Part shown: one piece after another, positions 1 through 64,000 of the stretch
Position numbering within the stretch: position 1 is the stretch's first letter
Layout of the letters: every line of letters begins with the position of its first letter
Sequence record: MZ358387
Source of the DNA: Shigella virus Moo19
Reading direction: 5' to 3' (one strand)
DNA length: 64,000 bases
Notes under the pieces: model-generated
Databases searched by the model: none
What the model was told of the DNA's origin: nothing
Seen by the model: the letters and a program-made list of their open reading frames with translations, nothing else
Made by a program: the position numbers and the translations under genes

Positions 1-129
1 CTGGAGAATGCTTTCTCAGATTTCAGCAATGTTATGCGTAATCGTGACCAGAAAGCTGACTTAACTCCGGCTGACAAAGACTTCCAGGCAATCCTCAATG
101 ACCTGAAGAAACCAGGCAAACTTCATTAA
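1..129 (+). CDS. 3' end of an upstream gene (partial, last 42 codons); possibly RNA polymerase II small subunit by position
   Basis: Open frame 1 from the window edge to TAA at 127-129; sits directly upstream of the RNAP II catalytic-subunit gene. Function inferred from synteny only. Confidence 0.3.
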   Translation: MENAFSDFSNVMRNRDQKADLTPADKDFQAILNDLKKPGKLH

Positions 130-178
130 TTAACCCATATGCGTGTTCCATACAGGAACCAGATGCAGGAGTAATAAA

Positions 179-1396
179 ATGCAAACTTTTACCGCTAAAC
201 AGTACCTGGCTATCGATATCGCTAACAACTTTGGTCTGGATAAGAAGACCTGGGATGAGCGTTTGGCCTGGTTCGATGAGAACAAAGACAACCTCATGAA
301 CCAGTTAGAAGCAGCAGAGGAACCTGCTCTGTATTATGCAGGCGTTAAAGCCTATGAAGACATGCTGGCTGGTAAGCCTATTGGTTATACCATTGCACTG
401 GATGCTACTGCATCTGGTCTGCAATTACTGGCATGTCTGACTGGTGACCGTAAGGCTGCTCAGTTGTGTAACGTAGTGAACTACTATGGTAGCGAAGGCA
501 AGGCTCGTCGTAGCGATGCCTACACCGTTATCTACCGTACCATGCTGGAAGCCGTAGGTCAGTCTTCTCGTGTTAAACGTGATGACTGTAAGCAGGCTGT
601 AATGACTGCATTCTATGGCTCAGAAGCTAAGCCTAAAGAAGTGTTCGGTGAAGGTATTCTGTTGAAGACCTTTGAACACGTAATGGGTATCGAAGCACCT
701 GGCCCGTGGGAACTGAACAAGTTCTATCTGCAATGTGGTAACCCGGATGCAACCTCATATTTATGGGTTCTGCCGGATAACTTCCATTGTCAGATTAAGG
801 TAATGGTTGACGAAGTACAGACCATTAACTTTATGAACAAGCCATATGACATCATTCGCAAAGTACAGGGTACTGAAGAGAAGACTCGTATGCTCTCTGC
901 TAATACCACTCACTCAATTGATGGAATGGTAGTGCGTGAGATGCTGCGTCGTTGTAACTATGATGCTGACCTGATTACCTATGTAAAACAGCTTTGCTAT
1001 GGCGTACAGGAATCAAATGTATTCCTGCCAGAAAACGCTGAAATGGTGCATGAGTTATGGAACCACTATGAACGTAGTGGTTTCCTGTCCATGCGTATCT
1101 GCGATTATCTGGATGCAGGCTCCATCGCTCTGGTTGACCGTCAGGTCATCCTTGAGATGCTGGAGACTCTGCCTAAGAAGCCATTCAAAGTACTGACTGT
1201 ACATGACTGCTTCCGTTGCCATCCTAATTATGGCAATGACCTGCGTCGTCAATACAATCAGATTCTGTCTGACATTGCTAAATCCAACCTGCTGTCATTC
1301 ATTCTGTCTCAGGTACTGGGACAAGAGTTCACTGCTGGTAAGCTGGACAATGACATGTGGAAAGATGTCTTAGACGCTGAGTACGCATTAAGCTAA
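179..1396 (+). CDS. T7-like single-subunit RNA polymerase, catalytic subunit (N4 RNAP II large-subunit-like)
   Basis: AGGAG at 167-171 then ATG at 179. Palm motifs of T7-type RNAP are present: motif A 'IALDATASGLQ', motif B 'KQAVMTAFYGS', motif C 'VHDCFRC'. About 405 aa. Confidence 0.8.
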   Translation: MQTFTAKQYLAIDIANNFGLDKKTWDERLAWFDENKDNLMNQLEAAEEPALYYAGVKAYEDMLAGKPIGYTIALDATASGLQLLACLTGDRKAAQLCNVVNYYGSEGKARRSDAYTVIYRTMLEAVGQSSRVKRDDCKQAVMTAFYGSEAKPKEVFGEGILLKTFEHVMGIEAPGPWELNKFYLQCGNPDATSYLWVLPDNFHCQIKVMVDEVQTINFMNKPYDIIRKVQGTEEKTRMLSANTTHSIDGMVVREMLRRCNYDADLITYVKQLCYGVQESNVFLPENAEMVHELWNHYERSGFLSMRICDYLDAGSIALVDRQVILEMLETLPKKPFKVLTVHDCFRCHPNYGNDLRRQYNQILSDIAKSNLLSFILSQVLGQEFTAGKLDNDMWKDVLDAEYALS

Positions 1397-1400
1397 TATG

Positions 1401-1436
1401 AGCCTCATACCTTCGGGTATGGGGCTTATTTTTTTC
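1401..1436 (+). terminator. rho-independent terminator after the RNAP II gene
   Basis: 11-bp stem agcctcatacc/ggtatggggct (one mismatch), loop ttcg, then TATTTTTTT. Confidence 0.7.
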
Positions 1437-1453
1437 GAATTGAGGACACAACT

Positions 1454-2275
1454 ATGCCTGAGTTAAAAGTTGCTTTTAACAAAGACACCTATGTAGCTAC
1501 CGTACTGGATGCCAGTGGTAGCGTTCCGAGTGGTTCTGTGAACGTAGGTACTTTCTTCCATCCTGATGAGACTTACCCTGATAGTTATGTTATCTATCAT
1601 GGTGTTCGTGAACTCCTGTATAAGCGTTCTGAAGTTGACCCGGCACAACCAGGCTTCTGGCCTGAGAACATTACCAACATGCAAGCTGTTACCATCGATA
1701 ACAAGGCTACTGCACGTCTGGTACTGAATACCTCCCTACCTCGTGTAGTATCTACCATCGAAGGTGGTAAGGTTACTCTGTCTGTTGTTGCTCTGGGTGG
1801 TAAGGCTCCTCTTAAATACAAGTGGGAGTTCCGTGCACCTAATGCTTCAACCTGGACTGCTGTATCTGGGCAGACTACTGCTAATCTGGTTCTGGATAAT
1901 ATCGATGCTGATAAAGCAGGTGAGTATAAAGTCACCGTTACCGATGCTGCCGGAACCAGTGTAGATAGTACTGCTCTGGTAGCTGTGGGTGCTTATCCAC
2001 CACCAGCACTGACGGGCATTAAGGCTACGCCTACTTCCCTGTCTCTGTCTGTAGCTACTGACGCTGCTGGTAAAACTGTAGCTCTGTCTGCTATCCCGAC
2101 TGATGCTGAACTGGGTACATTGTCTATTAAGACTGCTCCAGATTCTGCTCGTGCTACTGCTACTATTTCTGGTTCTACTCTGACTGTTAAACCAGTGGCT
2201 GCTGGTGCTGCAACTTCTGTTGTAGTAACCAACGGTAAAGTTGATGTGACTATCACTATCAACGTTGCAGCATAA
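1454..2275 (+). CDS. Ig-like domain protein, putative capsid decoration protein (N4 gp17-like by position)
   Basis: ATG 1454 after GAGGA. Ser/Thr/Val-rich beta-type sequence with Ig-like signature ('KYKWEF...GEYKVTVTDAAGTSV'). Follows the RNAP II gene as gp17 does in N4 (from memory). Confidence 0.45.
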   Translation: MPELKVAFNKDTYVATVLDASGSVPSGSVNVGTFFHPDETYPDSYVIYHGVRELLYKRSEVDPAQPGFWPENITNMQAVTIDNKATARLVLNTSLPRVVSTIEGGKVTLSVVALGGKAPLKYKWEFRAPNASTWTAVSGQTTANLVLDNIDADKAGEYKVTVTDAAGTSVDSTALVAVGAYPPPALTGIKATPTSLSLSVATDAAGKTVALSAIPTDAELGTLSIKTAPDSARATATISGSTLTVKPVAAGAATSVVVTNGKVDVTITINVAA

Positions 2276-2296
2276 GCTGATAGTTTTGTTTGGCTA

Positions 2297-2325
2297 AAGC
2301 CCTCCTTGTGAGGGCTTTCTTGTAT
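2297..2325 (+). terminator. terminator-like hairpin (weak U-tract)
   Basis: Stem aagccctc/gagggctt, loop cttgt, followed by 'tcttgtatc'. Confidence 0.35.
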
Positions 2326-2341
2326 CTATAGGAGAGTAAAA

Positions 2342-2656
2342 GTGACTAACAAATTACGTGTATGGCATATCCCGCAAGTGCCAATGAAAGCATTCTTTGT
2401 AGAATGCGATAGCATTCAGGAAGCTGTTAAAATTCGTAGTGCACTGGCAGATTACGACTTGTTCCAGTATGAGAACAATGTCAAAGGTGATTACTGTAAC
2501 GCCAGCGGTATTCATATCTGGGATGAAACTCTGTCTGACCAAGACCTCATCGATATGGAACTAGACGACCGTTGGGTTGACTGGTTCTATGAAGATGAAA
2601 ATGAATACTTCGATGACCCAGAAGAATATCTGGAATGGCTTGCTACGCAATCCTGA
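2342..2656 (+). CDS. small highly acidic protein (hypothetical; DNA-mimic candidate)
   Basis: GTG 2342 preceded by GGAG at 2331-2334. C-terminal half is dense in D/E and aromatic residues ('DMELDDRWVDWFYEDENEYFDDPEEYLEW'). Confidence 0.45.
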   Translation: MTNKLRVWHIPQVPMKAFFVECDSIQEAVKIRSALADYDLFQYENNVKGDYCNASGIHIWDETLSDQDLIDMELDDRWVDWFYEDENEYFDDPEEYLEWLATQS

Positions 2657-2703
2657 TTGCTTTTTTGGGTTGAGCAAACCCGTAACATTCCTTTGATATC
2701 CTT

Positions 2704-2731
2704 GACCTCCCTAAATGGGAGGTCTTTTTTT
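2704..2731 (+). terminator. rho-independent terminator
   Basis: Stem gacctccc/gggaggtc, loop taaat, then TTTTTTT. Confidence 0.75.
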
Positions 2732-2758
2732 GGTTGTTATCTACTTTGGAAAATAAAT

Positions 2759-2959
2759 ATGAAATTTTCTGATTTACTCTGGGCAATTCTATTCCTGTTA
2801 CTTACTGCCTTTATTTATGGGGTAGTACTGCCTAATGCAGTATCTGCTTCAGATAGTATAAGTGTAGTAATTGGATTGATTGTTTCTATTATGTGGCCTG
2901 TTATAGCAGGTCGTGTTGTTTACCTTATCGTTAAGAAACGGAAGAAGAAACATGCGTAA
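2759..2959 (+). CDS. small membrane protein with two predicted TM helices
   Basis: ATG 2759 downstream of terminator 2704-2731. Two hydrophobic helices ('LLWAILFLLLTAFIYGVVL', 'VVIGLIVSIMWPVIAG') and a basic tail. Overlaps the next gene by 8 nt. Confidence 0.45.
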   Translation: MKFSDLLWAILFLLLTAFIYGVVLPNAVSASDSISVVIGLIVSIMWPVIAGRVVYLIVKKRKKKHA

Positions 2960-3788
2960 ATTTATTATAGGTTGTTTACTGGCAATAGTTGCAATGGCTA
3001 GTCTTACTGGTTGTTATCAACGAGTAGAGCCAGGTAATGTAGGTATTATCGTTAACCGTTTGGGTGACGATAAGGGCGTTGACCAACAAGTAAAAGGCGT
3101 AGGCCGTTACTGGATTGGTTGGAATGAAGACCTGTATACGTTCCCGACATTCAAACAGATGAAAACCTACGACGATAAGTTTTACTTCCAACTGTCGGAC
3201 GGTACTCAAATTGGCCATCAACTGGCTATCAGCTATAAGGTCAACCCGACCAAAGTAGCGACCATCTTCCAGACCTACCGTAAAGGTGTCGATGAAATCA
3301 CTGACCAGGATTTACGTCAGCGTATTGCCGATATCCTGAACCGTCAGGGTAACCTGATTAACACTGACAAGTTCATTGACGGTGGTAAGTCACGTTTGCT
3401 GGATAGTGTAGCTGATGCAGTTAAAAAAGAGATGGAGCCAGTCGGTATCGACATTATGGCTATCTCCTGGGTAGGTGCACCGGAATACCCGGACAACGTG
3501 AAGCGTGCAATTAACGCGAAAGTTGAAGCTACCCAGAAAACCCTGCAACGTGAGCAAGAAGTGCAACAGCGTATCGCTGAAGCAAATATGGCTCGTGAGC
3601 AAGCCAAAGGTGAAGCTGATGCCGTAGTACTGAAAGCAAAAGCAGAAGCTGATGCTATTAAGCTGCGTGGTGATGCACTTCGTGAAAACCCTGGTGTAAT
3701 GGAACTGGAAGCAATCAACAAGTGGAATGGTGTATTACCAACCACAATGATTCCAGGTGCAGCCACACCATTTGTGCCTGTTAAATAA
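2952..3788 (+). CDS. SPFH/band-7 (HflC/prohibitin-like) domain lipoprotein
   Basis: ATG 2952. Signal peptide with canonical lipobox 'MRKFIIGCLLAIVAMASLTGC'. SPFH-type core followed by an Ala/Glu/Lys-rich coiled coil ('QREQEVQQRIAEANMAREQAKGEADAVVLKAKAEADAIKLRGDA'). Confidence 0.65.
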   Translation: MRKFIIGCLLAIVAMASLTGCYQRVEPGNVGIIVNRLGDDKGVDQQVKGVGRYWIGWNEDLYTFPTFKQMKTYDDKFYFQLSDGTQIGHQLAISYKVNPTKVATIFQTYRKGVDEITDQDLRQRIADILNRQGNLINTDKFIDGGKSRLLDSVADAVKKEMEPVGIDIMAISWVGAPEYPDNVKRAINAKVEATQKTLQREQEVQQRIAEANMAREQAKGEADAVVLKAKAEADAIKLRGDALRENPGVMELEAINKWNGVLPTTMIPGAATPFVPVK

Positions 3789-3794
3789 CAATAA

Positions 3795-3821
3795 AACCCC
3801 CAGACATTGCTGGGGGTTTTT
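3795..3821 (+). terminator. rho-independent terminator
   Basis: 9-bp GC-rich stem 'aacccccag'/'ctgggggtt' with loop 'acattg', followed by TTTTT. Confidence 0.75.
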
Positions 3822-3837
3822 ACGTCTGGAAAGTGTA

Positions 3838-4188
3838 ATGGAAAAGAACCGCAGGAAGACACTCATTGAGCGTCTGCTTGCCCGTATCAAGATAATGGAT
3901 ATGGGCTATACCGTTAATGGTCAGCCAAGCCTATGCCACATCTGGACTGGTTCCCACTCTGGGAATGGTCGAGGTGGTCAATATGGCAGGATTTCCGTGA
4001 ATGGAGTTACCTCTGCTACACATATTGTGGCCTATACCCACTATCACGGTTACATCCCTTGCAAAATGCAGGTAGACCATCTCTGTAATAACCGTCTGTG
4101 CTGTAACCCGGAACATCTCGAACTGGTGACTCACCAAGAGAACCAGAGAAGAAGAGCTGCACGCCAAACTAAAGGTAAAAAGAAATGA
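3838..4188 (+). CDS. HNH homing endonuclease
   Basis: Start placed at ATG 3838 because the upstream in-frame ATG lies across the terminator. Motif 'HIWTGSHSGNGRGGQYGRISVNG...VDHLCNNRLCCNPEHLELVTHQEN'. Confidence 0.7.
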   Translation: MEKNRRKTLIERLLARIKIMDMGYTVNGQPSLCHIWTGSHSGNGRGGQYGRISVNGVTSATHIVAYTHYHGYIPCKMQVDHLCNNRLCCNPEHLELVTHQENQRRRAARQTKGKKK

Positions 4189-4355
4189 TGAACTATTTAG
4201 GTGGTATTACTCTTGGTTGGCTTATTACCGCATTAGTTTTTGTATATCTGCCAGATGAGCATATTGCTAAAGCAAAAGCCATGAAAGAAACTTGCGAACA
4301 AAAACTTTCTCGTGAGCAGCAATGTGTAATGCAATTCGTACCGGAGAAAAAATGA
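4185..4355 (+). CDS. small membrane protein (56 aa), not in the ORF track
   Basis: ATGATG at 4185 overlaps the HNH stop codon (ATGA). One TM helix 'GGITLGWLITALVFVYL'. Ends TGA 4353-4355. Confidence 0.3.
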   Translation: MMNYLGGITLGWLITALVFVYLPDEHIAKAKAMKETCEQKLSREQQCVMQFVPEKK

Positions 4356-4549
4356 CCTTAACTCGTACTCAACAGTCTACCCTGCGAATGATTGCAGGTG
4401 GTTTAACTCGTGTTGCACCGAATAACAAAACAGCCCTTGCTTTGAAAAAAGCAGGGCTGATTACATTCAATCCACCTTTCGGGTGGGTATGTACTAAAGC
4501 TGGTCTTGAAAAGAACCAGGAACTGATAGGTATGCGTAAGCCTACCTGA
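4352..4549 (+). CDS. hypothetical protein
   Basis: ATG 4352 preceded by GGAG at 4343-4346; the ATG at 4322 in the ORF track has no RBS. Confidence 0.35.
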   Translation: MTLTRTQQSTLRMIAGGLTRVAPNNKTALALKKAGLITFNPPFGWVCTKAGLEKNQELIGMRKPT

Positions 4550-4577
4550 TAATTAATTCCCTAACAGGAGATGCAAA

Positions 4578-4922
4578 ATGAGTGACCGTACTCCCTCAAC
4601 TGATGCCCTGGAAACTCTCGGCATGATTCACTTCAAACCGGAACATCGTGACGCTATTCACTTAGCTGTTGAACCAGTTAAAGCAGGATTGCCACTGTCA
4701 CCCGGTGAACGCATTGGTATCGTGGATGGCTTTGCTTATCCGGCTGGTTATAAACTGGTACTGGAAAACAAAGCATTGGTAGTCCCTTACCACGGAATTG
4801 TTGACCCATTCCTGCCTAAAGGTGTTATTACACCAGGCAAATCCTTCTGGTTCGTAATGGCTCCACGTATGGTTACATCTCTACGTCATGTCTGGTCACA
4901 CCCGGAGTTCCCTGATGAGTGA
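4578..4922 (+). CDS. hypothetical protein
   Basis: Strong RBS AGGAG 4566-4570 with 7-nt spacer to ATG 4578. Confidence 0.5.
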   Translation: MSDRTPSTDALETLGMIHFKPEHRDAIHLAVEPVKAGLPLSPGERIGIVDGFAYPAGYKLVLENKALVVPYHGIVDPFLPKGVITPGKSFWFVMAPRMVTSLRHVWSHPEFPDE

Positions 4923-5274
4923 ACCATTAGATATTAATGATACCGGGCTGTGTGAAGCACTGCTCATCATGGGCGACGAAAAAGCCGTAGCCTGGGCATG
5001 GATTCGAGGTTATACCAAGAATCTGCTACAACAAATCGAAGAGTATCTCGGTGACACAGACTATAAATATCAGTCCAATGTCATTGAAGATGAATACGAC
5101 TTAATGGAACTCGCTGACGGTCACCAAAATGGTAACTGGGGCGATTACATGATTGTCGGTGGACTCTTTGAAGGTGAAAGAATTGACCCAACTTTTTGGA
5201 ACAAATATGCCCTCGTCCGTGGTATTCCTCGTGAAGAAATTTCAGAAAGTAATCTCTTCTCTTGCTCCTGTTAA
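4915..5274 (+). CDS. hypothetical protein
   Basis: ATG 4915 preceded by GGAG 4904-4907; overlaps the upstream stop by 8 nt. Acidic. Confidence 0.45.
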   Translation: MSEPLDINDTGLCEALLIMGDEKAVAWAWIRGYTKNLLQQIEEYLGDTDYKYQSNVIEDEYDLMELADGHQNGNWGDYMIVGGLFEGERIDPTFWNKYALVRGIPREEISESNLFSCSC

Positions 5275-5285
5275 GGAATGAAATA

Positions 5286-6341
5286 ATGTCAAACATCGAT
5301 TCACTTGTCGTGTGTAACTCAAGACAAGCTCGTAAATTTATCATCCGTGCATTGCAGGCAGGTAACGTACCGTTCCTGACCTCCTCACCCGGTATGGGTA
5401 AATCTGCAATGATTCATAGCATTGCAGAAGAATTTGGCATGAAGCTGATTGACCATCGTCTGTCTACTTCTGCCCCAGAAGACCTGTCTGGTCTGCCACG
5501 TTTCCGTCCAGATGGACGTGCAGAGTTTGCACCGTTTGCAGACCTGTTCCCACTGGAGGGTGACGAAGTACCCGAAGGTTATAACGGCTGGCTCCTATTC
5601 CTTGATGAGTTCAACTCAGCCAAGAAAGAAGTTGTTGCTGCTGCATACAAACTGATTCTCGACCGTATGACTGGTCAGAAGAAGCTGCATCCTCAAGTGA
5701 TGATTGTATGTGCTGGTAACAAACAAACTGACCGTGCAATCGTTAACCCAATGGGTACTGCAATGCAGTCTCGTGTTGTGCATCTGGAAATGGAAATCAA
5801 CTTCGACATCTTTGTCGAAGACGTAATGATTCCTCAGAAATGGGATGAGCGTTTAGTTGCATTCCTCCATGCTAATACGTCGTATCTGCATGACTTCGAC
5901 CCGGCACACAAGAACAAAACGTTCTGCTGTCCTCGTACCTGGGACTTCGTTAACGAAGACCTAAAGAACCAGCCTCCTGGTGCTCTGCCTGATGAAGATT
6001 CTATCTTCTATGCTGGTCACGTCACTGCTGGTAAGGCAACTGAGTTCGTTCAGTTTACTCAGGTATATAACCAACTGGTCACTATTGAGCAAGTGGTTAA
6101 AGACCCTAAAGAGGCACGTTTACCGAAAGATAACAACCTCTGCTGGGCAACTGTTACCTATCTGGCTAATAAGACCACGGTAGATAACTTCCCGGATGTA
6201 GTTGAGTATATCCAGCGTCTGGATAAGATGACTCACCGCATCCTGTACTTCCGTACTGTGCATAAAATCGTACCAGATGTTACTGGCCTCCCTGAATGGC
6301 GTAAAGCTGGTGCAGAACTGTCTCGCTACCTACACGGATAA
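5286..6341 (+). CDS. MoxR-like AAA+ ATPase
   Basis: ATG 5286 after AGGA. Walker A 'SSPGMGKSA'; MoxR-type Walker B/sensor 'LLFLDEFNSA'. Confidence 0.65.
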   Translation: MSNIDSLVVCNSRQARKFIIRALQAGNVPFLTSSPGMGKSAMIHSIAEEFGMKLIDHRLSTSAPEDLSGLPRFRPDGRAEFAPFADLFPLEGDEVPEGYNGWLLFLDEFNSAKKEVVAAAYKLILDRMTGQKKLHPQVMIVCAGNKQTDRAIVNPMGTAMQSRVVHLEMEINFDIFVEDVMIPQKWDERLVAFLHANTSYLHDFDPAHKNKTFCCPRTWDFVNEDLKNQPPGALPDEDSIFYAGHVTAGKATEFVQFTQVYNQLVTIEQVVKDPKEARLPKDNNLCWATVTYLANKTTVDNFPDVVEYIQRLDKMTHRILYFRTVHKIVPDVTGLPEWRKAGAELSRYLHG

Positions 6342-6344
6342 AAC

Positions 6345-7517
6345 ATGAACCAGATACCTCAGCACACTTTGACCGACGAGCAACTCATGCGAGAGTATGA
6401 CCGTACTCAGGCTCAGGCTTTTCTGGGCAAGAGTGCTGCGTTCTTTGGCTCACTACTGTGTAGTCTTAAATTCTCCTGGCAACGGGAGAATTGCGATACC
6501 GCTCAGACCGATGGTACTGAGCTTCAGTTTAACCCTGACTTCTTTGTCTGGTTAAAGCCTGAAACAAGAAAGACCGTGCTTATGCACGAGCTTTGGCATG
6601 TAGGTTATCTGCATGGTGTCCGTCAGGGTTCTCGTGACCCAGAGTTCTGGAACTATGCCTGTGACATCTACATTAACAACCAGTTAGAAGACGACGGCTA
6701 CTCCTTCGAGGGAGTAGAGAACTGCTGGAAAGACCCAAAATATAAAGGTTGGGTCGAAGAGGATATTTACGATGACCTTATGAAGAATCCCCACAAGAAG
6801 CCGAAGGCATTGGGGGCATTTGGAACAGGGTCTGGTGGAGATATGGTTAGCCCCACTTCGGGTTCATCTCCTGCAACTATCGTCAACAACGTAGTACGTG
6901 CACTGCAACAACAAAAACTGGCTGGTGGCACACTAGCTGGTACTGGTGCAGGCCGTATGCAAGAGGTGATTACCCAATTCCTCAAGCCAGTAGTTCCGTG
7001 GCAGCAAGTCCTGTTCGACTTCTTCACTGACATTGATGACACCAAGTACACCTGGGCAAGACCTAATCGTCGTTACCCGGATATGTACCTGCCATCTCTG
7101 GAAGATGATGAAGGTCGCTTACGACATCTGGCCTATTTCGAGGATGTCTCTGGTTCCATTAGCAATGCTGACTCTCTGCGTTTTAACTCAGAAGTGGCCT
7201 ATGTTAAGAGCCAGTTTAATCCGAAGAAAATGACCCTACTCACTTTCGATACTGTTATTCAGGACGAAATCGATATCACCGAAGAGGATACCTTTGAGGA
7301 GATTAAGATTACAGGCCGTGGAGGTACTTGCCTCAAGCCTGTTCGTGAGTGGATTATCAAGAACAAGCCAACTGCTGCTATCATCTTCTCTGATATGCAC
7401 GTTGCACCTATGGAAGAACTCCCGTTTGATATACCTATCATCTGGGTTTGTTTGGGAAACCGACATGCCACCGTGCCTTTCGGTGAAATCTTACATATTG
7501 ACCCAGGAATGAAATAA
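6345..7517 (+). CDS. VWA-like protein with N-terminal HExxH metallopeptidase-like motif (DUF2201-like partner of MoxR ATPases)
   Basis: Starts 4 nt after the ATPase gene. 'LMHELWHVGYLH' motif near the N-terminus; C-terminal half resembles a VWA/MIDAS-type domain ('YFEDVSGSIS'). Confidence 0.5.
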   Translation: MNQIPQHTLTDEQLMREYDRTQAQAFLGKSAAFFGSLLCSLKFSWQRENCDTAQTDGTELQFNPDFFVWLKPETRKTVLMHELWHVGYLHGVRQGSRDPEFWNYACDIYINNQLEDDGYSFEGVENCWKDPKYKGWVEEDIYDDLMKNPHKKPKALGAFGTGSGGDMVSPTSGSSPATIVNNVVRALQQQKLAGGTLAGTGAGRMQEVITQFLKPVVPWQQVLFDFFTDIDDTKYTWARPNRRYPDMYLPSLEDDEGRLRHLAYFEDVSGSISNADSLRFNSEVAYVKSQFNPKKMTLLTFDTVIQDEIDITEEDTFEEIKITGRGGTCLKPVREWIIKNKPTAAIIFSDMHVAPMEELPFDIPIIWVCLGNRHATVPFGEILHIDPGMK

Positions 7518-8023
7518 TGGTTTTAAACGGAAATGCTCTGTATCGTTCGTCTCAACTGCTGGATGTCCCAGACCGTAAGGTATCCGAGCATGGTGTAAGC
7601 TATGGATTGGGTGAAGCTGGTTATGATATTCGTATCAAACAAGACATCACCTTCTATCGCTTATTTGGGTTGATTCCAATGGTGAAAACTGTCGATGGTG
7701 AGACGGTAACTCGTCGCTTCGGTAAGTTCGCATTGGCTTCAGCAATTGAGAAGTTCAATATGTCTCCGTCCTGTGTAGCTATCGTTCACGATAAGTCTAC
7801 CTGGGCAAGACGTGCATTATCAGTGTTCAATACCGTGATTGAACCAGGATGGAAAGGGTATCTTACTCTCGAACTGGTCTATCATGGTCGTAAGAAACTG
7901 CATATCCCGGCTGGTGCTGGGATTGCACAAGTGCTGTTCCATCTGGTTCAAGAACCTGCCCATTACAATGGGAAGTATCAGAACCAGGAAAACCAACCTG
8001 TCGCTGCAAGAAGCAGCAAATAA
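7517..8023 (+). CDS. dCTP deaminase/dUTPase-fold protein
   Basis: TAATG overlap with the upstream gene. Motif 'VFNTVIEPGWKGYLTLELVYHG' matches the dCTP deaminase/dUTPase beta-barrel signature. Confidence 0.55.
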   Translation: MVLNGNALYRSSQLLDVPDRKVSEHGVSYGLGEAGYDIRIKQDITFYRLFGLIPMVKTVDGETVTRRFGKFALASAIEKFNMSPSCVAIVHDKSTWARRALSVFNTVIEPGWKGYLTLELVYHGRKKLHIPAGAGIAQVLFHLVQEPAHYNGKYQNQENQPVAARSSK

Positions 8024-8032
8024 GGAATTACC

Positions 8033-8230
8033 ATGTCTGTATTTACTACTAAAGTTGGCGGTGTAAAAGTTACTGTTGTTGCTGCAAATGTTGCATTTGT
8101 ACGCGATATCGAAGGTAAAGGTGAACTGAACTTCGTATCCGGTCTGCAACTGCAAACTGAAGTCGGTTATGACTCTGTACGTCGTAACGTAGCTAAAGCA
8201 CTGTCAGGGGCTGAAGCAGAAGCTGAATAA
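8033..8230 (+). CDS. hypothetical small protein
   Basis: AGGA then ATG 8033; 65 aa. Confidence 0.45.
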   Translation: MSVFTTKVGGVKVTVVAANVAFVRDIEGKGELNFVSGLQLQTEVGYDSVRRNVAKALSGAEAEAE

Positions 8231-8251
8231 GTAGCAAGTGCTTACCTTAAT

Positions 8252-8270
8252 AGCCCTGCAATGCAGGGCT
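8252..8270 (+). other. perfect hairpin (terminator-like, weak U-tract)
   Basis: 'agccctgca a tgcagggct' inverted repeat right after the 8033..8230 gene, followed by 'atttg'. Confidence 0.3.
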
Positions 8271-8272
8271 AT

Positions 8273-8288
8273 TTGTGGAAGTTCCTTC
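8273..8288 (+). promoter_or_regulatory. 16-nt repeated motif TTGTGGAAGTTCCTTC, copy 1 (candidate promoter/operator)
   Basis: Exact 16-nt match to 8597-8612. Contains the near-palindrome GGAAGTTCC. Lies 8 nt upstream of the SD (8296-8300) of the Imm-like gene. Confidence 0.35.
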
Positions 8289-8306
8289 AATAACTCAGGA
8301 GTCTTA

Positions 8307-8567
8307 ATGGAAGTTTTATCTGCATTACTGGTTCTGGTAATTGCTCTTACAGCTTATCTGTTACCAACTATCATCGCATTCGTTCGTGGTCATGCTTCTA
8401 AGTGGGGCATTTTTATCACTAATTTACTGTTGGGCTGGTCACTGATTTTCTGGATTGTTGCACTGATTTGGTCACTGTCCAATAAAGGACAATCTCAGAC
8501 TACAATCGTTAACGTTGGAAGTGGTAACAGCTACAACGTGTCTCAAACGAGTCAGTCTGATAAGTAA
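8307..8567 (+). CDS. superinfection-immunity-like small membrane protein (Imm_superinfect-type)
   Basis: AGGAG 8296-8300 then ATG 8307. Two TM helices with the family-typical pattern 'YLLPTIIAFVRGHASKWGIFITNLLLGWSLIFWIVALIWSL'. Confidence 0.55.
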   Translation: MEVLSALLVLVIALTAYLLPTIIAFVRGHASKWGIFITNLLLGWSLIFWIVALIWSLSNKGQSQTTIVNVGSGNSYNVSQTSQSDK

Positions 8568-8596
8568 CTAACCTAAGCATCATTTAAAAGTGGTGC

Positions 8597-8612
8597 TTGT
8601 GGAAGTTCCTTC
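8597..8612 (+). promoter_or_regulatory. 16-nt repeated motif TTGTGGAAGTTCCTTC, copy 2
   Basis: Exact repeat of 8273-8288; here a full 5-bp stem/3-nt loop 'GGAAG TTC CTTCC'. Lies between the Imm-like gene and terminator 8641-8667. Confidence 0.35.
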
Positions 8613-8640
8613 CAGCTCATTGCTTATCCATGCGTAACCC

Positions 8641-8667
8641 AAAGCCCACTTAATCGTGGGCTTTTTT
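8641..8667 (+). terminator. rho-independent terminator
   Basis: Stem 'aagcccac'/'gtgggctt', loop 'ttaatc', then TTTTTT. Confidence 0.7.
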
Positions 8668-8682
8668 AATTTAGGTACTCTT

Positions 8683-9144
8683 ATGTCAGTCGTTAAAGGT
8701 TCATGGTCTGCCCGATACCCTAACTTAATGAATATACCCCGTGGCTCAGGTAAGTCAGTACTAGTAGGAATGGACTTTTCTAGTTTGGAAGACCGTGCAG
8801 CAATAGCTATACGTGATGGTAAATCTGCAAGAGTTATATCAGTATCGCCTACAGGTCGTATAAAAGATGACGCTATAGATGCGATGCTTATGCAAGCTCT
8901 ACAACATAACCTGTCTGGAACAAAAGCTGACTGGTACACAGTAGATGACTTGTATACACCCCCTAAACCACACTGCATGTCCCAAGTGCATGACATTATT
9001 GATAGCTTCTGGTCTGCCCCGGCACTGGGATTATATGGGCAATATATTGCTCAGTTAGACAAGAAGCCAAAAACCAAAGATGTTTTTAAAGGAAAAAGCA
9101 CTACTCACCATTACCCCTGGTATAGAAGAGGAAGCAAATACTAA
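8683..9144 (+). CDS. hypothetical protein
   Basis: Start set at ATG 8683, downstream of the terminator that occupies the upstream part of the ORF. Confidence 0.45.
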   Translation: MSVVKGSWSARYPNLMNIPRGSGKSVLVGMDFSSLEDRAAIAIRDGKSARVISVSPTGRIKDDAIDAMLMQALQHNLSGTKADWYTVDDLYTPPKPHCMSQVHDIIDSFWSAPALGLYGQYIAQLDKKPKTKDVFKGKSTTHHYPWYRRGSKY

Positions 9145-9146
9145 TA

Positions 9147-9593
9147 ATGCGTATCCCATTCTTAAACAAAAGGAAAAGGGTTCCAACCCTGTTTCAAAAG
9201 GGAATTGAAGACGAGTTCGCTCTTAACCGTAAAGCACAGCAATACATCGTAACTTTGTTCACTGGTGCAAAGGTAGATGCAGAAATGCAGCTTACTTTCA
9301 TATTTGAACAGCTATTCATCGTGTACAATCTCGCCTTGTTTACTGGCTCTCACGAAGTGAGTGATTGTGCACGAGAAGCCCTCCGTAAGCTCCGTGGTGA
9401 GTTTGAAAGACTACATGCCAGCTTTCCCTTCACTATGGATGCAGTCGCCTCTGTGAACTGCTCAAAGGCTCTGGCAATGGGTATACCCATTTTGCAAGAA
9501 CTACCTCGTAGTGAATTTAAGTTGGCTTATGTGCAAGCCCGTAAGCTAACGGAGTCCAAACAAACCCTAATCTATTTAGAGAACCTACGATGA
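9147..9593 (+). CDS. hypothetical protein
   Basis: ATG 9147, 2 nt after the upstream stop; ATGA overlap with the next gene. Confidence 0.5.
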   Translation: MRIPFLNKRKRVPTLFQKGIEDEFALNRKAQQYIVTLFTGAKVDAEMQLTFIFEQLFIVYNLALFTGSHEVSDCAREALRKLRGEFERLHASFPFTMDAVASVNCSKALAMGIPILQELPRSEFKLAYVQARKLTESKQTLIYLENLR

Positions 9594-10534
9594 TTAAAGC
9601 AGAAGTAATTGCTGATAGTCTTCATGAGAAGACAGGCACTCGCATTACCACGTTTGAACTGGTTTACCCACGTTTCATTCACAGTGAGTTTATGACTCAC
9701 CGCATCTTCAACCGTAATGCTTCAAGCAGTCGTGCAATTCCTACCGACCGTTTTATTGAACAGGTGCGTACTGACCCTGTATTCCCAAGCTATTGGGGTA
9801 AGAACCAGAAAGGGATGCAGGCATTTGAAGAACTGTCTGAAGACCAACGTAGTGATGCAATGTTTATCTGGGACCAGGCTGCGTCCAGTGCTGCTACCTA
9901 TGCAGAAATGCTGCGTCGTGGACAAGTCCATAAGCAGATTGTTAACCGCATTCTGGAACCGTTCACCCATATCCGTGTGGTAGTTACATCCACTAGCTGG
10001 ACAAACTTCTATGGTTTACGTGACCATGAGGATGCCCAACCGGAAATCCGTTTACTGGCTCAGGCCATGAAGAAGGCTCATGAAGAATCTGTTCCGCAAA
10101 AACTCAAGAAAGGTGACTGGCATCTGCCTTATATTCGTGGTGCTGATTGTGCTAACGCTTACAATCATTGCAAATATCAACGAATTACAAGGGATGAACC
10201 AGGTAATGAGGAAATTTTAGGCTTACTGCTTAAAGTTTCTGCTGCTCGTTGTGCTCGTGCCTCCTATAACAACTTCGAAGGCAAGCCATCTACTATCAGT
10301 GATGACCTTGACCTCTTCGCTAAGTTGGTAGAGAAACAGCCAATTCATGCCTCACCTACTGAGCATCAGGCTACACCGATGGACTTCAGTACCAAGTACG
10401 TTAATAACTCAAACCCAGCAACCTGGGAACAGGGTGTTACCTCTATGGATAGGGAGGGTAATCTCTACTCCGGTAACCTGCTGCACTTCGTCCAATTCCG
10501 TAAACTCATCCCCGGCGAAACAATCACTGCGTGA
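9590..10534 (+). CDS. ThyX-like (flavin-dependent thymidylate synthase-like) protein, tentative
   Basis: Motif 'HSEFMTHRIFNRNASSSR' resembles the ThyX 'RHR-x7-S-x-R' signature. Motif-level only. Confidence 0.35.
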   Translation: MIKAEVIADSLHEKTGTRITTFELVYPRFIHSEFMTHRIFNRNASSSRAIPTDRFIEQVRTDPVFPSYWGKNQKGMQAFEELSEDQRSDAMFIWDQAASSAATYAEMLRRGQVHKQIVNRILEPFTHIRVVVTSTSWTNFYGLRDHEDAQPEIRLLAQAMKKAHEESVPQKLKKGDWHLPYIRGADCANAYNHCKYQRITRDEPGNEEILGLLLKVSAARCARASYNNFEGKPSTISDDLDLFAKLVEKQPIHASPTEHQATPMDFSTKYVNNSNPATWEQGVTSMDREGNLYSGNLLHFVQFRKLIPGETITA

Positions 10535-10570
10535 TTGTGTTGTTTGGTTTGAACAACTCTTAAGGCAAAT

Positions 10571-10843
10571 ATGAAAAAGCTCGCTTTGTACGCAATGATT
10601 GCTAGTTGCATCATTACACTGGTTTATGTAATTAAGCTCCAATGGTTCGTTGAAACAGACTATGCGTTCTGGCGAATCACAGCCATTACTGCACTAAGTG
10701 AAATTGGTCTGTGGTGCTTCTATTACTACGCTCGTGACTACGAAGGCATCAAAGCACACGAAGAAAATGCCAAGCGTATTGCACGGCACTTTACTATGAT
10801 GGTTCAGCCATCAGATGAAGACGACTCAGGACAAAAGCAGTAA
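10571..10843 (+). CDS. small membrane protein
   Basis: Two hydrophobic helices ('LALYAMIASCIITLVYVI', 'ITAITALSEIGLWCFYYY'). Confidence 0.5.
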   Translation: MKKLALYAMIASCIITLVYVIKLQWFVETDYAFWRITAITALSEIGLWCFYYYARDYEGIKAHEENAKRIARHFTMMVQPSDEDDSGQKQ

Positions 10844-10849
10844 ACTTAA

Positions 10850-10875
10850 AGACCTCCTACGGGAGGTCTTTTTTT
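10850..10875 (+). terminator. rho-independent terminator
   Basis: Stem 'gacctcc'/'ggaggtc' with loop 'tacg', then TTTTTTT. Same stem as the terminator at 2704-2731. Confidence 0.75.
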
Positions 10876-10901
10876 GAGTCTACTACTGTCCGGGAGGACT
10901 T

Positions 10902-11120
10902 ATGCCACATAAATACCGTATTAAAAGCTCTGGTGATTTCGTCTATGCGTTAGTTTACTCGGACTACGGAGCAGCTAAGTTAGACACCAATGCTACTGGC
11001 ATTGAGCACAAATCCGTAACCCTGGAAGAGAATGGAGGGTATCCATTCTTCACTGTACCAGTTAATCAGTTGGAAGAAATTTATGATGAATCCAAAGGTA
11101 ATACACAGCAAAACGGGTGA
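10902..11120 (+). CDS. hypothetical small protein
   Basis: GGGAGG then ATG 10902; 72 aa. Confidence 0.4.
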   Translation: MPHKYRIKSSGDFVYALVYSDYGAAKLDTNATGIEHKSVTLEENGGYPFFTVPVNQLEEIYDESKGNTQQNG

Positions 11121-11430
11121 AGCTGTAGAGCTTGATACCATTGCTAAAGTGGAAGATATTCTGGCTTGCCCTGCAAATATTGCATCACTTTGCCAGTGTA
11201 TTGTTGCACTGTCAGAGGAGCGTAAGCTATGGCTTGAACCAAACAAAGAGATGGTTCAGGCTGGGATTGCTGAAGTACATAGTACTTTAGAAAATATTTC
11301 TCAGGAAAACTACGAAGCTGGGGAATGTAGTCATGTTGGTCATATTGACCTTGATACAATGACTGATGACCAGGCTTCTGATTTAGCTGTATTCGTCCTG
11401 CAAGCTATGGCAGGTAAGCGTAGTGGTTGA
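11083..11430 (+). CDS. hypothetical protein
   Basis: ATGATG at 11083 after 'GGAAG'; overlaps the upstream ORF by 38 nt in another frame. Start uncertain. Confidence 0.4.
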   Translation: MMNPKVIHSKTGEAVELDTIAKVEDILACPANIASLCQCIVALSEERKLWLEPNKEMVQAGIAEVHSTLENISQENYEAGECSHVGHIDLDTMTDDQASDLAVFVLQAMAGKRSG

Positions 11431-11564
11431 GCTGTTCAACCTAATATCCCCACTGATGTATACCTTCAATGATTTTCTTGGAACATACGGCACTGCTTTA
11501 GGTAGTGCCGTAGTTCTATTCGCTCTTTTCTATTAAAAGCTGCATTCTATCTGGAGAGTTAAAA

Positions 11565-14189
11565 ATGCAAGTCGCAGACAATCAAGAATTAACTACCTCT
11601 GCTACCCTCGGTGGCAAACAAGCTATCTCATTCGGTATCTCGGATGACCCGGCATTCTTTCACGTACTGAGTTCATCTCTGTATAACAATCCAAATCTGG
11701 CTGTTGTACGTGAAACCATCTGTAATCAGTGGGATGCTCACATTGAAGCAGGTAAGACACACCTGCCCGTGCTAATCGTCATTGATAAAGACAACTTTAT
11801 TACCTTTCGTGACTACGGTAAAGGTATCCCATCCGATAAGATTGGTGCTGTATATGCCACTTATGGGGCATCCACCAAGAAAGCTAATTCCAGTGTAACT
11901 GGTGGCTTTGGTCTGGGATGTAAATCACCATTCGCTTATACAGACAGCTTCCAGGTTACTTCATGGAACCAGGGTAAGATGTCTATCTATAACGTTACTA
12001 AGTCCTCGGTAGAGACTGACGGTAAGCCGGGTGTAATCCCAATTATTACGGACGTTGCCTCTGACGATACTGGTCTGGAAGTTAAATTCCAGCTTCGTCC
12101 TGAAGATGTGAACGAGTTCATTCGTTACATCGAATCCATTGTTTATAACGGTGAGATTAAAGCAATCCTGCGTAGCCCTAAGATGGTACTCAATCCTGAT
12201 GGTAACCGTACCATCGAGCTGCAAGACCGTAGTCTGCCTGTACTAGGTATGTCCTTTGAACCTGGTTCATATGACATTAACGGTACATGGCATCGTAGCT
12301 ATATGGGCAGCAGTGCTGTTTATGTACGTTATGGTAACGTAATGTATCCGGCTGTTGAAAGTCCGGCTACAGAGGAAGCACTGGGAGTTATTCATAACTT
12401 CATGAACATCATTGGTGCTAACCGTATTGTTGTTCAAGCTGCTCCATCTACTCTGGCTATTGCCCCAAGCCGTGAAACACTGTCGAACCAGAAAATGACT
12501 GACGATGGTATCGTAGACATCTGTGTTGACCTCGTTGACCGTCTGGAAAAGGAAATCAAAGCAGGTATCCCAATAGCTTTGAAAGAAATTGAAGAAGGTA
12601 TTGCTAAGTCTAATCACTTTAGCATGTATGACTGGGAAAATTTCTTTGATTACGTATCTAACACTCGTGTTAGAGGCTACATGAAGTCAAGCCTGTGGCG
12701 TAAAGCATCTCGCCACTATCGTAAACACTGGAAAAAACTGTCTAATAAACGATTCTTTGAACAAGAAGAGTTTAAAGGTATTCACTTTAGTCGTAGTCGT
12801 GCAATGACTGCACTAAAGCAATCCCGTTCAAGCCAAAGACAGGATTATTTTCTGAGCTTCCTGCAACGCTATGTTGTACTGCCTAAGCTGTATGAATGGA
12901 AGTTGTGTAAGCTGAAATGGTCTGGTCACGTTGTTGGTCGTTATCACAACTGCATGTTAGTAAAGCATGGGTTACGTACCTATATGCGTACCTATTCTGA
13001 CCTGGCTGTGCTTCAGACACTGGTAACCAAAAACGTAATCATTACCCGTCGTATGTCAGATTGTCATGAATCGTTTTATTACCATCCTGATTATCATGGT
13101 TCAGCATGGGAAGCTAAATGTGGTGGCAATAGTGGTGTATACACTACTAAAACTGCTCATGTTATTCACATTGGAGCCAAGAAAGGCGAAGCTGAGGAGG
13201 TAGCTGCTAAGTATACTGCTCTGGGCTATCAAATCATTGACCTTACCAAGCAAAATGATTGGGATAAACCAGCAGAAATGCGACGTATTGCTACTGCATC
13301 GGCTAATGCTAAACGTGCCAAGAACAAAGCTGATTTATTAGCTGCTGGCATGAAAGGCTCTGAACCAAACCGTTTAATTTCAATTAACTGTGTGCTTAAT
13401 AAGCGTAGTGGTATTGACCGTGATACCAAAAAAATCTATGAGTTCGATTATATCGACCCTGATTTTGCTGCACCAGAAAAGTGGAAACAATATGGTCACG
13501 TTGACGTAGAGAATCCACTCTATTACGTAGAACTTAAAGAGATTCGTTCTGGGCGTCCTGAACAGAATCCTGACATTGGTTCTATGCACCAATGGACTGA
13601 TTTAACTGATGAAGTTAAAGCAGTAACCGTTGTCTGCCGTAATAAAATTGAGGTTAACAAAGCCATTAAACGTGGTGCTGTGCATCTCGATGACAAACGC
13701 TACAAGGAAGTGCTGGACATTGTTAAATCCAAAGAGTTCAAGAAATACGTTACTTATGAACGTATTGGTATTCTTGAATATCTGAACATGGAGGATGGTC
13801 AGTACCAAGAGTTGCTTAAGCTGCTCGGCATTAAAGCTAAGGTATTCGATAATCTGGTTCTAAGACCAGAGTTCGAGTGGGCATATAAATTCCTCAATTA
13901 CATGGACTCCAGTAAGAAACGCAAATTGGTTTCTCTGGGTTGCATGGAAAAAGAGGAAGATATTGACCAGTACCTACCATTAACTCACTTGAAGACGTTC
14001 AAAAACCTTCAATCGTTACTGGATATCAAGGGTATCTTCCAAGTAAGGGAAGTAAGTGGTCCTGCTATGTATTACTCATCTGTGCAGGATTTAATCAACT
14101 GGCTTACTGAACACCCAGAGGATATTCCTGGGTATAAGATACTCATCCGTAACTGTTTAACTAAACGTAAAGGTATATACACAAGATGA
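11565..14189 (+). CDS. rIIA-like protein with N-terminal GHKL-type ATPase fold
   Basis: GGAG then ATG 11565. Bergerat-fold boxes 'RDYGKGIP' and 'GGFGLGCKS'. 874 aa, followed by a partner gene with ATGA overlap. Confidence 0.55.
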   Translation: MQVADNQELTTSATLGGKQAISFGISDDPAFFHVLSSSLYNNPNLAVVRETICNQWDAHIEAGKTHLPVLIVIDKDNFITFRDYGKGIPSDKIGAVYATYGASTKKANSSVTGGFGLGCKSPFAYTDSFQVTSWNQGKMSIYNVTKSSVETDGKPGVIPIITDVASDDTGLEVKFQLRPEDVNEFIRYIESIVYNGEIKAILRSPKMVLNPDGNRTIELQDRSLPVLGMSFEPGSYDINGTWHRSYMGSSAVYVRYGNVMYPAVESPATEEALGVIHNFMNIIGANRIVVQAAPSTLAIAPSRETLSNQKMTDDGIVDICVDLVDRLEKEIKAGIPIALKEIEEGIAKSNHFSMYDWENFFDYVSNTRVRGYMKSSLWRKASRHYRKHWKKLSNKRFFEQEEFKGIHFSRSRAMTALKQSRSSQRQDYFLSFLQRYVVLPKLYEWKLCKLKWSGHVVGRYHNCMLVKHGLRTYMRTYSDLAVLQTLVTKNVIITRRMSDCHESFYYHPDYHGSAWEAKCGGNSGVYTTKTAHVIHIGAKKGEAEEVAAKYTALGYQIIDLTKQNDWDKPAEMRRIATASANAKRAKNKADLLAAGMKGSEPNRLISINCVLNKRSGIDRDTKKIYEFDYIDPDFAAPEKWKQYGHVDVENPLYYVELKEIRSGRPEQNPDIGSMHQWTDLTDEVKAVTVVCRNKIEVNKAIKRGAVHLDDKRYKEVLDIVKSKEFKKYVTYERIGILEYLNMEDGQYQELLKLLGIKAKVFDNLVLRPEFEWAYKFLNYMDSSKKRKLVSLGCMEKEEDIDQYLPLTHLKTFKNLQSLLDIKGIFQVREVSGPAMYYSSVQDLINWLTEHPEDIPGYKILIRNCLTKRKGIYTR

Positions 14190-16276
14190 AAATCGAGCTG
14201 ATTTCAATAATCGCACTCGCCGTAGACAGCCGTAACATCACGCTGTGGAAACCTGATGGTTCCACGGTAGTCTTCCCACAAGGCGACCTTCGTGTCGCCC
14301 GTATCGTTGCCGAAGCTAAAGCCAAAGGTCTTGAACCAGGCAAGGTAATTGAAGTGAATATCGCACCAGAAATCGCAGGTAAAACTGAGTTCACTGATGC
14401 AGAGAAACACACTAACGGCCTCGTTAAATTCTTCAAAGTGGCTAAAGCCAAACTCAAAGAGTTCTTTGAAGACGAAACCGAAGTCCGTCCTGCACCACAA
14501 GTACCTGATATCAAAATGGGTAGCCCATGTCAGGTAATGGTTGATAAAGCAATGGATACCTTCCTGGCTATCCAGGCTAATCAACCAGAGGTAACTGTAG
14601 AGTATGGGGATTACGACCGCTGTAATCACCTGCTGTGGATTACCGGGTATGACAAAGAGCATGACCGTGTTGGCTTAATTCGTTTCATTAGTGAGACTCT
14701 GAATTACAGCCCGGAACGTGCAACTACTCATGCCAATCTGGAATGGCCTATTGCCCTGAAAGCTGTGTCTGATGATGCACTGGTAGAATTTACCAATCGT
14801 CTACAACAACTTAAGGGTGTGCACTGGGCAGTTACTAATCGCAGTGTAACGCCGGATGCTTATGAAGAACCTAAAGTTACTCAGGACAAACCTGCTGAAC
14901 CAACTAAGCAAGAAAAACTGACTGCTGCGTCTGAGAAGCTGAAAGCACTGGGTGCTGTAAGTACCGATGATGCTTCCTTCCACGAAGATGTAAAAGAAGA
15001 CGAAGCAATCGTAGCTGTTACGAGTGCTGGTGTAGTCCCTGGTGTTGAAGGGCTGCAACGTCATCTGCGTCAGGCAAGTAAGCTGAAAGACTACAAGGGC
15101 TTTAACCGTTTCCTTGAGCGTCTGGCTCCGGTAGTTAAAGACCGTCGTCACTCAGTTGAAGACCTGATGAAATTCATGGAAAAAGCAGAACTTCCTATCG
15201 CTGATGATGGTTGTATTCTGTTCCTGAAACGCCTGAACTTCAAAGAGACTGGCGTAGATGGTCGTCGTGTATTCGTGGATTGTCACTCCGGTAAAATTAA
15301 ACAATGGGTTGGCATGAAGGTACAGGTTCGTGAAGACCTGGTAGACCCTGACCGTCGTAAAGACTGTTCTAACGGTCTGCACGTTGCTGCTATGAGCTAT
15401 ATTACTGGCTTCAGCGGTAATGTAACCATCCTGGGTAAAGTAGCACCTGAAGACGTATTTGCTGTTCCTGAGTACAGCACCAACAAGATGCGAGTAGCTG
15501 CATATCACATCATTGCTGAGTTGCCTGAAAAAGAACGTAGTAACGTCTGTAATGGCGTTTACCTGTCCAAAACGGACGTAGGTAAAAAACTACTTAACGA
15601 TGCAATTGTGGGCAACCACACTGCACCAACAGACCTGGTAATGGTTGGTGGTCATATGGGCAGCAACCTGAAATACACCCAGTTAACTGGCGGTACTGTA
15701 GAGCAAATCCGTACCACTGCATCGAAAGAAGCATTGGATATGGAAGAGTCTCTGTCACCAGAAGCTCTGAGTGCTGAACCAGTGAAAGCACTTGATGTCA
15801 AACCCGTAAACAAACCAGCGGTTGAAATTAAACCTGCTAAGGCTCCTACTGTGAAAGAACAAATCCTGGAACTGGTAAAAGAGTTCCAAAATGCAACTTC
15901 CCCGGAAGATAAGCTGGCTGCTGCTGACCTGCTGGTCGAACTACGTGGTAAGGCTAAGAAGCCGTGGGGTGCATTCGGCGTCGATAGCTCTATCGTCGAT
16001 GAGATTGCCAAAGTACGTTCCACTCAGGAACGTCTGGAAGAAGCTAAAGCCGAACCAGTGAAAGTAAGCAAGCCCGTTAAGGCTGCTGCTAAACCTGGTA
16101 AGGGCAAACATGCTGATACCATCCGTAGCTGGCTCAATGATAGTGGTATGTCTGACTATCAGAAAGCCCACTCTATTCATGACCTGAAACGTGCTGCTAA
16201 GAAATCTTATGCTGCACTGGGTCTTACTGAAGAAGAGTGCAAAGCTATTGACAAGCTTAAGCATCATCTGAAGTAA
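14186..16276 (+). CDS. rIIB-like protein (by size and position next to rIIA-like gene)
   Basis: ATGA-coupled to the upstream gene; 696 aa. No diagnostic motif recognised. Confidence 0.4.
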   Translation: MKIELISIIALAVDSRNITLWKPDGSTVVFPQGDLRVARIVAEAKAKGLEPGKVIEVNIAPEIAGKTEFTDAEKHTNGLVKFFKVAKAKLKEFFEDETEVRPAPQVPDIKMGSPCQVMVDKAMDTFLAIQANQPEVTVEYGDYDRCNHLLWITGYDKEHDRVGLIRFISETLNYSPERATTHANLEWPIALKAVSDDALVEFTNRLQQLKGVHWAVTNRSVTPDAYEEPKVTQDKPAEPTKQEKLTAASEKLKALGAVSTDDASFHEDVKEDEAIVAVTSAGVVPGVEGLQRHLRQASKLKDYKGFNRFLERLAPVVKDRRHSVEDLMKFMEKAELPIADDGCILFLKRLNFKETGVDGRRVFVDCHSGKIKQWVGMKVQVREDLVDPDRRKDCSNGLHVAAMSYITGFSGNVTILGKVAPEDVFAVPEYSTNKMRVAAYHIIAELPEKERSNVCNGVYLSKTDVGKKLLNDAIVGNHTAPTDLVMVGGHMGSNLKYTQLTGGTVEQIRTTASKEALDMEESLSPEALSAEPVKALDVKPVNKPAVEIKPAKAPTVKEQILELVKEFQNATSPEDKLAAADLLVELRGKAKKPWGAFGVDSSIVDEIAKVRSTQERLEEAKAEPVKVSKPVKAAAKPGKGKHADTIRSWLNDSGMSDYQKAHSIHDLKRAAKKSYAALGLTEEECKAIDKLKHHLK

Positions 16277-16287
16277 CCTGTTCAAGA

Positions 16288-16319
16288 ACCCTCAGTTGAA
16301 ATATACTGAGGGTATCTTT
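16288..16319 (+). terminator. terminator-like hairpin after the rIIB-like gene
   Basis: 9-bp stem accctcagt/actgagggt with 8-nt loop, followed by 'atctttg'. Confidence 0.35.
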
Positions 16320-16335
16320 GAAGAGGAAATGTACT

Positions 16336-16731
16336 ATGTCTAAAGTTTATCGTGTTAATCGCAAAGCAACTGATGAAGACATCATTAAGATGAATGCAGT
16401 TGGTTTATCCCTGGCAACTATTGCAAAGACGTTGGGGATTCATCCCACAACAGTTACTTTGCGATTGCGTTCTCTAAATATTGAACCTGCCGACACCCGT
16501 CGGACGTTCATGGAGAATGTACTAACACCACTGCCCACCCATGTGGTCGATTGGTTAGCCGAGCAAGTGGGTCCACAATATGAGATTCGCTCATATGTTC
16601 GTGACCTGCTTATGGAGGCTTACAACAATCGCCACCAATATCAAGAGAGTGCTCATGAGCGATTCCTCAAACGATACGCTGGTACAAACTCAGAACTGGT
16701 TTCTGAAAGCAGTACCAAACCCAACGAGTAA
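16336..16731 (+). CDS. helix-turn-helix DNA-binding protein
   Basis: AGAGGA 16322-16327 then ATG 16336. HTH segment 'LSLATIAKTLGIHPTTVTLRLRSL'. Confidence 0.5.
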   Translation: MSKVYRVNRKATDEDIIKMNAVGLSLATIAKTLGIHPTTVTLRLRSLNIEPADTRRTFMENVLTPLPTHVVDWLAEQVGPQYEIRSYVRDLLMEAYNNRHQYQESAHERFLKRYAGTNSELVSESSTKPNE

Positions 16732-17116
16732 AAATATCAGTACCCAAATTGGTTGCCATTTAGAAGAAGTTCTAGAAATGGTAGATGTATTAATGGGGGA
16801 AGATTCATTTTCCCAGATGGCTCTTACCGATTTACGCCATGCACTACGAACTGTGTCAGAGCGTATGAAAAACAATTCAGATGCCATTTATATTAATCAG
16901 GAAGACAGGGAAGAACTTCTGGACAGTCTTGCTGACCAGATTGTTACAGCGACTGGTGTCGGTGTTTTCCTGGGTATGAATGTACCCGGTGCTCTCGATG
17001 AAGTTAACCGTTCGAACTACTCTAAGTTCGAGAATGGGGAACCAGTATTCAACGAGAACAAAAAGGTCATGAAAGGCAAAGACTATACGCCACCTGACCT
17101 GAGCAAATTTATCTAA
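16655..17116 (+). CDS. MazG-like nucleotide pyrophosphohydrolase-like protein, tentative
   Basis: 'EEVLEMVDVLMGE' resembles the MazG EExxE metal-binding motif. Start uncertain (16655 or 16778); overlaps the upstream gene by 77 nt if 16655. Confidence 0.35.
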   Translation: MSDSSNDTLVQTQNWFLKAVPNPTSKNISTQIGCHLEEVLEMVDVLMGEDSFSQMALTDLRHALRTVSERMKNNSDAIYINQEDREELLDSLADQIVTATGVGVFLGMNVPGALDEVNRSNYSKFENGEPVFNENKKVMKGKDYTPPDLSKFI

Positions 17117-17136
17117 CCCTCTACGGAGGGTTTTTT
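17117..17136 (+). terminator. rho-independent terminator
   Basis: Stem 'ccctc'/'gaggg' with loop 'tacg', then TTTTTT. Confidence 0.7.
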
Positions 17137-17149
17137 ACTGGAGAAATTG

Positions 17150-18460
17150 ATGTTTTCTAAACCTACCAAGTCCCCGTTGAACCAGGGGCAGAATGCTGTC
17201 GCAGACGCTTTCTTTGACTTCCTGCTTGACCCTAATCAGTCAGAGTTCAATATCAGTGGACCTGGGGGTACTGGTAAGACTTACCTCATGTCTCACCTGA
17301 TTGATGACACGATGCCACGTTACATGGAAACATGTGAACTGATGGGTACTAAACCCATGTATCAGGAAGTTGTCATGACAGCGACGACTAACAAGGCTGC
17401 TGAAGTACTGGCTCGTGCTACTGGGCGTCCTACGTCTACGTATCACTCATTCCAGGGACTGACTGTTAAGAACGACTTTAAGACTGGTGACAGTAATGTA
17501 ATTCCGTCCAAGTCATTCAGTGTTAAACGAAACAAAATCATCTTTATTGATGAAGCGTCAATGATTGACCGTCAGTTACTGAAGTATGCCCGTGAGGGAA
17601 CTCATAACAGTAAGCTGGTATTCGTAGGTGATGCAAGTCAGCTACTGCCAGTAAAAGAAAACAAGTCACCAGTATATGCTGGTAACATCCCGACTCACTA
17701 TCTGACCCAGCAGATGCGTACCGACCAGCCAGAACTGAAAGCATTGCACCAGCAACTGCGAGATACAGTTAACGGCGTAACGGGATTCCTGCCAATCAAA
17801 TGTGTACCGGGAGTTATCGACTGGGTACAAGGCGAGGAGATGGAGAAGCTGGTACTTGACCACTTCACCCAACCTACTGATAGCCGTATTGTGGCCTACA
17901 CGAATGACCAGGTTATTAATTACAATAACTACATTCGTGGTGCTAATGGTCACACTGGCGAATACAAAGTAGGTGAGAAACTCGTTTCTAACTCTGCTGT
18001 AGCAGTTACTGCCGAAGACCGTCTGTCTATTGAACAGGAAGTCGAAATCATCGACCAAGACAGTGCAACTCGTATGATTCGTGTCGTTAACGACATTGAA
18101 TTAGAAGTACGGGATAGCACTCTTGACCTGGGTTACGGTGGTATCGTCAGCAGTGTACCTGTTCCGACTGACCCAGATTATTTCAACCGTTTGGTTAAAT
18201 GGCTGGGTAAGGATAAGAACTGGGAACCCTATTTCCGTATGAAGGAAACTATCCCAGACCTCCGTGCTCTACATGCCTGTACTGTTCACAAGTCACAAGG
18301 CTCGACTTACGACACTATCTTCATTGATGCTTCCGACCTCTCAAGCTGTCGCCAACCTGACATGGTTGCCCGTCTGCTTTATGTCGCAGTATCCCGTGCT
18401 CGTAAACGAGTTGTGTTCTATGGTGACCTGGCTCAGAAATACGGTGGCCTTACCTACTAG
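17150..18460 (+). CDS. SF1 DNA helicase (Dda/RecD-like)
   Basis: GGAG then ATG 17150. Walker A 'GPGGTGKT', Walker B 'IIFIDEASM', motif 'VGDASQL'. Confidence 0.7.
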   Translation: MFSKPTKSPLNQGQNAVADAFFDFLLDPNQSEFNISGPGGTGKTYLMSHLIDDTMPRYMETCELMGTKPMYQEVVMTATTNKAAEVLARATGRPTSTYHSFQGLTVKNDFKTGDSNVIPSKSFSVKRNKIIFIDEASMIDRQLLKYAREGTHNSKLVFVGDASQLLPVKENKSPVYAGNIPTHYLTQQMRTDQPELKALHQQLRDTVNGVTGFLPIKCVPGVIDWVQGEEMEKLVLDHFTQPTDSRIVAYTNDQVINYNNYIRGANGHTGEYKVGEKLVSNSAVAVTAEDRLSIEQEVEIIDQDSATRMIRVVNDIELEVRDSTLDLGYGGIVSSVPVPTDPDYFNRLVKWLGKDKNWEPYFRMKETIPDLRALHACTVHKSQGSTYDTIFIDASDLSSCRQPDMVARLLYVAVSRARKRVVFYGDLAQKYGGLTY

Positions 18461-18468
18461 GAGGAACT

Positions 18469-18999
18469 ATGGCACAGATAGGAACCAGAACGATTAACGA
18501 CATTTCCAACAGTAGTGAAATCGTTAAACATTTGTTCTTCGCTGAATTAACCCGTCTGGATGATGTGCTTAACAAGCTCATTGACCAGAATGACCGTATT
18601 CACGGTATAGATATATCAGCAGGATTCATGTATCAGGGGGAGTATTACCTACGTTCCAACGCAAGCCGTGCACCAACCTACGGTGAGAGACTCATGCTTA
18701 ACCCAGAACTCTGGGAAAAGATGAATAATTATCTCAAAGCTGCTAGTCGTCTGGTCATGGAAGTGCATCTGGTAAACCAGACCGTATTCCGTCTGGTTCG
18801 TGGTTGTATGACCTATCAGGATGTACGTGATGCTCTACCTGAATGTCTGGTAGCGCAAGACCAGTCAGGACGTTATAAAGGGCTGGAGCGTACTCGTGAG
18901 GCTGCTTGGACACTGGCTGGTGACAAACGTGCACTAGAACAGTACGAAAAGATTTTGCCTTCGATTGAATATTACGCTGCTGCCCACTTAATCTTCTAA
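18469..18999 (+). CDS. hypothetical protein
   Basis: AGGAGG then ATG 18469. Confidence 0.5.
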   Translation: MAQIGTRTINDISNSSEIVKHLFFAELTRLDDVLNKLIDQNDRIHGIDISAGFMYQGEYYLRSNASRAPTYGERLMLNPELWEKMNNYLKAASRLVMEVHLVNQTVFRLVRGCMTYQDVRDALPECLVAQDQSGRYKGLERTREAAWTLAGDKRALEQYEKILPSIEYYAAAHLIF

Positions 19000-19009
19000 G
19001 AGGGAAGCT

Positions 19010-21589
19010 ATGCGTCATATCGTATCCCATGATTCCGGCAAGTATCCTATTGCCATTCTGTCTACCCGACTCAACAGGGAAGACATGATAAAAACCTATC
19101 TGCACCCCGACCAGTTATCTATGGAAGATTTTATCTTCCTGGAACTGCATTCTGCACCGGGTAAAAAGAAAACTCCTGCCAAGGAAATGAAGGAGTTTAT
19201 TCAGTCAGAGTTGCAGCAAGTGCTCGACACTGCTGAGACTAAGTACGTTATCTGTACTGACTCTGACTACTTTAAGGTGCTGACTAAGGAAACTAAAGCT
19301 GAAGCCAACTTAGGCTACATCGTTGATTCCATCTGGGGTGACCAGAAAGTTATCTATGTGCCTAACTACAGACAGGTCTTTTATGACCCACCTGTGGTTA
19401 AGGCCAAGATTAAACAAGGGATGGATGCTTTACTCAACCATATCCGGGGGCAGTATGCTGAACCAGGACAAGGAATAATTGAGTTTGAAGCCTATCCCCG
19501 TACTAACCAGGAAATCAAAGCATGGCTTGACCAGTTGCTTGAGATGAATAAGCCATTGGCAATAGACATCGAAGCATTCGGTTTAAAGCACTATAACGCA
19601 GGCATAGGAACGATTACGTTCTGCTGGAGTAAGACACAGGGCATTGCCTTCAACGTCGATTACGAGCCGATTGTAGGGGCTACACAGCCACCTTACGGAC
19701 GAGTTAACCGTAACGACATTGTTCGTAACCTGTTACGTGACTTCTTCATGAAGTACATGCAACGGCAGATATATCACAATATCAGCTATGACGTGTATGT
19801 CCTCATCTATCAGTTGTTCATGGACAACCTGATTGATACAGGAGGACTGCTTGACGGCATGGACGTAATGCTTCGTAACTGGGACTGTACAAAACTGATT
19901 ACCTATCTGGCTACAAATAGCTGTGCTGGTAATCACCTTAGCTTGAAGGAACAAGCTCAAGAATACGCTGGTAACTATGCTCAGGATGACATTAAAGACA
20001 TCTGTCAGATTCCTAATGACCAACTGCTGCGTTACAACCTCATAGATGGTCTATGTACCTGGTACACCTATGAGAAGCACTGGGATACTCTGGTAGCTGA
20101 TGACCAACTGGATGTTTACAACAACATCTTTAAGCCAGCATGTGAGGATATTATTCAGATGCAGCTTACGGGTATGCCCATGAACATGGACACCGTAAAT
20201 GAAGTTGCAACTGAGATGGAACAAGACCGGAACCGGGCAATGAAGACTATCCAGAGTAGCACTCTGGTTAAGAACTTCACCCTGCATCTTCGTCAGAAGT
20301 GGGTAGACGAAAAGAATCAGAAGCTGAAAAAGAAACGAGTAACACTGGCTGATTGTAACCTTGAGTTTAATCCAAACTCTGGGCCACAACTGCAAGATTT
20401 GTTATTCGAATTCATAGGCTTACCTGTATTAGGTCTGACTAAGAGCAAGCAACCTGCTACCGATGGTGACACCATTAAAGCTCTACGAAGTCACACCAAA
20501 AATGACGACGTTAAGGAACTGCTCAATGCACTTATCGACTATAAGCTTGTGGATAAGATTATCACTAGCTTCATCCCAGCCTTCCGTAATGCTCAGCCAG
20601 GGCCAGATGGATGGCACTACTTATTCGGCAACCTCAACCTTGGGGGAACTGTATCTGGACGGCTGTCGGCAAGCGAGCCTAACCTTCAGACAATACCATC
20701 TGGTTCGAAATATGCTAAGGCAATAAAACGTTGCTTCCAAGCACCACCGGGATGGATATTCTGTGGATTAGACTTTGCCTCACTGGAGGACAGAATCTCT
20801 GCACTGACTACGAAAGACCCTCAGAAACTTAAGGTATATACCGATGGTTACGATGGTCATAGTCTTCGTGCATATGCTTACTTCGGTGAGCAAATGCCCG
20901 ACATCGTAGACACAGTTGAGTCAATTAATTCCATTCAAGAGAAGTACAAACACTTGCGTGGTGACTCTAAAGCCCCAACATTCTTGCTTACTTATGGTGG
21001 CACGTATATGGGCTTGATGAAAAACTGTGGATTCTCGGAAGAGAAAGCTAAGACAACAGAGAAACGTTATCACGACCTCTATACGGTCAGTGATGCGTGG
21101 GTACAGGCTAAGCTGGACGAAGCTGCCAAAACTGGTTATGTTACTGCCGCATTCGGTTTGAGAGTGCGTACTCCTTTACTGGCTCAGGTATTACGTGGGA
21201 CATGTAAGACTCCGTATGAGGCAGAAGCTGAAGGCCGAACTGCTGGTAATGCTTTAGGGCAAAGCTGGTGTCTGCTTAATAACCGTGCTGGTTCAGAGTT
21301 CATGCGTAAAGTCAGAACCAGTGAGTTCAGGCTGGATATCCGACCGAGTATTCATATTCATGATGCTCAGTACTTCATGATTCGTGACAACATGGACACG
21401 TTGCAGTTTACCAACAAGCACCTCGTTGATGCAGTTAACTGGCAGAATCACCCGGATATTGCCCATCCAGATGTTGGTCTGGGTGGAGAGCTATCTTTAT
21501 TCTACCCAACGTGGGCTAACGAGATTGTCATTCCAAATCACGCTACCCCGGAAGAAGTTCATTCAACAATTCAAAAGGCATTTTCATGA
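19010..21589 (+). CDS. family A DNA polymerase
   Basis: 859 aa in the replication module. Pol I-type motif 'RLSASEPNLQ' and a candidate exonuclease motif 'LAIDIEAFG'. Confidence 0.75.
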   Translation: MRHIVSHDSGKYPIAILSTRLNREDMIKTYLHPDQLSMEDFIFLELHSAPGKKKTPAKEMKEFIQSELQQVLDTAETKYVICTDSDYFKVLTKETKAEANLGYIVDSIWGDQKVIYVPNYRQVFYDPPVVKAKIKQGMDALLNHIRGQYAEPGQGIIEFEAYPRTNQEIKAWLDQLLEMNKPLAIDIEAFGLKHYNAGIGTITFCWSKTQGIAFNVDYEPIVGATQPPYGRVNRNDIVRNLLRDFFMKYMQRQIYHNISYDVYVLIYQLFMDNLIDTGGLLDGMDVMLRNWDCTKLITYLATNSCAGNHLSLKEQAQEYAGNYAQDDIKDICQIPNDQLLRYNLIDGLCTWYTYEKHWDTLVADDQLDVYNNIFKPACEDIIQMQLTGMPMNMDTVNEVATEMEQDRNRAMKTIQSSTLVKNFTLHLRQKWVDEKNQKLKKKRVTLADCNLEFNPNSGPQLQDLLFEFIGLPVLGLTKSKQPATDGDTIKALRSHTKNDDVKELLNALIDYKLVDKIITSFIPAFRNAQPGPDGWHYLFGNLNLGGTVSGRLSASEPNLQTIPSGSKYAKAIKRCFQAPPGWIFCGLDFASLEDRISALTTKDPQKLKVYTDGYDGHSLRAYAYFGEQMPDIVDTVESINSIQEKYKHLRGDSKAPTFLLTYGGTYMGLMKNCGFSEEKAKTTEKRYHDLYTVSDAWVQAKLDEAAKTGYVTAAFGLRVRTPLLAQVLRGTCKTPYEAEAEGRTAGNALGQSWCLLNNRAGSEFMRKVRTSEFRLDIRPSIHIHDAQYFMIRDNMDTLQFTNKHLVDAVNWQNHPDIAHPDVGLGGELSLFYPTWANEIVIPNHATPEEVHSTIQKAFS

Positions 21590-21897
21590 CCAAAGAAACC
21601 CAAAAAGAAGATAAAGCCATGCACCACTGGATGGTATCTGCACAGGTTGTATTTACCAACAAAGATGCCAGTGATGGTGGCGTACTTCCAATGAATGCCA
21701 TTCTGCTGACCGAGCAACAGTATGTTAACGCTGCTTCTCTGGCACAGGCTCAACGTACTCTGACAGCAAATACGATGGAACGTATGCAAGCCCCAGATAT
21801 GGGTATTGTTGATATCGTATTTATGGGTATCAGCTATCTGGGTCACATGACTCAGGCAGGCTTCAACCCGGATAACTCAGTTAAGCCGGGGGTCTGA
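21586..21897 (+). CDS. hypothetical protein
   Basis: ATGA overlap with the DNA polymerase gene. Confidence 0.5.
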   Translation: MTKETQKEDKAMHHWMVSAQVVFTNKDASDGGVLPMNAILLTEQQYVNAASLAQAQRTLTANTMERMQAPDMGIVDIVFMGISYLGHMTQAGFNPDNSVKPGV

Positions 21898-21898
21898 T

Positions 21899-22177
21899 AT
21901 GACTAAGCTCTCCGGTGGTCTTAATAACTGGTATGTAGTACCAGTAAAAAATCCCCAACGGAAAGAGCAAGAGCCATATCAGGCAGAGTGTGAGGATATT
22001 ATCCAGGCACTGGGCATGACCTTCGATGAAGGTTGTGCCTTTAAAGCCTTATGGCGAAATGCTGCTGCTCGTATGGGTAATGGTAAACCAGGCAACACTG
22101 CTGTTTACGATGCTCAAAAAATGGTGCATTACACCACTCGTGTATTGAATAAGGAGTTAGCTGATGAAGATAACTAA
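21899..22177 (+). CDS. hypothetical protein
   Basis: ATG 21899, 1 nt after the upstream stop. Confidence 0.45.
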   Translation: MTKLSGGLNNWYVVPVKNPQRKEQEPYQAECEDIIQALGMTFDEGCAFKALWRNAAARMGNGKPGNTAVYDAQKMVHYTTRVLNKELADEDN

Positions 22178-23144
22178 TGAACATGACGTAAGTCTGGCCT
22201 TAGCTGTCTGGCTCCTGTACGACGAATATGACTATGTGGATAATCCGAAGTATCTTTCGGCTACCACACTGCTTAAACCACTTAAGCAGATTGTCATGAA
22301 GCACCGTGTTGACTTCAGCAATGAGTCAATCGATGTGATGGACTTTGCTCAGGCTTCGATGGGTACTGGTTTACACGACTCTATCGAGAAAGCATGGAAG
22401 TTAGGCCATAAGTCTGCACTCAAGAAACTGGGATACCCAGACCGTGTTGTTAATGCTGTAGTCATTAACCCTACCAAAGAAGATTTCGATAAGAACCCGA
22501 ATTTAATTCCGGTGTATATCGAACGTCGTGGAACCAAGAACCTCAGAGGCTGGCTCATTGGGGGTAAGTTCGACATTGTAACAGAAGGTCTGTTGCAGGA
22601 CTTTAAGTCCACCTCAACCTATTCCTGGGTTGCAGGTTCCCGTGACGACGAACATAAAATGCAAGGTAGCATCTACCGTTGGATTCACGATGATGTAATC
22701 ACAGAGGATGTGATTCGCATTAACTACATTTTTACCGACTTCGTTAAGTACATGGCAGCAAATAATCCGAAGTATCCTGCCCGTCGCATTATGCACAAAG
22801 ATATTCCGTTGCTGTCTTACGAACGTACTGAAGCCTGGCTAAATGAAAAGCTACAGCTTATTGAGAAGTACTGGGATGCTCCTGAAAGTGAAATCCCTGA
22901 GTGTACTGACGAAGAGCTGTGGCGAACTGAGCCACAGTTTAAGTATTTTTCTGACCCAACAAAGGTAGATGTACCCGGAGCGAGAAGTACTAAGAACTTT
23001 GATGACATGATTTCTGCTCGCAAATTCATGGCTGAAAAAGGTGGTAAGGGTGCAATCAAAGTAGTCGAGGGACAAGTTAAACGCTGCGAGTATTGTGCCG
23101 TAGCACCTATTTGTAAACAAAGAGAGAGATATTTCCCATCATGA
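22164..23144 (+). CDS. PD-(D/E)xK nuclease with C-terminal Cys cluster (RecB/Cas4-like)
   Basis: AAGGAG then ATG 22164. 'GKFDIVTEGLLQDFKST' fits a D...D-x-K active site; C-terminal 'CEYCAVAPIC' cysteine cluster. Confidence 0.55.
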   Translation: MKITNEHDVSLALAVWLLYDEYDYVDNPKYLSATTLLKPLKQIVMKHRVDFSNESIDVMDFAQASMGTGLHDSIEKAWKLGHKSALKKLGYPDRVVNAVVINPTKEDFDKNPNLIPVYIERRGTKNLRGWLIGGKFDIVTEGLLQDFKSTSTYSWVAGSRDDEHKMQGSIYRWIHDDVITEDVIRINYIFTDFVKYMAANNPKYPARRIMHKDIPLLSYERTEAWLNEKLQLIEKYWDAPESEIPECTDEELWRTEPQFKYFSDPTKVDVPGARSTKNFDDMISARKFMAEKGGKGAIKVVEGQVKRCEYCAVAPICKQRERYFPS

Positions 23145-23656
23145 GTAAGCTGACTCAGCAACGGCTGAAAGAGTTGCTGCATTATGACCCATTAACTGGG
23201 ATATTCACTCGCCGCATTTCTTTAAGCAACCGCACACCAGTAGGTAGCGTTGCTGGGTCACTTAATAAAAGTGACGGCTACGTCTACATAACTGTTGATT
23301 CAATACGTGAATCTGCACATAGATTGGCTTGGTTGTATGAAAAAGGTGTTTGGCCTAAAGGTCTTATAGACCATAGGGATACAATACGTCATCACAACTG
23401 GATAGCAAATTTAAGGGAAGCAGATAAAAGTACTAATGGTGCTAACCGTGGACTGAATATAAACAACACCACTGGTTTTATGGGTGTTGCAAAATTCAGA
23501 AAGGGATACCGAGCAGCAATAAAGGTAAACCATAAATCATATTTTTTAGGCGTGTTTCCAAAGGCAAACGATGCAGCAAAAGTCTATGACCAAGCAGCTA
23601 TTGAACACTTTGGTGAATTTGCTGTCACTAACATGAGTTTAGGATTAATTACATGA
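23141..23656 (+). CDS. HNH endonuclease with AP2-type DNA-binding domain (homing endonuclease)
   Basis: HNH region 'GLIDHRDTIRHHNWIANL' followed by an AP2-like segment 'GFMGVAKFRKGYRAAIKVNHKSYFLGVFPKANDAAKVYDQAAIEHFGEFAVTN'. Confidence 0.7.
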   Translation: MSKLTQQRLKELLHYDPLTGIFTRRISLSNRTPVGSVAGSLNKSDGYVYITVDSIRESAHRLAWLYEKGVWPKGLIDHRDTIRHHNWIANLREADKSTNGANRGLNINNTTGFMGVAKFRKGYRAAIKVNHKSYFLGVFPKANDAAKVYDQAAIEHFGEFAVTNMSLGLIT

Positions 23657-25809
23657 GTATCGACCTTACTGGTATAAGCCACCATCCTGCAATTGAAGAA
23701 ATTGTGGATGTGTTGTGTAACAAGACACAAAATAACGACCGGGGGTTCTTCCGTGTCGAAGTAGCTTACTTCCTGGCTAAAATGGCATCCTGTATGGGTG
23801 CAACCATCGTCACTAAAGACCGTGGTGACCTGCCAGTAAACATCTATGCTATGGCGTTAGCTACGTCTGGCTTCGGTAAAGGTCACTCGGTAAATATCAT
23901 TGAAGATGGGTTCATGTCTGGATTCCGTAAACGTTTTATGGAAGACACCATGCCCGTCATCTCTAACGACCGTCTATGGCGTATTGCCAATGACCGTTCT
24001 GCAAGGAATGGTACTGACCAACAGGAAGAGTTTGATAAAGTTGAAGCTGAGTATAAACGTGCTGGTGCATATCCATTTACGTTTGACTCAGGTACTCCAC
24101 CAGCAGTTAAGCAATTACGCCATAAACTGTTAATGGCTGGCTGTGGTTCTATCAACCTACAGATTGACGAAATTGGTTCCAACTTGTTAGCCAACGTCGA
24201 TGTGCTGAATCTGTTCCTGGAGTTATATGACCAGGGTAAGGTTAAGCAGAAGCTGACCAAGAACACTGCCGAGAGCCAGCGAGGTGAGGAACTGGACGGT
24301 AAGACTCCAACTAATCTGCTGCTTTTTGGTACGCCAAGTAAACTGCTGGATGGTGGTCAGACCGAAGACCAGTACTATGACTTCCTGGACACTGGTTACG
24401 CACGTCGTTGTATCTTTGCTATCGGTCAAGTTGACCGTAAAGCCTATAACACAATGACTCCTGAAGAAATCTACCATAACCTGACTAAGCAGGATAATAC
24501 GGCATCGTTAAGTAAGTGGGCTAATAAGTTTCACGACTTAGCTGACCCAAATTTATTCGGCTTTAAGATGGTAGTAGAAGACGATGTAGGTATTGCCCTG
24601 ATTGCTTATAAAATTGACTGTGAAAGACAAGCTGAAGCTATGGCTGACCACGAAGAAATTCGTAAAGCTGAAATCTCTCACCGTTACTTTAAAGCACTCA
24701 AACTGGCTGGTGCATTGGCCTTTGTTGACCAAAGTTCATTTATTGAAATGGGTCACTTACAGCAAGCCATTCTGTTAGTAGAAGAGTCTGGTGCAGCATT
24801 CCAAACAATTCTGAATCGTGAGAAAGCTTACGTTAAGCTGGCTCGTTACATTGCCTCTGTAGGCAAGGAAGTAACTCACGCAGATTTGCTGGAGTCATTG
24901 CCATTCTATAAGAGTGGTAATGCAGCTCGTAATGAGATGATGACCCTTGCTACTGCATGGGGCTACAAACAGCACATTATTATTAAGAAGACCTTCAACG
25001 AAGGAATTGAGTTCTTCCGTGGGGAAACTCTGAAAGAAACCAATACTGATGAAATGGTAATCGCCTACAGTGATAACTTTGCTTATAACTACATTGGCGA
25101 AAAAGTACCATTCGACCAGCTTCATGTGCTGACCCAGCATGAGGGTATGCACTGGATTAACCACCACGTTAAGAACGGTCATCGTTCTGAAGAAAACGTT
25201 ATCGCTGGCTTTAACATGATTGTTATTGACTGTGATGGTGGCATTCCACTGAATACGTGCCATGAACTGATGAAAGATTATAAGTTCATGACGTATACCA
25301 CCAAACGTCACACAGATGACGAAAACCGTTTCCGTCTCATTCTGCCAATGAACTACCAACTCGAACTGGACACAGAAGAGTACAAGGAGTTCATGAATAA
25401 CGTTATGGCCTGGCTCCCGTTTGATACGGATGAATCAGCCAACCAACGTGCTAAGAAATGGATGTCTTGTGAGACAGGAACGTATCACTACAACCTTGAA
25501 GCTCCACTTCTGGATGTACGTGATTTCATTCCTCGAACCAGTAAGAACGAGCAATTCCGTCAGCATATGCAACAGGTTCAATCATTGGATAACCTGGAAC
25601 GTTGGTTTGCTGGGCGTATTGCCTCTGGCAACCGTAACAACCAGATGATTAAGTATGCCCTGGCTCTCGTAGACAGTGGCTGGGACTTTAATCAGGTTCA
25701 TAAGTCAGTGATGGAATTTAACAAGAAATTGTCTAATCCATTGCCAGACGATGAACTTAACTCAACTGTTATGGTCACTGTAGCGAAGAAATTCGCAGGC
25801 AGTAAGTAA
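23653..25809 (+). CDS. putative DNA primase (N4 gp43-like by size and position)
   Basis: 718-aa protein between the nuclease and ATPase/SSB genes; P-loop-like 'ATSGFGKGH'. Assignment rests on synteny. Confidence 0.4.
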   Translation: MSIDLTGISHHPAIEEIVDVLCNKTQNNDRGFFRVEVAYFLAKMASCMGATIVTKDRGDLPVNIYAMALATSGFGKGHSVNIIEDGFMSGFRKRFMEDTMPVISNDRLWRIANDRSARNGTDQQEEFDKVEAEYKRAGAYPFTFDSGTPPAVKQLRHKLLMAGCGSINLQIDEIGSNLLANVDVLNLFLELYDQGKVKQKLTKNTAESQRGEELDGKTPTNLLLFGTPSKLLDGGQTEDQYYDFLDTGYARRCIFAIGQVDRKAYNTMTPEEIYHNLTKQDNTASLSKWANKFHDLADPNLFGFKMVVEDDVGIALIAYKIDCERQAEAMADHEEIRKAEISHRYFKALKLAGALAFVDQSSFIEMGHLQQAILLVEESGAAFQTILNREKAYVKLARYIASVGKEVTHADLLESLPFYKSGNAARNEMMTLATAWGYKQHIIIKKTFNEGIEFFRGETLKETNTDEMVIAYSDNFAYNYIGEKVPFDQLHVLTQHEGMHWINHHVKNGHRSEENVIAGFNMIVIDCDGGIPLNTCHELMKDYKFMTYTTKRHTDDENRFRLILPMNYQLELDTEEYKEFMNNVMAWLPFDTDESANQRAKKWMSCETGTYHYNLEAPLLDVRDFIPRTSKNEQFRQHMQQVQSLDNLERWFAGRIASGNRNNQMIKYALALVDSGWDFNQVHKSVMEFNKKLSNPLPDDELNSTVMVTVAKKFAGSK

Positions 25810-25864
25810 GAAACCGGGAGTCTTTCTTTGGTTTGAAGGACTCCCAATTAACCGAGGAAAAGTA

Positions 25865-26620
25865 ATGTCCGAAGAATTAGTCGCCAATGACATGAACACA
25901 CAATTGATTCTGATTGCTGGGTTCTCTGCGAGTGGTAAATCAGCGTCACTCCGTAACTTACGGAACCAAGAACGCTGGTTGTATCTGAATACCGAAGCAG
26001 GTAAACGTCTGCCATTCCGTAACAAGTTTCAGTCCTACAACATCGAAGACCCGTATCAAATCTGGGAAGCGTTCGATGCTGCATCACCTGGTGGTGATAT
26101 GGCTAATGACATTGATGGCATCATCATTGACTCAGCCACATTTATGATGGATATGCTGGAATCCCAGTATGTACTTCCATCAGCAAACACCCAGAAAGCC
26201 TGGGGGGACTTTGCTCAGTTCTTCAAAATTCTGCTTCAGCAGAAGGTTGTTAAGTTTGGTAAGCCAGTGATTATCACGGCTCATGCCAAAGACGAACTGG
26301 ACGAAGCAGCAGGTATCATGAAGACGTTCATTCCAGTGAAAGGTTCGCTGAAGAATAACGGCCTGGAAGCATACTTCTCAACTGTCGTTTACGCAGAGCG
26401 TGTAGACATTAAGGAACTAGAGAAGTATGGCAATAAGATGCTGGAGATTACGGAAGAAGAACGTGACTTAGGTTATAAACACGTATTCCAGACTCGCCCG
26501 ACTAAGAAATCTGTCGGTAAGCGTCTTCGTTCACCAATGGGTATGTTCGAGAAGTCAGAGACTTATATCGATAACGATGCCCAGAAACTGCTCGACCACC
26601 TGGCTGAATACTACGCTTAA
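25865..26620 (+). CDS. RecA-fold P-loop ATPase (Sak4-like)
   Basis: GAGGA then ATG 25865. Walker A 'GFSASGKS', Walker B-like 'GIIIDSA'. Confidence 0.5.
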   Translation: MSEELVANDMNTQLILIAGFSASGKSASLRNLRNQERWLYLNTEAGKRLPFRNKFQSYNIEDPYQIWEAFDAASPGGDMANDIDGIIIDSATFMMDMLESQYVLPSANTQKAWGDFAQFFKILLQQKVVKFGKPVIITAHAKDELDEAAGIMKTFIPVKGSLKNNGLEAYFSTVVYAERVDIKELEKYGNKMLEITEEERDLGYKHVFQTRPTKKSVGKRLRSPMGMFEKSETYIDNDAQKLLDHLAEYYA

Positions 26621-26659
26621 GCGTTTGCCTGGTTGTTAATAACTTATTAGGAAAATCAC

Positions 26660-27451
26660 ATGTCAAATCTGTTTGGTAATCTGAAAGACAAAACCAAAAA
26701 CGCTGAAGCTACTAAAGACTCCCTGGGTGGTGGCTTCGGTGCTAAAGAAACTGACATCTACACTGGTGTTGTGAAAGTTGCCTACGTAGGCAAAGCTGAC
26801 TCCGGTGCTGACTGGATGCAGCTTATCATCGAAGAACTGAAGAACTCTGACGGTGCACCTGCTGGTGAATACCGTGAGCAAGTCTACTTCACTTCCGGTA
26901 AAGAAAAAGGCAACAAGCCTACTTACGAGAAGAACGGTAAGGAATACTTCCTGCCTGGTTACACCACCATCAACGATATGATGTTGATGACTACTGGCAA
27001 AGAACTGTTCGAAGCTGACTTCGAAGAGAAGATTGTCAAAGTGTATGACTTCGACCAGCAAGCCGAAGTTAACAAGTCTGTCATGGTTCCAGTCGAAATG
27101 ATTGGTCAGCCAATCACCATTGCGATTGAAAAAGTTCTGGAGAACAAACAGTCCAAAGGTGACGACGGTAAGTACTACGACAACGGTGAAACCCGTGAAG
27201 TAAACAACATCCAGAAAGTGTTCCACCCGGAACTGTTGGTTACTGTTGTTGAAGCTCGTGAAGCCGAAAAAGCAGAGAAAGACCTGACGCCTGAACTGGC
27301 TCAGTTCCATGCTGCATGGCTGGATAAGAACAAAGGTAAAACCCGTGATAAAACCAGCAAGACTGGTGGCAAAGCGGGTACTCCACCTAAACCAGGTTCT
27401 ACTGGTGGTTCTGCTCCGGCTGGTGGTAAGTCTCTGTTCGGTAAGAAATAA
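26660..27451 (+). CDS. putative single-stranded DNA-binding protein (N4 gp45-like by size and position)
   Basis: 263 aa with a Gly/Lys/Thr-rich flexible C-terminus ('KTGGKAGTPPKPGSTGGSAPAGGKSLFGKK'). Confidence 0.45.
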   Translation: MSNLFGNLKDKTKNAEATKDSLGGGFGAKETDIYTGVVKVAYVGKADSGADWMQLIIEELKNSDGAPAGEYREQVYFTSGKEKGNKPTYEKNGKEYFLPGYTTINDMMLMTTGKELFEADFEEKIVKVYDFDQQAEVNKSVMVPVEMIGQPITIAIEKVLENKQSKGDDGKYYDNGETREVNNIQKVFHPELLVTVVEAREAEKAEKDLTPELAQFHAAWLDKNKGKTRDKTSKTGGKAGTPPKPGSTGGSAPAGGKSLFGKK

Positions 27452-28011
27452 TGCAAATCCCAATTCTCGGAGCAGACATCTCTCTTCGGAATTGGGGATT
27501 AGCAAGGGGTATGCTGGACATTGAGTCCGGCGTGTTTGAGAAGGTAGAACTCAAACTGGTTCAGACTGAAGTTGACCACAACAAGCAAGTCCGAACCAAC
27601 TCCAAAGACATTCAAGCTGCCCATGATATCTTCATTGGCGTTAAGGACTGGTTCATTGAAGACAAGCCCAAAGCTGTATTCATTGAAGTGCCTGTAGGCT
27701 CTCAGTCTGCTAATGGCATGAAGTCATATGGCTTGTGTGTCGGACTCGTTGGGGCATTCCGTGCATTGGGATGCCCCGTCTTCGAGGTATCCCCTACCGA
27801 AAACAAAATTGCACTGGCTGGTAATAAAACAGCCTCCAAAGACGTAATGATACGTACTGCCTACGAAATCTATCCTGAAGCTAACTGGCTCAAGGATAGT
27901 AAGGGTAAGTTGCTCAATAAGAATGAGCACTTAGCTGATGCAATCGGTGCAATCCATGCTGGTGTAAATCTGCCAGCGTTTCAAAACTTACTGAAAATGT
28001 TAAAGGCTTAA
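27451..28011 (+). CDS. RuvC-like Holliday junction resolvase
   Basis: TAATG overlap. RNase H-fold acidic residues in 'ILGADIS', 'VFIEVPVGS' and 'EHLADAIGAIHAG'. Confidence 0.5.
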   Translation: MQIPILGADISLRNWGLARGMLDIESGVFEKVELKLVQTEVDHNKQVRTNSKDIQAAHDIFIGVKDWFIEDKPKAVFIEVPVGSQSANGMKSYGLCVGLVGAFRALGCPVFEVSPTENKIALAGNKTASKDVMIRTAYEIYPEANWLKDSKGKLLNKNEHLADAIGAIHAGVNLPAFQNLLKMLKA

Positions 28012-28012
28012 C

Positions 28013-28510
28013 ATGCAAATCACACTGAACCAAGAAGAAGTACAGGCTGCGTTGCAGGCTCACGTTGACACACTTGTTAACGTAGCAGGTGATGCTCATA
28101 TCACCGTCAACGAAGATGGTACTGCCCTGGTTATTATCGGGGAGGAACATCATGAAGATACTCCACCCGTGGTAGATAAGCCAAAACGTACCCGTGGTCC
28201 GAACAAACGCAACCCTGCTGAAGCTAAGCATGTTCCTGTAGAAGCAAAAAAGGAACTGGAACAGCCTGCCGAAACCCAGACCTCGACTGGTGGTCAGAAC
28301 GAGAGTTCTACGCAGGAAGCTAAAGAATCCGAGCAGGAAAAGGATACTGAATCAACCGAGCAACTGAAAGAAGAAGCTACCGAGCAAGCTGAAGAAGCAG
28401 CATCGAAAGGGGCTTCTCAGGAAGCTGAAGTAAAACAGGAAGTTCAGGAAGAGAAGGCTGCTGAAGCTCCGGCTGCAAAACCTTCCCTGTTTGCTAACCT
28501 GAAACGTTAA
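28013..28510 (+). CDS. hypothetical protein with acidic low-complexity C-terminus
   Basis: ATG 28013. C-terminal half is rich in E/Q/K/A/T. Confidence 0.5.
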   Translation: MQITLNQEEVQAALQAHVDTLVNVAGDAHITVNEDGTALVIIGEEHHEDTPPVVDKPKRTRGPNKRNPAEAKHVPVEAKKELEQPAETQTSTGGQNESSTQEAKESEQEKDTESTEQLKEEATEQAEEAASKGASQEAEVKQEVQEEKAAEAPAAKPSLFANLKR

Positions 28511-28645
28511 TCTGGTAGGTGGCTCAGAAGCTGCTGCTATTTGTGGTAGTGTTCATAATTCTGATGCTATTGCTTATCAGGATTCTGGACGTGTCGGCTC
28601 CATACATAGCCTTTATCATCACTGTGATTATCCTCTGGAAATGCA

Positions 28646-28987
28646 GTGAAAAGTCCGGTGGTGACAAGCCGCCAGATTAATAACAACCGAACCAGTGTGC
28701 AGGAATACTCTCCCCTGTGCATTGGTTCAACTCGGATAAGTAATATGACTGTTCATCCTATGGAAGAGTACATTGATGCTCTTGTTACCTGTGAAATTGC
28801 CATGTTGATGGCCATCAAACACAAGGAGAATCCGAATGTTTCTGTAGCTTTGTGTGCTGCAAGGCAGTCACTTAAGTGCACTAACAGAATGAACAGGGAT
28901 TTGTTTCGTGAAGTCAGTAAATCTGAATTACCTGCTGTAATGGTCTATAGTTTCAGGACTATGCTGGATGAAGCAATTAGTAAATAG
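28646..28987 (+). CDS. hypothetical protein (start uncertain: GTG 28646 or ATG 28745)
   Basis: Open frame ahead of the tRNA array; no clear RBS at either start. Confidence 0.3.
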   Translation: MKSPVVTSRQINNNRTSVQEYSPLCIGSTRISNMTVHPMEEYIDALVTCEIAMLMAIKHKENPNVSVALCAARQSLKCTNRMNRDLFREVSKSELPAVMVYSFRTMLDEAISK

Positions 28988-29026
28988 TTGCACAAGCAGA
29001 TAAGTTTGTAGTATAAAGATTTCCAC

Positions 29027-29108
29027 GGGGGAGTAGTCAAGCGGTCGAAGACGGCAGACTGTAAATCTGTTATCCCACACGGTAGTTCGAATCTACCCTC
29101 CCCCACCA
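29027..29108 (+). tRNA. tRNA-Tyr (anticodon GUA)
   Basis: 7-bp acceptor stem gggggag/ctccccc, T-loop TTCGAAT, anticodon arm 'gcagaCTGTAAAtctgt', encoded CCA. Anticodon arm resembles E. coli tRNA-Tyr as I recall it. Confidence 0.7.
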
Positions 29109-29109
29109 C

Positions 29110-29184
29110 GGTAAGTTAGCTAATTGGTGAAGCGGCTGACTGTTAATCAGTGATAGAGTGGTTCGAGTCCACTACTTACCGCCA
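29110..29184 (+). tRNA. tRNA-Asn (anticodon GUU)
   Basis: Acceptor ggtaagt/acttacc, anticodon loop 'ctGTTaa', T-arm agtgg-ttcgagt-ccact, encoded CCA. Starts 1 nt after tRNA-Tyr. Confidence 0.75.
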
Positions 29185-29189
29185 CATTA

Positions 29190-29266
29190 CGGAGTTTAGC
29201 TCAGTCTGGTAGAGCATCTGCTTTGGGAGCAGAGGGTCGTAGGTTCGAGTCCTGCAATTCCGACCA
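29190..29266 (+). tRNA. tRNA-Pro (anticodon UGG)
   Basis: Acceptor cggagtt/aattccg (one G-U), D-arm gctc...gagc, anticodon loop 'ttTGGga', T-loop ttcgagt, encoded CCA. Confidence 0.75.
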
Positions 29267-29272
29267 AACAAT

Positions 29273-29348
29273 TAGGGGTTAGTTCAGTTGGTAGAACATC
29301 GGACTTTGATTCCGAATGTCACAGGTTCGAATCCTGTACCCCTTGCCA
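29273..29348 (+). tRNA. tRNA-Gln (anticodon UUG)
   Basis: Acceptor taggggt/acccctt (1:72 mismatched), anticodon stem tcgga/tccga, loop 'ctTTGat', T-arm acagg-ttcgaat-cctgt, encoded CCA. Confidence 0.7.
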
Positions 29349-29350
29349 AA

Positions 29351-29426
29351 TGCTTCATAGCTTAGTAGGTAGAGCACACCCCTGATAAGGGTGAGGTCAT
29401 TGGTTCAAATCCAATAACGGACGCCC
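29351..29426 (+). tRNA. tRNA-Ile(GAU)-like element with no acceptor stem (possible pseudo-tRNA or non-canonical tRNA)
   Basis: Intact D-arm, anticodon arm 'cacccCTGATAAgggtg' and T-arm 'attgg-ttcaaat-ccaat', but 5' tgcttca cannot pair with 3' aacggac. Starts 2 nt after tRNA-Gln. Confidence 0.35.
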
Positions 29427-29653
29427 AATTTGGCAGTAACATAGTCCTGATTGTATAGCACTCTAAAGACAACACTGGTAAGACAGTCCAGTGGCTGCTA
29501 ATATATTGTTATTCCCCTCGACGGGAATTTCGCTGGAGAATAGGAACTCCTTAAATCCTAGCCCTGATGAAGTAGTGGACTATCAATCCATCCTCGCTCT
29601 AGTGATGAGTACTACTGAATCTGCAAGCCTCCCAGCTATGGGTAAATAGTACT

Positions 29654-29689
29654 AAGCCCCTCAGAGCCGTCACTCTGGGGGGCTTTTTT
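29654..29689 (+). terminator. rho-independent terminator closing the tRNA/ncRNA region
   Basis: About 11-bp stem ('gcccctcagag'/'ctctggggggc') followed by TTTTTT. Confidence 0.7.
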
Positions 29690-29718
29690 ATTCGAACAAT
29701 ACAAACACTGAGGAACCT

Positions 29719-30141
29719 ATGGAACTCGAACAAAAGATTAAAGAAGCTGGTGCTGATAAAGCTCCACGTATTACCCCTGACCATATCCAGAGCAAAGTAA
29801 TTGCTAAGCACTTCTTCACAGCATTAGATGGTGCATCCACTCAGATGCGTAGCGAAGATAAGTTCTCGAACCAGGAAGTACAGTCACTGTCTCTACTGAC
29901 TTTCTGTGTACTGGTTCTGGAGAATGGCTTTACTGTTACTGGTGAGTCTGCCTGTGCATCCCCGGAAAATTTCAATGAGGAAATTGGACGTAAGATTGCC
30001 TATGACAATGCAATCGATAAAGTCTGGTTGCTGGAAGGTTACCTGCTTAAGCAGAATCTCCATGAGCAAGCTCAGAGCCAGGAAATGCTGAAGGGTTTTC
30101 TGGAAAACAATGAATGTGAGGGTGGGGGCTGTAAAATATAA
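29719..30141 (+). CDS. hypothetical protein (N4 gp49-like by position)
   Basis: GAGGAA then ATG 29719. Last substantial rightward gene before the strand switch. Confidence 0.4.
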   Translation: MELEQKIKEAGADKAPRITPDHIQSKVIAKHFFTALDGASTQMRSEDKFSNQEVQSLSLLTFCVLVLENGFTVTGESACASPENFNEEIGRKIAYDNAIDKVWLLEGYLLKQNLHEQAQSQEMLKGFLENNECEGGGCKI

Positions 30142-30377
30142 TGTCGTTAACTGAAATCATCCGAAATTCTATTATCGAAACGGATACCCGTGGCAAAGCC
30201 TTTGACTTTATTCAACGCGAAGCAGGTGTACCCCGTATCGTAGCTAAGAGACTACTGTTCTCTTTCCTCTGGTTCCCTACTGAGGAAACACTCCAGAAGA
30301 TTAAAGATAGTGGTGGTGATGATTTACCTGCCGATATCAAAAGCAACCTGGAAAGTGCAGTAGCAGCAAAGCTGTAA
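30141..30377 (+). CDS. hypothetical small protein
   Basis: TAATG overlap; 78 aa. Confidence 0.45.
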   Translation: MSLTEIIRNSIIETDTRGKAFDFIQREAGVPRIVAKRLLFSFLWFPTEETLQKIKDSGGDDLPADIKSNLESAVAAKL

Positions 30378-30383
30378 AAATTA

Positions 30384-30412
30384 AAGCCCCTCTAATGAGG
30401 GGCTTTTTTATT
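30384..30412. terminator. bidirectional rho-independent terminator at the strand switch
   Basis: Stem 'aagcccctc'/'gaggggctt', loop 'taat', flanked by A-run upstream and T-run downstream. Sits between convergent genes. Confidence 0.65.
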
Positions 30413-33400
30413 TTAGTTTACCAGATTCATCCAAGGGTTGAGGTTATGAGCACGTAAGCCCTGACCCAATCCGATAGAGTAATCCAGTCTACCATCAGCA
30501 GCAGCCGAGAACAGGTTATCCTGTAATGGCAGACCAACGTTACCAAACATGGTAGGAGTTGGAGCCAGCATAGCCATAGCTGCATGAACAGGGTTATTAC
30601 GAATCATGGACACTGCAACTTTAGTAGAACGAATCTTAAAGTTATAGAACCACATCAGACCCATGCTTTCCATGTAACCACGGAAACGACCCGGCAGACG
30701 GTCATAGTTAATGAACTCTTCGGTAACACGACCCAGAGCTTCTTCCTTACTCTTACCTTTACGCTTAGTCAGTTCATCATAGATGATTGCTTTAGCAATA
30801 AAGTCAGAGTACTCAACCGTCTTCTGGATACCCTGGAACAGAGCAGTATCCTTAGTGATAAGTGCATAACGACCAGCAGTTTGCAGCTTCTTAGGCAGCT
30901 TATCTGCTAAACGCTGCATGTACTCCTGTACCTTACCATCCGGGATTAACAGGTCATCACGAGAGATACCAGCATCAGCAATAGAAGAGAACTCACCAGC
31001 TTCCAGCAAAGGCCAGATACTCATACGCTTATAGCTATCATTGATGGACTGAATCTCAGCTTTCAGTTTACGAGCCTGGTTCGGATTAGTAGTTGCACGA
31101 AGTTCTGCTTCAGCATCAACCTGGCGAAGACGAGACTTCATATACTGGTTAATCTCAGCAGTCTTCTGAGGGATACCTTTAGCAATATCCTTAACTGGAA
31201 CACCACGGGCAACCATCTGATAGAGGTTAGCCAGGAAGTTCACAGCAGGAACCACGAGAGACTTGACCACGATTAAGGTCTTAGCCTCACGTACAACCGT
31301 CTGAGTGATATTCTCACCCTGCATAAAGTATTTGTATGCACGGTTGCCAAATACGCCCAGCATTGCTTTCTTGAAGGTATCCAAAGTCTCAGGTGACCAA
31401 CGAGAGTTACCAGTCCATACATCACCAACAGAAGCAGCACGATAACCAAGTGCATCATTCAACATGTCACGACGTACCCACAGTTCACCATTACCAAACA
31501 GTGACTCAGCTTTCTGACGAGTTTCTGCATTCATCAGACGCATAGCATCAGCAGTAACTGGGTCAAGTTTAGAACCAAGAAGGTTAATGTACTGGCTCTT
31601 ATTGCTGGTAGAATCTGCCATGTCCTTCTCGTACATAGCGTGAAGATTTTCAATCAGAGCATCGTTAAACTTCTGGGCTTTAGCTTCTTCTACCTGACGA
31701 CCTCGCCATACACCAATTGCTTTAGCAAGGTTATCCTCACCAGCAATGTGAGTCAGCATGTTAGGGTCAATAGAGTGCTCATAAGCAACCACACGACCAT
31801 TGCCATCATAGATAGGCATCAGTGGTTCATTACCACGTTCACCCTTCGCCAGAGCTTTGGTGATACGGTCAACGGAAGGCTTGTCAGTAATACGACCAGC
31901 AACCATTGTTCCCATTGTGAAGCCAGTACCAACATCCACACCACCAGCAGTATTACGAACGTTCTGGAGAATACCCTGTGAGTATGGAGCACGAGCAGCA
32001 ACCGGGCTGAAGTAGTAACCACGACTACGAGTACGTTCACCAGAGCTACCCTGATAACCAGCAATACGAGTGAATGACTTCTCACTCAGTTCGTTAAACT
32101 GGCTGTCTTCTGCAACAATCAGGTTAACACCCTGCTTAGTCTCAGAAGGAATGTAGCCTTTGTAGTGGTTCAAACGAGCACGGTCATCATTCTGTGCTTT
32201 ACGTTTCTCTTCCACACGCTGGCCTACCAGATAGGAAGTGACAAAGTCCATACCTTCGGTTTCAGTCTGAGCCAGGGAAGCTAATGCCTCACGGTCAGCC
32301 TGACTCATTGCTTCGATGGCATACAGAGTAATCAGCTTGTCTAAGGTGTCCACATCAACGGTAGATTTAACGCTGGTACGCTCACCTAACAGACGGGAGA
32401 TTGCCTCAGCATTACGCAGCAGGTTGTTACCGACAGTACCATTAATCATGTACTGAGCCAGTTGCTTAGACTTACGGTTAATCAAAGGCCAGTTACGTCC
32501 TGCCTGATTCTGGAGGTCAGCTTCCAGCTTATTAACCAGCTTATCCATTTCTTTCTGTGAAGACAGCAGGTCACGAATTTCACCCAGACTCATGGTGTCA
32601 CGCAGTACAGCAAGGTCAGTTTTACCCATACCAGTGTGCATAGCTTTCCACTCTGCATCAGTCAGCTTACGGCTGAACTTAGAAGCAATAGTGGTAGGCA
32701 GATGCTCACGGAATTGCTGACGGTCAGCCTGTACCTGAGAGCGAACAGCTTTAATCATGTCATAGACAGAAGCATTCGACTTAGTACGACCTACGATGTC
32801 ATTAACCAGGTCATAGAAAGGTTGCCATGCTTTTCCCTGGTTCATTGCAGCCATAACACCCTGTGCAACTTTCTCACCGTTCTTCTCAGTAGCAATAGCA
32901 GCTACCAATTGAGCAGCATGAGCAGTTGCCTTAACCAGTGGGTTCTTAGCATTAGCAGCAACATCACGAGCAGTATCCAGTGTGGCATCAGCCAGACGTT
33001 CTACACCATCAACAATATATTGGTTAGCACGGTCAATCATATTCCCAGTTGGGGTAGCAACAGAGTCATAGAAGGACTGAGCATTCAGGCTGGATTCCAT
33101 AATAGTTTCTGCCAGAGCATCAATACCTTCCTGAACGTTAGTTGCTTTGGTATCACCAGCAACACGCTTGTTCAGGCTATCCATTGCAGCTACGCCAATG
33201 TTAGTCAGCATTGCATCAATAGTATTACCGGATGCTTTATCTGCTTTCATAACAGGCATGTCAGTCAGTACGTTACGTACCTCTTCGCTTACCATTGCCA
33301 GACCAACAAAGGTAGGCAGTAAGGAAGAACGACCCTGAGCATCAAACTCAATATTGTTAGCACCCATCAACGTATCGAACTTCTGTTGAGCATAGTAACG

Positions 33401-36400
33401 GTCAGCAGGGTTAGTGCTGTTCGGGTCTGCCATGAAGTCTTCTACTTTCAGGTTCTTGGTAACGTGAGTGTAATACTCCTGAGCACGAGCCAGAGCAGCA
33501 GGATGAATTGCAGCCTCAGTTGCTAGTGCAGCAACAATGTTGGTGAACAGACGACGTTCTTGCATGTTCATAGTAAAACCATGCCCCTGAACATCACGAG
33601 TTACCTTAACTGCATTCACTACTGCGTCAGAGAATTTACCCTTACGCATATGTTGCTGTACCGGGTCATTACCCAGGTAGTTCGTAATGAGACGGTCAAA
33701 GGTTTGACCCAGTGAAGTAAGACGGTCATTGTTGCCATAAGCAGTGCTATGGAACAGGGTAGCCTCAGCAGTAACCGGAGCAACCGGAGGCTGTGAACGC
33801 ATCACTACAGCAGAGTTAAACAGCAGACCGGAGAACATATCTTCACCGTAAGCAGGGGCTTTCTTACGACCAAAAATGAGGCGTTTAATTGCTTCATAAA
33901 CATCTTTAACCATCCTGGTAAGAGCAGTGGTTTTCTTCTGCTTCTTAATCAGTTCATGGTTGGTTAAGCCCCATGCCATGTACTCATTCAGTGCAGCAGC
34001 TTTAGCCATTGCTGGGTCAATGAAACCGTTGGACAGATGACCATTGATAGTATCCAGTGCATCAGCGTAAGCCTCACGCATAGCCGGAGTATCTTTGGAT
34101 ACATCCAGACTACGGAACTGTTCCATCAGATTCTCGATGTTCTGTACAGCTTCATTGGTCTGGCCTTGATAGTGGTCAAGTACAGTCTCAAAAGTAGAAG
34201 CATGAACCAGTTCATGAATCAAGGTTTCCATTGATGGGCTAACCAGGTAGACAGTCTTATCTGCAAAGTTAGTCCAACCATAGATATTACCTGCATTTGC
34301 AGCTTCAATATCTTCTGGAGCAGGACGCTCTACGTTACGTTCCATTGCATACTGGTCAATCTGGTTCACGTTACCGTAAACAACCTTGTAGCCTTTAGCA
34401 GCCAGTGACTTCTGAATCTCATTCAGTACAGCAGCCTGTTCAACAGGAAGGTTGGACTCTTTAGCCAGTTTGTTAATAGCAGTCTGAGACAGCACACGAA
34501 CACCAGACTTCAGAGCACGGCCTACAGTATCAAACTTATTAGTATCGGCTACTGGAGTCTTCTCAGCTTTACGAGCCTCTTTACGAGCCTGCAATTCAGC
34601 ATCGAATAGCTCATTCAGTTTTGCTACTTGCTGGTCAACAGTCAGACCATCCAGAGAGATATTACCGTTGTTCACATAAGGGGAACCAACAGCAGCCATC
34701 TGGTCAACAGTAGTCTGTACCTGGTTCATTACCTTGTGACGGATATCGACACCCAGAGCAATGTTACGCAGGTTACGCTCAATAAGATTAACACCTGCTT
34801 TCTCAATCATATCAATCTTATACTGCCTGTCACCATCAACACGACTGATATGAGAAAGTTGTTCAAAATCCAAAGCAGAACGGGCAATACTATCAATTGC
34901 TTCATCTGATAACTTATTGAAATCTACATTTTTTACAAACTTAGAGAAGGAGTCATACACATTCTTGATAGGGTTACCCTGCCATGAAGTGTATACAGCT
35001 TCGTTAGCCTTACGGCTTGCATCAGTGATGTCATTGATACCGATGTTCATACCATCAAAGATTTTGAGAGTATTTTTCGGTGCACCTTTCATAATAGAAA
35101 GGGTCTGCATCATCATGCCGTCACCAGTACCAATCGTCATGAAAGGAATACCAGCAACACCAGCTTGTGACGGTGCATAGATGCTCATTGGCACACGCAT
35201 ACGGTCATCAAAGTTGGTAGCCAGAACCTGGTTAGCAACATCAGTATTCTCAGAACCAGCAATGTAGAAAGTCTGGGAACCAGTCTCAATCATTGGAGCT
35301 AAGTCAGACAGTGAAGCCTGAATATCGTTAAGCTCTTTCTGAGTTAAGAAGTCACCCTTCTTCCAGTTAGGGTCTTTTTCTTTTTCTGCCAGCTTCTCCT
35401 GGACACGTTGCTGGAACATGTCTTGCAGAACCAGAGACTGAATCTGGGTAGCTTTCTGAAGCTGTTCAGTGGAGTGCATCAGCCCTTCACCAACAGTATT
35501 CTGAATACCCTGTCTCATTGGTTCAACGAAAAAGTGCAGCATGTTCTCTTGCAGAGACTTCAGTTGCTCACCTTTGACAGTGAACTTCTGAGGGTCAATC
35601 TTGCCAGACATAGCAGTACCAGTGTCTTCAAGAGACAGTTTACCTTTACGCATAACTGGAACAGTACCAGTCAATGCTTTCATGTCTTCAATGAAACGAC
35701 CGAGCATAGCCTCAGCATCGGCCTCAGATGCTGCCTGCTTGCCGAACATTGCCATAGCCGGGGAAATGTCCGGGTTCTGTGCACGGGCTTGCAGAACGTC
35801 GCTGAAGCGTTCGTAGATGGCATCAGTAATTGCACTCACCATCTTGCCTGCAATACCACGAGCACCGGAACCATAAATGGTAATGGTCAGTGGGTTCTTG
35901 GCAATGCCACGTTTCAGTTCGAGGTTGCCTTCTTCATTGATGTTATAGTCAGGAATGAACAAGTCCATCAGAGAGGACAGATGATTCATCTGAGTATTAA
36001 CAGCCGGGTTATTGGCATAGGTATTTCGCAGGTTAGTCAGTGCAGCTTTCAGACCGTTAGTGGATGCTTCGTACAGGTCAACGCTATCGTCAATAGAACG
36101 ATGTTCGTTCATCGTCTTACCAGCACGACCAAAGAATAGACCACCCTTAGCAGTATTCTGTACCCATTCTTTGGTGAACTTACCACCAGTCATCAGCATC
36201 ATTGCGTTAATCGGACCGTTGGTTACACCATCAGCCTCAACGTACAGTGGAGTGTTGAACTTAGACTTGTCTTCAGCATTCAGGTAACGGGCATACTCCA
36301 TCAGAGCCATGAGAGCTACGAAGGATTTATCACCACCCAATGCAGTATTCAGAATCTCAACAGAGTTATCTGGCAGGTTCCCAGTTTTATCGAAATCAAC

Positions 36401-39400
36401 CATCATATCGACAGCAGGTTTCAAATTGCCTTCCAGTGCAGCAGTCAGTTTTGCTGACATTGCCTCACGAGACATGTTGTGAACCTTGATGCCCAATGCC
36501 TGAGCCAAGCCAACCTGGAAATCAGAGAAGGTCTGTGAGTTTTCATTGGACAGGTCAATAGTAGAAAACGTAGGCAGAATAGCTTCACGAACCAGCTTAC
36601 TGGACTGAGGATTATTCTTACCAAGCATCTGCATACGACCAACACGAGTCATGTTGTAGGCATAGTGGATTGGAGTTTCCAGTCCGTTTTCCTGTGCACG
36701 AGTTTGCTCTACCACACTAAACAAGGAATCATAAGCCATAGCTACTGACAGGTTTTTACCTTCCAGTGACTTAGCAGTATTCACATTCAGCAGTTCAGGA
36801 TTAAGCGTACCAGCACCCATCAATTCCAGAATCTTGTCACGACCCATAGCCTCATAGAAGTTAACCATAGGTTCATGAATACGGAACTCAGTAGCCTGTT
36901 CTGCTTTCAGAGCAGCTTTCTGTTCCGGGGTATTCTTAACAGCAGGGTTGCGTAACTGAGTCTGAGCCACAGAAGGTACGTCGTCACCGAAGTACATTTT
37001 CTCTTCTGGTTCTACCAACACAGCTTCTTCAATTGCTGTAGGGAATTTATTGATAGGGTCATTGTCTGCCAGCTTATCAATGGTATACAGACCAACAGTC
37101 TTAGTGGAGTCTGGGTCAATTTCAGAGACATCTAGCATAGTCTCAGTAACTTCACCTGCTTCAATAAGAGCAGACAGAATCTCAGTTGCCATAGCAACAG
37201 GGATACCTTTGGTATAACCCAGTGGTGCATTAGGGTTACGGTCAAAGCCCCAGTAAGATTCAATTTTCTGAGCCAGTGAGTTAGTAGCTTCAACGAGAGT
37301 CTGAGCATTCTCAAACATCTCAACTACACCTTCCGGTAACAGAGCCTGTTCAATACCAGTAATAGCAGCCACGTCTTTAGCATCTTTAACGGCAGCATTC
37401 TGAGTAGCAGTCAGTCGCCATTGCAGACCAGCAAGTACGGCAGTTTCAAGCAGAGAATCGTTGAACTTAAAGCTATTGCCATCTGGTTCAACAATATTCA
37501 GCAGCTTACCACCAACCCAACGGTTAGCTTCAGTGCCCTCAGCAAAACGCTTACCTACGTTCTTGTTAGACAGGAACTTAGCCAGTCGGTCATTCAGAAT
37601 GGATTTAATGTTTTCACCCGTGTTCATCAGGTCTTTATAACGACCAGATACATCAGGGGTAAGAGCAGTATTCTCACTCTGAGTAAACGTTTCGAAACGT
37701 GCATTAGAAGACAGAGCCTGACCAATATCTTTCATTGGAGACTCGGAACCAGTGGTACGAGACTTAGGTTCAGCAGGTAATGAGTAAGCAATCTTGAGGT
37801 AATTTTTTACCCCAGGCTGGCTGACATCAGTACTCCCAACCAAATCAGGATAAGCAGCGTCAATACCACTACGAGTGGATTCCACTTCATTAGTAGTTTC
37901 CTCAGTATTTTCAGTAACATCCTCGATGCTACCCTCATTGATGAGGGTAGCATCCTTTGCCTTTTCGGATTGAGGCTTAGTTACTTTCTCTGGTTCTGCC
38001 TTAGACTCAGTAAAAGGAGCACTATTTTCTACCGTCGATTCCCTATTAGGAGTTACAGTAGGTGCAGCCTCCTGAGTTTGTGCAGGAGTTTCGTCAACTT
38101 GATTCACTGGTTCATTAGTCTGTTGGGATTGAGCAGCGTCAAGATTGCCCTGACGGAACTCTTTAACCACCTGGGCAGCAGGCTTGTCCAGACGTGAATC
38201 CAATGAGGTAACATTGATATGAGAAACGTTAAGCTCCGGGTAAGCCGTAGCAAGTGCATTAGCAATATCAGCTACGGTTTTGGCTTCCAGTCCTACTTGC
38301 TGGGCAAACTTAACCGACTTGGTATCGTAAGGATTAACACCGAGTCCAGTACGACTTCTTACCCATTCACGGGAAGGGGTGAGGGCTTGGTAATGGACAG
38401 ACTTATTCTTATCCGCATTCCCAGAAATCAGATGTTCATTCAACGCTCCGACCTTGTTCTGCATGTGCTGGGCGAACTGCATAAAGTCGCTCAAATAAGC
38501 GGAAGCCAAATCGAAGTTACCAGAGTTATACGCAGACCGAATGCGTTTAGCATGTTGCAACGCAGAGTACTGGCCTTCATTAGAACGAGACTCGTCGGTT
38601 TTAATCTGTTTACCCACAATGTCTTGAGGCCGTAAACCAAGCTGTTCAGCTTTGGTATCAAACTCACGTGCTCCCTGTAATAGAGCAGCAGCGGATTGCA
38701 GGGCAGCACGTTGACGATTGTTCAACGTAATCTTGCCTTCACTCGCATGTTTCAGAACCATGTTCACTGAATCAGCGTCCAGTACTTCCGGGCTTACGTC
38801 AGCAGCCATTGCTACGTTGTTAGCCTGATTCTGGTCTGCTACATCTTCGGTCACATTCAGATTACCTTGTTCAGCTTGTTCCTGAATCATGGAATGAATG
38901 GCACGGAATGCACGAAGTACCTTTGGAGTATTCTGGATGTTAGCCATCAGACCCGAATACTGGTCGAGCACAGCATTAGCAGGACTATCTTTAGGCAGAT
39001 TGTTCAGTGCAGCAGGGTCACGGTTAACGAAGTCTTCCATCTGCATAACCATGTCGTACATATTGGCAGCAGCTTCCATCATCTGGTTCGGGTCTTCAGT
39101 AGTGTTAACTACATCAGCCAGTTTCTGGATTACCTGAACTCGGTCAGTGGAACCGTTAACAGCTTCCTGAACCACAGGAGAAGCATCAGCAAATTCTTCC
39201 GGGTTAATACGGGTAGCATTAACCAAATCACTTGCATACTGGTGTGCAGCAGCCTTCTCTTCAGGAGAGATGTCCATTGCTTCAACAGCATCAGCCATAG
39301 TTGCCTGAGCAGTATCTGCTTGTGCAGCAGCTTCCTGAGCAGCCTCAGCTACTTTAGCGTCAGCAACAGGAGAAGCCTCTTCATTGCGTCGTGCAACTTC

Positions 39401-40852
39401 TTCACCACGTTGAACCAGGATATTGGTAATAGGTGAAGCAGCTTTAGCTACGACATTACCAGCAGCGTTAAGACCAGCCAGGGTAGTACGCAGAGCAGGA
39501 CCAGCAGCAGCACTTGCAGCTTTAACAGCAGAGCCAGGAGCTTGAGCAACTCCAGCAGAGCCGAAGCCATAGAGTGCACCCAGACCAGCTTGCTCACCCA
39601 CACCTTTGAGTGTGTCACGGGTAGCATCAACGTTACTCCGAATTGCACGGTTCTGTGCATACTGACCAGTACCAGACTGAATACCTTCTTCCACAGTCTC
39701 ACGAAGCATGTTGGAACCAGCACCAGCAAGTGAACCTACTTTCAGTGGATTCAGTTCAAACTTGGATACCAGTGGACCCGTTGCAGCAGCAACCGGAGCA
39801 GTGATAGCAGCAGCATCAATACCTGTTTCAGAAGCAGTCTGACGACGAGCTTCATCTGGAGAAAGACCATCTTTGATATGTTGCTGATAAACAGGAGACT
39901 TAGCAGCCAGTTCTTCATGAGACATTTTCATAATCTCAGAAGCAGTTTGCTGATAAGCACCACCAGCTTCCATTGTGCCAATAGCAATGGCAGCAGGAGC
40001 AACCTTAGAGGCAGCATTAACCAACTGTGCAGGACGATGGCCTAATTCAGCAGCAAGTGCAATTGCACGAGCAGCTTTTTCACCACCCATTACAGCACGA
40101 CCTAATGCAGCAACCCCTTTAATAAGAGGACCACCCGTAAACAGTGAGCCTACTCCTTCGCTCAATCCATCTGTTGCAGCCATACCAGTGTCAAGAGTGT
40201 TGGCAACAGAATCATAAGCGTCACGGCCAATACGAGAAAGAGAAGCGACCAAATCACTCTCGCCATCTTTAATATCCTGTTCGTATAAACGCTGGTTTTT
40301 CTGAGCAGATAGCTGGTTCTGGTTCTGAACTACTTTACGGGAAAGATTTAAAGCATCAGACTGAAGACCATGAACACCTTCATTCAACCAGTCCATGCCA
40401 CTAGCTATGGTAGCACCAGCATTATCGTTGATAAGACCTGTTCCAAGAGAAGCAATGCCCCCAAGGGTATTAGCAACACCAAGACCAACACCAGAAAGAG
40501 AATCACCAATTGCTTCTGCATTCGTTCTCTCTCTGGATAAGTCCTGACGAACAGAATCGGCTGCATTAGCACGGCTATTAAGAATACGAAGACCTTCTTC
40601 GGTTCCATACTTAGCAATAAGTTCCATTGGGGAGGCTTGAGTAAAATCAGCCTGAAGTGAACCTGGTTCGAATGCACCAATGCCGAGATTACCTACCCGA
40701 CCTGTTTGAAGGTTATAGGCAGTATCTGGGGTGAGTTGGAAAGGGTTATACCCTTCAGCAGCTTGCTTCTGGGAGGTTGCAGTAGAGACATCGACTTGCT
40801 TAGCATTAGTGATGCTGTCTGCGAAACCTGCCAGTCTGTCAAATGTTGACAT
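30413..40852 (-). CDS. giant virion RNA polymerase (N4 gp50-like)
   Basis: ~10.4-kb ORF. Central region carries T7-like motifs ('YVEADGVTNGPINA', 'KNPLTITIYGSGARG'). ATG at 40852 has AGGAAA RBS; ORF-track start 40894 is GTG. Confidence 0.8.
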   Translation of the reverse strand: MSTFDRLAGFADSITNAKQVDVSTATSQKQAAEGYNPFQLTPDTAYNLQTGRVGNLGIGAFEPGSLQADFTQASPMELIAKYGTEEGLRILNSRANAADSVRQDLSRERTNAEAIGDSLSGVGLGVANTLGGIASLGTGLINDNAGATIASGMDWLNEGVHGLQSDALNLSRKVVQNQNQLSAQKNQRLYEQDIKDGESDLVASLSRIGRDAYDSVANTLDTGMAATDGLSEGVGSLFTGGPLIKGVAALGRAVMGGEKAARAIALAAELGHRPAQLVNAASKVAPAAIAIGTMEAGGAYQQTASEIMKMSHEELAAKSPVYQQHIKDGLSPDEARRQTASETGIDAAAITAPVAAATGPLVSKFELNPLKVGSLAGAGSNMLRETVEEGIQSGTGQYAQNRAIRSNVDATRDTLKGVGEQAGLGALYGFGSAGVAQAPGSAVKAASAAAGPALRTTLAGLNAAGNVVAKAASPITNILVQRGEEVARRNEEASPVADAKVAEAAQEAAAQADTAQATMADAVEAMDISPEEKAAAHQYASDLVNATRINPEEFADASPVVQEAVNGSTDRVQVIQKLADVVNTTEDPNQMMEAAANMYDMVMQMEDFVNRDPAALNNLPKDSPANAVLDQYSGLMANIQNTPKVLRAFRAIHSMIQEQAEQGNLNVTEDVADQNQANNVAMAADVSPEVLDADSVNMVLKHASEGKITLNNRQRAALQSAAALLQGAREFDTKAEQLGLRPQDIVGKQIKTDESRSNEGQYSALQHAKRIRSAYNSGNFDLASAYLSDFMQFAQHMQNKVGALNEHLISGNADKNKSVHYQALTPSREWVRSRTGLGVNPYDTKSVKFAQQVGLEAKTVADIANALATAYPELNVSHINVTSLDSRLDKPAAQVVKEFRQGNLDAAQSQQTNEPVNQVDETPAQTQEAAPTVTPNRESTVENSAPFTESKAEPEKVTKPQSEKAKDATLINEGSIEDVTENTEETTNEVESTRSGIDAAYPDLVGSTDVSQPGVKNYLKIAYSLPAEPKSRTTGSESPMKDIGQALSSNARFETFTQSENTALTPDVSGRYKDLMNTGENIKSILNDRLAKFLSNKNVGKRFAEGTEANRWVGGKLLNIVEPDGNSFKFNDSLLETAVLAGLQWRLTATQNAAVKDAKDVAAITGIEQALLPEGVVEMFENAQTLVEATNSLAQKIESYWGFDRNPNAPLGYTKGIPVAMATEILSALIEAGEVTETMLDVSEIDPDSTKTVGLYTIDKLADNDPINKFPTAIEEAVLVEPEEKMYFGDDVPSVAQTQLRNPAVKNTPEQKAALKAEQATEFRIHEPMVNFYEAMGRDKILELMGAGTLNPELLNVNTAKSLEGKNLSVAMAYDSLFSVVEQTRAQENGLETPIHYAYNMTRVGRMQMLGKNNPQSSKLVREAILPTFSTIDLSNENSQTFSDFQVGLAQALGIKVHNMSREAMSAKLTAALEGNLKPAVDMMVDFDKTGNLPDNSVEILNTALGGDKSFVALMALMEYARYLNAEDKSKFNTPLYVEADGVTNGPINAMMLMTGGKFTKEWVQNTAKGGLFFGRAGKTMNEHRSIDDSVDLYEASTNGLKAALTNLRNTYANNPAVNTQMNHLSSLMDLFIPDYNINEEGNLELKRGIAKNPLTITIYGSGARGIAGKMVSAITDAIYERFSDVLQARAQNPDISPAMAMFGKQAASEADAEAMLGRFIEDMKALTGTVPVMRKGKLSLEDTGTAMSGKIDPQKFTVKGEQLKSLQENMLHFFVEPMRQGIQNTVGEGLMHSTEQLQKATQIQSLVLQDMFQQRVQEKLAEKEKDPNWKKGDFLTQKELNDIQASLSDLAPMIETGSQTFYIAGSENTDVANQVLATNFDDRMRVPMSIYAPSQAGVAGIPFMTIGTGDGMMMQTLSIMKGAPKNTLKIFDGMNIGINDITDASRKANEAVYTSWQGNPIKNVYDSFSKFVKNVDFNKLSDEAIDSIARSALDFEQLSHISRVDGDRQYKIDMIEKAGVNLIERNLRNIALGVDIRHKVMNQVQTTVDQMAAVGSPYVNNGNISLDGLTVDQQVAKLNELFDAELQARKEARKAEKTPVADTNKFDTVGRALKSGVRVLSQTAINKLAKESNLPVEQAAVLNEIQKSLAAKGYKVVYGNVNQIDQYAMERNVERPAPEDIEAANAGNIYGWTNFADKTVYLVSPSMETLIHELVHASTFETVLDHYQGQTNEAVQNIENLMEQFRSLDVSKDTPAMREAYADALDTINGHLSNGFIDPAMAKAAALNEYMAWGLTNHELIKKQKKTTALTRMVKDVYEAIKRLIFGRKKAPAYGEDMFSGLLFNSAVVMRSQPPVAPVTAEATLFHSTAYGNNDRLTSLGQTFDRLITNYLGNDPVQQHMRKGKFSDAVVNAVKVTRDVQGHGFTMNMQERRLFTNIVAALATEAAIHPAALARAQEYYTHVTKNLKVEDFMADPNSTNPADRYYAQQKFDTLMGANNIEFDAQGRSSLLPTFVGLAMVSEEVRNVLTDMPVMKADKASGNTIDAMLTNIGVAAMDSLNKRVAGDTKATNVQEGIDALAETIMESSLNAQSFYDSVATPTGNMIDRANQYIVDGVERLADATLDTARDVAANAKNPLVKATAHAAQLVAAIATEKNGEKVAQGVMAAMNQGKAWQPFYDLVNDIVGRTKSNASVYDMIKAVRSQVQADRQQFREHLPTTIASKFSRKLTDAEWKAMHTGMGKTDLAVLRDTMSLGEIRDLLSSQKEMDKLVNKLEADLQNQAGRNWPLINRKSKQLAQYMINGTVGNNLLRNAEAISRLLGERTSVKSTVDVDTLDKLITLYAIEAMSQADREALASLAQTETEGMDFVTSYLVGQRVEEKRKAQNDDRARLNHYKGYIPSETKQGVNLIVAEDSQFNELSEKSFTRIAGYQGSSGERTRSRGYYFSPVAARAPYSQGILQNVRNTAGGVDVGTGFTMGTMVAGRITDKPSVDRITKALAKGERGNEPLMPIYDGNGRVVAYEHSIDPNMLTHIAGEDNLAKAIGVWRGRQVEEAKAQKFNDALIENLHAMYEKDMADSTSNKSQYINLLGSKLDPVTADAMRLMNAETRQKAESLFGNGELWVRRDMLNDALGYRAASVGDVWTGNSRWSPETLDTFKKAMLGVFGNRAYKYFMQGENITQTVVREAKTLIVVKSLVVPAVNFLANLYQMVARGVPVKDIAKGIPQKTAEINQYMKSRLRQVDAEAELRATTNPNQARKLKAEIQSINDSYKRMSIWPLLEAGEFSSIADAGISRDDLLIPDGKVQEYMQRLADKLPKKLQTAGRYALITKDTALFQGIQKTVEYSDFIAKAIIYDELTKRKGKSKEEALGRVTEEFINYDRLPGRFRGYMESMGLMWFYNFKIRSTKVAVSMIRNNPVHAAMAMLAPTPTMFGNVGLPLQDNLFSAAADGRLDYSIGLGQGLRAHNLNPWMNLVN

Positions 40853-40919
40853 AGCTTGTTTCCTGTTCAAACTTATATCTATAAGAGAACTCACTGTACA
40901 TTAAGTGAGGGTAAGAAAA

Positions 40920-40937
40920 AAGCCCCGAAGGGCTTTT
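40920..40937 (-). terminator. terminator-like hairpin downstream of the 654-aa virion protein gene
   Basis: Stem aagccc/gggctt with loop cgaa; on the minus strand it is followed by a U-run. Confidence 0.5.
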
Positions 40938-40943
40938 ATAGTA

Positions 40944-42908
40944 TTACTGATTTTGTCTTGGTTGCATATACTCTGGCAACCCTTGTGCTTGTCTCATATA
41001 TCGAGCAGCACGCTCTCTGTTTTCTTTCTCAACTGCCCGGTCTACGGAAGCCTGAGATTGAAAGTTTCTCGGAGCCAGATTCTGTGGGTCAGCTTGAACC
41101 TGTCCTTGTGCAGCTTGCAACATTGCAGCAGCTTTCTGTACTGCTTCCTGACGTGATGGAAGCAACGCAGTGAGTGCAGTCTGACCTGTAGCAATCTTAT
41201 TCTGAGTGTTATTGAGTTGAGCAACAGCAGCGTCATAAGCTGTCTGTGCAGCCTGGATATTTTGAATAGCCTGAGCATTACCCAGATTACGAACACTTGC
41301 TTCCAGTGGTTCACCACGCTTCAATCCCTCAACCATCTGGTCTACAGCACGGTCATTAAGACGCAAGCCATTACCAGCTTCATTACTAATGAATGGGTTT
41401 AGTGCATCAATACCACGACTAATATAGCCTTCCGGTACGTTGGTCATTGCACGTTGAATAACGTTAGCAGCCATCGCCGGGGACACATTAGCACGTTGAC
41501 TAATATCATTGATACGAGCCACAACCCAATTCTTATCAGCACCCTTAAAGTCACCTTCCAGAAGTTTGGAAGCAACTTCACCTACAGTAGAGGTGTCATT
41601 CAGAGAACGTAAATAATCAGGGGTAATACCACCTGCATTATTCTCCATCAGACGAGTACCAATCATACCAGAAGCAAGAGTAGATACAGCCTGATTACCC
41701 TGAGCATCCTGAACCAGAGCAAGAGGATTAGCTCCTACTTCAGCCTGAGCAATCACAGGTTTAATCTGTTCCCAGGTCATATCTTTGTAAGCACCTGGAG
41801 AAGAGTTAGGCAGAGCAGCCCAGGTATCTTTCAAGTTGCCATTCTTACGAGCTTCAAAGATAGCCTTACCAATCTTCTCCTGATTCTCAGCAGACATTGG
41901 CTGACTAGCCCAGTTATCTCCCAGTACTTTAGGTGCAAAGTCCTGAAGAGTAGCCTGATTAATCTGGAATGCACCAACAGGGGAAGCACCCAGATTAGTC
42001 TTCATACCATCCTGATGTTTGACCACATCACCAATGCTCATCTGAGTAATTGGAGTAGAGGTTGGGGTAAAACCATACGTTGTATCATATGGAGAACCAG
42101 CACGAGTACCAGCAGTTCCTGGGGCAGAAGGAGCACCAACCCCATTGCCATAGACACCTGGGTAAGCCTGAGCAAGTAAACCTTGCAGACGAGCCTGAGC
42201 TACTGGGGACAGTTGCTTACTATATGCCTCAGCCAGGATACGAGCATCGTTGGGGTTCTCAGCACCACGAGTAATCTGAGACATAACACCCATAGCAGCC
42301 TGAGCATCAGCATCATTACGCATCTGAGTACCCAAGTTGAAACGAGATTGGTTGTTACCAATACCACCCCGTTCCTGACCTTGCAGACGACCCATAATAT
42401 CAAGAGCCTGGTCAGCAGGAAGAGTAGACAGAGCATCCCCTACCTGACTTTGTGCAGCCTGAATCTGTTTAGGGTCACCAGACTGGTAAGCCATAGCCAG
42501 TTGACGAACAGCAGGGGAAGCAGCATCCATTGCAGCGTCAGTAGTCTTAAGACGACCAAAACGGTAATCATTATAGGCATTAGTCCCAGCCTGACCTTCC
42601 TGGTTCAACAGAGTGCCAGCACGGTTATCCAGATTTTCCAGAGTACGGGTACTAATCAGATTGGGGTCAACACCCTCAAACAGAGCACCAGATGCCAGAG
42701 CATTACGGTACGCTGTAGGGTCTTGATAACGCATAGCGTTCATCATGACAGCACTGCCAGCATCCTGACGAGCAGCGTTCTGGAAGTTACCCAGTGCATC
42801 ACTCAAGCCAGTAGTGGCATTACCAATCATGTTGCCAAATGTGCGAATGCTATCACCAACTCCAGAGAAGTTAGGTGTATCAACATTACGCCAAGTAATT
42901 TGAGCCAT
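40944..42908 (-). CDS. virion structural protein, Q/A/N-rich (N4 gp51-like by position)
   Basis: AGGAA RBS before ATG 42908; 654 aa, low-complexity Gln/Ala-rich. Confidence 0.45.
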   Translation of the reverse strand: MAQITWRNVDTPNFSGVGDSIRTFGNMIGNATTGLSDALGNFQNAARQDAGSAVMMNAMRYQDPTAYRNALASGALFEGVDPNLISTRTLENLDNRAGTLLNQEGQAGTNAYNDYRFGRLKTTDAAMDAASPAVRQLAMAYQSGDPKQIQAAQSQVGDALSTLPADQALDIMGRLQGQERGGIGNNQSRFNLGTQMRNDADAQAAMGVMSQITRGAENPNDARILAEAYSKQLSPVAQARLQGLLAQAYPGVYGNGVGAPSAPGTAGTRAGSPYDTTYGFTPTSTPITQMSIGDVVKHQDGMKTNLGASPVGAFQINQATLQDFAPKVLGDNWASQPMSAENQEKIGKAIFEARKNGNLKDTWAALPNSSPGAYKDMTWEQIKPVIAQAEVGANPLALVQDAQGNQAVSTLASGMIGTRLMENNAGGITPDYLRSLNDTSTVGEVASKLLEGDFKGADKNWVVARINDISQRANVSPAMAANVIQRAMTNVPEGYISRGIDALNPFISNEAGNGLRLNDRAVDQMVEGLKRGEPLEASVRNLGNAQAIQNIQAAQTAYDAAVAQLNNTQNKIATGQTALTALLPSRQEAVQKAAAMLQAAQGQVQADPQNLAPRNFQSQASVDRAVEKENRERAARYMRQAQGLPEYMQPRQNQ

Positions 42909-42920
42909 GATGGTTTCCTA

Positions 42921-43376
42921 TTAGCGAGAAAGTTTATTCTTCTCAATGTACTCGTCAGCAGTAGATTGGTCACGGTTTTCTGCAACAGCACGACTACGTG
43001 CACGGTCTTCTAACGCAGTGTTATAAGACTTAATCGAGTTATTAAGGTTCGTGTTAGTAATGTCCTTAGTAAAGGACAACTGGTCTTTGGCTAACTTGTT
43101 AGCCTGGAAACCACCATAGATATTAGCCAATGAACCAAGAGCACCAAGTCCCAATTGGAAGGTTGGAATATTCAAGCCTAAGCCCTGAGATGCCCCACCA
43201 AACAGAGAGGTATTACCAGCAGAGGAAGTACCTGGGGAAGTGTAATCTCCCAAAGTCATGCCCGGCTGATAATTCATTGCTGGAGTATTAAAGTTTTGGT
43301 TCTGGTTGTTACCAGATAACCAGGACATCCCACCAGCATTTTGAGAGGGATTCCCTGTAAGGAAGTTCAAATCCAT
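42921..43376 (-). CDS. Gly/Asn-rich small virion protein (hypothetical)
   Basis: 151 aa, Gly/Asn/Ser-rich; packed between structural genes. Confidence 0.4.
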   Translation of the reverse strand: MDLNFLTGNPSQNAGGMSWLSGNNQNQNFNTPAMNYQPGMTLGDYTSPGTSSAGNTSLFGGASQGLGLNIPTFQLGLGALGSLANIYGGFQANKLAKDQLSFTKDITNTNLNNSIKSYNTALEDRARSRAVAENRDQSTADEYIEKNKLSR

Positions 43377-43389
43377 AAGGATTCTCCTG

Positions 43390-46032
43390 TTAATCTTTCA
43401 GTGTTAAGTCTAAGGTCATGTCAGAGAAATTGGTAATCATATCCAGAGACATACCAGCAATATCGGAACCAGTTAAGGTAGTACGAGAGAGGAAGGTATC
43501 CAGCGACTCGATAGAGACAAACTGCATTGGGTCAATTACACCCATACCATCTGTACCGAACATCTCTTCATACTTCTTATTAACAGCCATCATATCAGTA
43601 TTGTACTGCTGCATGGTTTGCTCTGCCTGACGAATGATATCAGCAGTAGAGGCATTAATGTACTGAGTAATCCCATTACCTACAGCAGAGGTAAGCTGCA
43701 TGATATTCTGAGCATTCATCATGTTAGCTGCCATAGTAGACATAGTAGTACCTGTAGCCATTGCAGTACCCACGTTCATTGCAACTACAGAGGCAATAGC
43801 AGCTACGATGAAACCAATCTTATCACCGAACAGTTGAGTAGAAGCCAACTGAAGAATAGAGATAAGAACCATTGCAGCAATGGCATTTGCCACAGCACCT
43901 ACAATTACAGCAGCTAAGCCAGCAAAGCCTAATGCAGCCCCTACAGCACCGTAAGCACCCAGGATACCAGCACCACCTGCACCAGCAGTAAATACTGATA
44001 CAACCACAGCAACCACAACTACTACGATTTTAAATGTCCCAGTTTGATACCACTTCTGCTTAACCTTCTTGTATGAGTTCATTACAAGATAGGAGCAAGC
44101 AGTAGCTAACTGAGTACTATGAGTCAGTGACATAGCACGATAAATATTGGTATGCAGTGGGATAAGGAATCCTGACTCCTCAGCATCACCCATAGCCTCT
44201 GCTACATCAATGCCAACAGACTTGTTCTTATACACCCGGTTATTATGATACAGACCCAGAACACGAAGACGGCGATAGGTGTTCTTACCATCCTGCCATA
44301 ACATTTCATACTCCTGCATGTTATAGACAGTATTGGTTTTTACTAAGTCACCCGTTTGATTATCTTTACGGAAATTGCTACGAGTAAGCTGAACATCACC
44401 AGCATAGCGAGTTCTTAGCTGGCTCTGCTTTGCACCTTCCCATGCTTGACCTGTATGAATAGTTTCAAATACGAAGTTCCACTCAATGGTCATATCATAC
44501 TTGTAACCCTTATCACTGCTAACCCTAAAGCTACGCTTAGGAATTACAGGATACTGTGGGGGTTCTGGTGGATTACCAGCAGAATGGTCACCCTCTTTCC
44601 ACCACTTATAATATGCCTCAGCAGCGGCATTAGCATCAGCAAACCCCTGGATAACAGCTTCCAATGTCGGATATTCTGGGTCAGGTGGGAATGACTCAGT
44701 AGCCATCTGGAAGAATCGATAAATATACTCTTTAGCCGTATCTTCCGGTGTATTGAGTGCACAACCGAATGTACCGTAGATGTATTGAATATCCCCAATT
44801 TTGTCGTTCTTTTTTAATTCAGTAACGACATCATCAAGCTTCCCTCCGGTTGCCTTCTTCATTGCTTTTTTGCAATCAGGGTAGATAGGGTCATTCTCTA
44901 CCCAACGTTTATCATTACGAATAGGAATGAATGGATAGAAGCGGTTATCAGACGCTGGGGTATCAAATAAAGCGTCCAGCACAGGATTACCATCCCCCTG
45001 CTTATAGATAAACAAATGAGGTTCATCAGTAGCAGTCATGGTTGTGTTGTTACTGGTGGACTGAGATACATAGAAGTTAACCAAAGATTCTTTGGTCACT
45101 TCAGTAATTGTAGTAATGGTTACCCCACCAACAGTTTCAGTCTTAGTATCGGTAGTGGTTTGCTTATCCACTCTCCCACGTTTAGATTGAGTCATCACAC
45201 GGTTATCAATGATGATAGTAGTGCCATCAGTGTTAAGAGTGAAGCCTCGTTTATAAACATTGACCCAGGAAGTCCAGTTCTGGGTAGTAGTAACAGGAGT
45301 AGTTGTTACTTCATCGGGACGACCATCACTGTACTTCTTAGTTACCTTGGTGGTGGTAGTCAGGGAAGTACTTTCTGCCTTATCTGTTTCAGACACAGTA
45401 GACCATAGAAAGGTAGACGGTAAATCACCCTCAGTAGGATAAATATCTTCTGGTCTTACTACAGGTGGTTCAACAGTAGGTTGCCTGTAATAGCTGTAAT
45501 CCACATAGAGGTAAAGAGCACCCGGAACAAAGTTCTCAGGGAAGAAGGAGATATCCGTTCCCCCATCCTGAGAAATCATGGTGATTTCGTTGGTATCCTC
45601 ATCAATATCAATTTCGAATTGTTCCATAATTCGTTCCGGATAATTTTCGTAAAGATACTGGTCACACCAATACTCAAAGTCAGCAAACCCAATCTCAGCA
45701 GATTGCACGAAAGTAGTGCTGTCTGCCTGAGTAGGTAACTGGCTGGCAACCACATCTGGGTCAACCTTAGCCAGTACACCTAATGAACTTGCTGCCATGC
45801 CTACCTTGTCATCGTAATGGTCTTTGCTCCATGAAGAGAACAAACGCATACGTACACCCGGACCATTCAGATAACTGCTTTGAATAGTGTCTGCCATAGT
45901 AAATCCTGTGTTGGAAACAATGTTCCCAATCACCACGGTCTTCATATAGTTAGGACGTTGGGCAATATCCCCAGCCAGGTTATACACTGAGGATGCTACG
46001 TAAATTTTTGTTTTCCTACTGAACAATCCCAT
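43390..46032 (-). CDS. large virion protein with Gly/Ala-rich hydrophobic segment (candidate ejection/channel protein)
   Basis: 880 aa. C-terminal third has a long hydrophobic Gly/Ala/Val tract ('KIVVVVVAVVVSVFTAGAGGAGILGAYGAVGAALGFAGLAAVIVGAVANAIAAMVLISIL'). Confidence 0.45.
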   Translation of the reverse strand: MGLFSRKTKIYVASSVYNLAGDIAQRPNYMKTVVIGNIVSNTGFTMADTIQSSYLNGPGVRMRLFSSWSKDHYDDKVGMAASSLGVLAKVDPDVVASQLPTQADSTTFVQSAEIGFADFEYWCDQYLYENYPERIMEQFEIDIDEDTNEITMISQDGGTDISFFPENFVPGALYLYVDYSYYRQPTVEPPVVRPEDIYPTEGDLPSTFLWSTVSETDKAESTSLTTTTKVTKKYSDGRPDEVTTTPVTTTQNWTSWVNVYKRGFTLNTDGTTIIIDNRVMTQSKRGRVDKQTTTDTKTETVGGVTITTITEVTKESLVNFYVSQSTSNNTTMTATDEPHLFIYKQGDGNPVLDALFDTPASDNRFYPFIPIRNDKRWVENDPIYPDCKKAMKKATGGKLDDVVTELKKNDKIGDIQYIYGTFGCALNTPEDTAKEYIYRFFQMATESFPPDPEYPTLEAVIQGFADANAAAEAYYKWWKEGDHSAGNPPEPPQYPVIPKRSFRVSSDKGYKYDMTIEWNFVFETIHTGQAWEGAKQSQLRTRYAGDVQLTRSNFRKDNQTGDLVKTNTVYNMQEYEMLWQDGKNTYRRLRVLGLYHNNRVYKNKSVGIDVAEAMGDAEESGFLIPLHTNIYRAMSLTHSTQLATACSYLVMNSYKKVKQKWYQTGTFKIVVVVVAVVVSVFTAGAGGAGILGAYGAVGAALGFAGLAAVIVGAVANAIAAMVLISILQLASTQLFGDKIGFIVAAIASVVAMNVGTAMATGTTMSTMAANMMNAQNIMQLTSAVGNGITQYINASTADIIRQAEQTMQQYNTDMMAVNKKYEEMFGTDGMGVIDPMQFVSIESLDTFLSRTTLTGSDIAGMSLDMITNFSDMTLDLTLKD

Positions 46033-46037
46033 GTTAC

Positions 46038-46877
46038 TTACCCGTTAAGATTATTGTTACGTTTCAGGGTAGTCAGAACATCATCGATGCTGGAGTTAGT
46101 GAATCCATTAGGTGGAGTCAGACCTTCATCAATGGTTTTCTGAGTAATCCATGCGTCAGTAAACAGCTTGGATGCTTTAACTTCTGCATCACGCTGGTAG
46201 CTAGTAATCTGCTGAGTATACAGTTCTTTCTGTTTACCAATAGAACCAGAAACAGTAGCACCGTCAGACCGTTTATCCAGAGTCTGTGCACGTTGTGCTT
46301 CAGTCTGCTCGATAAGCAGTTTGAGTTGCTGAGGCAGAGTCTGTTCTACATTGAACAATGCAGCACAGTAAGTCTCAGATTCAGTAGAGAGTTTGAGCTT
46401 GGTAAGAGCATATTCACTCTTAGCATTCAGTGCCTGGAACTTAGCCAGCACGTACTGAGCTTTAGAAGTAGCCAATGCAACACGAGCACTAACAGCCTGA
46501 ATCTGTGCCATAGCAGCAGCCCAGTAAGCCTGGTCACGACCTAACAGATACTGAGTGGCATTGCCCATACAGGTCTCTACAATAGCAATATATGCTTTGG
46601 TGTATTCACCACCAGTAATACGACCTTCCTTGAACTCCTGCTTAAGGTGAGCAGCAGCAGAAGCCATCAGTGCATCGAATGTACCGGAACCACCAACAAC
46701 ACGGGTAGTCAGGTCTTCATTAGTAAGTCGGGTTACTTCTGCAAAGATAGGGGAACCGTCCCCACCTGGGATATCCCATTCAGGACCGGACATATCAATA
46801 TCGGGTAGGGCAAAGTCCTCGCCCTCAGTTAATGCTAACAACAGTCGGTTAGCTTCTACCTCTGCACCACATGACAT
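46038..46877 (-). CDS. virion structural protein (N4 gp54-like by position)
   Basis: Start set at ATG 46877 (GAGGAAA RBS) because the hairpin and U-run abut the first ATG at 46892. Confidence 0.45.
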
Positions 46878-46895
46878 GATGTATTTCCTCATGGT

Positions 46896-46933
46896 TCAAA
46901 AAGAAACGGCTCACGGAATTAACCAGTGAGCCG
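46896..46933 (-). terminator. hairpin plus U-run between structural genes (terminator/attenuator)
   Basis: Minus-strand stem cggctcac/gtgagccg, 11-nt loop, then UUUCUUUUU. Confidence 0.4.
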
Positions 46934-46954
46934 TGTTATCGGTCAGCTTACAAC

Positions 46955-47593
46955 TTAATCGTTGTTTGTGCTACCAGCAGCAGTCTGGGCAGCAGCTAAC
47001 TTATCCAGGTCTTCCTGGGTCAGTGGTGGGAGTTCTTCAATTGCAAACTCACGCACCCATGCCTGTTCAATCTTTTTACCCTTATTCGATACACGAATGT
47101 TCAGGAATTTACGATTCTTCAGGAACTCATAAATACAGTAAGGGATATGGTATCCATTATCAGTTGCTTCACCGAATGGAACGAACTTACGAATCGTACC
47201 CATGTATTCGTTAGCAACAGTGATAATCTCACCCGGTAGGTCTTTCTTCTTAGGGTCGAGATTCTGGATACGAACACGAATCAGACGGGTTTGTTCCAGA
47301 CGAATGCGTTGACGCATTTGTGCTTCAGTCTCTTTGACTGGAGCTTTTTTAGTATCTTCGAGTGGATTCACTTCCGGTTCTTCCTGTTCTGGTTCAGATG
47401 CTTTACCTTCCTGTGCATCTGCAATTTTCTGACGCAACTTCTCAAGACTAATGTTGTTTGAGAATGAAATGTTCATCAGCTTGGCACGTTGCTTCAGTAC
47501 TGTCAGTTCATCTGGCATTGGTACATCATCAACAGTGTCGTTGCTCTGAATGACTTCTTCTTGTTCAGGAGTCGGCTTGTCGTTAATGCTCAT
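46955..47593 (-). CDS. hypothetical virion-module protein
   Basis: 212 aa, acidic N-terminus; immediately downstream of the capsid gene. Confidence 0.4.
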   Translation of the reverse strand: MSINDKPTPEQEEVIQSNDTVDDVPMPDELTVLKQRAKLMNISFSNNISLEKLRQKIADAQEGKASEPEQEEPEVNPLEDTKKAPVKETEAQMRQRIRLEQTRLIRVRIQNLDPKKKDLPGEIITVANEYMGTIRKFVPFGEATDNGYHIPYCIYEFLKNRKFLNIRVSNKGKKIEQAWVREFAIEELPPLTQEDLDKLAAAQTAAGSTNND

Positions 47594-47611
47594 GTTAATA
47601 ATTCCTGTGGT

Positions 47612-47641
47612 TCATAAATAAGGGGGAGGTTCCCCTCCCCG
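47612..47641 (-). terminator. terminator-like hairpin downstream of the major capsid gene
   Basis: 7-bp G/C stem ggggagg/cctcccc, 14 nt after the capsid stop codon. Confidence 0.5.
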
Positions 47642-47653
47642 TTAGGTTAGCTA

Positions 47654-48859
47654 TTACAGAGGTGCAACAGCTTTCATTACGGCAATACGTTCTGGACGTT
47701 TAACCAGGATACCGTAGTACCACTTGATGCTGGAGAAGCCAGTCTCACCGTAAGGGTCATTACGGTCAGCAGTTTCTTTACCAGGCATCTTGGTCATAAC
47801 ATTGAACTTAACAGACTTACCGTCAGTCTGGAAGCCAATAGTGGTGAAGGAATCATCACCAACAACCAGTACTGGGTAGACATCGTAGTGCTCAGTACCG
47901 TTAACGGTAGAAGTACGATAACCAGGGTTAGCATCAGTAGCTGCTGCACCTGCACCTGCCCAGTGGAGCATCTCTGGAACCTGGATGATACGGAACTTAT
48001 CGATAGTACCGATTTCACCGTTCATCAGAGTACCAGCATCACCGTAGTGCTGAATCTCGATGAATGCTTTGTTACCGAACAGGTCTTTCATTGCCTTCAG
48101 GTCAGGAACCAGTTCAGAACCAACGTACATTACACGAGTACCACCAATCACTTTGGTATCAACCAGACGGGAACCAGTGATGATAGTAGTTTGAGTAGGA
48201 GTACGGTTATCGGTCAGGATGGCATCCAGACGCATCAGGTTTTTATAGGTGATAACAGAAGGGGTAGAACCTTCACCAGTGATGGTTGCATCAGAGGTAG
48301 CAGCGCCTGCATACAGTACTGTACCAGCAGCAGCCAGAAGGTCTTTCTGGAGAACAGCTTCGGTAATCTGTACTGCACCGTTCATCAGTTCACGGGACAG
48401 GTGTTCTTTCAGTTGGTCATCAGAGTCGAAGTCCAGAGATTCCTGGGTGAACTCGTAGAAGAAACCGAACTTATGGATGGAACCTTCACGAGACAGACGG
48501 GTGAAGCCAACACGGTTAACACGACCACCGTTCTCGGTCAGCAGAGGCAGCTTGGAGGTAATAGTACCGATGTCTTTACTTGAACCATACAGGTTACCGT
48601 TTACGATGTGTGCACCGTTAGCATCGATACCCTGGTCGTTAATGTTACGGTCATCCAGCAGAGGAACATATTCGTAAACCTTAATGGTTTTACCCATGTT
48701 CTTCGGCATGTTAGTAACGGAAGCCAGGGGCATAAAGTATTGGTCTTTACGAGCCTGGATAATAGCTTTCTTGAGCCAGTAGAAGGTATTCATCTGGTCA
48801 GAGCCAGCACCATCGATACTGGATTTCTGACCGTCAATTGGAGCGTTATAGTTCAACAT
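47654..48859 (-). CDS. major capsid protein (N4 gp56-like)
   Basis: 401 aa, which is the size I recall for N4 major capsid protein; sits between scaffold-like and downstream virion genes and is followed by a strong hairpin. Confidence 0.65.
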
Positions 48860-48871
48860 AATAATTTCCTG

Positions 48872-50107
48872 TTAAAGTCCACCGGGATTCGGCAGTTTAG
48901 CGAACTCTTCATCACTCATAGCGAGTGGATTAATGAAACGTTCTACTTTTTTAGGTGCAGCTCGACTTGGCGAAGCAGCACTTGCTTGTTCAGAGTGGGT
49001 CACCGTAGGTTTCGGTTTAACCACTCGTGTTGCTACTGCTGCACGTTGAGCAGTAACTTCCGGCTTAGGTTCAACAGGTTTACCAGCCAGATGGTTAAAT
49101 GCACCTTGTTTAGCAAGAGCATCACCAACATAGTTATAAGCCTGAATAAACGGTGTTCCGGCTGGAATCTGACCTAACATCTGAAGACGGTTAATCTCAT
49201 TCGAGATAATGTCATAAATGCCATTTTCACGTTGAGACTGAATCGTCTGGATTAAGCCACGATTCTCAAACAGTGCATTCTTACTGGCTTCATCCCATGT
49301 CTGAGAAATTACACCTAAAGTAGCTTGTCCTTCTGGGGTAGACTTTAAATCGTCCAGTTCGGTTGCAAATGCTGCTTCAGTGTCAGATACACGGTGATTG
49401 CCTTTCTGGTAATTGATTTCCTCATCCATATTAATATCGAGAGGGTCAGTACCAGAATCTTTAAGCAACTTACGAATGGCTTCTGGGTTCTTCTTATCTA
49501 AGTCAATTAGATAAGACAGCTTGTCCTCATCCATCAGTCCGTTGTTTTCTAACATCAGCATCACCTTACGGTAAGGCTGTAATGCTTGCATCTTACGAGT
49601 GTAGTTAGCACCCATCTGCATCAGGCTAATGGCCTCCTCCGGTGATTGGGGAGTAATCATTTTACCGTTAGCTTTAAATGGAGCCATCAAACGTTCGTAA
49701 CCAGCTTTATAGTCGAAGTCGGTTGGCAGACCTTCAGACTGTTTATCCTCTTCTGTCTTACTCTGGCCGGAGTCTTCAGTAGCAGGAGCAGCTTTAGTAA
49801 TCGGCTTACCGTTACTATCAACTTCATTGGCGTCAACTTTATCATCAACTTTATCAGAAGTTAAATTTTTTGCTGCATCTTCATCTACTTCAGACTGCTC
49901 AGAGTTATCTTCTTCTGGTTCGTCCGTTGTGGTTGTTTCTTCAGATTGGGTAGTAACTACTTCTTCTTGTTCAGTAGTAACGTCTTCTTCTGGGTTGTTC
50001 TGAGTGTCTTGCTCAACTTCCTCTGAAGGAGGAACAGACATATTCAGAATCTCATCATCCGACATTGCGAGAATGTCGGAAGCCTGTTTAGTGGCTTCCG
50101 TAGTCAT
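48872..50107 (-). CDS. putative scaffolding protein
   Basis: 411 aa, highly acidic N-terminal half; located between portal and capsid genes. Confidence 0.4.
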   Translation of the reverse strand: MTTEATKQASDILAMSDDEILNMSVPPSEEVEQDTQNNPEEDVTTEQEEVVTTQSEETTTTDEPEEDNSEQSEVDEDAAKNLTSDKVDDKVDANEVDSNGKPITKAAPATEDSGQSKTEEDKQSEGLPTDFDYKAGYERLMAPFKANGKMITPQSPEEAISLMQMGANYTRKMQALQPYRKVMLMLENNGLMDEDKLSYLIDLDKKNPEAIRKLLKDSGTDPLDINMDEEINYQKGNHRVSDTEAAFATELDDLKSTPEGQATLGVISQTWDEASKNALFENRGLIQTIQSQRENGIYDIISNEINRLQMLGQIPAGTPFIQAYNYVGDALAKQGAFNHLAGKPVEPKPEVTAQRAAVATRVVKPKPTVTHSEQASAASPSRAAPKKVERFINPLAMSDEEFAKLPNPGGL

Positions 50108-50125
50108 GGGGAGTATCTCCGGTTA

Positions 50126-50488
50126 TTAGTCTTGAATTACTTCTTCGTCTTCATCCGGTTCTGCACGAACCGTATCCAGCATTTCCTGAACACGTTCGAT
50201 AGTACCGATAGCCTGGTCACCCAGACGCAAGGAGATATCCAGCCAACGACGGATATGACCAGCAGCTTGTGCCATTGCCAGAGCATCAGCACGTTGTTCT
50301 GCTGTCAGCAGAGGGTCGCCTGATTCCTGAACGTAGCGAGCACATTCTTTCTCACAGAACTGTTCCAGAATTACTTTACGGAACAGACGGTTTTCACACA
50401 GTTTGCGAACGTCTTCTGCACGGGCAACAATTTCTTTGTTGCCAGCCAGTTGATATTCCAGTCCTGCGATTTCTTGTTCTTTACTCAT
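50126..50488 (-). CDS. hypothetical protein
   Basis: 120 aa between the portal and scaffold-like genes. Confidence 0.4.
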   Translation of the reverse strand: MSKEQEIAGLEYQLAGNKEIVARAEDVRKLCENRLFRKVILEQFCEKECARYVQESGDPLLTAEQRADALAMAQAAGHIRRWLDISLRLGDQAIGTIERVQEMLDTVRAEPDEDEEVIQD

Positions 50489-50502
50489 GAAGGTCTGCCT
50501 TA

Positions 50503-52785
50503 TTAAAGGTTCATGCCGGGACTCAATGCTGGGTCACGACTTGGGTCAAAATACTGGGAACCAATGGAAAGAGATGGGTCTTGGGGTGCAAGAGCATCAC
50601 GTTCTAATTCATTGTTCACCTGGTTGTTACCATCGGTAATTGCATTATATCCGATAGCAGCAGATATGTTAGGGGAAGTTTCGCCTTCTTTTACTGGTTG
50701 TGTCAATGCTTTAGTTACTTGAAGGTTCTGGTTACCCTGAGATTGTGCTTTTTGTTTTTCCATTTCACGAGCATGTTTAGTGCCGGATTCCTGTTCCAGA
50801 TAATCCAGATTAGTCATATCTTTCTTAGCATCTTCTGCACGAACCTTAGCTTCGTTCAATGCAATCTCAGATTGCAGCTTTTGGTTTTCCAGTTGAGCTT
50901 TCTGAATAGCCAGTTGCTTAAGTTGTTCTTCCATTGGGTCTGGTTCTGGTTTCCAGGTACGTAACTCGTGTGCCAGTTCAGGCATACGTTTAAGTTCTGC
51001 AATACGTGCAACCAGTTTAAGAGTAACTTGCTGGTCAACCGTGTTACCAATAGTCTGAACCATGAAGCCCAGGTCTTGGGATTTCTGGTTATCGACTTCA
51101 GCAGTGTTGATATCTACTTCAATATCAAAGTTGCCTTTCAGGTCTTCACGGTTAATAGTCACGTATTCCTCATTGGTAATACGAACGACTTCTGTCTCAG
51201 AAAGGAATACGGCATTCATTGCACAAATCTTTGTACCAATGTCAGCCATACCTTTTGCCAGACGACGAAGGATTGCCATCTCACGTTTAGAAGCTGCATC
51301 CAGTGCACCACGAATACCAGCAGCAACATCACCATAAGCTGAACCAGTAACACCACCTGCAAATGCCTTTACCCCGGTAAGTGCTTCTGCTTCTTGGTTC
51401 TGCATCTGAGACATTACAATTGCAGACTGAGGTAACTCAGGGAATTTATGTTCGATAATTGCCTGAGAAGGATTACCCGTCTGGGGATTGTATTCATAGT
51501 CCAGACCATCTTCGAAACGACGACGGTTAAGAGTATCCAGCATACCTTTAGGGTAAGCACGTTGACCATTGGCACTACGACCAAGTAAGTCAATCATGCC
51601 ACGCATGGTAGCACCCAGGATTTTCTGGTTATCACCTAACAGTTCTGCATCTGCTTCGCCATACAATTCACGTTTACGTGGCATATATGGAACCAGTACG
51701 AATGGTAGCTTACCATCTGGGTATGGATTCTCTTCCATACGGATAAGAGTTGTACCAATCCAGGTAGCTACAATTGGCTTAAGTTCACCGTCACCGTTAG
51801 TATCCCAGAATCCCCAGTATTCATATGCAATGACACGTTTACGCATAGCATCACGGAACTGGAAGTCACCAGGAGTTTTACTCTCATGGTCTGGGTCAGT
51901 AAGTGGGGAAGAACTTTCCCAATCAATTTTATCCAGATTGTGATAACGGTCTGGGGTCTTTAACAAATCTGCTTTACAGGTTTCGAATGAGACAACTGCA
52001 AACAGTGCTCGGTCGAGGTCACCATTACAGGACGGGTCGATAACAACGTTGTTTGGGTCGAGCATTTCAACCGTTGGCCTGTTAACCACAGCCTTCTCGA
52101 CTTCAACTTCCGTAGTACCCGTCTGGATAGCATAAGTAGCTTCACCCGTTTCATTGAAATAGTTAACAGCTTCCTTAACGTCATCTGCTACTTGTTCCTC
52201 ATATCCACGGGGGTTTTGTGCCTGAAGGTCTAAGGCTTGTTGCAGAATCTGAACTTGTTCTTCTGTTTCAACAGGGTACATCTGGAAGACAGGGGCGTCC
52301 TGTTTAACCTTAACTACCTTGCGTTCCCAACCAACACGAGCAATGCCAGTACCGTCATCGCAGACAGAGTGAACGTAATCATCCACCAGCTTCACACGGT
52401 TAAGCTGAGTACGGAACTGGTAATTAAGTACAAGTTCGTTCTGACGTGCAGCTTGTTCATCTTCCCAGGTAACCGGGGTAAGTTTGAATAACTTAGGGGA
52501 TGACAGAAACGGCTCAGACAATGGGGCATAACGCCACTCTGCCTGACGTCGAACCAGTTTAGGCTGGACCTGGGAACGGCCTTTTACCTTTGGGGGCTTA
52601 GCCGAACCTTCTGCTTTCATGAGGTCATTCCATTTCTGGATTTCTTTCATGATTGCATCATGGGCTGGTTTACCTGCTTCAAGGTCAGCCTTCAGTGTCT
52701 GAATACTTGGCTCTTTCTTCCAGTTAGTCAGCTTATCTGATTGCCCTGGGTCTGGAAGAGGAGTCATAGAATCTTGATGTTCCAT
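50503..52785 (-). CDS. portal protein (N4 gp59-like)
   Basis: 760 aa (N4 portal about 763 aa as I recall); position between lysis cassette and scaffold/capsid genes. Confidence 0.6.
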
Positions 52786-52793
52786 AGTAATTC

Positions 52794-53294
52794 CTATTGT
52801 AAAAGTTTCCGGTCGGCCTTGATTTGGTTCCCCAACTCAATCAATTGGTTGTCACGGAGTCTAACAGTTGCCCTGAGTTCTTCAACCACTCGTCTGCCTT
52901 GTTCAAGACTGGAGTCGAGTTCGGCTGCATGGCTTGCAAGACTTCTGCACTCAAAGGTTCCGGCTTCGGCTTGACGTTTATATACGTCGGCTCTTTTGCT
53001 TGATTGCTGCATCCGGCTGTCGTAATCACTGCTAAGGCGAGCAAGCTCGCCTGCGTAATTACTCTCAGCCGTCTGCAATCTGGTAGTGAGCATACCGACT
53101 TCATAGCTGTGTTGTCTGTTAAGGACATCGTATTCACCCTTAAGTTTATTGTAGGCTTTCTGGTCTTCTACTTTCTGAGCATCCCACTTGGCCTGAACTT
53201 TATCCTGACCATTACTGGAACCCCAAAAGTAAATGGTGGCTCCCAAAGCCACCACTACCAGATAAGGCCAACCTTTAGAGATTAGCGTCATCAT
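52794..53294 (-). CDS. i-spanin (Rz-like)
   Basis: GGAGG RBS then ATG 53294. N-terminal TM '[17 protein letters not shown]' followed by a coiled coil. Confidence 0.55.
52841..53128 (-). CDS. o-spanin (Rz1-like lipoprotein) embedded in the i-spanin gene in another frame
   Basis: Hydrophobic signal '[14 protein letters not shown]' with lipobox Cys, then a Pro-rich mature part ('[11 protein letters not shown]...'). Start uncertain (53128 or 53104). Confidence 0.5.
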   Translation of the reverse strand: MSLTDNTAMKSVCSLPDCRRLRVITQASLLALAVITTAGCSNQAKEPTYINVKPKPEPLSAEVLQAMQPNSTPVLNKADEWLKNSGQLLDSVTTN

Positions 53295-53910
53295 TACATG
53301 CCTCCAGAGGCACATTACCAATACGGTTTGATATCCAGCCATACGTATAGTCAGGCATGTTTAACGAGGTGTAGTGATTAAGTTGTTTACCATCCAATAG
53401 CTTAATCATAGTCTTACAGGCTTCTACTTTGCCTCGTTTTTTCTGGAGTGCCCTATACGAGTTAATGGTTGCTGTACCAACTTTACCATCAACTTGTATT
53501 TTAGGGTAGTCTTTGCCATTACGACTAACGTCATTCAAAGACTCTTGAAGCCAACGTGCTGGACGTGGTGTCCCAGTGTTTACTCCAGCATCCACCAGCT
53601 TGTGGGTCACAGCAGGACTAATAGAAGCGAACTCAATAAAGTTTGGCTTGATAATGTAGTCATCAACATAAACTTCAGCAGCCATCTCTTTAGTAAGTCC
53701 TTTCATAGTCCCATCCCATCCGTATTTCTTTGCTAAGACTTCCTTGTGGGACTGGGCTACTTTCTTAGTTATCCCGTGATTAGTTTCCCCTCCTGGGTCT
53801 TTGGGGTCATTTACATAACCACCTTCCAGCATAAAAACGGAACCAAGAATGGCAGCAACTACTGCTCCCACTGCACCACCCCTGGTTGCTAGTTTTTTAT
53901 TTATTGCCAT
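53275..53910 (-). CDS. SAR endolysin, GH108-type N-acetylmuramidase
   Basis: AGAGGAGG RBS then ATG 53910. N-terminal Gly/Ala-rich weak TM 'GGAVGAVVAAILGSVFML' followed by 'EGGYVNDPKDPGGETNHGIT'. Confidence 0.7.
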   Translation of the reverse strand: MAINKKLATRGGAVGAVVAAILGSVFMLEGGYVNDPKDPGGETNHGITKKVAQSHKEVLAKKYGWDGTMKGLTKEMAAEVYVDDYIIKPNFIEFASISPAVTHKLVDAGVNTGTPRPARWLQESLNDVSRNGKDYPKIQVDGKVGTATINSYRALQKKRGKVEACKTMIKLLDGKQLNHYTSLNMPDYTYGWISNRIGNVPLEACNDDANL

Positions 53911-54163
53911 GATAGTCCTCCTCTTTAGGCTTTAAACGAATAAGCCTGCCAACGATGTTCAAGGCAAATAAGCCAATGGCAACACCTGAACCATGTGGAA
54001 TCTGGTCAAGCAGATGTCTTGGCAAACCTGAGAACATTGGCTGGATTATATCGACGGCAGAGAAGAGAATCAGACCAATAGTACTAATCTGGATAGAAGC
54101 CCATTTCCAGGCTCGTTTCCAGTTAGGTACTAGTTCAACCCTTTTGGTTAACCTGCGAACCAT
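53897..54163 (-). CDS. holin (two TM helices; pinholin candidate)
   Basis: TAAGGAGA RBS then ATG 54163. Two hydrophobic helices and a charged C-terminus; overlaps the endolysin start by 14 nt. Confidence 0.5.
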   Translation of the reverse strand: MVRRLTKRVELVPNWKRAWKWASIQISTIGLILFSAVDIIQPMFSGLPRHLLDQIPHGSGVAIGLFALNIVGRLIRLKPKEEDYHGNK

Positions 54164-54477
54164 GCGAAAATCTCCTTACGTGCTGCAACCAACAGACTTA
54201 AGATTGCACCTGCTGCTGCCCATACCCACTTACCAAAGATTCCTGCACCAACTACCTTGTGCTTAATGGTAATGAACTCTTCGATGGTAGGCTCATTTTT
54301 AGCAAGACTCTCTTCAACATTCTTAAGTCTGTTACTAACTTCAGCAACTGAGTCCTTAAGATTGGTGATGGAGTTTTCCAGCTTTGCTCGGTCATTCCTT
54401 TCACGTTCCTGGTTCTCGAACATGGTTTTAAATCGTTCCTCCAGTCGAGCCAGTAATACATCAGTGGGTTCAGACAT
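54148..54477 (-). CDS. C-terminally membrane-anchored coiled-coil protein (antiholin/lysis-regulator candidate)
   Basis: Cytoplasmic coiled coil then one C-terminal TM 'VVGAGIFGKWVWAAAGAILSLLVAA'. Start at ATG 54477; ORF-track start 54507 is GTG. Confidence 0.35.
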   Translation of the reverse strand: MSEPTDVLLARLEERFKTMFENQERERNDRAKLENSITNLKDSVAEVSNRLKNVEESLAKNEPTIEEFITIKHKVVGAGIFGKWVWAAAGAILSLLVAARKEIFAWFAG

Positions 54478-54535
54478 AATAATTTTCCACGTAGTAATAA
54501 TATGCACCAGGAATAATACTTATAAACGCTAGCCT

Positions 54536-54567
54536 ACGAAAGGAAAAAGCCCCCATTAAGGAGGCTT
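54536..54567 (-). terminator. terminator-like hairpin downstream of the tail-spike gene
   Basis: Stem aagcccc/gaggctt (one mismatch) with U-rich flank on both strands. Confidence 0.45.
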
Positions 54568-54573
54568 ACTTTT

Positions 54574-57204
54574 TTAAAGCTGGGAGATGCTCCAGTATGC
54601 ACTACGTGATTTTGTCAGTGGTGGTCTAGTGGTAAGTGGTTCGGTTGCCCGAATACGAGTACCTGCCGGAACTGCTGTCTGAATAGGATGAGCAATGTCC
54701 ATCGTAATCGGAGCAGAGATGTTTGTAGCAGGTGTCTGATAAGGAGCCTTAGTAATATAAGTCTCAAGGTCAGCACCTCCAGCCCCAGCACCCGGAATTG
54801 TAATACGAGTACCTGGTGAGAACTGGCAAACGTACAACCATGCTGAACCCTTAGACGTACCATCTGGAGTCAGATTCTGGGTAATGGTTTTAGTCCCAAC
54901 AGCAGCAGCTTTAATATCTGCTTCTTCGGTATCCGGGATAAACACACCAGGGGAAGTAACTACGAATGGGCTGTTAACGTAAACGTCAGCAGCAACAAAC
55001 TTAGTCTTATCCCTCATGTTGTCACGACCAGAGAGTGACGTGTTAGGAACCATCATGGAACGTTGAAGCTCCATAACAAACACCGTATCCCCATAGTTAA
55101 ACTGACGACCAGTAGGGAAACGAGTACCATTCTGACCGTGGTCAGCTTCACCAGGGAAGTAGACACGACCAGCAGAACCAACAGGCACACCGTTAGAACC
55201 AATGAAGTTAGCGTATGGTACAGACGTAACGTTAGAACCAGTGATGCTCACCTCAGAGTAACGGCAACGTAACCAGCCCTGACTAATTGCAATACGGTCA
55301 CCGTGGGTAGCGTTAACGTTAGTCATGTTCAGGACAGAACGTTGGAACGTAAACCAACCATCACCAGTAAAGCCATCAGCAGAAGAATACTGACCAACAC
55401 AGTTAAATACCTGAGTCAGTACGTTGGACATGTTCAACTCAGATGCTACACCGAACACAGTGAACTTGTAGGCATCAATGTTATCCAGTGTCACACGGTT
55501 ATTGTGCTCAACCAGATTGCCGTCCAGACCAGCAGATACACCTGCATAGAAACGACCAGTCTTAGTCACAACGTTACGTACTGTGAAGTTGTGGCAAGGA
55601 CAAGCCGGACCATATACGAAACCTGGGTCGGGTGGAATCAAAGTACCACTCTCATCATACTTAGGAGCATTGTTACCCCACTCCAGAGAAATAAGGCGTA
55701 CATCCTCAGCACTGGCAATTTCCTGGAATTTACCCGGTTCAAGCGGGAACTCAATACGTTCAGTCGCTAAGTCCGGTTCGCCGTATACACCGTTAATAGC
55801 AAAGTCTTTACAGCCATACATGAAGACTGCACCCAGAGACAAACCAGTACCCACAGATACTTTGTTACATGGGTCAGCATGAATGTTCTCGATAACAAGG
55901 TTACGACCAAGCTCAAAGTGAACCACCTGACGAACACGGTCTGCATAGACATTACGGATGGTAACGTTCTTACAGTATTGGTCTTGAGTAGCAGCCCAAC
56001 CATATGGACCCTTACCAGCAACACCGATACCGATACCCCAGTTGGATACAGGGATTGGAGCCAGGGAACCATCAATGTCAAAGATGGTGATGTTCTCAAT
56101 AACACAGCCATCATCGAAGCAGTTCTGTACAACGTTAAGCTCAATGGCATCGCCCTTCATAGAATGGAATGTAAGGTTACGAAGAACCATACGGTCAATC
56201 TTGCCACCAGAACCTTGCTGAAGAATACCGAAGTAACCACCACGGAAAATACAACCTTCCATCTGGAAAGTACCTGCATCAGTGAAAGAAGCATTAGCAG
56301 CTTTCTCTGCATCAGTAGCACCAGGGATAGAAGTGTCATAATGCCATAAGTGCTGGAATACAACGGAGCCAGCTTGACCAGCACGAGGAGGACCATCGAA
56401 CAGACAATCGGTCATAACAATGTCACCACCCTTTGGCATTACACGCGTGTTCTTAAACGTAGTGCCACGGAAGATAGTGTTATGAATCCAGAAGTCACGG
56501 TCACCCTCAAACTCACCATTCAGTACAGTGATGTTTTCAGCAAGCAGACGCCCTACGTTAAGCCAACCGGACTGGAATCCAGTACAGTCAATAACGTGTG
56601 GTGCATTGTCACGAGCATATTTAAACGCATCGTTAACTGCATCAGTCATGGTTGCATATGGACGGTTAGTAAATTCACGAATGTGAGGTACGTTCATCCA
56701 GTCAGAGATATTACCACCAGCAGGAGTAGTAATAGTCTCAGCAGGAATAAGAACCCATGCACCAGGTTTAATGCCACCAGCATTAATTGGGTTGTCCGTG
56801 GCAGACATCTGCTTAGGTAATGCCCCAGTCCAACGGTAACGACCAGCACCGAACAGAATAGTTTGGTTATGGGTTTCCAATGTGTAATTCATACCAAAAG
56901 CAAAACCAGTATGAAAATACTCACCACGTTTAGCAGCATACTCACCAAGGTCTATAGAACCAGCAGAATGTGTAAGTACCCCAGAAGTAGCTAAACCTAC
57001 TGCCGTGGTTCCAGATGGTAGACCACTAGGTAGATAATAAGCACGTTCTGTACGCTGGTCATAAATCACACGAATGGCAGAAATATCCATACCAGCTTTA
57101 AAGTAAGCTACCTGTTTTTCTGTTACCCCGAAATTACGGGCAATTGATTGCATATTTACAAGGATACTAGTTGAACCCTTTCCTTGTGCAAACAAGTTGT
57201 TCAT
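54574..57204 (-). CDS. tail spike protein with predicted right-handed beta-helix (polysaccharide-depolymerase-like)
   Basis: AGAGG RBS then ATG 57204. 876 aa with recurring beta-helix rungs ('IENITIFDIDGS', 'VTIRNVYADRV', 'LVIENIHADP'). Confidence 0.5.
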   Translation of the reverse strand: MNNLFAQGKGSTSILVNMQSIARNFGVTEKQVAYFKAGMDISAIRVIYDQRTERAYYLPSGLPSGTTAVGLATSGVLTHSAGSIDLGEYAAKRGEYFHTGFAFGMNYTLETHNQTILFGAGRYRWTGALPKQMSATDNPINAGGIKPGAWVLIPAETITTPAGGNISDWMNVPHIREFTNRPYATMTDAVNDAFKYARDNAPHVIDCTGFQSGWLNVGRLLAENITVLNGEFEGDRDFWIHNTIFRGTTFKNTRVMPKGGDIVMTDCLFDGPPRAGQAGSVVFQHLWHYDTSIPGATDAEKAANASFTDAGTFQMEGCIFRGGYFGILQQGSGGKIDRMVLRNLTFHSMKGDAIELNVVQNCFDDGCVIENITIFDIDGSLAPIPVSNWGIGIGVAGKGPYGWAATQDQYCKNVTIRNVYADRVRQVVHFELGRNLVIENIHADPCNKVSVGTGLSLGAVFMYGCKDFAINGVYGEPDLATERIEFPLEPGKFQEIASAEDVRLISLEWGNNAPKYDESGTLIPPDPGFVYGPACPCHNFTVRNVVTKTGRFYAGVSAGLDGNLVEHNNRVTLDNIDAYKFTVFGVASELNMSNVLTQVFNCVGQYSSADGFTGDGWFTFQRSVLNMTNVNATHGDRIAISQGWLRCRYSEVSITGSNVTSVPYANFIGSNGVPVGSAGRVYFPGEADHGQNGTRFPTGRQFNYGDTVFVMELQRSMMVPNTSLSGRDNMRDKTKFVAADVYVNSPFVVTSPGVFIPDTEEADIKAAAVGTKTITQNLTPDGTSKGSAWLYVCQFSPGTRITIPGAGAGGADLETYITKAPYQTPATNISAPITMDIAHPIQTAVPAGTRIRATEPLTTRPPLTKSRSAYWSISQL

Positions 57205-57212
57205 AAGAACCT

Positions 57213-57240
57213 CTTTAAAAAGCCCTACCTAAGTAGGGCA
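57213..57240 (-). terminator. rho-independent terminator downstream of the SGNH tail-fibre gene
   Basis: Stem gccctac/gtagggc, loop 'ttag' on the minus strand, then UUUUU. Confidence 0.6.
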
Positions 57241-57260
57241 TTAAATGAAAATTGGAGAGG

Positions 57261-60200
57261 TTAGAAGCAACCTACAGCAGACTCAGAGTTACCAAACCAA
57301 TCACTACCCTCAAGCTCAATGGTCCAATAACCAGTTGGAGCAGTGCTAGGCCATGCCAGAGTAAATACCAGATAAATACCACCTTTCCAGGAAAGGTCAG
57401 TAGATGGGTTACCTGTTTGTTCTTGCAAACCTGCATTGTAGTCATAAATATTTTCCAATGGTTGGTTTGCACCAGAACTACCCGCTGCCACAATAACGTT
57501 TTGTTTAGCTGTACCCATGTATGCAGTTAAGGTTGGTACAGAGGCAACATCAGCAAAACTGTGGGTAAGAACTTTGCCTTTCCACTTAAGACCAGACGAA
57601 CCATCCTTGTAGACAAGCCACTCGATGTAGTCGCCTTTCTCGTTATATACCTTCAGTTTGCCTGGAACCGTATTGTAGAAATAAGGAGCAGGAACTGCAT
57701 TCGTACCCGGACCAGTACCCAAGAAGCTCTGAGGTGCTCTCATTTGGAAGCCAGTCAATGCTACTGCCACAGGTAGCGTACCACCCTGCCCAGATGGAGA
57801 AGGCATACGACGAGTGTGTACTACACGATAACGGCGTTCTTCATCCTGTCCCCACATCTGCTCAGTTGACAGACCAATTGGGATTGGCTGAACAGTAATG
57901 CTGTTAACAAAAGCATCTTTCAGTGCTTCACCTTGCAAATTGGTAAACAGAGTAATAGTGTGCCAACCACGACCAATCAAACGACCCACAAACTTACGTG
58001 AGCCTGGCATTCCCTCGTAGTTGTTAGCTGACTTATTAACACGCTGTAAAGATGCACCAAAAGAGTTATCAATATCTACTGCATACTGGTAATAAGGCTT
58101 GTTGCCGTTATTCCACCAGTATCCATTGGTGTAAATGGTATTAATTAAACCATCCAGCTTACCGTAGATATGTGCAGCTTCTGCATCCAGATAGAAGCTA
58201 AAGGTACAGATGGTTGCTTTACCCGCCTGGAGTACACCAGTAACTTTGTCACGAGTGTACGCTCCGTCAGAACGACCAGTACCAATATTACCTCGTGCAT
58301 CACACCAACCAATATGGTCAGACATCATACCCGTCCACACAGTAGTTTCATTAACCACTGGTTTATAGGTATCCAGGAGTCCACCTGCCATAAGCATGGA
58401 TGCCAGCTTCTCACCGTGAATTGCATAACCCATAGAGTTGTAGTGAGTACCATCAGACTGAACAGCAGCATAGTGACGGTTAAGCATTACTTCATGAGCA
58501 TCAAATACAGGGCAACCGTAAACACGAGCTACCATCTGCATACGTTTAGCCCAATGCAGCCACGCTGGGTTACCAGCACCCTGACCACCACCAGATGGAC
58601 GTTGAACAACTACAGCACAGCCCCAGTCGATATAACGACGAATGAGCTTCTCCATGTATTCCATGTAGAGGTCAAGAGTTGCACCAGCTACACCACCGGA
58701 ATCGTTAATTGCATACATGATGAACACAATGTCGCAGTTTGGATTAGACTGCCACAGTGCCTCTTCATAAGCCTGTTTCGCCGTGTAACCTGAAATTGCT
58801 CTCATAGTAATATAGACGGAACAACCAGACTGTTCAGGCAAGTAACTAGCAAAACGGTATGGGTAGTTCATAGAAGCACGGGTAGCCCAGTCACCATCCT
58901 GAGCAGGAATAGTATCTGAGGAAGTACGGTCAAACCCAGCAGTCATGGAGTCACCCAGGAAGCAGCACTTCAGGGAACCACGGTTATGAACTTGATAATC
59001 GCACCATGCCAGCTTAGCCATGTTCTTTGCACGGAAAGATGCAGAGTCAGACTGAACAAGCCATTGCTCAACAGTACGCCCGTCAGAGGCTTTAACCATT
59101 GCAGCACCACCAGTACTTGCAAGCTGGCTGCGTAAAGTTGCATTAGTAATCTCTACCCACTTACCAGAACCAATTCCACCAGAAGAAGATGGAGTATCCC
59201 CGGCACGTACAGTCTTAGGTAATGCACCTTCCCAACGATATAGCTTACCTTCCATAGTAGAACCAACTGACTTAGCAGCAGAGTCAACAGTTGCACCTTT
59301 CTCGAAAGTACCAGCCATTGGATTACCAGTCTCAGCCCCCAGACGGGAAAGAACAGGCTCAACGATTACCAGTGGGTTTGCTGGTTCTAACAGGTCAATA
59401 ACAACAGCACCTGGGTTATAAATCAGCTTGTTACCTTCTACCTTAACGATATAAACGTTAGGTGGCAGGTTAGGCAAATCCCAGTACTTCTGAGCATTCA
59501 CATCGTAAAGAACTTTCTTGTCAGTAATCACTACATTAGTAGAGGAAGACAGAACAACATCAGTATCCTTTACGTTGTTTGCACGAGCTACTTCTTGCGT
59601 GGTTCGGTCAGTAATCTCAAGACTGGCAGATTCACCACCCAGAGTAATAATCACACGGTCACCCTGAGCAAGAAGCTCAGTCATAGTAACAGTACGAGTA
59701 CTTGGGTCATAAACGTAAGACTTGGTTTGCAGGTTCTTATAGTAACGTTCACCATTTTTATAAACGGCAGGAACATCTTTAAAGTTATAAGGAACAGTAA
59801 TTACCTGTTCGCCACCTACAGCAGCACCGTTGTTATAGAGCCAGTTAACCTGAACCCAGTTGGATACATTAGGGTTATCCGGGCTTGCTGGAGCAGCAGA
59901 AGTCAGTGCAATAACTTCATCACCCTGAACCAGTGGGTTACTAAGGGTAACGGTGGAGTTAGCTGGGTTAAAGCTGAAGCCATAACCAATGTACTGAACC
60001 GAGCCGTTAATGATAATGAAGGGTACACCCAGTGCTTCAGCAGGAACTTTAAATGAAGTCTCCCCACCCAATGCAGAGCCATTAGCATAAACGTATGGAA
60101 TGTAGGAACCGGAACCACCACCTGTACCACCACTGCCGGAACCAGAGGTAGATACTTTAATCCAGGAGCCTGTAGCAGTTTGGTCATCTGGGCGAATACC

Positions 60201-60521
60201 AGAAGTATCATCAGGTACGTACAGGTAATCAGTTACCTGACGGTCACCTGTATCAGCGAAGCCATAGACACGGGCATACTTAGCCAACTTGTTCAGCTTC
60301 TTTAATTCAGCTTCTGACTTAACACCCAGAACCATACCGTAGGTATTCAGGAAGTCATACAGTAACTTCAGGTTACCCAGGTTACAGTAGACTGCACGAA
60401 CCACGGCATAGGCATTACCAATCACCTTATCGACAAGTGGGTCGTTGGAGCGATTGCAATGATATGGGTCGAGAGTCCAGTCATTGTCTGCATCAAATGG
60501 AATGTGAGAGTTCATACCCAT
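57261..60521 (-). CDS. tail fibre/spike protein with SGNH (GDSL) esterase domain
   Basis: 1086 aa. All three SGNH blocks present: '[11 protein letters not shown]', 'MYAINDSGG', 'SDGTHYN'. GAGGA RBS favours the third codon (ATG 60515). Confidence 0.65.
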
Positions 60522-61216
60522 CCTCGTTTTTCAAATAAAACATTTGTATTAGACATGCTTCCATTAGCAAGGTCGAAATCTACGACTTCACCACAGATGC
60601 TTTCATATAGCTGTAAGTATTCAGCAGCTTTTGCTGTGCTGCCCTCAGTATTGAGTCCAGTATGGTAACGATAACCAACCCAGTTCTCTAATGCTGAGTA
60701 AAGAGTCTCAGGGAGGTCAATCTCCTGATTCTCATCCCCGGTAAGCTCAGGATGTTTAGCCTGATAAAGTACGTTCAATGCTTCAAAGTGACGAGGCCAC
60801 ATACACTGCAAAACGTCAGGTCGAGGTGTAAACAAACCGTTCTTATCATGGTCGTCGTTGAGTTTACGACGAATACCTTTACTATCATAGACATTCAGGA
60901 TTTTAATTACATCTTCCTGGAATGGTTCTTGTGGGGTATCCATGATGTATGGGTAAGGAGCCTTAGCTGGGTCAAACCGTTCATATGAATAGCGAGCCAG
61001 TAAAGGGTAGTCAGTACGTCCCTCTTTCATTTCCACAATACAGTTATTCGTTCTCAGTACGAATCGACTGTGCAGACGAGTAAGACCTTCATTGATATGG
61101 GCAAGCACTTCAGGCTTACCCCATGCTTCAATGTTAACCTTATCGTCAGTAATAAAGCCTGCACTCTTTAAAGAGGTAAGAGCCAGCACCTTATAAACGT
61201 CGGATAACTTACGCAT
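60512..61216 (-). CDS. hypothetical virion/tail-associated protein (N4 gp67-like by position)
   Basis: 234 aa between terminase and tail-fibre genes. Confidence 0.4.
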
Positions 61217-61222
61217 AGTTCC

Positions 61223-62815
61223 TCACACGATGTACGAAGATAATGGGTTTGAGTTGTCGATGTCATCATCGTCATCCCACATAGGGTCACCCTTCGCATC
61301 CACCATAACCATACCTGCTTGTGGTTTCCACGGGTTAAGATAACCGAGCATCGAAATGGTATCGATACAGTCATCCTTACCTTTAATACCGTTAATGGTA
61401 GCCAGCTTAAGCTGACCCATGAACAGACCCATGATTGTAGTATCTCGCATTTCCTCCGGGAAATACATCTTACCTGTTTTGAACCAAGGAACTACGAGGT
61501 TAAAGCGAGCAAGTTTAGAGGTAACTGGACGGATACCCGGTTGTCCACCCTGAGAGGATGCAAAGTTAAAGAACACATTACGGTTAATCATTTCTTTCTG
61601 TAAGAGTGAAATGAAACCACCTTGCTGTCCTGTGACTTCAACACCAACCTGTTGTGGCTGATACTCCTGAACCAGACGGAACAAATCATCGAAATTCTTA
61701 TCCATAGTCTGGCGAGCACAGATACCATCCATCCAGAACCAATCACCATTAGAACCATAAGCCCAAACTGAAATGACAGAGTAGTCACTGGTTTGTTTCT
61801 CACTGGTAGCAAAGTCGGTTGTAATGTAATAGTTGTAGCAACTCTTCATACGAAGTAACTGCTGACGACTAAACCATTTGATTTCACTGTCCTGTACCAG
61901 ACGTTCATCTTCAGAACTAATACGAAGCATAAGTTCCTGATAGAAGCCAGCCAGCTTCCCGGTCTTCTTAGCCATCTGGTATTGGTCATTGATATAGTCA
62001 TAGGAGAAACGGTCATCCCATGCACCCTGGAACTCTTCACGAGTACAGGGGAACTTCTCACATACAGGCCATACGTTGACATCCCATGCCCCGGATTCAA
62101 CTGCTTCAATCAGAATATCTTCCTTGTTAAAGGGAGTACCATTGAAGATTACTTTACGACGAGTAGGGTCAAGTGCGTGGTTCACGCCCTTATAGACTGT
62201 ATCCTTAATGGCTTCCATGCTTGTTTTAGAACGAGCATCATCATCACTAACCAAGTCATCAAGAATGCAGAGTGTTGGACGCTTACCGAAAATCTTCGTA
62301 CCACGAAGACCTGTTTTAGCACCAAACATCTTAACACCCAGTCGGTGTCCTTCGGCATTGAAGAACTCCAGGTAGTTATCAGTAAAGGTTGCTTTAGGAA
62401 TCCATTGCTGAAGAAACTCACTGTTCTGATAACGGAACTCGATGTTCTTACGTGCAGATTTAACGCCGTTATCCATTGAGTCAGATACGTAAATCATTCC
62501 CTCAACTTTACCCAGACCAGGCAAGTGACCAAACACTGCCAGGAACAGGGTGAAGTATTCCATAAACAAAGTGGTCTTAGCTGCACCACGGAAACACAGG
62601 TTAGCAATGTACTGGTGAGGGGAAGTCACCTTATCCAGCATCTTCAAATGAACAGGGGGAGTCTTGTTTGACTCCCCTTCCTTGCCATTCACCAGCTTAA
62701 TAAAGTTGGCAAAGGTCAGAGCGAATGTGCTGGGCAGGTAGTTCGGTGTGTTAAGTACCGAGTAGTCTACACTGTCCAGCCATTCATCTAGCTCCTGCTT
62801 CTTTAATTCAGACAT
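61223..62815 (-). CDS. terminase large subunit
   Basis: 530 aa. Deviant Walker A 'CFRGAAKTT', Walker B 'LCILDDL', C-terminal RNase-H-like nuclease region. Confidence 0.6.
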   Translation of the reverse strand: MSELKKQELDEWLDSVDYSVLNTPNYLPSTFALTFANFIKLVNGKEGESNKTPPVHLKMLDKVTSPHQYIANLCFRGAAKTTLFMEYFTLFLAVFGHLPGLGKVEGMIYVSDSMDNGVKSARKNIEFRYQNSEFLQQWIPKATFTDNYLEFFNAEGHRLGVKMFGAKTGLRGTKIFGKRPTLCILDDLVSDDDARSKTSMEAIKDTVYKGVNHALDPTRRKVIFNGTPFNKEDILIEAVESGAWDVNVWPVCEKFPCTREEFQGAWDDRFSYDYINDQYQMAKKTGKLAGFYQELMLRISSEDERLVQDSEIKWFSRQQLLRMKSCYNYYITTDFATSEKQTSDYSVISVWAYGSNGDWFWMDGICARQTMDKNFDDLFRLVQEYQPQQVGVEVTGQQGGFISLLQKEMINRNVFFNFASSQGGQPGIRPVTSKLARFNLVVPWFKTGKMYFPEEMRDTTIMGLFMGQLKLATINGIKGKDDCIDTISMLGYLNPWKPQAGMVMVDAKGDPMWDDDDDIDNSNPLSSYIV

Positions 62816-63497
62816 CAGTAATATCCTCGTCTGCCCTGATTAGAGCACTGCCAGCTATTTCCTTGGTTGAAGTGCCTCCTTGAATTGCTTCAATCTGCTT
62901 CTCAGCCAAGGCTTGCAGTGTGTTCTTGAGGTCAGTCAACCCAGAGCTTTCACGCACATCAATGTTGATATTCGTTGAGGCATCCTTCGGCTTAGCCAAG
63001 TGAGTAAGGATTGAGTTAGCTGCATCACAGCGAACTTTCTCACTAACGGCTGTATTCATCAACTCTACCTGAACGTTTATAGCCTTTTGATAGTTGTCTT
63101 GGTTTACAATCCACACTGGAACCAAACTTTGTTCCATGATGAGGTTAACCAGCTTGCCTCGGTGGTAAGCAGACACGTAAGCACTGATATCTTTCTCACT
63201 GGTTCCACGAGCTACTAATTCAGCTTGTCGATTCGGGAATGTCTTGAAGTAAGCATCCTTGTTACTGTACCCCATGTGCTTATAGGTTACATACTGAACT
63301 GCACTGATGTAGTCAGCAGTCTTGAACTTTCCTTCCTTCATTACCCCAGAGTATGAGATGAAATTCTCACGGAAGGTCTGAGCGAGTAACTCATCCTGGG
63401 TCACGTTGTTAATTGTATCGACCAACTCCTGAGTAACACTGTTCTTGAAGTTGGATGGCAATGCGTTGATTACCTGTTGTTTAGTAAGTTCACTCAT
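62808..63497 (-). CDS. putative terminase small subunit (by position)
   Basis: 229 aa, immediately upstream of and overlapping the large terminase gene; first gene of the leftward late block. Confidence 0.35.
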   Translation of the reverse strand: MSELTKQQVINALPSNFKNSVTQELVDTINNVTQDELLAQTFRENFISYSGVMKEGKFKTADYISAVQYVTYKHMGYSNKDAYFKTFPNRQAELVARGTSEKDISAYVSAYHRGKLVNLIMEQSLVPVWIVNQDNYQKAINVQVELMNTAVSEKVRCDAANSILTHLAKPKDASTNINIDVRESSGLTDLKNTLQALAEKQIEAIQGGTSTKEIAGSALIRADEDITDV

Positions 63498-63642
63498 AGT
63501 TATCTCGCTACAAAGTTATGTCTAGATACATGGATTCTTTTTCTGGGGTGAGTTACCCCCTTGAAGAAACCGTACCACACAGTTACACTTTAGTCATGAT
63601 ATAGAAAAAGTTCATGATACTACAATAGTATGTAATGTTCCC

Positions 63643-63960
63643 ATGACCCTATTCCCAAAGGAGAGTACCTTGAGACTCTTTACCAGAAGTGATGATAATC
63701 ATGACAGATACGTAGAACTCGACCACAAGAAGGCTGGGTTCATGCCTGGAGATATCATTATTACTACGACCGAGCAGGAATACCATGAGTTGTCTGGTAT
63801 GCTCCTCTTTGAAAATGTTTCAGGAGTTACGGTCAAAGAACCAGCAGAAAGTTACTCTTTAGAAAAATCCGTTTCTGCTATTGTGTTTTTCACTAAGTTA
63901 CCTCATAGTGTCTCTATCAAACGAAGCCGCGATGCTGTTCGGATGATGGTGACGATGTGA
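63643..63960 (+). CDS. hypothetical protein (alternative TTG start at 63670)
   Basis: Rightward ORF divergent from the late operon. AAGGAGAG at 63657-63665 inside the ORF favours the in-frame TTG at 63670. Confidence 0.35.
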   Translation: MTLFPKESTLRLFTRSDDNHDRYVELDHKKAGFMPGDIIITTTEQEYHELSGMLLFENVSGVTVKEPAESYSLEKSVSAIVFFTKLPHSVSIKRSRDAVRMMVTM

Positions 63961-64000
63961 TTCTTGCTGTACCCCGCCCAGTGGCTAGTGGCGGGACCGG

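Follow-up and report, generated by a model that had tools for sequence, protein, structure and literature searches.

A conserved nucleotide-metabolism gene set in an N4-like phage and a probable rearrangement of chain order in its predicted thymidylate synthase ThyX

The window analysed here is a stretch of 64,000 nucleotides from Shigella virus Moo19 (sequence record MZ358387). The original prediction had described dispersed genes for nucleotide-pool enzymes in it, and all three open reading frames were present on the plus strand at the positions given in Table 1. They are separated by small open reading frames and by rIIA/rIIB, as they are in N4 and G7C. The motifs that had been named were also found, namely KSTWAR...EPGWKGYLTLEL in the deaminase, THR-x7-S-S-R and DAQPEIR in ThyX, and E37-E38-x-x-E41 in the third protein. 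Profile searches supported all three family assignments, that to MazG at the superfamily level only, and the scores of the matches lie far above what chance would give.

Table 1. Genes and predicted features of the locus, numbered by position in the window
Feature	Position	Strand	Description
dCTP deaminase-family gene	7517..8023	+	168 aa; orthologue of N4 gp26 / G7C gp26
N4-type ThyX (predicted flavin-dependent thymidylate synthase) gene	9590..10534	+	314 aa; orthologue of N4 gp30
Relocated ThyX segment (predicted)	10178..10366	+	residues 197-259, …SAARCARASY…H253-ASPTE-H259
All-alpha (d)NTP pyrophosphohydrolase superfamily gene (predicted)	16655..17116	+	153 aa; orthologue of N4 gp36
EExxE motif (E37-E38-V-L-E41)	16763..16777	+	half of predicted Mg2+ site

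The source phage belongs to the N4-like podophages (Schitoviridae), close to Gamaleyavirus/Moo19. The DNA of the region is 78-81% identical to that of Gamaleyavirus phages, its gene order is that of N4 gp25-gp37, and the GC content is 0.42-0.48 across the window. In the Gamaleyavirus G7C, the orthologues gp26, gp30 and gp36 (YP_004782152, YP_004782156 and YP_004782165) occur in the same order, and their RefSeq product names are dCTP deaminase, FAD-dependent thymidylate synthase and NTP pyrophosphohydrolase family protein, respectively. The lengths here and in G7C are 168/168, 314/314 and 153/151 aa, with amino acid identities of 93%, 87% and 66%; sequence variation was the only difference from the N4 and G7C orthologues. 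A Moo19-like contig encodes a 100% identical pyrophosphatase, whereas its deaminase and ThyX are only 89-90% identical, indicating mosaicism. An exact look-up of the ThyX sequence of the window found no identical entry on record. Compared with two relatives, the dN/dS values of the three genes were 0.00-0.16 (deaminase 0.06-0.16, ThyX 0.10-0.14), and purifying selection acts on all of them. Judged by sequence, the three genes are a conserved nucleotide-metabolism set of N4-like phages, located inside the replication-gene region. The assignments are already known, with RefSeq relatives carrying the same annotation, and are ordinary for N4-like phages.

The start of the deaminase gene overlaps the stop of an upstream DUF2201/VWA gene (TAATG). 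Its product matched Pfam PF22769 DCD with 60.8 bits (E=2.1e-16, residues 31-142; curated cut-off of 27 bits) and PHROG 1663 at 5.4e-59. In the PDB, the best match was 4dhk (1.3e-11), and 13 solved Dcd-family chains were matched at E<=1e-4. The dCTP deaminase/dUTPase signature that had been read in this gene was thus borne out. The score with NCBIfam TIGR02274 (78 bits, E=6.8e-22) lies below the equivalog cut-off of 92.8 bits, so the exact function is not guaranteed by sequence, and the protein is best described as a predicted divergent member of the dCTP deaminase family. Residues K93, S94, A97, R98 and T117..E119 were invariant in 20 homologues with 41-94% identity. S94, R98 and E119 sit in KSTWAR...TLEL, which aligns with GKSTYAR...TLEF in 4dhk and GKSSLGR...TLEL in the M. 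tuberculosis enzyme. They are the counterparts of the catalytic residues Ser111, Arg115 and Glu138 of E. coli Dcd. The phage protein shares the domain family with bacterial Dcd (E. coli, B. thailandensis 4dhk and the bifunctional M. tuberculosis 2qlp), as well as the Ser-x3-Arg and (D/E)PGW..TLE motifs including the catalytic Glu, but is shorter, with 168 aa as opposed to about 190 aa.

Alternatively, the enzyme could be bifunctional, combining dCTP deaminase and dUTPase activities, or be a dUTPase only; it would then make dUMP itself, leaving no need for gp36 at that step. Matches to Pfam dUTPase (4.4e-6), to the archaeal-type dUTPase model NF002598 (3e-7) and to the S. tokodaii dUTPase 2yzj (3.8e-5) are consistent with this possibility, as are PDB matches to the bifunctional enzymes of B. 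halodurans and M. tuberculosis. However, the dUTPase models gave 27 and 30 bits against 60.8 and 78 bits for the dCTP deaminase models, the Ser/Arg/Glu deaminase motif is invariant among homologues, and the top PDB matches 4dhk and 3km3 were deposited as dCTP deaminases. We regard a dUTPase activity of the protein as unlikely, although sequence by itself does not tell a mono- from a bifunctional enzyme here. The rank order of the PDB matches was dropped as a guide to mono- or bifunctionality, because the monofunctional E. coli Dcd ranks under bifunctional enzymes and the top matches are uncharacterised structural-genomics entries.

The ThyX gene has an ATGA overlap with its upstream neighbour. 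Pfam PF02511 Thy1 matched the product with 52.0 bits (E=9.7e-14; curated cut-off of 24.8 bits), at profile positions 60-190 only, and PHROG 85 matched it at 1.1e-110. TIGR02170 gave 53.2 bits where its equivalog cut-off is 87.9 bits, and sequence therefore does not guarantee the exact function. A single-sequence search of the PDB gave no match, and a family profile was needed. The AF2 model (mean pLDDT of 86.8, pTM of 0.85) was compared with the PDB using Foldseek, which returned 152 matches at E<=1e-3, the best at 1.9e-6; all 50 of the 50 matches listed were ThyX chains. The matched structures include ThyX of T. maritima, PBCV-1 and M. tuberculosis, and for the T. maritima (1o26) and PBCV-1 (4fzb) enzymes the same fold was indicated by a Foldseek probability of 1.00 and a target-normalised TM-score of 0.5-0.6. 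The short ThyX-like motif of the original prediction thus corresponds to a profile match and to a predicted fold that matches solved ThyX.

The active-site residues of T. maritima ThyX, H53, H79, R80, S88, R90 and R174, align with H253, H37, R38, S46, R48 and R144 of the phage protein, respectively. Across 33 homologues, H253 and R144 never vary, and the other four vary little or not at all. The counterpart of Arg147 in T. maritima is R120, which is one position off in the HMMER alignment. The RHR-x7-S signature reads T36-H37-R38-x7-S46-S47-R48, so that the RHR of textbook ThyX is THR here; the first Arg is replaced by Thr, which counts against the assignment, and the rest is conserved. Thr36 is invariant in the 33 homologues and is Lys in one distant locus. 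The phage protein is about 90 aa longer than 1o26 and 4fzb and has extra C-terminal strands. From its sequence and model, this 314-aa protein is a predicted flavin-dependent thymidylate synthase of the N4 type.

In HMMER alignments with T. maritima ThyX, pieces of the phage protein aligned in a permuted order. Residues 197-259 are the counterpart of the helical segment found at the N-terminus of canonical ThyX (about residues 22-59 in T. maritima, including His53), and in the phage protein this segment sits beyond the C-terminal helix. The AARxSY helix and the HxSPxEH motif lie about 25 residues before the RHR motif in 1o26 and 4fzb, whereas they lie about 215 residues past the RHR-like motif here. 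When the segment was moved in silico, the Pfam Thy1 match grew from 52.0 bits over profile positions 60-190 to 68.3 bits over positions 13-190, as opposed to 49-52 bits for controls in which the segment was shuffled, reversed or absent. All 25 related viral loci compared showed the permuted order. N4-type ThyX is thus probably a topologically rearranged flavin-dependent thymidylate synthase, with the N-terminal helical segment now in the C-terminal part, and the rearranged chain order would explain why standard profiles match just two thirds of the domain. No description of a rearranged ThyX order or of circular permutation was found in the literature searched, and for PDB 8Y1W / 9LN0 the literature search gave materials-science papers only.

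The mechanical open reading frame of the third gene spans 16580-17116. Homologues support the start at 16655 assigned in the original prediction: the orthologues gp36 of N4 and G7C have 150 and 151 aa, and the first 41 residues are conserved in 150 representatives. With this start, the gene shares its first 77 nt with the upstream gp35-like gene (16318-16731), which is read in a different frame; G7C has the same gp35/gp36 overlap. N4 gp36 is 70% identical to the phage protein. The 112-aa gene call in Moo19 (gp51) and in a matching metagenome contig begins past the EExxE helix and is too short.

The third protein matched PHROG 671 'nucleotide pyrophosphohydrolase' at 4e-34. A single-sequence PDB search gave no match and a family profile was again needed: a profile of 90 sequences matched PDB 3nl9 at 2.1e-7 (profile positions 34-144), and a narrower profile did so at 2.3e-4. 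Pfam gave no match for this protein, the MazG (PF03819), MazG-like and PRA-PH models included, and fold searches with it produced nothing informative. Among its relatives, there were sub-threshold matches to PRA-PH in 3 of 26 and 5 of 90 sequences (best E=5.7e-4) and to MazG-like in 1 of 26 (E=0.029). The PHROG and 3nl9 matches without a Pfam MazG match place the protein in the all-alpha NTP pyrophosphatase superfamily (MazG / HisE / dimeric dUTPase) rather than in MazG proper. Of the MazG-like assignment made from the EExxE motif, the superfamily part therefore stands, whereas membership of Pfam MazG does not.

The matched structure 3nl9 is YP_001813558.1 from Exiguobacterium sibiricum, a putative NTP pyrophosphohydrolase of the former DUF2166, in one superfamily with MazG, HisE, dimeric dUTPase and DCTPP1. 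In it, Glu43, Glu47, Asp95 and Asp99 are Mg2+ ligands on two helices and Asn126 discriminates deoxyribose (PMC2954211). All five residues are kept in the phage protein, where they align with E37, E41, D90, D94 and N121; these are conserved at 98-100% in 151 sequences with 36-62% identity, N121 being invariant, and a set of 90 sequences shows no variation at E37, E38 or E41. The sugar-stacking Tyr102/Phe103 of 3nl9 are replaced by Val97/Thr98, and 3nl9 gives no guide to the base-recognition residues of the phage protein. The deoxyribose Asn is a feature of the dNTP-preferring members of the all-alpha superfamily (PMC2954211). The protein is a predicted all-alpha dNTP pyrophosphatase, for which 'MazG-like' holds at the superfamily level only.

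Three proteins that belong to these families or superfamily, have kept their catalytic and ligand residues, and are encoded by syntenic genes under purifying selection are likely best explained as a kit that turns surplus dC nucleotides into dT nucleotides while dUTP is kept low. We infer as follows how the steps succeed one another, how the enzymes are coupled, what the deaminase makes and which substrate gp36 uses. The gp26-type enzyme would deaminate dCTP to dUTP via Ser94, Arg98 and Glu119. The dUTP would then be cleaved to dUMP and PPi by host Dut, by a bifunctional deaminase or by the gp36-type pyrophosphatase, in which E37/E41 and D90/D94 would form the Mg2+ site and N121 would select deoxyribose. 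The gp30-type ThyX would methylate dUMP to dTMP using FAD, NADPH and methylene-tetrahydrofolate, and host kinases would convert dTMP to dTTP. The net effect would be a conversion of dC to dT nucleotides for a genome of 45% GC. The same three-step logic, with a dCTP deaminase, a dUTP diphosphatase and a thymidylate synthase homologue, has been described in other phages (bioRxiv 10.1101/2025.03.26.645540). The annotation of G7C lists no further nucleotide-metabolism gene in bases 1-45000, which hold the early and replication genes.

The gp36-type enzyme may alternatively do house-cleaning for the replication machinery, acting on non-canonical or damaged dNTPs or on another nucleotide, with no link to the deaminase or ThyX. 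Among 80 related viral loci, 52 carried a gp36-like gene with neither ThyX nor Dcd of the N4 type within 10 kb of it; this local search covered the N4-type forms and would miss canonical ThyA or ThyX, so that the absence of ThyA/ThyX from these loci is not established by it. The recurrent neighbours there included a family A DNA polymerase, a Dda-like helicase and a nuclease, and outside N4-like phages the gp36-like genes are found in a replication-module context, which does not point to a particular substrate. Such neighbourhoods, together with the 52 loci, suggest that the role of gp36 may be general cleaning of the dNTP pool and not the dUTP step. The base-recognition residues of dimeric dUTPases are, in addition, not conserved in the 3nl9 group (PMC2954211). 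N4-like phages nevertheless keep all three genes together, and dUTP made by the deaminase would create a need for dUTP removal. We consider an unlinked house-cleaning role possible but less likely than not.

The deaminase, pyrophosphatase and thymidylate synthase homologue are also described as the route to 5hm-dUTP in thymidine-modifying phages (bioRxiv 10.1101/2025.03.26.645540), and the ThyX described here is atypical, being rearranged and having THR in place of RHR. There is a slight chance that this ThyX, with the deaminase and the pyrophosphatase, might make not plain dTMP but a different product, for example a modified pyrimidine nucleotide. It is highly improbable, however, that the triad makes a modified pyrimidine precursor (e.g., 5-hydroxymethyl-dUMP) in place of dTMP, the way phages with hypermodified thymidine do. 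The enzymes known from such phages are ThyA-family hydroxymethylases rather than ThyX, and we know of no report of modified bases in the DNA of N4-like phages. Furthermore, the phage ThyX conserves the counterparts of the residues at the dUMP and flavin sites of the T. maritima enzyme, and no kinase, glycosyltransferase or other base-modification gene is listed in the G7C annotation of bases 1-45000.

The conversion of dC to dT nucleotides thus remains the favoured account of the three genes, and a bias of the dNTP pool, as originally proposed, here toward dTTP, is a reasonable inference. For the most part, these results confirm routine annotation and will not surprise a phage specialist. In practical terms, annotation of the third gene should use the start at 16655. 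The rearranged order of the N4-type ThyX clade, if correct, would be relevant to automated annotation and to the modelling or targeting of ThyX.

Sequence searches with window positions 7000-18000 matched 84 phage records, headed by Escherichia phage Jgk1 (81% identity, 61% coverage) and Gamaleyavirus G7C (79%); all are N4-like podophages (Schitoviridae). The window and the annotated regions of G7C and pSb-1 have a common gene order: an N4 gp25-like DUF2201/VWA protein, gp26 (dCTP deaminase), small ORFs, gp30 (FAD-dependent thymidylate synthase, ThyX), small ORFs, rIIA, rIIB, gp35, gp36 (nucleoside triphosphate pyrophosphohydrolase family protein) and the gp37 helicase. Scanning the proteins encoded in the window against Pfam and PHROG gave the same layout. 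The three ORFs of the original prediction are all present and are orthologues of N4 gp26, gp30 and gp36; the first two are identical in length to G7C gp26 and gp30. Codon-level dN/dS against G7C and a Moo19-like contig was 0.06 to 0.16 for the deaminase, 0.10 to 0.14 for ThyX and 0.00 to 0.13 for the pyrophosphatase. All three are genuine genes under selection.

Features of the gp25-gp36 region (window coordinates)
Feature	Position	Strand	Length	Remarks
gp25-like protein	6345-7517			DUF2201 putative metallopeptidase (Pfam 2e-64) and VWA-like domain (1e-35); best PHROG family is named 'HNH endonuclease', apparently a mislabel
gp26-type dCTP deaminase	7517-8023	+	168 aa	
Small ORF	8238-8567		109 aa	Hydrophobic stretches; position of the superinfection-immunity membrane protein annotated in G7C and pSb-1
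Next small ORF	8656-9144			PHROG 12812 (function unknown); position of pSb-1 gp71, no G7C gene annotated there
gp30-type ThyX	9590-10534	+	314 aa	
Relocated ThyX segment	10178-10366	+		Residues 197-259, near the C-terminus
gp35-like protein	16318-16731			PHROG 6377 (function unknown)
gp36-type pyrophosphatase	16655-17116	+	153 aa	
gp35/gp36 overlap	16655-16731		77 nt	Different reading frames; 3' end of the gp35-like gene

The closest record for one of the three genes was this 73-kb metagenome contig, with a product matching gp51 of Shigella virus Moo19; it and the window are related, not identical copies. The pyrophosphatase showed 100% protein and 98.7% DNA identity to the contig locus (L004), the deaminase and ThyX were only 89 to 90% identical, and the deaminase was nearer to G7C (93%). 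This pattern suggests mosaicism.

The dCTP deaminase assignment was borne out by several comparisons. The protein matched Pfam DCD with 60.8 bits (gathering score of 27, E = 2e-16) and PHROG 1663 'dCTP deaminase' at 5e-59; a weaker Pfam dUTPase match was also found because the fold is common to both families. Thirteen solved Dcd-family sequences matched, the best being 4dhk (1.3e-11) and 3km3 (5.5e-11). The motif K93-S94-T-W-A97-R98...E109-P-G-W...T117-L-E119 aligned with GKSTYAR...EPEW...TLEF of 4dhk and with the Mycobacterium tuberculosis enzyme, and its positions were invariant in 20 homologues with identities down to 41%. Their counterparts in E. coli Dcd are Ser111, Arg115 and Glu138, the last being the catalytic Glu. 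The score of 78 bits lies under the NCBIfam equivalog cut-off of 92.8. The product may be dUTP or, as with bifunctional enzymes, dUMP, which the sequence does not distinguish.

The gp30-type protein matched Pfam Thy1 with 52 bits (cut-off of 24.8) and PHROG 85 at 1e-110. An AlphaFold2 model built with 33 homologues was confident (pLDDT of 86.8, pTM of 0.85), and at E<=1e-3 Foldseek aligned it with 152 chains of known structure; the 50 matches listed were without exception ThyX chains (Thermotoga maritima, PBCV-1 and M. tuberculosis). The ThyX assignment, originally proposed from a short motif, therefore stands without reliance on that motif.

The chain order of this ThyX, however, differs from that of canonical ThyX. 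The Pfam match on residues 21-169 was restricted to profile positions 60-190, and alignment of the family profile with T. maritima ThyX gave three pieces in permuted order: residues 211-259 matched 16-59 (SAVRAARVSF...GHETPFEH), residues 18-48 matched 60-90, and residues 100-166 matched 128-196. Transplanting residues 197-259 between residues 14 and 18 raised the Pfam Thy1 score from 52.0 to 68.3 bits (a gain of ~16) and extended the coverage to profile positions 13-190, as opposed to no gain in the controls (three shuffled segments, the reversed segment and no segment), which scored 49 to 52 bits with coverage from 51-60 onward. The AARxSY helix and the HxSPxEH motif (which holds the His53 equivalent), N-terminal in canonical ThyX, lie near the C-terminus in the phage protein. 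HxSPxEH followed the RHR-like motif by ~200 to 240 residues in all 25 related viral-contig ThyX genes. Under the permuted mapping, H253, H37, R38, S46, R48 and R144 correspond to T. maritima H53, H79, R80, S88, R90 and R174, and are invariant or nearly so. The canonical RHR motif is THR across the N4-type clade, with the first Arg replaced by Thr in all 33 homologues and by Lys at one distant locus. A narrow literature search found no description of this probable rearrangement, which is a small addition to the known picture.

The gp36-type protein had no Pfam, NCBIfam or single-sequence PDB match, but matched PHROG 671 'nucleotide pyrophosphohydrolase' at 4e-34. A 26-sequence family profile reached PDB 3nl9, a putative NTP pyrophosphohydrolase from Exiguobacterium sibiricum (YP_001813558.1), at 2.3e-4. 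An exhaustive profile search collected 3153 gp36-like representatives at E<=1e-3, and a 90-sequence profile built from them matched nearly the whole 3nl9 domain at 2.1e-7; the next, sub-threshold matches were a MazG-related protein and the DR2231 MazG-like dUTPase. 3nl9 is grouped with MazG, HisE and dimeric dUTPases in the all-alpha NTP pyrophosphatase superfamily; its metal ligands are Glu43, Glu47, Asp95 and Asp99, and Asn126 is the deoxyribose discriminator (PMC2954211). After correction for the extra Gly0 in the deposited chain, these residues aligned with E37, E41, D90, D94 and N121 in the phage protein, and all five are 98 to 100% conserved in 151 sequences. The sugar-stacking Tyr102/Phe103 of 3nl9 are replaced by Val97/Thr98. 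The protein is thus likely to be an active dNTP pyrophosphatase in the MazG/HisE/dimeric-dUTPase superfamily, and lies outside MazG proper; the 'MazG-like' label holds at the superfamily level only.

The longest ORF of this gene begins at 16580. The predicted start at 16655 is favoured by the homologues, which start at the equivalent position (150 aa in N4 gp36, 151 aa in G7C), and by strong conservation of the first 41 residues in 150 representatives at 36 to 62% identity. In the contig (L004 10001-10339) and Moo19 gp51, the homologue was called as 112 aa from the Met42 equivalent (window 16778), leaving out the conserved EExxE metal-binding helix. The contig's ORF upstream of that call and the 153-aa form in the window are identical, and the call is too short, a further small addition. 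G7C has the same 77-nt gp35/gp36 overlap, whereas pSb-1 carries an HNH endonuclease gene between the two. The N-terminus of the gp35-like protein weakly resembles helix-turn-helix regions found in IS21/IS1 transposases and in a small terminase subunit, and the protein may be a small DNA-binding protein.

In the G7C annotation of bases 1-45000 (early and replication genes), no further nucleotide-metabolism enzyme was listed, and the three genes are therefore probably the entire phage contribution. The window has a GC content of 42 to 48%, below the ~51% of Escherichia/Shigella hosts. In the most likely scheme, which is also the best supported, the gp26-type enzyme would convert dCTP to dUTP; host Dut, a possible second deaminase activity or the gp36-type enzyme would yield dUMP; and ThyX would methylate dUMP to dTMP. 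Family membership and conserved sites of the three proteins were established here; how the steps are coupled, and what gp36 does in them, is inferred. That coupling is weakened by the distribution of gp36-like genes: 52 of 80 viral loci had no N4-type ThyX or Dcd within 10 kb, and their recurrent neighbours included a family A DNA polymerase, a Dda-like helicase and a nuclease. This distribution fits general dNTP cleaning at the replication fork equally well. The gp36-like genes occur widely beyond full-length N4-like genomes (viral contigs of 25 to 65 kb), and several representatives carry N-terminal extensions of 50 to 130 residues.

The logic of the dCTP-dUTP-dUMP-dTMP scheme has been described for other phages (bioRxiv 10.1101/2025.03.26.645540), and the same product names already appear in RefSeq relatives and in papers on N4-like phages. 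Profile searches support the three-gene interpretation, a finding that is ordinary for N4-like phages.

Follow-up and report, generated by a model that had tools for sequence, protein, structure and literature searches.

Organization of the imm locus

The DNA analysed here (hereafter, the window) is a stretch of 64,000 nucleotides of Shigella virus Moo19 (sequence record MZ358387), an N4-like coliphage (Enquatrovirinae) related to G7C/Gamaleyavirus. The window starts inside a gp16-like RNA polymerase gene, so that the early region with the virion-polymerase promoters lies outside it. The locus under study is ~77–81% identical to that of G7C-type Gamaleyaviruses and phage Jgk1, and its gene order is dCTP deaminase (7517–8023), gp27-like, imm, gp28-like, gp29-like, and ThyX. 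The corresponding locus of N4 and G7C is found about 13 kb from the left end, between gp27 and gp28 in the middle-gene region, consistent with the initial annotation, which had placed the two copies of a repeated motif around imm outside the early region. Coordinates of all features are compiled in Table 1.

The imm reading frame was confirmed, with its start at 8307 and not at 8308 as first read. The deduced product matched Imm_superinfect (PF14373) with a score of 64.2 bits (cut-off, 27.9; E = 9.7e-18), in which residues 17–57 cover the full 42-position profile, and also PHROG 1039 'immunity to superinfection' (E = 2e-33). In a tblastn search with the product, identity was 88% to G7C gp27.1 and about 49% to the T-even 'imm' genes. 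Two hydrophobic helices, LSALLVLVIALTAYLLPTIIAFV and GIFITNLLLGWSLIFWIVALIWSL, are recognized by eye in the translation. The original description of a two-TM, Imm-like protein between the two motif copies thus holds, and membership of the putative immunity protein in the Imm_superinfect family is supported by the profile matches.

The gp27–gp28 intergenic module has four parts: a GC-rich stem-loop that directly follows the stop codon, the motif (T)TGTGGAAGTTNCTTCCA, a CATTGCTTA box, and an intrinsic terminator. In the window, the last base of the stem-loop following gp27 (hairpin 1) is the first base of motif copy 1 (8273), and the 3′ end of the stem-loop following imm (hairpin A) overlaps copy 2. 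Sequence and fold place copy 1 between a hairpin and the Shine-Dalgarno sequence of imm, and the terminator scan places copy 2 28 nt upstream of a terminator, both as initially read. Alternatively, the sequence of the small hairpin B may pair with AAGTAACT, located immediately behind the imm stop codon, and so provide the 3′ side of an extended lower stem. The terminator has a 9-pair stem with 5 GC pairs and a T run, as expected of intrinsic terminators; its stem is invariant in 22 relatives, and it is annotated as a terminator in PhAPEC5. Conservation is much higher between the motif and the terminator than in the neighboring genes. A search of Rfam with the module gave no family match; its only hits, all below threshold, were leader and sRNA look-alikes that owed their scores to the terminator. 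The possibility of a small ORF spanning the motif region, on one or the other strand, was rejected because in imm-less relatives such a frame is interrupted or shifted.

The N4-type module is 97–100% conserved in 16 N4 relatives, including Enquatrovirus Jura (LR999871) and AL25 (OW991345), and the depositors of some of the N4-relative records annotated two terminators within it. Elsewhere in the window, two predicted intrinsic terminators have in common the exact 16-mer GGGAGGTCTTTTTTTG (2717–2732 and 10861–10876).

Table 1. Features of the imm locus, in window coordinates
Feature	Position	Strand	Basis and remarks
gp27-like ORF, 65 aa	8033..8230	+	Aligns to N4 gp27, G7C gp27, and others; PHROG 7594; conserved upstream neighbor
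Hairpin 1, AATAGCCCTGC-AAT-GCAGGGCTATT, predicted 11-bp stem, 3-nt loop	8249..8273	+	End of gp27; RNA fold
Motif copy 1, TTGTGGAAGTTCCTTC	8273..8288	+	Left junction of imm indel; local hairpin cut down to 4 bp
Segment absent from L169 (imm cassette and one repeat copy), 324 bp	8289..8612		Equivalently 8273–8596; blastn
Shine-Dalgarno AGGAG of imm	8297..8301	+	Sequence read directly
imm, superinfection-immunity family, 86 aa, two-TM	8307..8567	+	Pfam PF14373, PHROG 1039, tblastn
Hairpin A, AAGCAUCAUUU-AAAA-GUGGUGCUU	8574..8599	+	End of imm; fold; counterpart of hairpin 1
Motif copy 2	8597..8612	+	Right junction; copy kept in every relative
Hairpin B, TGGAAG-TTC-CTTCCA, predicted 6-bp stem, 3-nt loop	8600..8614	+	Fold
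Conserved box CATTGCTTATCC	8618..8629	+	Alignment; CATT(G/A)CTTA core kept from N4 to Gamaleyavirus
Intrinsic terminator, AAAGCCCAC-TTAATC-GTGGGCTTT, then T run	8641..8667	+	Terminator scan
gp28-like ORF	8683..9144	+	PHROG 12812; downstream neighbor; allele differs from L169

The 16-nt direct repeat

The motif TTGTGGAAGTTCCTTC occurs as an exact 16-nt direct repeat, at the two positions originally claimed. A search of the 64-kb window returned only these two copies, with no further copy at two or fewer mismatches; there is a lone match with three mismatches, at 49927, as would be expected by chance (0.64 matches). The 5-bp-stem pattern GGAAGNNNCTTCC is found once in the window, at copy 2. Both motif copies are also contained in an independent metagenome contig (L147; ENA, 871 nt, 99% identical), and hence the repeat is no assembly artefact.

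As such, an exact 16-mer repeat is not rare in this 64-kb window, which has four independent repeats of 16 nt or longer where ~0.6 repeated 16-mers are expected. This number favors the view that the repeat is a meaningless coincidence of 16-mers. The TTGTGGAAGTTCCTTC pair is, however, the only one of the four that is spaced by less than 500 nt, such a pair being present in 0.5% of simulated sequences (P ~0.005), and it matches an element conserved across genera. Moreover, the two copies match exactly the breakpoints of an indel relative to a sister contig, L169 (see below). Because the repeat and the breakpoints of this alignment are the same, the chance explanation is effectively refuted, and we give it practically no weight.

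The related sequence that had been pointed out near 28536 is indeed present (GCTATTTGTGG at 28536–28546), but it was rejected as a relative of the module, since it lies inside a small hydrophobic ORF (LLLFVVV...) and is best taken as a coding coincidence. This ORF (28519–28680; 53 aa, GTG start, strongly hydrophobic) holds both GCTATTTGTGG and TATTGCTTATCA, which mimic two parts of the intergenic module but encode Leu/Phe/Val runs. The longest exact repeat in the window is a 17-mer direct repeat, GGTTGCCTTCTTCATTG, at 35923–35939 and 44848–44864, and perfect 16-nt palindromes, AATGGGTATACCCATT and TTGCCTACGTAGGCAA, are located at 9476–9491 and 26778–26793.

Empty alleles and the junctions of the imm segment

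The metagenomic sister contig L169 is 97.2% identical to the window over 6274–8288 and then resumes at 8597 to continue to 8686 (blastn), and a single 16-mer of L169 (bases 6877–6892) aligns to both window copies. As the alignment breaks off exactly where copy 1 ends and is taken up again where copy 2 begins, L169 corresponds to the window minus 324 bp, namely, imm and one copy of the motif. The TTGTGGAAGTTCCTTC repeat thus marks both junctions of a 324-bp imm insertion/deletion, a case of ordinary phage mosaicism.

Exact direct repeats that flank a small accessory gene, together with relatives having a clean one-copy empty site, would also be expected if the repeat were the target-site duplication of a self-mobile element (a transposon or homing cassette) carrying imm, and related phages often have genes for HNH homing endonucleases in the vicinity. 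However, imm is the only gene in the 308 bp between the repeats, where no transposase, integrase, or endonuclease is encoded; no terminal inverted repeats were seen at the cassette ends on reading, and no HNH gene adjoins the locus in the window. The imm cassette had no match in 5,426 complete E. coli genomes, and no host or prophage donor was identified there. In addition, the left junction of the other imm-bearing phages is a different one and has decayed, and a repeat of 16 bp exceeds the usual length of target-site duplications. We consider an origin of the repeat from such an element highly improbable.

All imm-less relatives examined, N4 included, carry the motif or an N4-type variant of it once. 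The motif is located directly after the gp27 hairpin in the imm-less phiG17, Moonfish, Jgk1, L138/139, L140, and L181, and the imm-less N4 and the genus-level group L141/144/145 have a variant hairpin followed by CATTGCTTAG and the same terminator. Among the other imm-bearing relatives examined, the right copy is intact in 14/14, and the left copy of the same 14 has decayed to TTGTG and then AAGAAACTAACTCAACC, in which 12 of 19 positions match the motif. The region around the imm stop codon (CTGATAAGTAACTAACCT) agrees with that around the gp27 stop codon of imm-less phiG17 (CTGAATAAGTAACTTACCT) at 17 of 19 positions (shuffle P < 0.001). The end of imm is therefore homologous to the end of phiG17 gp27, which indicates that the duplicated unit was once larger than 16 nt and comprised the whole gene end. 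Within the window, a duplication of more than 16 nt was rejected as not significant, the similarity of the two modules beyond the 16-mer giving P = 0.08 upstream and P = 0.48 downstream, in contrast to the significant match between the ends of phiG17 gp27 and imm. No exact match to the left junction of the window was found in IMG/VR; a loose pattern (CATTGCTTA, gap, GCCCAC) gave at least 120 matches in the same database, mostly by chance and only 4 of them N4-like, and was set aside. If the duplication is old, the 16/16 identity of the non-conserved left copy would need luck (~0.1, estimate), gene conversion, or a recent event.

The breakpoints of mosaicism coincide with the module, one being inside imm and another, a gp28 swap, downstream of the terminator. 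In alignment with imm of the G7C/PhAPEC5 type, about 200 nt of the 5′ part are ~70% identical, and about 120 nt of the 3′ part plus hairpin A are ~95% identical; the former value is consistent with a long residence of imm, and the latter indicates a recent exchange. The recombination breakpoint inside imm is located at about 8460–8480 of the window. On the downstream side, L169 gave no alignment with the window over 8686–9094, and the gp28 allele has been replaced relative to this 97%/90%-identical sister. The replacement is bounded by the terminator on the left and by the start of gp29 on the right; the start of the window gp28 allele resembles that of PhAPEC5-type gp28, and that of L169 resembles the Jgk1 type. 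Since the genome is mosaic, parsimony does not decide between gain and loss of imm.

RNA structure of the module and the folded strand

For the comparison of structures, the region between the gene end and the terminator was aligned in 22 distinct versions. The 5-bp stem with a 3-nt loop that had been ascribed to both copies of the motif is formed by copy 2, even with 6 bp (UGGAAG-UUC-CUUCCA; 3-nt loop; −5.7 kcal/mol; z = −2.8), but copy 1, in which CTTC is followed by A, forms a stem of only 4 bp (−1.4 kcal/mol; z about 0, 0.02). In the fold, GGAAGU of copy 1 is paired with GCUUACC upstream of hairpin 1. For the first stem-loop (hairpin 1/A), compensatory changes were found in 8 of the 9 stem pairs among the aligned versions; hairpin A has three unrelated sequence types among the relatives, with the stem being kept in all. 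The small motif hairpin (TGGAAG-TTN-CTTCCA) is 95% paired, and the third base of its loop takes all four values among the relatives. Its stem never varies, and hence covariation is silent for or against hairpin B.

RNAalifold prefers another pairing, in which GG.AAGTTNCTT is paired with AAGNAACT..CC just after the stop codon, so as to extend the first stem-loop. This extended lower stem is also 95% paired, and its pair 28:74 is U-A in 11, U·G in 5, and G-C in 4 versions, and is broken in the window (U/C) and Moonfish. According to these models, the motif can form either the small hairpin or the 3′ strand of the lower stem that extends the first stem-loop. A stem between the stop-codon region and the CATTGCTTATC box was only 78% paired and was not adopted. 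In the imm ends of the St11Ph5 type (L010, 725–765; L013; L014), the arms of hairpin A (GAAGTA...TACTTC) repeat those of the motif hairpin (GAAGTTACTTC), so that several mutually exclusive pairings are possible.

The two variable helices (hairpin A/1 and the extended stem) contain G·U in 18% and 15% of cells, respectively, and A/C mismatches in 1–2%. This roughly tenfold excess of G·U over A/C is the pattern left by selection on the sense-strand RNA, and a DNA hairpin of the template strand would not give it; the covarying helices therefore fold in the RNA.

Comparison of the motif with phage promoters

The motif had been likened in the initial annotation to the hairpin promoters of N4-type virion RNA polymerase (vRNAP), in which a hairpin with a 3-nt loop is formed in the template strand and transcription starts about 11 nt downstream. 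The promoter determinants for N4 vRNAP are a purine at −11, G at −10, G at −8, C at +1, and a C:G loop-closing pair (PMC4496689). Canonical sites in this phage group read NNNGC-T(C/T)C-GCNNN followed by TT(A/T/G)T-GG (template strand, NNNGC-GGA/GAA-GCNNN; +1 context, stem-TTAT-GG). Our scan recovered every known site in N4 and G7C, with canonical sites at 89, 503, 1228, and 5221 in G7C and at 90, 559, and 4548 in N4, and the same scan detected no canonical GCT(C/T)CGC hairpin in the 64-kb window.

The resemblance to N4 promoters P1–P3 consists of the short stem (5–6 bp) and 3-nt loop of copy 2 and of the TT(G/A/T)TGG after the hairpin. The template loop in the window is GAA as in N4 P1 (GTTGC-GAA-GCAAC), which provides −11A and −10G, and a hairpin followed by TTGTGG is also seen at the canonical promoter upstream of G7C gp15. 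Beyond these points, the motif differs from P1–P3: in the template GGAAG-GAA-CTTCC, the closing pair is G:C, not C:G, and −8 is A, not G; +1 of the template is G, not C (non-template strand, CTTCC-AGCT-C in copy 2 and CTTCA-ATAA-C in copy 1); and the −10 base, which fits in the window, is unconserved, being G, C, T, or A among relatives (plus strand, TTC/TTG/TTA/TTT). The 4-bp stem of copy 1 (z = 0), the position in the middle-gene region, about 13 kb from the left end, and the terminator that comes after copy 2 before any gene are likewise against a vRNAP promoter, as is the single-copy state of the motif in imm-less relatives, which leaves no repeated promoter consensus. Finally, judging from the asymmetry between G·U and A-C, it is in the sense strand that the covarying helices are selected, whereas the hairpin of a vRNAP promoter forms in the template strand. 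The reading as a virion polymerase promoter is thus not supported, and we regard it as very improbable. A transcription-start map of N4 covering the gp27–gp28 region was not found in the searchable literature.

Canonical vRNAP-type hairpins are present upstream of gp15 in G7C (L006, 5221–5245; GGTGC-TCC-GCACC, then TTGTGGTAATTA) and N4 (L017, 4548–4572; GCTGC-TCC-GCAGC, then TTTTGGTAATTA). The TT(G/T)TGG that follows these stems is the hexamer with which the TTGTGGAAGTTCCTTC motif begins.

A different assignment to transcription initiation would be that hairpin 1 or A with the following TTGTGG constitutes a middle-stage (RNAPII) promoter, copy 1 driving imm, or the start of an sRNA of ~65 nt, extending from the motif to the terminator at 8667. 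In LUZ7, middle transcription starts at a G some 15 nt downstream of a GC-rich hairpin, whose stem has 6 bp or more and whose loop has 3–4 nt (PMC9163698), and hairpin 1 fits this layout, with the G residues at 8275–8278 lying 14–17 nt from the loop center. The high conservation of the motif-to-terminator stretch relative to the neighboring genes would also be explained, and the 5′ hairpin, single-stranded C/U-rich stretch, and terminator resemble the layout of an sRNA. On the other hand, N4 RNAPII promoters have been described with an AT-rich −7 to +2 element and without a hairpin (PMC4496689), and the G·U/A-C asymmetry shows selection of the stems in the sense strand, whereas N4-type polymerases use the template strand. 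The left copy has decayed in all other imm-bearing phages examined, and so is not needed for imm expression; moreover, the element is single-copy per genome, and there is no Rfam family match. We therefore consider a middle promoter or sRNA start unlikely, if less so than a vRNAP promoter.

Discussion

The evidence taken together makes it probable that the imm indel sits in a conserved gene-end RNA module between gp27 and gp28, the repeat being its junctions and not a promoter. In the explanation that we propose, imm would be a non-essential 'moron' inside the gene-end module, with its own copy of the gene-end sequence behind it; this would account for the motif on both sides of imm. Short-homology recombination between the two motif copies would delete the 324-bp imm segment, and in the reverse reaction, integration of the cassette through a single copy, via a circular or heterologous intermediate, would insert imm. 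The crossover site would most likely be the 16-nt repeat itself. The module presumably acts in the mRNA, as a 3′-end stabilizer, an attenuator, or a processing site (possibly of the RNase III type), rather than as a promoter.

A more far-reaching proposal, which we put forward only tentatively, is that the module, conserved from N4 to Gamaleyavirus, represents an uncharacterised functional RNA. It could be, for example, a switch for RNase III-type processing or for attenuation, with the small hairpin and the extended stem as its two states, or it could give rise to a 3′-UTR-derived sRNA of ~65 nt. It might also be a recombination linker for gain and loss of imm, resembling the promoter-early stem-loop (PeSL) cassettes of T4-type phages and possibly operating via a 324-bp mini-circle. 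If this is true, the shuffling of genes mediated by regulatory cassettes extends to a phage family that uses its own T7-like polymerase for these genes.

The results remove a tempting but wrong promoter annotation and provide an explanation for the repeat. The alleles with and without imm, whose flank is 97% identical, constitute a natural pair suited to tests of Imm in an N4-like phage. Perfect 16-nt repeats predict that imm is genetically unstable in this lineage, being lost by repeat-mediated deletion, which is relevant to the therapeutic or engineered use of such phages. The conserved intergenic module, present also in the model phage N4, offers a defined and inexpensive target for transcript-end mapping.

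The putative immunity protein resembles Imm of T4 and other T-even phages in its small size, two hydrophobic helices, and PF14373 score above the threshold, as well as in its similarity to the T-even 'imm' genes. It differs from the T-even-type proteins in being only about 45–55% identical over the core and in being encoded by a podovirus with different DNA-ejection machinery. As a member of this family, it would be expected to block the entry of DNA from superinfecting phages.

The mRNAs of T7 have intergenic hairpins for processing by RNase III. Like the module, these are long imperfect stem-loops located at gene ends, and the transcripts are in both cases products of a T7-like polymerase. 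The likeness is one of shape only; in the predicted module structure, an internal loop separates an upper stem of 9–11 bp from a lower one of ~8 bp.

The closest known analogue of the module is the PeSL cassette of T4-type phages, whose repeats recombine to give indels and mini-circles (Arbiol et al. 2010, PMC2839356; Comeau et al. 2014, PMC4122927). Like the module, PeSLs are composite regulatory repeats of short length, starting at the stop codon of the preceding gene and including a stem-loop; they flank small non-essential genes and coincide with the breakpoints of insertion, deletion, and replacement between close relatives. At the present locus, hairpin 1 and the motif precede imm and hairpin A and the motif follow it, imm is absent in many relatives, and both breakpoints between L169 and the window fall within the 16-mer. 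PeSLs differ from the module in having a strong sigma-70 promoter and about 50 copies in each genome; no sigma-70-like promoter site was detected in 8230–8300 or 8590–8640, the motif is present once or twice per genome, and the genes around the module are transcribed by the phage T7-like polymerase.

Follow-up and report, generated by a model that had tools for sequence, protein, structure and literature searches.

The closest precedent for the locus described here comes from phage T4, in which McClain and Foss reportedly described (Cell, 1984) hybrid tRNA genes formed by unequal recombination between neighbouring genes of a cluster. The crossovers are said to have occurred at short sequences common to tRNAs, joining the front of one gene to the back of another with loss of the DNA between them. 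These hybrids were, by the same account, laboratory isolates, some of which yielded functional hybrid tRNAs. A different comparison is offered by intron-containing, split or permuted tRNA genes, in which the acceptor strands likewise do not adjoin the cloverleaf core. The bacterial and phage tRNA introns known to us are group I introns in the anticodon loop.

Here we describe a tRNA-like element of Shigella virus Moo19 that is very probably a hybrid gene, so that the kind of event is already known from T4. Unlike the T4 hybrids, the Moo19 case belongs to a natural N4-like genome, its crossover separates the two acceptor strands and its product cannot fold. Unlike intron-bearing tRNAs, the element has an intact anticodon loop and no cognate 3′ strand with CCA downstream. 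The window, as used below, is the whole 64,000-nucleotide stretch of Moo19 DNA that was analysed (record MZ358387).

Four canonical tRNAs in an N4-like genome

The window is from an N4-like podophage of the Schitoviridae, near Gamaleyavirus. A plus-strand block of RuvC-like resolvase, SSB and DUF7740 genes lies to the left of the tRNA locus. A Gp49-family gene (29719-30141) lies to the right, followed by a minus-strand open reading frame of 3,493 codons at the position where relatives annotate the virion RNA polymerase. The nearest database relative of the left flank and array is Escherichia phage Jgk1, and those of the right side are PhAPEC7, IME11, CU10EC and Bas96.

ARAGORN found exactly four tRNAs in the window (Tyr, Asn, Pro and Gln), and the Rfam tRNA model (RF00005) matched all four at full length with 59.8-69.3 bits. 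An earlier note, made from the sequence alone, had described a tightly packed array with encoded CCA ends; ARAGORN and the sequence agree, giving spacings of 1, 5 and 6 nt and a CCA in every gene (Table 1). A Rfam YrlA match spanning two tRNAs at E ≤ 10 was spurious. The promoter-like stretch upstream of the array is shared with Jgk1, in which the first hexamer is TTGATA; this presumed array promoter fell below the threshold of a sigma-70 consensus scan, which made no call there. An intrinsic terminator closes the tRNA-plus-RNA unit.

Table 1 Features of the tRNA locus and the downstream RNA (window coordinates)
Feature	Position	Strand	Basis or remark
Promoter-like TTGCAC, 18 nt, TATAAA	28988-29018	+	Putative; upstream of array; read by eye
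tRNA-Tyr (GTA), CCA encoded	29027-29108	+	ARAGORN; Rfam 62.2 bits
tRNA-Asn (GTT), CCA encoded	29110-29184	+	ARAGORN; Rfam 59.8 bits
tRNA-Pro (TGG), CCA encoded	29190-29266	+	ARAGORN; Rfam 66.2 bits
tRNA-Gln (TTG), CCA encoded	29273-29348	+	ARAGORN; Rfam 69.3 bits
Fifth element, 5′ end tgcttca	29351-29357	+	
Fifth element, D arm	29360-29375	+	
Fifth element, anticodon arm, loop CTGATAA, anticodon GAT	29377-29393	+	
Fifth element, T arm, loop TTCAAAT	29399-29415	+	
Fifth element, aacggac after T arm	29416-29422	+	Then gccc
5′ segment of probable hybrid: 5′ acceptor strand, D arm and anticodon arm of ‘tgcttca’ phage tRNA-Ile(GAU)	29351-29393	+	Identity
Probable crossover interval GAGGTCA: variable loop and first T-stem base	29393-29399	+	Three-way comparison
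3′ segment of probable hybrid: T arm, aacggac and gccc trailer of ‘resident’ gtccgtt...aacggac family	29399-29426	+	Identity
Conserved structured RNA of N4-like phages, separate from tRNA	29432-29653	+	Alignment of 23 homologues, covariation, per-sequence folds
P1	29432-29437/29494-29499	+	
P2	29473-29478/29488-29493	+	
P3	29511-29528	+	
P4	29535-29550	+	
Y-shaped variable domain	about 29565-29622	+	
tgaagta, chance complement in variable-domain basal stem	29568-29574	+	agtagt 29571-29576 pairs with actact 29611-29616
Loop CTATCAA in variable domain	29580-29586	+	
P6	29631-29642	+	
Intrinsic terminator	29654-29691	+	Terminator scan: 13-bp stem then T run; kept in relatives

A fifth element without an acceptor stem

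A fifth element (29351-29426) begins 2 nt past tRNA-Gln. Its inner arms are those of a canonical tRNA: a D arm, a 5-bp anticodon stem with a 7-nt loop carrying U33 and a purine at position 37, and a T loop of the GTTCRANYC type. The Rfam tRNA model matched it locally at 29358-29415 with 50.1 bits, over model positions 8-63 only, excluding the acceptor stem. Just two of the seven acceptor positions pair (1-72 to 7-66: U.C, G.A, C-G, U.G, U.C, C.A and A.A). The minimum free energy (MFE) fold had no acceptor helix and a stability no better than that of shuffled sequences (z = -0.33), and the MFE fold of the intact Jgk1 homologue is a cloverleaf. ARAGORN called no tRNA at 29351-29426. No discriminator and CCA were found at its 3′ end, where aacggac is followed by g ccc aat; the four neighbouring tRNAs all encode CCA. 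The earlier note's picture of well-formed D, GAU anticodon and T arms 2 nt after tRNA-Gln, with a tgcttca 5′ end unable to pair with aacggac, is therefore accurate. ARAGORN, which it proposed as a check, gave neither an acceptor stem nor a normal cloverleaf, and nor did the Rfam model or thermodynamic folding.

Parts of two gene families meet in the fifth element

Each half of the element has relatives of its own. The 5′ acceptor strand and D arm are the same as in a family of phage tRNA-Ile(GAU) genes with tgcttca/tgaagca acceptor strands, represented in Jgk1, in ECML-4-like 157-kb phages and in Erwinia N4-like phages. The GAU loop is also shared and the anticodon arm is closely similar, whereas the T arm (ACTGG...CCAGT), TGAAGCA 3′ strand and CCA of the family are missing from the window. 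The family has 108 matching phage records, many of them annotated as tRNA-Ile, and occurs in IMG/VR contigs as well. Two members, in a 75-kb IMG/VR contig (L035) and in Erwinia phage Frozen (L211 1588-1665), carry C33 in a CCGATAA loop; U is near-universal at position 33 of tRNAs.

The Jgk1 array has the Tyr-Asn-Pro-Gln-Ile order, the 2-nt Gln-Ile spacing and the upstream promoter-like sequence of the window. Its tRNA-Ile(GAU), like the fifth element of Moo19, stands last, 2 nt after tRNA-Gln. This gene is intact (tgcttca ... actgg ttcgaac ccagt tgaagca a cca).

The second family, which we call resident, is found in Gamaleyaviruses such as PhAPEC7, CU10EC, IME11, AN24P2 and PBM-3, where its members are annotated as tRNA Ile(AAT), Xle or Val. 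It has the acceptor strands gtccRYt/aRYggac and an (a)ccc trailer, directly behind which comes the conserved non-coding stretch also seen in the window. Resident genes (PhAPEC7, IME11, CU10EC, the ‘tRNA-Val’ of Bas96 and Jgk1) share their T arm, 3′ acceptor strand and CCC trailer with the fifth element, and both lie immediately upstream of the conserved RNA; the resident 5′ acceptor strand (gtccRYt), D arm and anticodon region are missing from the window. To ask whether the array had been inserted inside a resident gene, we searched the whole window for the resident 5′ half, GTCCGTTTAGCT, allowing up to 2 mismatches, and found chance-level matches only, far from the locus.

Jgk1 carries both genes intact, in the same order and orientation (locus L004: tRNA-Ile at 2770-2845 and the resident gene at 3895-4024), with AGGTC sites 1,183 bp apart on the same strand. 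We used these two genes for a three-way comparison. Over 29351-29393 the window matches the Jgk1 tRNA-Ile(GAU) at 37/43 positions but the Jgk1 resident gene at 11/43. Over 29399-29422, the T arm and 3′ strand, the relation is reversed: 24/24 positions agree with the resident gene (attgg ttcaaat ccaat aacggac) and 14/24 with tRNA-Ile. The trailer (29423-29460) follows the resident gene as well (32/38 versus 12/38). Identity thus switches sharply at 29393-29399, within GAGGTCA, a sequence present in both Jgk1 genes and in the window.

The element is a mosaic by identity, with its break at GAGGTCA, intact parents in tandem in a relative and a missing acceptor helix. We conclude that it is very probably a hybrid, made by recombination, of the 5′ two-thirds of a tRNA-Ile(GAU) and the back third of another tRNA-type gene. 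Its acceptor strands do not pair because they come from different genes.

Such a history differs from one suggested earlier, that of a decayed pseudo-tRNA. The element is very probably a pseudo-tRNA, as that suggestion had it, but decay by point mutation does not account for it. Arms like those of a tRNA with a broken stem are what an ordinary tRNA-Ile(GAU) with mutations in its 3′ acceptor strand would leave. To arrive at the sequence of another gene, however, seven or more substitutions would have been needed that rebuilt its T arm and 3′ strand base for base (24/24) and its trailer as well (32/38), and we regard this origin as extremely improbable. Because the T arm and 3′ strand are identical to those of another gene, the 3′ end has been swapped and not eroded.

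Recombination or assembly

The true parents are missing from the databases, and Jgk1 is a proxy for them: its tRNA-Ile differs at 6/43 positions, the best database match to the 5′ part of the hybrid reaches 88-90%, and its downstream RNA diverges from that of the window after about 29500, the window version being of the PhAPEC7 type. Because Jgk1 is only a stand-in, we infer both the direction of the event and its single-step nature. At the junction, Jgk1-type parents have only 7 nt in common, little for homologous recombination; with a parent whose T arm was more similar, the stretch would be longer.

We did not find the exact junction in INPHARED, IMG/VR, JGI metagenomes or GTDB genomes. A scan of IMG/VR with a 29-mer across the junction gave zero matches. 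The metagenome and genome scans used a permissive 24-mer pattern, which matched at least 111 metagenome loci and 44 genome loci; the matches inspected were ordinary bacterial tRNA-Ile(GAU) genes, none of which carried tgcttca as its 5′ strand, had the 3′ strand of the resident gene or was accompanied by the downstream RNA. As the junction is unique among the collections searched, the event looks recent and private to the Moo19 lineage.

The same uniqueness would be expected if the genome really had both genes intact, about 1 kb apart, and an assembler jump had linked their similar variable-loop and T-arm sequences; that Jgk1, the closest array-bearing relative, has both genes intact also fits this explanation. 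However, with parents like those of Jgk1 the identity extends over just 7 nt, much less than the k-mer of any assembler; for about 24 nt, the real tRNA-Ile would need a T arm of the resident type. Other dispensable parts of the Jgk1 island are missing from the window too, one of them through a clean loss of 96 nt at a 10-nt repeat, and the other island RNAs could not be traced anywhere in the 64 kb; such a pattern fits a genuinely reduced locus. We consider an assembly artefact unlikely. The earlier note had foreseen that an intact tRNA-Ile in relatives might expose a simple sequencing or assembly error; Jgk1 does have such a gene, but what separates it from the window is a gene fusion with about 1.2 kb missing and not a base-calling error.

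No tRNA interrupted by an insertion

The earlier note had further proposed a tRNA interrupted by an insertion, pointing to a downstream tgaagta complementary to the 5′ end. The heptamer exists, at 29568-29574 and not at 29566-29572 as given there, and pairs with tgcttca with one G.U, so that it could in principle be the 3′ acceptor strand of a tRNA-Ile with inserted sequence or an intron, about 145 nt long, behind its T arm. We found nothing else expected of such a gene: no downstream cognate 3′ strand with discriminator and CCA, kept in relatives. A 7-mer complement with at most one G.U arises in 7.5% of shuffles of 29427-29700, no discriminator or CCA follows tgaagta, and the 7-mer is absent from the homologues of the downstream RNA in a 23-homologue alignment, being paired in Moo19 within that RNA's own variable hairpin. 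The supposed insert is itself an autonomous conserved RNA, present without this tRNA in about 90 phage records, and the resident gene itself has aacggac, here next to the T arm, as its native 3′ strand. Six intact homologues from the tgcttca family were examined, and each of them has TGAAGCA adjoining the T arm. We therefore reject an interrupted tRNA, to which we assign next to no probability.

Proposed origin of the hybrid and remodelling of the tRNA island

Short-homology recombination is the simplest history for the hybrid. A crossover at the common GAGGTCA would have joined the 5′ two-thirds of tRNA-Ile(GAU) to the resident T arm and 3′ strand, the recombining genes being tandem, on the same strand, both of Ile type and with similar T arms. 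On a deletion path, about 1.2 kb between the two genes would have been lost; equivalently, the array cassette might have been acquired, with one crossover inside the resident gene.

Two further comparisons show that such rearrangements are routine in the tRNA island. In Jgk1, a tRNA-like element of 96 nt (L004 2596-2691; gcgtcgt...gcggcgt acca) separates tRNA-Pro from tRNA-Gln; its anticodon region is aberrant, and the 10-nt direct repeat accaaacaat bounds it on both sides. Exactly at this repeat the element is missing from the window, an independent precedent for short-repeat rearrangement within the same array. The same 96-nt element occurs at another position in L050 (IMG/VR), directly upstream of the conserved RNA.

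The second comparison concerns anticodon arms. In Bas96 (L031 648-732), pSb-1 (L047) and 158-kb IMG/VR phages (L036/L037), the 17-nt anticodon arm is replaced by a 30-nt module, CAGGARAGCTTCGRRAGAACAAGGTGYCTG, and in the Jgk1 gene at L004 3895-4024 by 75 nt; these scaffolds keep normal acceptor, D and T arms. An almost identical replacement of about 30 nt (CAGGAAAGCTTCGAGAGAACAAGGTGTCTG and a close variant) is carried by resident-type scaffolds in Bas96 and pSb-1 and by tgcttca-type scaffolds in L036 and L037, that is, by two unrelated acceptor families. Its presence on both scaffold types indicates that segments have been exchanged at the same D-arm and variable-loop boundaries.

The relatives hold more RNAs of this general kind. 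An island of about 1 kb that is missing from the window (L004 2846-3890 in Jgk1, L039 1100-2190 in KP8 and L041 in Kpn16-P2) contains a tmRNA-like sequence, matched by the Rfam tmRNA_permuted model at 34.7 bits, which does not reach the gathering score. A frame in the island that might be a tag, GCAAACGATGATGTTGTTCTGATGGCTGCTTAA, would encode ANDDVVLMAA*. Several more RNAs with acceptor/T-arm ends, not called by ARAGORN, belong to the same island. An extra RNA, some 100-130 nt long, is found shortly before the resident tRNA or the conserved RNA in PhAPEC7 (L001, about 1335-1450), Jgk1 (L004, about 3765-3890) and OLB145, an isolate of the N4 species (L209, about 797-895). Its ends pair like an acceptor stem, for example TGAGTCA...TGACTCA-CC or TGAACCA...TGGTTCA-CC, with a T-arm-like hairpin beside the 3′ strand. 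In the window itself we found no tmRNA, either with ARAGORN or with Rfam at the gathering threshold, and the tag-like sequence of the Jgk1/KP8 island is missing.

Predicted fate of the hybrid transcript

Transcription probably runs through the four good tRNAs, the hybrid and the downstream RNA and stops at the terminator. Because the acceptor strands of the hybrid cannot pair, its RNA would lack the acceptor/T-arm helix on which RNase P, CCA maturation, IleRS and EF-Tu depend. Established tRNA biology implies that the transcript should not be a substrate for RNase P, 3′-end maturation, IleRS or EF-Tu, and we infer that the hybrid has lost its function and is, for translation, a dead tRNA. Both Ile-type genes would in effect be lost to Moo19. 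The hybrid would stay as a structured spacer between tRNA-Gln and the downstream RNA, and might impair the 3′ maturation of tRNA-Gln and the 5′ definition of the downstream RNA.

A conserved structured RNA follows the hybrid

The stretch that begins 6 nt past the hybrid (29432-29691 with the terminator) is an undescribed structured RNA family, more novel than the hybrid itself. We aligned 23 distinct homologues. Proposed pairs are formed in 97.8% of cells and 9/18 pairs have changed on both sides, a covariation score that 0/500 shuffles reached and that collapses when the register is slid. All five core pairs of P1 have been replaced in the phiG17/ECBP1/pSb-1 group, and the G.U pairs fit the plus strand only. 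P3, whose 3′ strand MAFFT misaligns between sequence types, was left out of the score and is supported by sequence inspection. The stems of the variable domain differ completely in sequence between phages but keep their shape, and the base of the terminator stem (ACUAAGYCC) is itself conserved.

The RNA is present in about 90 phage records, including an isolate of Enquatrovirus N4, and is annotated in almost none. It is typically preceded by Ile-type tRNA or tRNA-like genes and followed by the terminator and a gp49-family gene. In some phages the 5′ domain and the 3′ module are found apart. In the Salmonella N4-like phages TR2 (L210 685-861) and FSL SP-076 (L212, about 2236-2410), the 3′ module follows a conserved small open reading frame (MR[YF]I.MN.GPNR.ERR...NFFFPA) and not the 5′ domain. 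A 17-mer scan of IMG/VR for the RNA returned 26 loci, 8 of them useful, most matches being to the Walker-A coding sequence of an unrelated phage gene.

No Rfam family matches the RNA, and at E ≤ 10 we obtained terminator-driven noise only. No T-box match was found in 29432-29691 even at E ≤ 10, and the AUC-bearing motif lies in a terminal 7-nt loop, whereas the T-box specifier lies in an internal loop of stem I. A coding reading was also rejected: the open reading frame at 29491-29649 has no Pfam or PHROG match, and homologues are set apart by large indels whose lengths are not divisible by three. A literature search on tRNA-like or non-coding RNAs of N4-like phages and Gamaleyavirus found nothing on the locus or the downstream RNA.

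An invariant loop and a possible link to tRNA-Ile

The loop CUAUCAA of the variable domain recurs on covarying stems in L001, L003, L004, L035, L039-L041, L210 and L212. The variants seen were CCAUCAA in KP8 and L009, UUAUCAA in TR2 and CUAUCCC in Erwinia phage Frozen. Within it, UAUCA is complementary at every base to UGAUA, positions 33-37 in the anticodon loop of tRNA-Ile(GAU). This complementarity may be coincidental, and since the loop is invariant, covariation cannot test its pairing. The RNA forms a conserved, modular family in the Schitoviridae (N4, Gamaleyavirus, Kaypoctavirus and Salmonella and Erwinia N4-like phages), and its loop displays the Ile codon AUC. A doubtful possibility is that it is a tRNA-Ile-binding regulatory RNA, which might act as a kissing-loop sensor or sponge. 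If so, the hybrid would tether a GAU anticodon arm in cis to the downstream RNA.

The near-invariance of the loop across homologues also bears on whether the hybrid works as a tRNA-like RNA module and not as a decoder. Such a module might serve the downstream RNA as its 5′ leader or in its processing, draw off host anticodon nucleases with a decoy anticodon arm, or act in cis as partner to the CUAUCAA loop. The intact D, anticodon and T arms (50.1 bits) are consistent with such a role. So is the behaviour of resident relatives, which keep acceptor, D and T arms around a freely replaced anticodon arm (17, 30 or 75 nt), suggesting that some elements of the resident family are not decoders. On the other side, the fusion is known from one genome only and so gives no sign of selection, the acceptor/T helix is the very part that is conserved in relatives and lost in the window, and the anticodon-loop complementarity is a post-hoc 5-nt match. 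A working module of this sort is accordingly improbable, and we favour a non-functional hybrid.

Implications for phage tRNA islands

The probable hybrid of Moo19 offers a clean natural example of how a phage tRNA island is remodelled, in which recombination at the few bases common to all tRNAs can move, delete or fuse RNA genes; here it would have inactivated two isoleucine-type genes at once. For annotation, tRNA matches at the end of an array that are only half complete should be compared with both neighbouring gene families before an intron or a novel element is called. The island of tRNA-like and tmRNA-like genes in relatives, exposed via the hybrid, merits a study of its own. The larger payoff from resolving the hybrid is the downstream RNA, a covariation-supported structured RNA carried in roughly 90 records of N4-like phages.

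What the first reader, a model, noticed from the sequence alone, without database searches (positions are those of the whole stretch)
29427..29690. About 230 nt of structured non-coding sequence between the tRNA array and a strong terminator
No convincing ORF exists on the plus strand here. The region contains several local inverted repeats (cactgg...ccagtg at about 29473-29493; attccc...gggaat at about 29510-29527) and ends with a long-stem terminator at 29654-29689. It is co-oriented with the tRNAs, so it is probably transcribed with them and could be an uncharacterised small RNA or a processing element.
Basis: seen in the sequence. Interest (0 to 1): 0.4.

Follow-up and report, generated by a model that had tools for sequence, protein, structure and literature searches.

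The report
Conserved structured RNA behind phage tRNAs
The stretch between the tRNA genes and the terminator of this N4-like phage is a conserved, non-coding, modular folded RNA that matches no described RNA family, and its 5' core also sits in or beside the tRNA gene clusters of unrelated phages.

Summary

It is a conserved structured RNA with two separable parts:
- **Module A (29432-29499).** A three-way junction locked by a pseudoknot. Over 29 distinct sequences, 97% of cells pair, 17 of 22 pairs show changes on both sides, and 0 of 500 shuffles reach this.
- **Modules B-E plus terminator.** Two hairpins, a Y-shaped variable domain with a conserved anticodon-loop-like 7-nt loop (CUAUCAA), then a covarying hairpin with a possible small pseudoknot just before the terminator.

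The modules recombine as units. N4 has A-C plus a terminator. One metagenome relative has A plus a terminator only. Salmonella N4-like phages have D-E only.

Module A also occurs alone between tRNA genes in two 111-116 kb coliphages, and just upstream of a tRNA in Pseudomonas phage nickie.

Nothing matches in Rfam, E. coli genomes or plasmids. The downstream gene varies, whereas a tRNA neighbourhood is the common context.

Best reading: a trans-acting stable RNA transcribed with the tRNAs, cut out by tRNA processing and ended by the terminator. Its partner and function are unknown. It resembles T4 rnaC/rnaD and GOLLD/ROOL in kind, not in sequence.

The parts
28988..29017 (+). Candidate sigma-70-like promoter for the tRNA array plus element: TTGCAC, 18-nt spacer, TATAAA, about 9 nt before tRNA-Tyr. 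Seen by eye only and weak.
   Evidence: Read. The consensus scan did not report it, because it lacks T at position 6 of the -10 hexamer. This is inference only.
29027..29348 (+). tRNA array: Tyr(GTA), Asn(GTT), Pro(TGG), Gln(TTG). It is upstream of and co-oriented with the element.
   Evidence: ARAGORN. Rfam tRNA scores of 60-69 bits.
29351..29427 (+). tRNA-Ile(GAU)-like pseudo- or chimeric tRNA. The D, anticodon and T arms are intact, but the 5' acceptor strand UGCUUCA cannot pair with the 3' strand AACGGAC. It ends in GCCCA four nt before module A.
   Evidence: Rfam tRNA gives 50.1 bits but only for model positions 8-63. ARAGORN is silent. Relatives carry tRNA-Ile(AAT) with an intact acceptor at this position.
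29432..29499 (+). Module A, a three-way junction with a pseudoknot. P1 is 29432-29437 with 29494-29499. P2 is 29449-29454 with 29458-29463. P3 is 29473-29478 with 29488-29493, loop UAAGACAGU. The pseudoknot pairs J1 AUAGUC (29441-29446) with P3-loop GACAGU (29482-29487). The junction strands AACAUAGUCCU and UCUAAAGACAA are near-invariant.
   Evidence: Alignment A2 and RNAalifold. The covariance model hits the window once, at 95.6 bits. Alignment A5 has 29 distinct sequences, 97.1% paired cells, 17 of 22 pairs with changes on both sides including 3 pseudoknot pairs, and 0 of 500 shuffles reaching this.
29511..29528 (+). Hairpin B: AUUCCC, loop CUCGAC, GGGAAU. Other lineages replace it with different hairpins, such as CAUAC...GUAUG or CGUCCA...UGGAUG.
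29535..29550 (+). Hairpin C: GGAG, loop AAUAGGAA, CUCC. It is followed by the conserved linker UUAAAUCCUAGCC (29551-29563). The stem covaries, GGAG/CUCC against AGUG/CACU against GAGC/GCUC.
29564..29623 (+). Domain D, Y-shaped. The closing helix is CUGAU/AUCUG with tandem G.A, then a 6-bp stem AGUAGU/ACUACU. One branch is a hairpin at 29577-29589 whose 7-nt loop CUAUCAA (29580-29586) has anticodon-loop format. The second branch is a hairpin at 29593-29609. Stem sequences are completely different between lineages, while the architecture and the YYAUCAA loop are kept.
   Evidence: Per-sequence folds of 29 variants and the sequences.
29624..29653 (+). Module E: CAAGCCUCCCA, then hairpin GCUAU-GGGUAA-AUAGU (29635-29650), then ACU. 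A 2-3 bp pseudoknot stem is possible between CCC (29631-29633) and loop GGG (29640-29642).
   Evidence: Four of the five stem pairs covary: GCUAU/AUAGC, GUUAU/AUAGC, UAGCU/AGCUA, UGACU/AGUCA, ACUAU/AUAGU. One upstream-to-loop pair switches C-G to G-C; this is weak support.
29654..29690 (+). Intrinsic terminator: a 13-pair stem AAGCCCCUCAGAG/CUCUGGGGGGCUU, a 6-nt loop, then a U run.
   Evidence: A terminator is present at the equivalent place in every relative, with varying sequence.

Best explanation
Window 29431-29690 encodes a non-coding structured RNA that forms the 3' part of the phage's tRNA transcription unit. It is transcribed on the plus strand together with the tRNAs. Its 5' end is probably set by processing at the 3' side of the preceding tRNA or tRNA-like gene, and its 3' end by the intrinsic terminator.

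It consists of two independently evolving functional modules:
1. Module A is a compact three-way junction locked by a pseudoknot, about 68 nt. It behaves as a self-contained, tRNA-sized RNA gene.
2. Module D-E is a Y-shaped domain presenting an anticodon-loop-like CUAUCAA loop, followed by a small hairpin or pseudoknot abutting the terminator.

The most likely mode of action is in trans. A stable RNA would be cut out of the tRNA polycistron, and its conserved junction and loop nucleotides would bind a conserved host or phage partner. Candidates are a protein or RNA of the tRNA, translation or RNA-processing machinery, or a tRNA-directed defence factor. The RNA is an accessory (dispensable) function.

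Shown: non-coding status, conservation, secondary structure with pseudoknot, modularity, common tRNA-array context, absence from the host, and no match to known families.

Inferred: co-transcription, processing, trans action, and the nature of the partner.
For: Structure:
- P1, P2 and P3 were predicted independently by RNAalifold.
- 97% of cells are paired, 17 of 22 pairs have changes on both sides, 0 of 500 shuffles reach this, and slid controls pair only 21-43%.
- The pseudoknot was not in the covariance model, yet it covaries: GUC/GAC, GCC/GGC, AGC/GCU, UGCC/GGUA.
- Hairpin E covaries at 4 of 5 pairs.
- Domain D keeps its shape with wholly different stems.

Plus-strand RNA:
- G.U pairs such as P1 U.G and E G.U would be A.C on the other strand.
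- The terminator is on the plus strand.

Not coding.

Independent RNA gene rather than a leader:
- Module A stands alone, with no terminator or modules B-E, between tRNA-Arg and tRNA-Met in phages EP_H11 and IME392.
- It lies 27 nt upstream of tRNA-Arg in Pseudomonas phage nickie.
- It directly follows tRNA-Tyr in Erwinia phage phiEaP8.
- A minimal form, module A plus terminator, exists in L101. N4 has A-C plus terminator.

Association with tRNAs, not with a downstream gene:
- At least six different downstream genes are seen.
- Upstream there is a tRNA or tRNA-like gene in the window, PhAPEC7, PhAPEC5, CU10EC, SP5M, ST4, ECBP1, Bas96 and phiEaP8.

Modular exchange: hairpin types combine freely, and D-E occurs without A in Salmonella N4-like phages at 88% identity to the window.

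Phage-specific: no match in 5,426 E. coli genomes or in plasmids.

Precedent: T4 rnaD and rnaC lie directly after the last tRNA of the T4 cluster. GOLLD and ROOL lie near phage tRNA islands.
Against: - There are no expression, end-mapping or partner data of any kind.
- In several lineages (N4, KP8, K60, BaqKoxi, VTCC322, EC1-UPM, PD205, Jgk1) Rfam finds no tRNA immediately upstream. Only T-arm-like remnants are visible by eye.
- In the closest relative, L096, a small ORF runs into module A and stops at the UAG in J1.
- One viral contig (L124) has module A with no tRNA in the fetched 7 kb.
- L093, another relative with a near-identical D-E module, has lost the tRNAs and modules A-C altogether, so the RNA is dispensable.
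- In the window the next gene starts 28 nt after the terminator with no room for its own promoter, which would also fit a cis role.
- Single-sequence folding energy is unremarkable, z = -1.97.
Confidence: 0.6

Rival explanations
1. Cis-acting leader or attenuator, riboswitch-like or protein- or tRNA-responsive. The folded RNA would control how much transcription reads through the terminator at 29654-29690 into gp48 and the genes behind it.
For: - The element ends in a strong terminator.
- The next gene starts 28 nt later with no space for a promoter.
- A small hairpin or pseudoknot with the invariant ACUAAG junction abuts the terminator in nearly all relatives.
- Module A has the look of an aptamer: a three-way junction, a pseudoknot and invariant junction bases.
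Against: - The downstream gene differs in at least six lineages.
- Module A occurs without any terminator between tRNA genes.
- The distance from module A to the terminator varies from about 10 to about 250 nt.
- I found no conserved alternative (antiterminator) pairing. The AAGCCUCCCAG to terminator 3'-arm pairing seen in the window fails in TR2, in phiEaP8 and in the second version of module E.
- No riboswitch family matches.
Confidence: 0.2
2. DNA-level or 'regulatory cassette' element. This would be a mobile terminator, promoter or recombination module, comparable to the promoter-stem-loop cassettes of T4-type phages (own knowledge), whose hairpins matter as DNA or merely as a terminator. 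It would have no RNA function of its own.
For: - Modules are shuffled as units between phages.
- D-E plus terminator is shared at 88% identity between different subfamilies.
- The hairpin-E motif occurs three times in tandem upstream of a tRNA in an unrelated viral contig.
- A weak promoter-like match lies inside the element at 29480-29507.
Against: - G.U wobble pairs are strand-specific.
- The pseudoknot covaries.
- Junction nucleotides are near-invariant, far beyond what a terminator needs.
- The promoter-like match is within chance (2 found against 2.9 expected) and is not conserved in relatives.
Confidence: 0.08
3. Self-cleaving ribozyme or dedicated processing signal. Module A, lying 4-8 nt after a tRNA 3' end, would cut the transcript or recruit an RNase to release the tRNA and the trailer.
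For: - Module A sits next to tRNA or tRNA-like 3' or 5' ends in many phages.
- Its small pseudoknotted junction with invariant unpaired bases is typical of small ribozymes.
Against: - No match to hammerhead, twister, pistol, hatchet, HDV-like or other ribozyme models, even at E up to 10.
- The CUGAUGA in domain D is not conserved; relatives have CUGAGUA, CUGAAGC and others.
- Host RNase P, RNase E and exonucleases already process tRNA arrays (established knowledge).
Confidence: 0.06
4. No function: decayed tRNA genes plus a terminator, or a short protein-coding gene (the 52-aa ORF at 29491-29649, annotated as 'hypothetical protein' in some relatives).
For: - Pseudo-tRNA debris is common around the element.
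- Bas96 and Mimir124 annotate small ORFs here.
Against: - Compensatory changes run throughout.
- Conservation is higher than in the flanking tRNAs.
- The element has no tRNA-model match.
- The ORFs lack ATG, shift frame and differ in their C-termini.
Confidence: 0.03

Closest known systems
Phage T4 small stable RNAs rnaD and rnaC (species 2 and species 1 RNAs, as labelled in the record)
   Same: Both are non-coding stable RNAs placed directly after the last tRNA of a phage tRNA cluster and co-oriented with it. T4 has 119 + 139 nt directly after tRNA-Arg, comparable to the 260 nt here. Their function is unknown (own knowledge).
   Different: There is no sequence or structure similarity. The module A covariance model finds nothing in the T4 tRNA region, even with filters off. 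T4 rnaC ends in a tRNA-like T-arm and acceptor. This element ends in an intrinsic terminator.
GOLLD and ROOL large ornate RNAs
   Same: Both are phage or prophage structured RNAs with pseudoknots, often beside tRNA islands and possibly co-transcribed with them. Their function is unknown (PMC12286853; PMC5737381).
   Different: They are much larger (about 580 to over 800 nt) and form multimeric cages. Rfam models for them give no hit here. Module A is tRNA-sized.
E. coli 3' external transcribed spacer of the glyW-cysT-leuZ tRNA operon (3'ETS-leuZ sRNA sponge)
   Same: Both are RNA segments between the last tRNA and the operon terminator that act in trans after processing (Lalaouna et al. 2015, as cited in PMC9514646). 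The genomic layout is the same as in the window.
   Different: 3'ETS-leuZ is short, poorly structured and acts by base-pairing with Hfq-bound sRNAs. The phage element has no similarity to any E. coli sequence and is dominated by conserved tertiary-type structure.
Abundant late small RNAs of Pseudomonas N4-like phage LUZ7 (between orf69 and orf70)
   Same: They are non-coding RNAs under 250 nt in an N4-like phage, some apparently made by processing (PMC9163698).
   Different: Homology was not tested, because the LUZ7 sequence was not fetched. No tRNA link is reported. The more distant N4-like loci fetched here gave no module A hit.

Membership tests
Any Rfam 15 family | Covariance-model match at or near the family's gathering score | tested here: not met
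   In the element the best hits are snoRNA or leader models at E = 0.7-10, far below gathering score. Gathering-threshold scans of related loci give only tRNAs.
tRNA (RF00005), for the element itself | Cloverleaf match | tested here: not met
   There is no tRNA hit within 29428-29690. The neighbouring 29358-29415 matches model positions 8-63 only, with no acceptor stem.
T-box riboswitch | Stem I with an internal specifier loop and K-turn; a conserved T-box sequence forming an antiterminator with a UGGN bulge; competition with a terminator | tested here: not met
   RF00230 gives no hit at E up to 10. The AUC triplet sits in a terminal 7-nt loop, not an internal loop. The UGGG of hairpin E is replaced by UGCG in the second version. 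No conserved antiterminator pairing exists. Only the idea of pairing between the loop and the tRNA-Ile anticodon survives, as speculation.
preQ1-I riboswitch | H-type pseudoknot with a 5-bp P1, an A-rich L3 and a P2 ending in CUA(A/G); queuosine-related downstream genes | tested here: not met
   RF00522 gives no hit. Here stem 1 is 2-3 bp, stem 2 is 5 bp and L3 is 3 nt. The downstream genes are gp48-family or unrelated proteins of unknown function.
Small self-cleaving ribozymes (hammerhead, twister, twister-sister, pistol, hatchet, HDV-like) | Family covariance model; for hammerhead, the conserved CUGANGA...GAAA core | tested here: not met
   No hits. The window's CUGAUGA at 29564-29570 is CUGAGUA, CUGAAGC or CUGAGCC in relatives. 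Catalysis itself cannot be tested here.
tRNA-operon trailer (3'ETS-type) RNA | Lies between the last tRNA of a co-oriented array and the operon's intrinsic terminator | tested here: met
   The layout is the same in PhAPEC7, PhAPEC5, CU10EC and phiEaP8.
tRNA-operon trailer (3'ETS-type) RNA | Released by RNase E, bound by Hfq, and sponges sRNAs | not testable with these tools
   Needs RNA-seq, CLIP or genetics.
T4 rnaC/rnaD-type phage stable RNAs | Homology to the T4 RNAs | tested here: not met
   The covariance model with filters off finds nothing in the T4 region at E below 0.5, and nothing in rnaC or rnaD.
GOLLD / ROOL | Rfam model match; length over 500 nt | tested here: not met
   The element is 260 nt.
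Intrinsic (Rho-independent) terminator, for 29654-29690 only | GC-rich hairpin followed by a U run | tested here: met
   13 pairs, 8 of them G-C, then TTTTTTATT.
Y RNA-like (YrlA) | RF02553 match at gathering score (69 bits) | tested here: not met
   The only hit is 28.4 bits, and it lies over the genuine tRNAs at 29211-29332, not the element.

The most novel reading that the evidence does not exclude
Module A is a previously unrecognised class of tRNA-sized functional RNA shared by unrelated phage groups: Schitoviridae of Escherichia, Klebsiella and Erwinia, Nickievirus of Pseudomonas, and 111-116 kb coliphages. It would be excised from tRNA polycistrons and engage a conserved host machine. 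Plausible roles are a decoy or inhibitor of a tRNA-directed defence nuclease, or a modulator of tRNA processing or translation. In the window it would be coupled to a second module whose CUAUCAA loop pairs with, or mimics, a tRNA anticodon loop. Its UAUCA is complementary to UGAUA of tRNA-Ile(GAU).
Probability: 0.2. Interest if true: 0.8.

Novelty: new member of a known kind. Interest (0 to 1): 0.6.

Why it matters
Phage tRNA clusters have long been known to carry extra stable RNAs whose purpose is unknown. T4 rnaC and rnaD have had no assigned function since the 1970s (own knowledge), and GOLLD and ROOL are more recent examples.

This finding adds a small, well-defined, covariation-supported fold to that list. 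It is present in the classic model phage N4 and in Gamaleyavirus and Kaypoctavirus phages of E. coli and Klebsiella. Natural variants are already available: A only, A-C only, D-E only, and a full deletion.

That makes the question 'what do tRNA-array RNAs do for a phage?' directly testable in E. coli. Genome annotators also currently leave this region blank or call spurious small ORFs in it.

Tried and rejected
1. **Alternative terminator.** Pairing of AAGCCUCCCAG with the terminator 3' arm is perfect in the window. It fails in TR2, in phiEaP8 and in the second version of module E, so it is not conserved.
2. **D loop competing with the hairpin-E 5' strand for AUAG.** There is no covariation. 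The second E version has AGUCA, yet the D loop is unchanged.
3. **CsrA-type GGA loops in hairpin C.** GGA is lost in the AAGGUAA version.
4. **Promoter inside the element.** The match at 29480-29507 is at chance level and not conserved.
5. **N-like antitermination.** An Arg-rich 58-aa ORF precedes D-E in Salmonella N4-like phages, but it has no homologue in the window and no family annotation.
6. **Hammerhead core (CUGAUGA).** It is not conserved.
7. **The hairpin-E 18-mer in bacterial genomes.** The 27 stretches are mostly one unrelated high-copy repeat in a few metagenome-assembled genomes. By my estimate from the collection size, about 17 matches are expected by chance, so the result is uninformative except for L093.
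8. **MAFFT alignment of module E (A3).** It misplaced gaps inside the stem, so pair counts were made on a manual register instead.
9. **Neighbouring proteins.** They give no functional clue: PF13876, DUF7740, and PHROGs of unknown function.
10. **Other copies in the window.** The extra loose hairpin-E pattern matches at 10451 and 59960 fit my rough estimate of the chance rate for so loose a pattern. A second weak module A hit in L040 lies in a region similar to a coding stretch of the window.

Full report
**What the window is**

The window is an N4-like phage (Schitoviridae, Enquatrovirinae).
- A 3493-aa virion RNA polymerase ORF lies at 30413-40894 on the minus strand.
- The best DNA matches are Gamaleyavirus phages at about 82% identity.
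- No record in the phage collection is near-identical.
- The closest relatives found are metagenome contigs: L096, with 97% identity over the last 400 aa of the polymerase, and L093.

**Check of the observation**

- ARAGORN finds tRNA-Tyr, Asn, Pro and Gln at 29027-29348 on the plus strand.
- Rfam adds a fifth, partial tRNA at 29358-29415. It scores 50 bits but covers model positions 8-63 only.
- The terminator is a 13-pair hairpin at 29654-29685 followed by a T run.
- The only sizeable plus-strand ORF (29491-29649, 52 aa, GTG start) is not conserved. Homologous regions give ORFs with GTG or TTG starts, different frames and unrelated C-termini, and N4 has none. Indels between relatives are not multiples of three.
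- The MFE of the single sequence is only marginally better than shuffles, z = -1.97. The case for structure therefore rests on comparison.

**Conservation**

The 269-nt query matches 95 phage records, and 38 of them cover at least 80% of it. By first word of the organism name these are Escherichia 66, Klebsiella 11, Salmonella 11, Shigella 4 and Gamaleyavirus 3. In a four-way alignment, 29430-29545 is almost invariant while the flanking tRNA region is much more diverged. There is no match in 5,426 complete E. coli genomes or in the plasmid collection. No Rfam family matches, even at E up to 10 on a 236-nt query.

**Module A (29432-29499)**

RNAalifold on 18 distinct sequences predicts a three-way junction of P1, P2 and P3. 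I added a pseudoknot between J1 (AUAGUC, 29441-29446) and the P3 loop (GACAGU, 29482-29487).

On alignment A2:
- 97.2% of cells pair.
- 11 pairs have changes on both sides.
- 0 of 500 shuffles reach this.
- Slid controls pair only 20-44%.

A covariance model of P1-P3 (R1) hits the window once, at 95.6 bits. It also recovered diverged members: L037/L044, Erwinia phage phiEaP8 and L101.

On the enlarged alignment A5, with 29 distinct sequences:
- 97.1% of cells pair.
- 17 of 22 pairs have changes on both sides.
- 0 of 500 shuffles reach any of the five measures.

P1-P3 counts lean towards the model because the alignment was fitted to it. The pseudoknot was not modelled, so its covariation is independent evidence: GUC/GAC, GCC/GGC, AGC/GCU, and UGCC/GGUA in the phiEaP8 type. 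All five P1 pairs are replaced in ECBP1 and pSb-1, UAGAG/CUCUA against GCAGU/GCUGC. G.U pairs such as P1 U.G in 13 sequences would be A.C on the other strand, so the RNA is plus-strand.

**Modules B and C**

Hairpin B (29511-29528) and hairpin C (29535-50) exist in several alternative versions with compensated stems. The versions combine freely. B type 1 occurs with C type a or b, and B type 2 with a', b or c. The element is therefore a mosaic of exchangeable hairpins.

**Domain D (29564-29623)**

Twenty-nine sequence variants were folded separately. In most of those that carry the YYAUCAA loop the fold gives the same Y shape:
- a closing helix, which in the window is CUGAU/AUCUG with tandem G.A;
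- a 6-10 bp stem whose sequence is entirely different between lineages (AGUAGU/ACUACU, CUUACUC/GAGUAAG, UGCAAUAU/AUAUUGCA, and others);
- a 3-4 bp hairpin with the conserved 7-nt loop YYAUCAA (CUAUCAA at 29580-29586);
- a second, variable hairpin.

The loop has anticodon-loop format: pyrimidine-32, U33, three bases, A37, A38. Its UAUCA is complementary to UGAUA of a tRNA-Ile(GAU) anticodon loop. The adjacent pseudo-tRNA has GAU, and many relatives carry tRNA-Ile(AAU) at that position. I treat this as a lead only. Any triplet is a codon, phiEaP8 has tRNA-Ile but no such loop, and several phages with the loop have no tRNA-Ile in the fetched DNA.

**Module E (29624-29653)**

Just before the terminator lies the hairpin GCUAU-GGGUAA-AUAGU. 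Its stem occurs as GCUAU/AUAGC, GUUAU/AUAGC, UAGCU/AGCUA, UGACU/AGUCA and ACUAU/AUAGU. The loop is G(G/C)GU(N)AA. One upstream-to-loop pair switches C-G to G-C together with the loop's second base. That allows a small H-type pseudoknot, but with only 2-3 pairs the support is weak. The junction (A)CUAAG, whose AAG opens the terminator stem, is nearly invariant.

**Modularity and dispensability**

| Phage or contig | Modules present |
|---|---|
| N4 | A-C plus terminator, no D or E |
| L066 | D lost |
| L040 | Deletion removing half of D and the 5' strand of E |
| L101 | A plus terminator only |
| Salmonella N4-like phages TR2, UTK0002 and relatives (other subfamilies) | D-E plus terminator, no A; placed after a tRNA array and a 58-aa Arg-rich ORF; 88% identity to the window over 84 nt |
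| L093 (relative with near-identical D-E) | Deletion from the DUF7740 gene into domain D, removing all tRNAs and modules A-C |

The RNA is therefore an accessory function made of at least two independently useful parts.

**Module A beyond N4-like phages**

- The phiEaP8-type module A is found at 83-86% identity in Escherichia phages EP_H11 (111 kb) and IME392 (116 kb). There it stands alone between tRNA-Arg and tRNA-Met, 12 nt before the latter.
- It is found in Pseudomonas phage nickie (Nickievirus, 112 kb), 27 nt upstream of tRNA-Arg and with a 10-bp P1.
- It is found in a further viral contig, L124, with a 14-bp P1 and no tRNA in the fetched 7 kb.
- P1 covaries within this group: CAGG/CCUG, UAGG/CCUA, and long unrelated helices.
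- The J1 motif CAUGCC, the J2/3 motif AAAGAC and the P3 loop are retained.

This is the strongest argument that module A is a self-contained, tRNA-sized RNA gene processed out of tRNA transcripts, not a leader for the gene behind it.

**Context**

The downstream gene differs between lineages: a gp48/PF13876 protein, a small ORF beginning MIDLIL, other small ORFs, a 202-aa protein in Salmonella phages, and an ORF that one record annotates as EPS depolymerase in the Erwinia phages.

Upstream, a tRNA or tRNA-like gene abuts module A in many phages. In N4, KP8 and others, however, Rfam finds no tRNA immediately upstream. In L096 an RMF-like small ORF has been inserted there, and its stop codon lies inside J1. 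The tRNA association is strong but not absolute.

A possible sigma-70-type promoter (TTGCAC, 18 nt, TATAAA, at 28988-29017) precedes tRNA-Tyr. I saw it by eye only, and the scan did not report it.

**Mechanism**

- Shown: a conserved, non-coding, plus-strand RNA structure with a pseudoknotted three-way junction; a modular make-up; a tRNA-array context; and a terminator.
- Inferred: co-transcription with the tRNAs, release by the tRNA-processing nucleases, and action in trans through the invariant junction and loop bases on a partner conserved across Escherichia, Klebsiella, Erwinia and Pseudomonas. The partner would therefore more likely be a host component than a phage-specific protein.

I put about 0.6 on this. 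A cis leader or attenuator role gets about 0.2, and the remaining alternatives are minor. The function itself is unknown. Counter-defence, or tuning of tRNA or translation, is the natural guess for accessory RNAs travelling with tRNA genes, but nothing here tests it.

**Comparison with known systems**

- T4 rnaD and rnaC are the closest in kind. They lie directly after the last tRNA of the cluster and total 258 nt, but they are not homologous.
- GOLLD and ROOL share the phage and tRNA-island context. They are far larger and do not match.
- The E. coli 3'ETS-leuZ sponge shares the position between the last tRNA and the terminator, but nothing else.
- T-box, preQ1-I, small ribozymes and Y-RNA-like families were considered and fail their defining tests.
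- A full-text search found no paper describing this element in N4-like phages.

**Verdict**

This is a real, conserved and apparently undescribed structured RNA family. It is best filed as a new member of the class of phage RNAs associated with tRNA clusters.

Noticed in passing
window 29351-29427: The fifth 'tRNA' is a chimeric or pseudo tRNA-Ile(GAU). The D, anticodon and T arms are intact (Rfam 50 bits, model positions 8-63), but the 5' acceptor strand UGCUUCA cannot pair with the 3' strand AACGGAC, and ARAGORN does not call it. Relatives carry an unusual tRNA-Ile(AAT) at this position. Bas96, pSb-1 and Jgk1 carry tRNA-like genes with aberrant or expanded anticodon regions.
   Followed up: partly
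window 29719-30141 (N4 gp48 family, PF13876): The protein ends in ...NNECEGGGCKI. The C-terminal C(E/D)GGGC(K/T)I is conserved in N4 gp48 and in the KP8 and PhAPEC7 homologues. It resembles the redox-active C-terminal tail CESGACKI of class Ia ribonucleotide reductase NrdA (own knowledge). It may be a thioredoxin/glutaredoxin-interacting tail.
   Followed up: partly
L096 2740-2960 (minus strand; closest relative of the window): A small ORF with a ribosome-modulation-factor-like motif (…CPYSDYEWKEKRSWVLGY…; the resemblance is from memory and no family search was run) is inserted directly upstream of module A. Its stop codon is the UAG inside junction strand J1.
   Followed up: no
L093 1500-1560: A natural deletion joins the middle of the DUF7740 gene to domain D at a short GCC(A/C)TG...TGATG microhomology. 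It removes the whole tRNA array and modules A-C, in a 69-kb phage contig that was binned as an archaeal genome.
   Followed up: yes
L028 242-311 and 372-447: An unrelated viral contig has three tandem copies of the hairpin-E motif, CCCAGCUAUGGGU(U)AAAUAG. They lie between the end of an nrdA-like gene and a tRNA-Arg(UCU). L030, L031 and L038 also carry the motif with a conserved extra upstream C. Its meaning is unknown.
   Followed up: partly
L012 985-1161, L025 568-744 (Salmonella N4-like phages): A 58-aa arginine-rich ORF (MRYIKMNKGPNRSERRAASRHARRMEK...) sits between the tRNA array and module D-E. It has no Pfam family and no homologue in the window.
   Followed up: partly
window 30383-30406: A bidirectional terminator hairpin (AAAGCCCCTCTAATGAGGGGCTTT with T runs on both strands) separates the rightward genes from the convergent virion RNA polymerase gene.
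   Followed up: no
L068-L092 (metagenome-assembled genomes CAXXGD, CAXXMW, CAXXHF): A high-copy repeat of about 150 nt or more shares the 18-mer CCAGCTATGGGTAAATAG. It is present in assemblies labelled Rhodospirillales, Arenicella and Flavobacteriaceae from one project. It may be a repeat from contaminating or mis-binned DNA, and it is unrelated to the phage element.
   Followed up: no
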